From Pseudomonadota bacterium (lineage in GTDB: Bacteria > Bdellovibrionota > Bdellovibrionia > Bdellovibrionales > SG-bin7): a DNA stretch of 11,212 nucleotides. Under the pieces are notes generated by a model, which ran no database searches, had not been told where the DNA came from, and saw nothing but the letters and a program-made list of their open reading frames with translations. Within the stretch, counting starts at the first letter, position 1; each line of letters opens with the position of its first letter. This document shows positions 1-11,212 of the stretch, piece after piece. The position numbers and the translations under genes are program-made. Where the stretch lies: NCBI GenBank assembly GCA_034439715.1, contig JAWXAY010000102.1:1-11212 (forward strand), written 5' to 3'.

Positions 1-8
1 AAGAATAA

Positions 9-21
9 AATCAAAGAGTTA
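9..21 (+). promoter_or_regulatory. IHF binding site consensus match
   Basis: AATCAAagagTTA matches WATCAANNNNTTR exactly, has an A-rich 5' flank, and overlaps the base of the long hairpin. Confidence 0.5.
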
Positions 22-138
22 CCCCCCGCCGCCTCCCTTTTTCTTGTCCCTGGTCGGCTTAAGACCCCTCTCCCCCAACGATGTTGTAGTGATAGGGGTC
101 TTAAGCCTGGTACAAGAGTGAGGCGGCGGTGGGTAACT
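17..138. repeat. Long imperfect inverted repeat (~122-nt hairpin)
   Basis: Paired blocks: AGTTACCC 17-24/GGGTAACT 131-138; CCGCCGCCTC 26-35/GAGGCGGCGG 120-129; TCTTGT 42-47/ACAAGA 112-117; GGCTTAAGACCCCT 56-69/AGGGGTCTTAAGCC 94-107 (14 bp perfect); CAAC 76-79/GTTG 83-86 closing a GAT loop. Confidence 0.93.
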
Positions 139-150
139 GGGAGTAATAAA

Positions 151-561
151 ATGGTAGATAATATTAGTAATAATAATAGGGAGAATAATTCAGAAGAGGT
201 AAGGGAACAAAAAACAACGGAGGAAGTATTTCGGATAACGGTGACCAAAGATGCAGAAAAAGCATTGATTGATTTGGTCGACAAAGTGAACCGTGGATTT
301 GATGGTGGCAAAATCAATCGTACAGAAATGGCAAGCTGGGCCTTAACGCGTTTGGTTCGTAATATGGATGAGGCAATGCTTCAGGATATCCGGGCCGAGT
401 ATTTTGATGAGATCGCAGCTTTAGAAGTCCTCTGGCGCAAGGCAAAAGAGCGTGGCCGCGTTTCCAGCGAGGTAAAGCAACTGCTGTTAAAAGAGATCGG
501 TTTTGAGGGCTCCACAAAAAAACCACCCAAAACAAAAGTTGACAAGGAATTACACCAATGA
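151..561 (+). CDS. Hypothetical protein (136 aa), probable ribbon-helix-helix-type DNA-binding protein
   Basis: ATG at 151 has GGGAG at 139-143; the track's GTG at 118 lies inside the hairpin. The segment FRITVTKDAEKALIDLVDKV..KINRTEMASWALTRLV fits a strand-helix-helix pattern, and the C-terminal tail is basic. Confidence 0.6.
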   Translation: MVDNISNNNRENNSEEVREQKTTEEVFRITVTKDAEKALIDLVDKVNRGFDGGKINRTEMASWALTRLVRNMDEAMLQDIRAEYFDEIAALEVLWRKAKERGRVSSEVKQLLLKEIGFEGSTKKPPKTKVDKELHQ

Positions 562-567
562 TGTAAT
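539..567 (+). promoter_or_regulatory. Putative sigma70 promoter with overlapping palindromic operator upstream of the XRE gene
   Basis: Perfect -35 TTGACA (539-544), 17-nt spacer, then TGTAAT (562-567, one mismatch to TATAAT) preceded by TG at 559-560. The palindrome ATTACA-N7-TGTAAT (549-567) overlaps the spacer and -10. Confidence 0.55.
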
Positions 568-584
568 GACTGTGGGGAAGTACA

Positions 585-812
585 TTGAACGGCAAAGAGT
601 TTAAACGCATTAGGGAAAGGTTGGATTTGGAACGATCCGAACTTGCAGAGGTCTTTGGGATGTCGGGCTATATGGCGATTGCCAATATTGAAAATGGCAG
701 TCGGAACCCTGGCCCAATCCTTGGAGTTCTAATGAAAACTCTTGATGCCGTTCCGCTCAAGCGAGCGAAAGAAATTATCGAACTGCTGAGGAAATTTGGT
801 CATGGTTCATAA
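585..812 (+). CDS. XRE/Cro-C1 family helix-turn-helix transcriptional regulator (75 aa)
   Basis: FKRIRERLDLERSELAEVFGMSGYMAIANIENGSRNP is a classic HTH_XRE pattern. TTG start with GGGGAAG at 574-580. Confidence 0.85.
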   Translation: MNGKEFKRIRERLDLERSELAEVFGMSGYMAIANIENGSRNPGPILGVLMKTLDAVPLKRAKEIIELLRKFGHGS

Positions 813-831
813 TTTAATTTTAAGGATTTTC

Positions 832-1038
832 ATGGGTAAAAAGAATGCTAGTCTGAAACCAGGCGATCTTTCTGCGAAAACCATTGAGTATGTATCTCAA
901 CGTTCATCAAAAGACGTTAACGATGCCGATTTGAGGCGTATTGAGGTCATTACAATTCTGGAAGAAATTTTTCGCCTTGGTGGTCGTCGAAACCAAAAGC
1001 GAGCAGAGCAAATGGAGGACAATCAAGATGCCGCTTAA
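832..1038 (+). CDS. Small hypothetical protein (68 aa) overlapping the recombinase start
   Basis: ATG at 832 with AAGGA at 822-826 (track start 796). It fills the gap between the XRE gene and the recombinase and overlaps the recombinase ORF by 11 nt. Confidence 0.6.
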   Translation: MGKKNASLKPGDLSAKTIEYVSQRSSKDVNDADLRRIEVITILEEIFRLGGRRNQKRAEQMEDNQDAA

Positions 1039-2755
1039 AATTGGTGCATACATTCGTGTCAGTACTGAGGAGCAGGCCCAGGTTGTCGAGGGCTCACTTG
1101 ATTCCCAGAAGTTTAGAATTAAAGGTTATCTTGATATTCGTAATAACCAGGATGCTGGCTGGGGAAAGATCGTCGAAACATATATTGATGACGGTTATTC
1201 TGCCAAGGACACCCGTCGGCCTCAGTATCAAAAGATGATGCGAGACATTCGCACTGGCAAAGTTAATTTGATTTTAGTGACAGATCTTTCTCGTCTTTCG
1301 CGCAGTATCGCTGACTTCTGCGACCTATTAAAAGATCTCGAACGGTTTAAAGCGAAGTTTTTGTCGATCAAAGAACAATTTGATTCAAGCACACCTGCTG
1401 GCGAGATGATGCTGTTTAATATGATTAACCTCGCCCAATTTGAACGAAAGCAAACGTCTGAACGAGTTGCTACAAACTTCCATTCGCGAGCCCTGCGTGG
1501 GCTCAAGAATGGTGGCGCCCATATCCTTGGCTATGACACTGATCCGACAAATCCGGGCAAGCTGATTGTCAATGATGAGGAAGCAATATGGGTGCAAAAG
1601 GCTTTTGAAATTTACCTTGAGAAAGGAAGCACGCGGGAAACCGTTGCCGAACTCAATAGCTTAAAGGTTCCCCGCAAAATGACTGCTCGCACGGATGATC
1701 GTCATGCGAAAGGCAACGTATGGACCTATTCTGCGATAAAAAATCTCCTTCGCAATCGTGCATATATTGGTGAAAGAGAAATTAATTGTGAAAACAAAAA
1801 TGAAGATGCTTCGGCTTTGAAGCCTTGGCAAAAATACCAAGTTGCCAAAGCCTCTTGGCAACCAATCATTGAATCTGTGACATTCAATTCTGTTCAGCGC
1901 CTTCTTGATGCAGCGAAATCATTGCATAGAGAGAAGATGTCGAAAGCCGAACATCGTGTGTTCATATTGTCTGGTGTGATTCGTTGTGGGGAATGTGGCA
2001 GTGCGCTCATTGGCCAGTCTGCACACGGTAAATACCAAGTGCATCGCTATTATAATCACAAAGACAACGGCAGTGGGCAGCCAATTGAGTGCTCCGTGAA
2101 AAGATATAATGCTGAGGAGGTTGAGAAAACAATTCTTGAACATTTAGCCAAAGATGCTCAAGACGCTGGATATTTGGATGATATTGAAAAAGTGCTTGTT
2201 GCCAACGGCCAAGTTTCAAATTCTGGTCTTAAGAAGGCAATTCAGCGAATTGAAAAAACCATTAAAAAAACTGACGAGGAAATCGAGTCCATTTTTAAAT
2301 TCCAATTACAGAATTCACTAACTTCAAATACTTCTCAGCTTGTGGCCGAGAAGCTTGAAGGACTTTCAATTCAAAAGAAGCGCCACCAGGAAACTTTGGC
2401 GGAGCTTTTGGATAAGGAACATGAATTACTGGAACCTAAAGAAGCAATTACCGGAATTGAAGATCGGCTTTTGAGTTTTAAAAAGGCGATGCCGAGAGCC
2501 AGTGCTCCTCTGCTAAAACGGTTGATCCGCAACCTGTACGATGTCCTTTTCCTGAATGAAGGTCGGCTTGAGTGCTTCTACATTACTGCCAGTTCTAATC
2601 CTGCCAGTATCCAATCATCTAAAATGAAAAAGGCTTCGGGGGTTCTCCCTGAAGCCTTTTCATCACTCTTTAAAAATCCAATCCTACAATCATCAAACGC
2701 CGAGTGGCAGTTTAATGGACCAAAAGTTGCCTATTGGTCGAAATGGTGGACGTGA
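1028..2755 (+). CDS. Large serine recombinase/integrase (575 aa): resolvase catalytic domain, recombinase domain, Zn-ribbon and coiled coil
   Basis: Catalytic motifs YIRVST, DDGYSAKDTRRP and DLSRLSRS; helix E AQFERKQTSERV; Zn ribbon LSGVIRCGECG...YYNH...C; then a coiled coil. ATG at 1028 has GGAGG at 1014-1018, so the track's TTG at 941 is unlikely. Confidence 0.95.
   Translation: MPLKIGAYIRVSTEEQAQVVEGSLDSQKFRIKGYLDIRNNQDAGWGKIVETYIDDGYSAKDTRRPQYQKMMRDIRTGKVNLILVTDLSRLSRSIADFCDLLKDLERFKAKFLSIKEQFDSSTPAGEMMLFNMINLAQFERKQTSERVATNFHSRALRGLKNGGAHILGYDTDPTNPGKLIVNDEEAIWVQKAFEIYLEKGSTRETVAELNSLKVPRKMTARTDDRHAKGNVWTYSAIKNLLRNRAYIGEREINCENKNEDASALKPWQKYQVAKASWQPIIESVTFNSVQRLLDAAKSLHREKMSKAEHRVFILSGVIRCGECGSALIGQSAHGKYQVHRYYNHKDNGSGQPIECSVKRYNAEEVEKTILEHLAKDAQDAGYLDDIEKVLVANGQVSNSGLKKAIQRIEKTIKKTDEEIESIFKFQLQNSLTSNTSQLVAEKLEGLSIQKKRHQETLAELLDKEHELLEPKEAITGIEDRLLSFKKAMPRASAPLLKRLIRNLYDVLFLNEGRLECFYITASSNPASIQSSKMKKASGVLPEAFSSLFKNPILQSSNAEWQFNGPKVAYWSKWWT
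2627..2660. terminator. Bidirectional intrinsic terminator-like hairpin inside the recombinase ORF, likely the tRNA terminator on the minus strand
   Basis: AAAAAGGCTTCGGGG-GTTCT-CCCTGAAGCCTTTT. The minus strand continues TTTTTCATTTT after the stem and the plus strand has TTTT. It lies ~85 nt downstream of the tRNA CCA. Confidence 0.7.
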
Positions 2756-2819
2756 CAGGAATCGAACCTGCGACCCCAAACATGCCATGCTTGTGCTCTC
2801 CCAACTGAGCTACACGCCC
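2744..2819 (-). tRNA. tRNA-Ala(GGC), 76 nt, CCA encoded
   Basis: Reverse complement is GGGCGTGTAGCTCAGTTGGGAGAGCACAAGCATGGCATGTTTGGGGTCGCAGGTTCGATTCCTGTCACGTCCACCA. The acceptor stem has the G3:U70 Ala identity pair; D stem GCTC/GAGC; anticodon loop AT-GGC-AT; T loop TTCGATT; discriminator A. Confidence 0.98.
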
Positions 2820-2845
2820 TCACCATAAAACCACACGAAATTTTT

Positions 2846-2873
2846 AATATACCTGTCGTTCTCCCGGCAACAA
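2846..2873 (-). promoter_or_regulatory. Possible sigma70 promoter for the tRNA
   Basis: Minus strand TTGTTG-16 nt-TATATT (alternative -35 TTGCCG) ~25 nt upstream of the tRNA, with AT-rich upstream sequence. The match is weak. Confidence 0.3.
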
Positions 2874-2913
2874 AAAATATTGAATATTAATGCCCTACTT
2901 GAACTGCTGACTC

Positions 2914-2929
2914 TGGTACGAGCATTGCA
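2914..2929 (+). promoter_or_regulatory. Sigma54 (RpoN) -24/-12 promoter
   Basis: TGGTACG-AGCA-TTGCA versus consensus TGGCACG-N4-TTGCW: one mismatch and exact GG-N10-GC spacing, 64 nt upstream of the ATG at 2994. Confidence 0.65.
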
Positions 2930-2993
2930 AAACAACTTAATATTAATCTTATGGTAAACCAGCTGGTTTTTAAGGCAAAGGAACTAGACACTC

Positions 2994-4196
2994 ATGTCAA
3001 AAAATGTCACGGCGACGCCCCAGGGTCTATATCCGGAGAAAGATATTGAGACCCTCACGCTCGAAGTCTTAAATCCCTACGCCTTTAGACAAAACGCAAA
3101 GACTTTGAGGAATCTTACGGTCCCCGATCAATTATTCGTGGGTCGCTTTGAAGTTTTTGATTTGATGCGCGGGCTGGCGCTGGTTCTGATGATCCTCAGT
3201 CACACCACCAAGGGGCTCCTAAATTGGGAACAATACCCAGCGTGGGGTTTAGTTCCTATTCATCTCATCACAAAATTTTCGTCGTCACTCTTTATACTTA
3301 CCTTCGGAGCCACGCTTGCCATCGCTTACCTCCCCCACGTCGGTACTCGGCTTTGGCCAAAGAAGAGAAATCAACTTTGGCTACGAGCCATTGAAGTCCT
3401 ATTTTGGTATAAAGTTTTGACGATTGTGCAAATGTTCCAGGTTTACCCAAGAGAACAAATTGTAGATGCTCTCCTATTTAAGACTTTTCCCGACTTCGTC
3501 GAAGTCTTGGGATTTTACAGCATTGCCCTCATGTGGTTACCGCTATTTTTACCGCTATGGGCGCGGATCCATTGGCTGGTAAAGCCTCTTTTGGCAATTG
3601 GCTTAGTCTACGCCCAGTTTAGACTCGTTAATTTTGATTTTTGGGGCAATATTCAACTTAAAGCGTTGTTGGTTGAGCACCCTGGCTACTTTACGTTTGG
3701 CCAAATATCTCGTGGCCCCCTAGTTCTGGGCGGACTACTCATAGGCCAGCTTTTTTTATTCCTACGTTCAGAAAGTTGGGGAAGATTTTATTTAGGCCTA
3801 CTTTTACTTTCGCTGGGTGGACTTTTATTAGGAGCATTTTACGGATTAGTTTTTGAAAACCTTACTAATACTTTTTTTGCCCTGGCAAAAAATGGCGGTA
3901 AGCATCCCCCCGCTCCACAGTTTATGTTATTTAGCGTGGGCGGAGCACTTGTGTTAATGGCGCTTAGTCTATTTGGCGGAAAAATATTGAGTAAGATTTT
4001 AATGCCATTTACCCTCATTGGAAAATTTTCACTCCAAACCTTCGTATTTCATATAGCTGTAATTTTTATTTTCTACAGGTATCTCTTCGACCTCAGACAC
4101 AATATTTCTTATGACAGTACCCTCTTACTGACAGGCTTATTAATCATACTTACTACCCTATGGGCCGGAATTTTAAAATGGCGAAAATCAGTTTAG
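2994..4196 (+). CDS. Polytopic membrane protein, OpgC/DUF1624-like acyltransferase family (400 aa)
   Basis: N-terminal GRFEVFDLMRGLALVLMILSH motif, roughly ten hydrophobic segments, and C-terminal K.PP...FML and IGKFSLQTFVFH motifs. AAGGA at 2978-2982. Confidence 0.75.
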   Translation: MSKNVTATPQGLYPEKDIETLTLEVLNPYAFRQNAKTLRNLTVPDQLFVGRFEVFDLMRGLALVLMILSHTTKGLLNWEQYPAWGLVPIHLITKFSSSLFILTFGATLAIAYLPHVGTRLWPKKRNQLWLRAIEVLFWYKVLTIVQMFQVYPREQIVDALLFKTFPDFVEVLGFYSIALMWLPLFLPLWARIHWLVKPLLAIGLVYAQFRLVNFDFWGNIQLKALLVEHPGYFTFGQISRGPLVLGGLLIGQLFLFLRSESWGRFYLGLLLLSLGGLLLGAFYGLVFENLTNTFFALAKNGGKHPPAPQFMLFSVGGALVLMALSLFGGKILSKILMPFTLIGKFSLQTFVFHIAVIFIFYRYLFDLRHNISYDSTLLLTGLLIILTTLWAGILKWRKSV

Positions 4197-5248
4197 CAGT
4201 CACGTTTCTATCTATTCTTTCTTTTTGTTTCGGAGGCAGTGTCCTAGCGAGTGGCAACCGTCCCACCTTTCCACAAGATCCTCACTGGGCCCGGTATCTC
4301 AACAACAGAATTCAAAAATTAGCACTCAAGACTCAGGGAACGATCGGCGTTTATATTAAGGACTATTCGGATGGTGAAATATTCTCATATAATGCCCATC
4401 GTGAGTGGTATTTAGCTAGCGCTATAAAAGTACCAGTGGCACTCGAAGTCTACCGACAGATTAGTCTAGACATCCTTGATGACAAAAAGCCAATTATCTT
4501 AACCGATTCCGACTTCCGTGATGGAGCGGGATTAACCAATGGGCTTAAGCCTGGCGAAAAAATTTCGTTACGGTATCTTTTAGAGCAGATGCTCATTGAA
4601 AGTGACAATACTGCCACTGACCTACTGATAAATCAGGTCGGCATTGAAAACATTAATCAAAATTTACAAAACACTGTTTTCTGGGGGTTCGGGCCTATAA
4701 CGAGTCTCTTAAACGTTAGAAAAAGCGTGTTTTCTGAATTTGACCAGAAAGGATTTGCGCTGAGTAATCGGGATTTTATAGCTCTTAAGGCACTTAAAAA
4801 GGAAAAAGAAAAATTGAAAAAACTATCCCAGCTTTTGGGCATCGAAGTAAAAGACTTTAAGGTTAAAACTATATCTGAGGCCTTTAATCGTTATTACTTA
4901 AAAAATCTAAATACCGCAACACTGATTGCCTATTCAAAACTTTTAGAAAAAATACTTGAGGGCAAAAATCCTGAGCCCAAAGATTGGCCGCGGGTCTTGG
5001 ACATTATGTTGAAATGCAATACCGGAAAGAATCGAATTGCTGCCGGCCTACCCCCTGATGTTTTATTTGCCCATAAGACCGGAACCCAACACCAACGAAT
5101 TTGTGACTTCGGCATTGCCTGGAAGAAAAATTCAGGAAAAAAGATTTTAATTAGTACATGTATTGAAGGATTCAGTGAACTTGCAAGTGCTGAAAACGCC
5201 CTAAAGAGAATAGGTTCCCTGCTCAAAAATTCTAAAATTTTTAACTAA
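4178..5248 (+). CDS. Exported serine hydrolase of the class A beta-lactamase fold (356 aa)
   Basis: Signal peptide, SxxK (ASAIK), SDN (ESDNTA) and KTG (HKTGT). It overlaps the upstream gene, with an alternative start at 4160. No clear Glu166 omega-loop motif, so beta-lactamase activity is not established. Confidence 0.85.
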   Translation: MAKISLAVTFLSILSFCFGGSVLASGNRPTFPQDPHWARYLNNRIQKLALKTQGTIGVYIKDYSDGEIFSYNAHREWYLASAIKVPVALEVYRQISLDILDDKKPIILTDSDFRDGAGLTNGLKPGEKISLRYLLEQMLIESDNTATDLLINQVGIENINQNLQNTVFWGFGPITSLLNVRKSVFSEFDQKGFALSNRDFIALKALKKEKEKLKKLSQLLGIEVKDFKVKTISEAFNRYYLKNLNTATLIAYSKLLEKILEGKNPEPKDWPRVLDIMLKCNTGKNRIAAGLPPDVLFAHKTGTQHQRICDFGIAWKKNSGKKILISTCIEGFSELASAENALKRIGSLLKNSKIFN

Positions 5249-5257
5249 TTTTTTCTT

Positions 5258-6553
5258 CTATTTTTGTTTTTCTATTTTAAATTCGACTCGGCGATTTTTT
5301 TGTCGTCCCTGGTAGTTGCCATTGTCGGCCACCGGTTGAGATTCGCCAAAACCATAATCGGTTATTTTATCTGTTGTGATTTTAGGATAATTCTTAATAA
5401 GAAAGTTCTTAACCGAAGCCGCTCGTCGTACACTGAGTCCTTGGTTGTAGGCTTCACTCCCCACTGAGTCAGTATGGCCAGAAATTACCAAATGGTATTT
5501 TCCGATAACCAACAAATAATCTGCTAGCTCCCGTAAGACATTGAGTGACGTTTCGTCATTGATTTTATCTGAGTCAAAATCAAAGTTAATATCCAGCACA
5601 ACACGATCTTGTTCTTCAAATTTTTTGGCCACAGGTGAATCCATTTTTTTGTTGATGGGACCAAAGGCATAGTTAACACCGGTGTACACCCGCCAGTCAG
5701 GCGAGCCAGTTCCTTGCAATATCTGTGTGCCGCCACCAAAATGGAAAGCAAACTGCCGAGTTAAATCGTATTTGATACCCAACAGAGCCTCGAGGGACGA
5801 TTGAGATCTAAAGTCAGCTTTATCGCTTTTTTGGGCGGGATAACTGCCAAAGACTTCTAAGATCATTTTTGCGTCAAGGTTCGGCAAGTAATAACTCGCG
5901 GCCATCGATCCAATAATTTGATCTTTAAAGGGTTCAATGGGAACGTTCGGATTTGCCGTGCCCGGATCTCGCAGCCGATATCCCAAGTTTGCTCCAACCG
6001 CCACGCCTCTATACATACGATCTACAGCAAACTCTAAATTATATGTGGGACCGGCTCCTTCGCCAGTGTAGGGATTGTCTTGAATACGATTAAAGTTAGC
6101 ACTGGCGATGACAGCTGTCCCCCCGAAGGAATCTCCACTAAGGCGATATTTCGTATTCACACGTATCTCAGTATTTCCCTTATTTTCATAAAACCCACGA
6201 TAGACGCTGTCGTTGCCGACGTGCTGATACCATATTTGGGGAAAACTTAAACCCACATCCCAATTTTCTTTGAGGCCATATCCGATATTTAAATCGGCGC
6301 CCAGTAGCTCGTCTTCAAATTGAGTGCGAGACCCGTCTGTTTGTTGGAAAATCGGAAGGCTATTTACAGCCAGGTTCATAAAAAACCCTAAATTTACATA
6401 CCCAGGCTCGAGAGTTTCAGAAGAGTGAACTGTGACAAAATCTAATCCACTTGAGATAGCATTAAAATTTTGGGCGTCTGTTCCAACAACATTAGCCTTA
6501 ACAAGGGGGGCAAAAAGGACTACCAAACAAAAAACAGCCTGCCTAATTCTCAT
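5258..6553 (-). CDS. OmpA family outer membrane protein (N-terminal beta-barrel-like region plus C-terminal peptidoglycan-binding domain; 431 aa)
   Basis: Signal peptide and alternating beta-strand pattern ending DWRVYTGVNYAF. OmpA-C motifs INFDFDS, GHTDSVGSEAYNQGLSVRRA and GRQKNRRVEF. Confidence 0.92.
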   Translation of the reverse strand: MRIRQAVFCLVVLFAPLVKANVVGTDAQNFNAISSGLDFVTVHSSETLEPGYVNLGFFMNLAVNSLPIFQQTDGSRTQFEDELLGADLNIGYGLKENWDVGLSFPQIWYQHVGNDSVYRGFYENKGNTEIRVNTKYRLSGDSFGGTAVIASANFNRIQDNPYTGEGAGPTYNLEFAVDRMYRGVAVGANLGYRLRDPGTANPNVPIEPFKDQIIGSMAASYYLPNLDAKMILEVFGSYPAQKSDKADFRSQSSLEALLGIKYDLTRQFAFHFGGGTQILQGTGSPDWRVYTGVNYAFGPINKKMDSPVAKKFEEQDRVVLDINFDFDSDKINDETSLNVLRELADYLLVIGKYHLVISGHTDSVGSEAYNQGLSVRRAASVKNFLIKNYPKITTDKITDYGFGESQPVADNGNYQGRQKNRRVEFKIEKQK

Positions 6554-6659
6554 TATCTAAGCTCACCTACAAACCGACGAATCGTCAAGGGTTTGGGGCC
6601 TAGCTTTAGGTCCAGAAAACAGTTTTATCAGCGCTATGCCTTCGGGGTGGGCCAGAACT

Positions 6660-7106
6660 CTAGATATTTTTTATTTTTAAACCCATGCGAAGCGCATTGG
6701 CAAAATTTCTTTGAGCCGAGAGTTTGTTAAGCTCTTGAACTAAGAAATTTCGAAAAAAAGTGATAAGCGCTCTTCGCGCTAAAATTTTTCTTCTAAATAA
6801 ATCAAAAGACTTTTTGTTACTTGAAACTGGAGAGCAGTAGGCAGCCACTCGTTGACTAGCTCTACAACTATCTAGACGATCCTCGAGACGACTGCTGACT
6901 AAGGCGAGATCTGTAATAGCTAACTCCAGGGCGTAATCTGTAACGTTTTTAGGTTCATGGTTACCTACTGTGGCAAGGCTCACAGCGCTTTCTATCTGCG
7001 CCTCGTAACCTAATAGCCATTGATTTACGGGGGCCACCTTGGCTGAGCTTTCGCTGCCAATAGATAAGACCATAACCAATATCAACCCAAGTGAACTTAG
7101 GAACAT
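6660..7106 (-). CDS. Hypothetical exported protein (~148 aa)
   Basis: Open frame filling the gap between two co-oriented genes. MFLSSLGLILVMVLSIGSESSA looks like a signal peptide. The start is uncertain (7106, 7124 or 7154). Confidence 0.55.
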   Translation of the reverse strand: MFLSSLGLILVMVLSIGSESSAKVAPVNQWLLGYEAQIESAVSLATVGNHEPKNVTDYALELAITDLALVSSRLEDRLDSCRASQRVAAYCSPVSSNKKSFDLFRRKILARRALITFFRNFLVQELNKLSAQRNFANALRMGLKIKNI

Positions 7107-7216
7107 TCGAAACCACTCCCCCATTGAAGTTGGGGGAATATCCGTCGGAAGCACCTATTAAGCAATAGGTAGAGATTTTAGGGAAAACCTTTCAATAAAT
7201 CCTGTTGCCGACCCTT

Positions 7217-10200
7217 TTATTTAGGCTTCATTGAAAAGTAAATTTTTACACGAGGTTTTCTTTCAATAAAATCGTTACTTTGAGAGTCCTCACTATTGGC
7301 ATACTGCGCTTCCACCTCAACTGCGGGACGCACGACTTTAAAGTAAAATCCCTTTTTTTCCACATTTACCGTATCCGTATATCGCCTCTTAGTTTTAGGC
7401 ATTTCTTGCTCAAGGTCATAATACTCAGATACGGCTTTATAACTCGTCAACTCTTTATTAAGGGCTTCATCTGGCACCAAGTTCATAGATTTGAGCTCCA
7501 CCTTATAGGACTGAATTGGCGTAAAATCGCCGTCCGCACTGGGTCTAAACGGCGATAGGCCCGTAACGTGAGAAGCGCCGTGGGCAAAGGGGCGAGTAAC
7601 CCATTTAAACTTGCTGTAATCCATGGGATGATTTTCATTACTGAGTTCTCGAGAATAAATGAGCGAGCGTCCTTCGTACTGAATCTTATTCATCACATTG
7701 AGTGTGCCTTTATATTTAGAACAGTCAGCCTCTACGCCTTCTAAGTATTTGTAATACTCGGTGTGGGAAAAGCACACGAACTCGGCCCTTTGGGCATCCG
7801 TAGTAGTTTTTAATGGCCCCGGAAGAGTGATGTCATTGTAGTATCCATGCTCGTCAAAGTACTCTGGGTTCTTCCAGACAGAAGGCAACAGAAACTCTTT
7901 TTTGTTAGAGTTGAGGACCAATAAATAGCCTTTGCCATCTTGCAATAGCGAATTATTACTCACACGATCATATTTAGAATTGTAATACCATACTACAACT
8001 CCTGGCTGATAACTCGCCGTCAATATACGAAATCGCTCGAGGGAATCGCTTTCGCCCGGTAAGAAAAAACTCTGGCTACTAGGTCCAATATTTCGGTCAA
8101 AGTTATAAGACCTTCCTGCCTTAGTTGACACAAAGTCAGTCGTGGGATTTCGATACTCAAAAAGATAAAATTGATTGTGATCGAGATACTGAATGCCATC
8201 TTTAATTTTAAAAAATGAGCCAAACGAACTGTCAGCAGTCGCACCTTCGAAATCTACTTTTTGTGTGCCAAGACTAATATTATCAACAACAATCCCCAGC
8301 TCAGTGTAACCAGGATCAGTCACATAACGGACCTCGAGTTCAATTTCACTTCCGGCTAAGGCGCTGACATCATATTTTTTACTGACCCAAATTGGAGTAC
8401 GACAAACGGCGAGTTTCTTTTTAAATTCTTCGGTTTCTGCTTCCGTCGATGTTTTAGAAAAAACTTTTAGCCGCAGTTCTTTCACGCGGGCTACTTCACA
8501 AGTAACGTTAGATTCTACCAATGAGTCTTGATCCGCATCGCCAGAAAGAAGTCTCAGTCGGTCAACTTCTTTGCCATTAATTAGAACCAAAGCAATATCA
8601 TAATCTAAAGTCACTTTTATCTGAGGGTCAGCCGATTCAAAATTGGTCTCTGTTTCTATAAAATAAAGAGTTTCAAAGGTGAGTTCAGCGGCCCCTTGAC
8701 TGGGGACATTCAAATTCGCCTTCAATGAATGGGTCTGATTGTCGAACTTACCTGAATAAGCCGTGATGCTGCCTAGCTCTGCTTTATTATCAAAAAGCTT
8801 TCGCGCCTCAGCCGTGGGCGGCATCATCGCAATTGCAGATCGGTAGACGGCCTCATTGGTTTCTGGTACGCGAGAAAGCACATCATAAGTGTGTTCAACA
8901 TTGTTGGGACCAACTGTTTCTGTCACAAGGTCGGTCTCTAAAGAGGTGTTAGCACTTTGACGACGCTCAGGACTCACGAAGTTTAATGATCCTAGGTAAA
9001 GTGATCCCAAACCAAGCCCGGGATTCACAATTTTTGGCGACAACCAGCCCAACGATAGTCTGCTATAGGAACTCTGCTCCTGAGCGTAATTCGTGGAATT
9101 AGAACTCATGATTTCCCACTCACCTGTCGAATTCCCTTCAGACTTTGTCGCGTAAACATCAGGTAGCGTGAGTGAGTGTCCAAACTCATGAATGAAAGTA
9201 GAAACGTCAGAAGTTTCTGACTGCATATTGTAATCTAACGCATAAACCGCATCATTAATTTTAAGACCATTTAACGAAGGACGTTCAAGACCTTCAACGT
9301 CTGGCCCCTTTTCAAGATAATCAGGATCATCTTTTGCTAATGAAATTCCTGAACGATGTGGCCAAATTCTGTTGAAACACTCTACGGCTGCTTTCTTTCG
9401 GGGACCTTCGGGGTAATCTTTACTCGAAGGTTTCTCACCTTTTGGATCAAAACTTCTTTGGCAAGACGCCTGCGACTTCCCTGCGTAAACCAGAACAACT
9501 GCGTCAATAAAACCGTCGGATTCGTAATGGTTATTATCGCCGTCGTAATCATAGAGATCCCAACGATCAAACTGCTTCCAAAATTTGGGATCATTTTGCA
9601 ACTTCATCAGTTCTTTCAGGGCATGTACTACGAGATGCTGAGGGTCTTTATCATTAGAACCGCCAATCGCCTCACCATACTCAACCAATTCCTTAGGAGC
9701 TGTCACAATAGGGGCGATTTCTCCCCTGACATCGAGCAGGCCCTGAGACTCGTGCGAATAATAACTATGAAGGCTGTTTTCATTTTCACCAAAAATAGCT
9801 TCGTCGGCGAGGCTCTTACCACTTTGACCTTTAGCAAAATATTCTGGACGCATAAATTTAACATCTGCAAACTGAACGGGAATAACTAATACATTGTATT
9901 TACCTTTTAGCGAAAAAAGTTGAGTGTTCTCGTTCATTTGATTTGCGAGAAGAGATTGATTGGCCCGAGAGAGGCTTGAAGAAAGCCTTTTCTCGTTGAG
10001 TTTCTCAAGAAGTTTTTTGATCGCCTCCTCTATGGCTTGACGCTCACTTGTGCCTTCATCTAATTTATTGGCTTCTGCTTTTTTTTCTGCCACATTTTTA
10101 GCCAGGTCACCCAAAATAATATCATTTCTTGTCGGTGATAATTTCTGGGATTTCTGACAAGCAGATGTGCCCAACAGAAGCGCTAGCAACAATGTTAAAC

Positions 10201-10228
10201 CTTGAATTTTCGATTGAACTTTTGGCAT
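7217..10228 (-). CDS. M6 family (immune inhibitor A-like) zinc metalloprotease, predicted lipoprotein (1003 aa)
   Basis: HEFGHSLTLPDVY zinc motif, VLVIPVQFAD, YDYDGDNNHYESDGFID and GEWEIMS Met-turn. Lipobox LLGTSA-C. ATG at 10228 has a GAGGGG ribosome binding site, preferred over the track start 10324. Confidence 0.9.
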   Translation of the reverse strand: MPKVQSKIQGLTLLLALLLGTSACQKSQKLSPTRNDIILGDLAKNVAEKKAEANKLDEGTSERQAIEEAIKKLLEKLNEKRLSSSLSRANQSLLANQMNENTQLFSLKGKYNVLVIPVQFADVKFMRPEYFAKGQSGKSLADEAIFGENENSLHSYYSHESQGLLDVRGEIAPIVTAPKELVEYGEAIGGSNDKDPQHLVVHALKELMKLQNDPKFWKQFDRWDLYDYDGDNNHYESDGFIDAVVLVYAGKSQASCQRSFDPKGEKPSSKDYPEGPRKKAAVECFNRIWPHRSGISLAKDDPDYLEKGPDVEGLERPSLNGLKINDAVYALDYNMQSETSDVSTFIHEFGHSLTLPDVYATKSEGNSTGEWEIMSSNSTNYAQEQSSYSRLSLGWLSPKIVNPGLGLGSLYLGSLNFVSPERRQSANTSLETDLVTETVGPNNVEHTYDVLSRVPETNEAVYRSAIAMMPPTAEARKLFDNKAELGSITAYSGKFDNQTHSLKANLNVPSQGAAELTFETLYFIETETNFESADPQIKVTLDYDIALVLINGKEVDRLRLLSGDADQDSLVESNVTCEVARVKELRLKVFSKTSTEAETEEFKKKLAVCRTPIWVSKKYDVSALAGSEIELEVRYVTDPGYTELGIVVDNISLGTQKVDFEGATADSSFGSFFKIKDGIQYLDHNQFYLFEYRNPTTDFVSTKAGRSYNFDRNIGPSSQSFFLPGESDSLERFRILTASYQPGVVVWYYNSKYDRVSNNSLLQDGKGYLLVLNSNKKEFLLPSVWKNPEYFDEHGYYNDITLPGPLKTTTDAQRAEFVCFSHTEYYKYLEGVEADCSKYKGTLNVMNKIQYEGRSLIYSRELSNENHPMDYSKFKWVTRPFAHGASHVTGLSPFRPSADGDFTPIQSYKVELKSMNLVPDEALNKELTSYKAVSEYYDLEQEMPKTKRRYTDTVNVEKKGFYFKVVRPAVEVEAQYANSEDSQSNDFIERKPRVKIYFSMKPK

Positions 10229-10449
10229 TTGATTCCCCTCGGGATGGCTAATTTTCGAATTCCTTTGTACACTGGAACCGCTTTTGCCGCCATAGCCAGA
10301 TATGATGTTGACATCACGTTCCAAGTTGAGTAGCTAGCCATTTAAGTGAGAATATTGTTCGCGTTATTTCTTTTTATTTTGAACTCCTTAAGTAGCCCAA
10401 ATGGTTGGGCTAGTGCTTATACCAACGCCCTGGAAGTTGAGTTCATCTT

Positions 10450-10995
10450 ATGTTGACGTTAATTTCTGGAACAGACAGGAAGAACTCAAACACCCTAAAA
10501 GTTTCGCTTATTGTAAAACGAATTATCGAAGAAAAAGGTGAAAAAGTTCAATTCGTCGATTTGGGTCAGTTGCCGGAAGGTCTTTTTAGTTCAAAAAACT
10601 ATGGCACAGCTCCCTCTTCGTTCGCAGAGTTCCAGCGCATGATTCTCGAAACGGATGGCATCTTGACCGTTGTTCCTGAATATAATGGCAGCTTTCCCGG
10701 TGCACTAAAGTATTTTATTGATTTGTTAAAATTTCCTGAAAGTCTTTTCAGAAAGCCTGCGGGTTTTATTGGACTTGCCGCCGGTCAGTTTGGCGGCCTT
10801 CGCGCTGTGGAACAACTAGAAATGATATTTAACTACCGTGAAGCCAATCTATTTGGGCAAAAGGTATTTATGCCAAAAATTAATGATAAACTCTCGAGTA
10901 ACGGACAAGAAATTGTCGATCCCTTTATTAAGGACCTCCTGCCAAAAATGATATCGGGATTCTTGTCCTTTAGCCAAAAACTTAGTAAACACTAG
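10450..10995 (+). CDS. NADPH-dependent FMN reductase (flavodoxin-like, SsuE/ChrR family; 181 aa)
   Basis: ISGTDRKNSNT phosphate-binding loop, PEYNGSFPGALKYFID signature and GQFGGLRAVEQL. Confidence 0.93.
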   Translation: MLTLISGTDRKNSNTLKVSLIVKRIIEEKGEKVQFVDLGQLPEGLFSSKNYGTAPSSFAEFQRMILETDGILTVVPEYNGSFPGALKYFIDLLKFPESLFRKPAGFIGLAAGQFGGLRAVEQLEMIFNYREANLFGQKVFMPKINDKLSSNGQEIVDPFIKDLLPKMISGFLSFSQKLSKH

Positions 10996-10997
10996 CT

Positions 10998-11212
10998 GTG
11001 CCATTAATTCTTAGAAATTATACTCCTTTCCAATTTTCTATTTTCCGCGTGACCCTTTGTCTTTATATGATGTTCTTGTTCTGGCGGTATCTACCGTCGG
11101 TTTTTGCGAGTGATGGCTTTAGTCTGACCTATCTTGACTTCTTCCCACAAAAATATGTTTTTTCATTTTTTGGAATATTGTCTTTGGCTTTGCTACTCGG
11201 TTTTTATAGGCG
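10998..11212 (+). CDS. Partial membrane protein (5' part only), possibly HTTM-domain; not in the ORF track
   Basis: GTG at 10998, 2 nt after the FMN reductase stop, opens a frame to the window end: MPLILRNYTPFQFSIFRVTLCLYMMFLFWRYLP...FSFFGILSLALLLGFYRR, with two hydrophobic segments. The family assignment is tentative. Confidence 0.6.
   Translation, partial: MPLILRNYTPFQFSIFRVTLCLYMMFLFWRYLPSVFASDGFSLTYLDFFPQKYVFSFFGILSLALLLGFYR

Follow-up and report, generated by a model that had tools for sequence, protein, structure and literature searches.

A tRNA-Ala-targeting large serine integrase whose gene is very probably split by its own attachment site

Why should the gene of a large serine recombinase take its last codons and its stop from the antisense of a tRNA gene? 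The locus lies in an 11,212-nt stretch of DNA (here called the window) that opens contig C102 of a Bdellovibrionales genome assembly (G000), and its features are collected in Table 1. The initial annotation had proposed a tRNA-targeting serine integrase with its attachment (att) site in its own 3' end, which would allow the integrated and the excised state to encode different C-termini.

Table 1. Features of the window, with the basis on which each was placed
Feature	Position	Strand	Basis
Nested long inverted repeats, non-coding gap after relaxase-like gene	17..138	.	Arms 17-41/114-138 and 56-72/91-107
Element backbone ORF, 136 aa, conserved	151..561	+	50% identity to same-position ORF of the G043 element
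XRE-type HTH protein, 75 aa	585..812	+	HTH_3 at cut-off; MqsA_antitoxin below cut-off
Small conserved ORF, 68 aa, 11-nt overlap with integrase start	832..1038	+	Conservation across loci
Large serine recombinase, integrated (short) form, 575 aa	1028..2755	+	Pfam domains, invariant residues
Linker codons, non-conserved, about aa 520-573, doubling as terminator and att arm DNA	2585..2747	+	Limits by homology
Hairpin and T-run on tRNA strand	2628..2660	-	z = -4.0; 0/200 shuffles fold as well
Element-side att arm (P), supplying tRNA CCA and discriminator base	2720..2747	+	Inverted repeat at far junction
att core, common with far junction	2742..2751	+	10-nt exact match, window vs L191; centre of arm symmetry in family
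tRNA-Ala(GGC), integration target, sole copy called in assembly	2744..2819	-	ARAGORN
Host att arm (B), tRNA acceptor stem and T arm	2750..2775	+	T-loop motif 4-5 nt further out in P arms
Host chromosome, outside element	2994..11210	.	Acyltransferase/OpgC-like, beta-lactamase-fold, OmpA, M6 peptidase and FMN reductase genes

The integrase gene and its RNA gene targets

The integrase ORF runs from an ATG at 1028 to a TGA at 2753-2755, in a frame that is itself open from a TTG at 941. Its Pfam matches all lie above cut-off (Resolvase, aa 7-158; Recombinase, aa 184-294; Zn_ribbon_recom, aa 313-373), and the catalytic S12 is invariant across 47 integrase homologues together with R10, R89, R92, C320 and H344. 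The protein fits the large serine integrase order of a resolvase domain with the serine nucleophile, a recombinase domain, a zinc ribbon and a coiled coil, the helices of the last being present in the structure model of a natural family protein, P0103. Pfam returned serine recombinase domains only, and not the tyrosine recombinase fold of the Mx8 and SSV families; scores against NCBIfam stayed below the curated cut-offs of SCCmec CcrB (135 bits, 900 needed) and XisF (130 bits, 375 needed). Past residue 520, column identity within the family drops to about 0.2.

As initially annotated, the W-W-T-stop end of the ORF (2744-2755) is the reverse complement of the last 12 nt of the tRNA, CCA included. 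This overlap is beyond chance, judging from 90 distinct homologous loci, a non-random sample of best-scoring matches and hand-picked loci that favours high scorers. Sixty of these overlap a called tRNA or tmRNA gene in antisense, which answers the earlier question of whether homologues also end in tRNA genes; seven are long fused ORFs, 19 have no called RNA gene, three run off the locus and one lies near an RNA gene without overlapping it. Among the 19, some terminate in antisense resembling that of a tRNA, or where tandem elements join. The targets of the family comprise tmRNA and the tRNAs for Ala, Arg, Asn, Asp, Gln, Leu, Met, Pro, Ser and Val. In 2014, according to the available part of the Islander paper (PMC4383910), no serine integrase was known to have a tRNA gene as its target. 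At E <= 1e-40, integrase homologues were found in 160 of the 384 genomes of the order. Viral contigs yielded one distant locus. In the window's own genome, further family integrases run into tRNA-Arg(CCT) on C52 and tRNA-Asn on C49.

Element-free site, far junction and attachment site

Two runs (X7 and X8) contain the same host without the element. Window positions 2734-5000 are covered there with few differing letters (2 per contig at the junction), while positions 1-2733 are represented by only two short, diverged pieces, both in X7. The tRNA-Ala locus is thus present without the integrase in both runs, as a comparison with empty sites had been expected to reveal for an integrated element, and in both an identical loose stretch of 23 letters stands ahead of 2734. 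A pattern scan of metagenomes returned eight loci, seven of which start a far-end tail-type ORF. One of them, L191, shows in order the same 23 letters, 10 letters with 2 differences from 2734-2743 (those also found in the X7 and X8 contigs), the 10-nt core and an inverted arm, beyond which a 162-codon ORF opens in the frame of the window integrase. L191 is a contig from the assembly of another sample, and its tail could be that of a sister element at the same site. Three states can be seen in what these sequences represent: a pre-insertion state with the tRNA beside an older related element, the window junction and the far junction. When the ends were rejoined in silico across attP, the integrase read into the L191 ORF, giving a predicted circle form of 734 aa. 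Past its tail ORF, L191 continues with a conserved 63-aa ORF (also found near tRNAs, in the window's own genome on C62 and C24) and a type II toxin-antitoxin-like pair.

Since contig C102 begins with the window, the other end of the element cannot lie within it. Elsewhere in the same assembly, including upstream, no direct repeat of the tRNA 3' end was found except in other tRNAs, and a fuzzy search of the genome for the inverted arm gave no convincing match, the far end being absent from this assembly. The genome's own tail copies on C83, C32, C10 and C48 were ruled out as the partner, being in the wrong frame, lacking a matching arm or broken. No circle junction was seen in the X7 and X8 contigs, which cannot show rare circles.

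The gene content of the element can be judged from its relatives. The closest relative of the integrase (66-68% identity) overlaps tmRNA in genome G043 and belongs to a complete 33-kb element that carries T4SS genes and is marked by a GC drop and a 7-nt repeat. At the far end of this element, about 33 kb upstream, the 7-nt repeat at the GC drop is followed by an inverted copy of the integrase's pre-core sequence, and the junction opens a 162-codon ORF in the frame of the integrase. The att pair encloses integrase, VirB4, coupling protein and relaxase, the gene set of an integrative conjugative element (ICE). The last 18 nt of contig C14 of the window's genome overlap exactly with the window from position 1, and this contig encodes a VirB4-like protein, a coupling protein, TrbI, CagX and a MobC-like relaxase (the relaxase match lying below the family cut-off). 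From this overlap and the G043 gene order it follows that the window is very likely one end of an ICE. At least four related T4SS modules occur in the genome, on contigs C7, C14, C36 and C38.

A gene that merely reads by chance into the tRNA, as part of a fixed chromosomal recombinase, has as its sole point the missing far end in the window's own assembly. It is refuted by the element-free host, the matching far junction and the 60 of 90 homologues that overlap RNA genes, and we regard it as exceedingly improbable. The same evidence, with the frame test described below, supports the proposed tRNA-targeting serine integrase with att inside its own 3' end.

Across the family, att cores measure 6-16 nt and are flanked by inverted attP arms around a central dinucleotide; cores this short leave repeat-based island finders little to detect. 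Arm symmetry averaged 17.2/28 when both arms came from one element, 11.7 when they came from different elements and 6.4 for host arms, and reached 19/28 for the window and L191, a value partly built into the search pattern. We infer that the crossover dinucleotide is 2748-2749, corresponding to tRNA nucleotides 72 and 71. With arm symmetry centred on tRNA 71-72, the element restores only the discriminator and CCA. The core (2742-2751) leaves out the stop codon, so the one objection that the initial annotation had raised against a C-terminal switch alone, a core containing that codon, falls away.

The T-loop motif [GC]AAC occupies position 15 of the B arm in 24 of 25 elements, a placement partly fixed by the anchor used. 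Among the 19 frame-2 elements, position 20 carries it in the P arm of 11 and in the P' arm of nine; in the window's class it sits at position 19, and it is absent from the three frame-1 elements. In the motif model for canonical integrases, as given in the available part of PMC3783163, the zinc-ribbon motif of attB stands 5 bp nearer the centre than that of attP. The offset seen here would fit that shift, though not uniformly, and the window family may in this respect resemble the canonical integrases.

The hairpin upstream of the core is probably an element-supplied terminator for the tRNA transcript. Such a hairpin was present no more than 200 nt from the 3' end of the RNA gene at 29 of 49 loci compared to 5 of 49 control stretches. 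A consensus scan of the window did not pick up the one at 2628-2660.

Reading frame across the junction and nature of the tail

Both ends are available for 25 elements, 24 of them with the two ends on one contig and the other being the window/L191 pair, and in 24 of the 25 the far-end ORF reads through in frame with the integrase. These elements share ancestry and are not independent, so no p-value is given; only two frame shifts are seen among them. The frame classes of core and tail are 2/2 in 18 elements, 0/0 in three and 1/1 in three, with one mismatch (G118, out of frame). A first pairing pass had comprised 28 comparisons, 25 in frame and 24 with read-through. From these, G008:C8 (integrase undetected) and L179 (no tail) were left out, as were the second G080 tail and three of the four G129 tails as further tandem copies, and the window/L191 pair was added. 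Core frame 2 is kept at 55 of 64 loci across 28 distinct linker lengths, from 35 to 123 aa, and the frame-0 and frame-1 integrases form one clade each in a quick tree of the last 330 residues. Further along, in codons 11-18 past the junction of seven frame-0 far ends, pairwise differences at codon positions 1, 2 and 3 numbered 26, 27 and 55. A frame kept through many indels points to translation across the junction and is otherwise hard to explain; at the sequence level, this comparison shows that selection keeps the integrase and tail halves in frame.

The far-end ORF might instead be a separate gene, or the relic of an ancestral long integrase; the matching frame would then be a legacy, and the fusion would do nothing at present. 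An in-frame ATG, GTG or TTG precedes the tail HTH in 13 of the 25 tails, some of which could consequently be made alone, and some tail copies carry stops or have no integrase nearby, besides the one pair out of frame. Against this, the other 12 have no start codon, third-position bias begins upstream of any start codon, the frame is kept over the 28 linker lengths and the tail frame tracks both frame shifts; none of the 13 possible starts has a Shine-Dalgarno-like 4-mer. We hold a separate gene or relic to be very unlikely, and an integrase gene split by its own att site and rejoined on excision to be highly probable.

The AlphaFold model of the tail consists of two folded parts (mean pLDDT 86). 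According to the model, the first half is an HTH and the second half is a second copy of the integrase recombinase DNA-binding domain. Tail residues 83-161 gave their best match with the recombinase domain of an SPbeta-type integrase (Z 9.1, rmsd 2.4, 78 aligned), and the second half also matched aa 153-244 of the family's own integrases (hhalign, 88.6%); a Foldseek search run alongside gave no match at E <= 0.001. The window family shares its domain order and symmetric attP arms about a dinucleotide with SPbeta, Bxb1, phiC31, A118/LI and TP901-1, while against solved canonical chains the tail aligns solely with the one recombinase domain that each has. Canonical large serine integrases are not known to have a second copy of this domain or an att site inside their gene.

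The tail profile was found in 210 of the 384 genomes of the order and in 63 of 151 sampled from the phylum, nearly always in an open frame of 150-250 codons. Phage records gave no tail match, and plasmid records five partial ones, to recombinase domains. A search for longer proteins with the same profile returned one protein and missed known fusions, and is to be regarded as uninformative. P0103 is a natural 740-aa protein composed of integrase and tail, the latter 45% identical to the 162-codon ORF of G043; its model shows the integrase, a disordered linker (residues 521-590, pLDDT < 50) and the folded tail.

The seven natural fused ORFs (L172, L107, L100, L173, L174, L175 and L134) encode full-length chimeric integrases in the chromosome, about 720-790 aa long. 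As read from their sequences, such chimeras arise where elements that share a frame class are stacked at a single tRNA. Two of the natural fusions are tandem junctions, and arm symmetry in the scored fusions does not exceed 14/28; the natural fusions accordingly look like hybrid junctions between tandem elements rather than self-attP, none being a proven free circle. At two other tandem junctions, L191 and L044 (G000:C83:1309-4728), the frames of the older integrase and the newer tail differ and no fusion results. Frame class may limit tail exchange between elements. Tail ORFs also occur in pairs 1.5-4 kb apart (G475:C29, G505:C292, G491:C1, G036:C4 and G187:C10), and these are possibly small non-autonomous elements or eroded tandem arrays.

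Proposed function and relation to known systems

The different C-termini proposed for the two states find support in a core upstream of the stop and an in-frame far-end ORF. The change appears larger than had been suggested, as one residue and a stop are exchanged for about 160 residues with two predicted folded DNA-binding domains. A stability or degron switch through the tRNA-coded tail, which had also been considered, was set aside, those tails varying from 3 to 45 aa. The split architecture is well supported, and from it we infer the switch function.

The serine integrase would recombine at tRNA nucleotides 71-72, a site within its own gene. On the excised circle the gene would read through attP into about 160 codons for a disordered linker, the HTH and the second recombinase domain, yielding the 734-aa protein. 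Integration would shift the tail codons to the far end and leave the tRNA antisense to provide a short, arbitrary tail and a stop. The long circle form would be the one that integrates efficiently, like Mx8 IntP, a tyrosine enzyme from which the direction of the effect is borrowed, and its extra DNA-binding domains would probably grip DNA beside attP or attB. The short form would be catalytically whole and excise only with a separate factor. Given a split and rejoined gene, we consider it somewhat more likely than not, by this analogy, that the long form favours integration; the whole explanation, with a long integrating form on the circle and a short excising form, has in our estimate a little better than an even chance of being correct. 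The short form retains every domain that known serine integrases need, so there is no obvious requirement for the tail in integration.

The 68-aa ORF ahead of the integrase is a candidate for the separate factor, as a directionality factor or regulator. An ORF of 45-90 aa ends at the integrase start at 55 of 64 loci; most copies overlap the integrase gene by 11 nt and contain a KRGRP-like motif. The window copy had no match in Pfam, NCBIfam or Atlas. Most copies of the conserved ORF, of 66-80 aa, end in Ala-Ala, which is partly forced by the integrase overlap.

Two other functions of the tail would leave the split gene in place. The integrase could carry, as its tail, a regulator of transcription or of replication and transfer, the integrase gene being rejoined on excision with the recombination chemistry unchanged; the tail would bind operators elsewhere in the element, for instance the repeats at 17-138, and signal the excised state. 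Such a role would suit the N-terminal half, a plain HTH like those of transcription factors, the disordered linker of 50-70 aa, which uncouples tail from core, and the short form, which holds all integrase domains. The C-terminal half is nevertheless a copy of the att-binding recombinase domain and points to att-like DNA, and a regulator would have no need to stay fused over 28 linker lengths unless it is to be made only on the circle; we judge this role unlikely. The repeats at 17-138 are themselves a candidate oriT or control region of the element, and a stretch 79% similar to them is present on contig C36.

Alternatively, the tail could act as a brake, like a built-in directionality factor, by competing for att half-sites or re-routing synapsis, and so hold back re-integration in the donor or favour excision of a tandem neighbour. 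Lacking a catalytic partner, a duplicated att-binding domain could conceivably compete in this way, tandem junctions do place long chimeric forms in chromosomes, and recombination directionality factors (RDFs) are described in the available part of PMC11722253 as reversing direction by repositioning an integrase subdomain. Yet an incoming element has the long gene only and must integrate with it, and the small conserved ORF already occupies the possible position of a directionality factor. A brake consequently appears distinctly unlikely, and the long form as the integrating form is the reading we retain.

The directionality of serine integrases is usually explained by att geometry together with a separate RDF. 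If the proposal is true, a DNA-binding module present in one recombination state only would add a genetically encoded layer of directionality. More broadly, there may be a phylum-wide class of serine integrases in which direction is set by gene architecture, recombination adding or removing a duplicated att-binding domain and an HTH so that circle and integrated element produce enzymes of different DNA-binding valence, and in which tail-shuffling in tandem arrays yields chimeric integrases that aid moves between tRNA targets; this generalisation is tentative, and we would put the balance somewhat against it.

The initial annotation had taken the precedents for an integrase gene spanning its own att site to be tyrosine enzymes, which needs correction, as serine cases exist in DsiB (PMC3146451) and the streptococcal rumA ICEs (PMC4701971). 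In the available part of the work on the Dehalococcoides ssrA islands (McMurdie et al. 2011; PMC3146451), dsiB always overlaps attL, and the authors suppose that DsiB may reach full function only in the circular state or with another island next to it. Similarly to the window integrase, DsiB is a large serine recombinase whose 3' end lies over att at the 3' end of an RNA gene and whose stop is supplied from outside, and the DsiB islands also occur in tandem, as the elements of the window family do. The two are set apart by target and neighbours: the DsiB islands target tmRNA only and carry DsiA, ParB and Mom genes, with no conserved far-end domain named in that part of the paper, whereas the window element targets tRNA-Ala and has three small ORFs and a T4SS as neighbours. 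The tail thus names, though in another lineage, a 3' fragment that the DsiB paper, as far as available, could only suppose. In the rumA ICEs (Ambroset et al. 2016; PMC4701971), a serine integrase has att in its own gene, its C-terminus changes and a functional difference is proposed; unlike in the window, the target is a protein gene, the 3' parts are swapped with rumA, and no DNA-binding tail is described in the accessible part of the source.

Among the tyrosine enzymes, integration of Mx8 swaps 112 residues of IntP for 13 and lowers its activity (PMC4701971; also PMC6070905, both as available). The arrangement is like that of the window, with attP inside int and a long C-terminus giving way to a short one, whereas the enzyme is a phage tyrosine recombinase of unrelated fold and chemistry. 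The suicidal integrases of archaeal SSV1 and pTN3 likewise have a gene split by its own att and form chimeras from neighbouring elements, yet in these tyrosine enzymes the split severs and inactivates the catalytic domain, while the catalytic core of the window integrase stays whole (PMC8371274, as available). That review, in the same part, calls self-disrupting recombinases exclusively archaeal, and the accessible part of PMC12884075 yielded nothing on split genes. In a literature search of mostly non-subscription main texts, no published description of a far-end tail of HTH and recombinase domain was found. The principle of att within the integrase is already published; that search turned up no account of the two-domain tail, of how widely it occurs or of the frame evidence.

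For genome mining, it would follow that the annotated chromosomal gene in this integrase family is the short form. Enzymes that recognise the acceptor and T-arm sequence of tRNA genes could also serve as insertion tools.

As for the remaining features of the window, the conserved 136-aa ORF matched no Pfam or NCBIfam family. In the host chromosome beyond the element, an OpgC/acyltransferase-like gene overlaps a gene with the class A beta-lactamase fold and the catalytic box LASAIK (2994-5248, plus strand), and positions 7217-10324 on the minus strand encode a 1035-aa M6 (immune inhibitor A-like) metallopeptidase lipoprotein.
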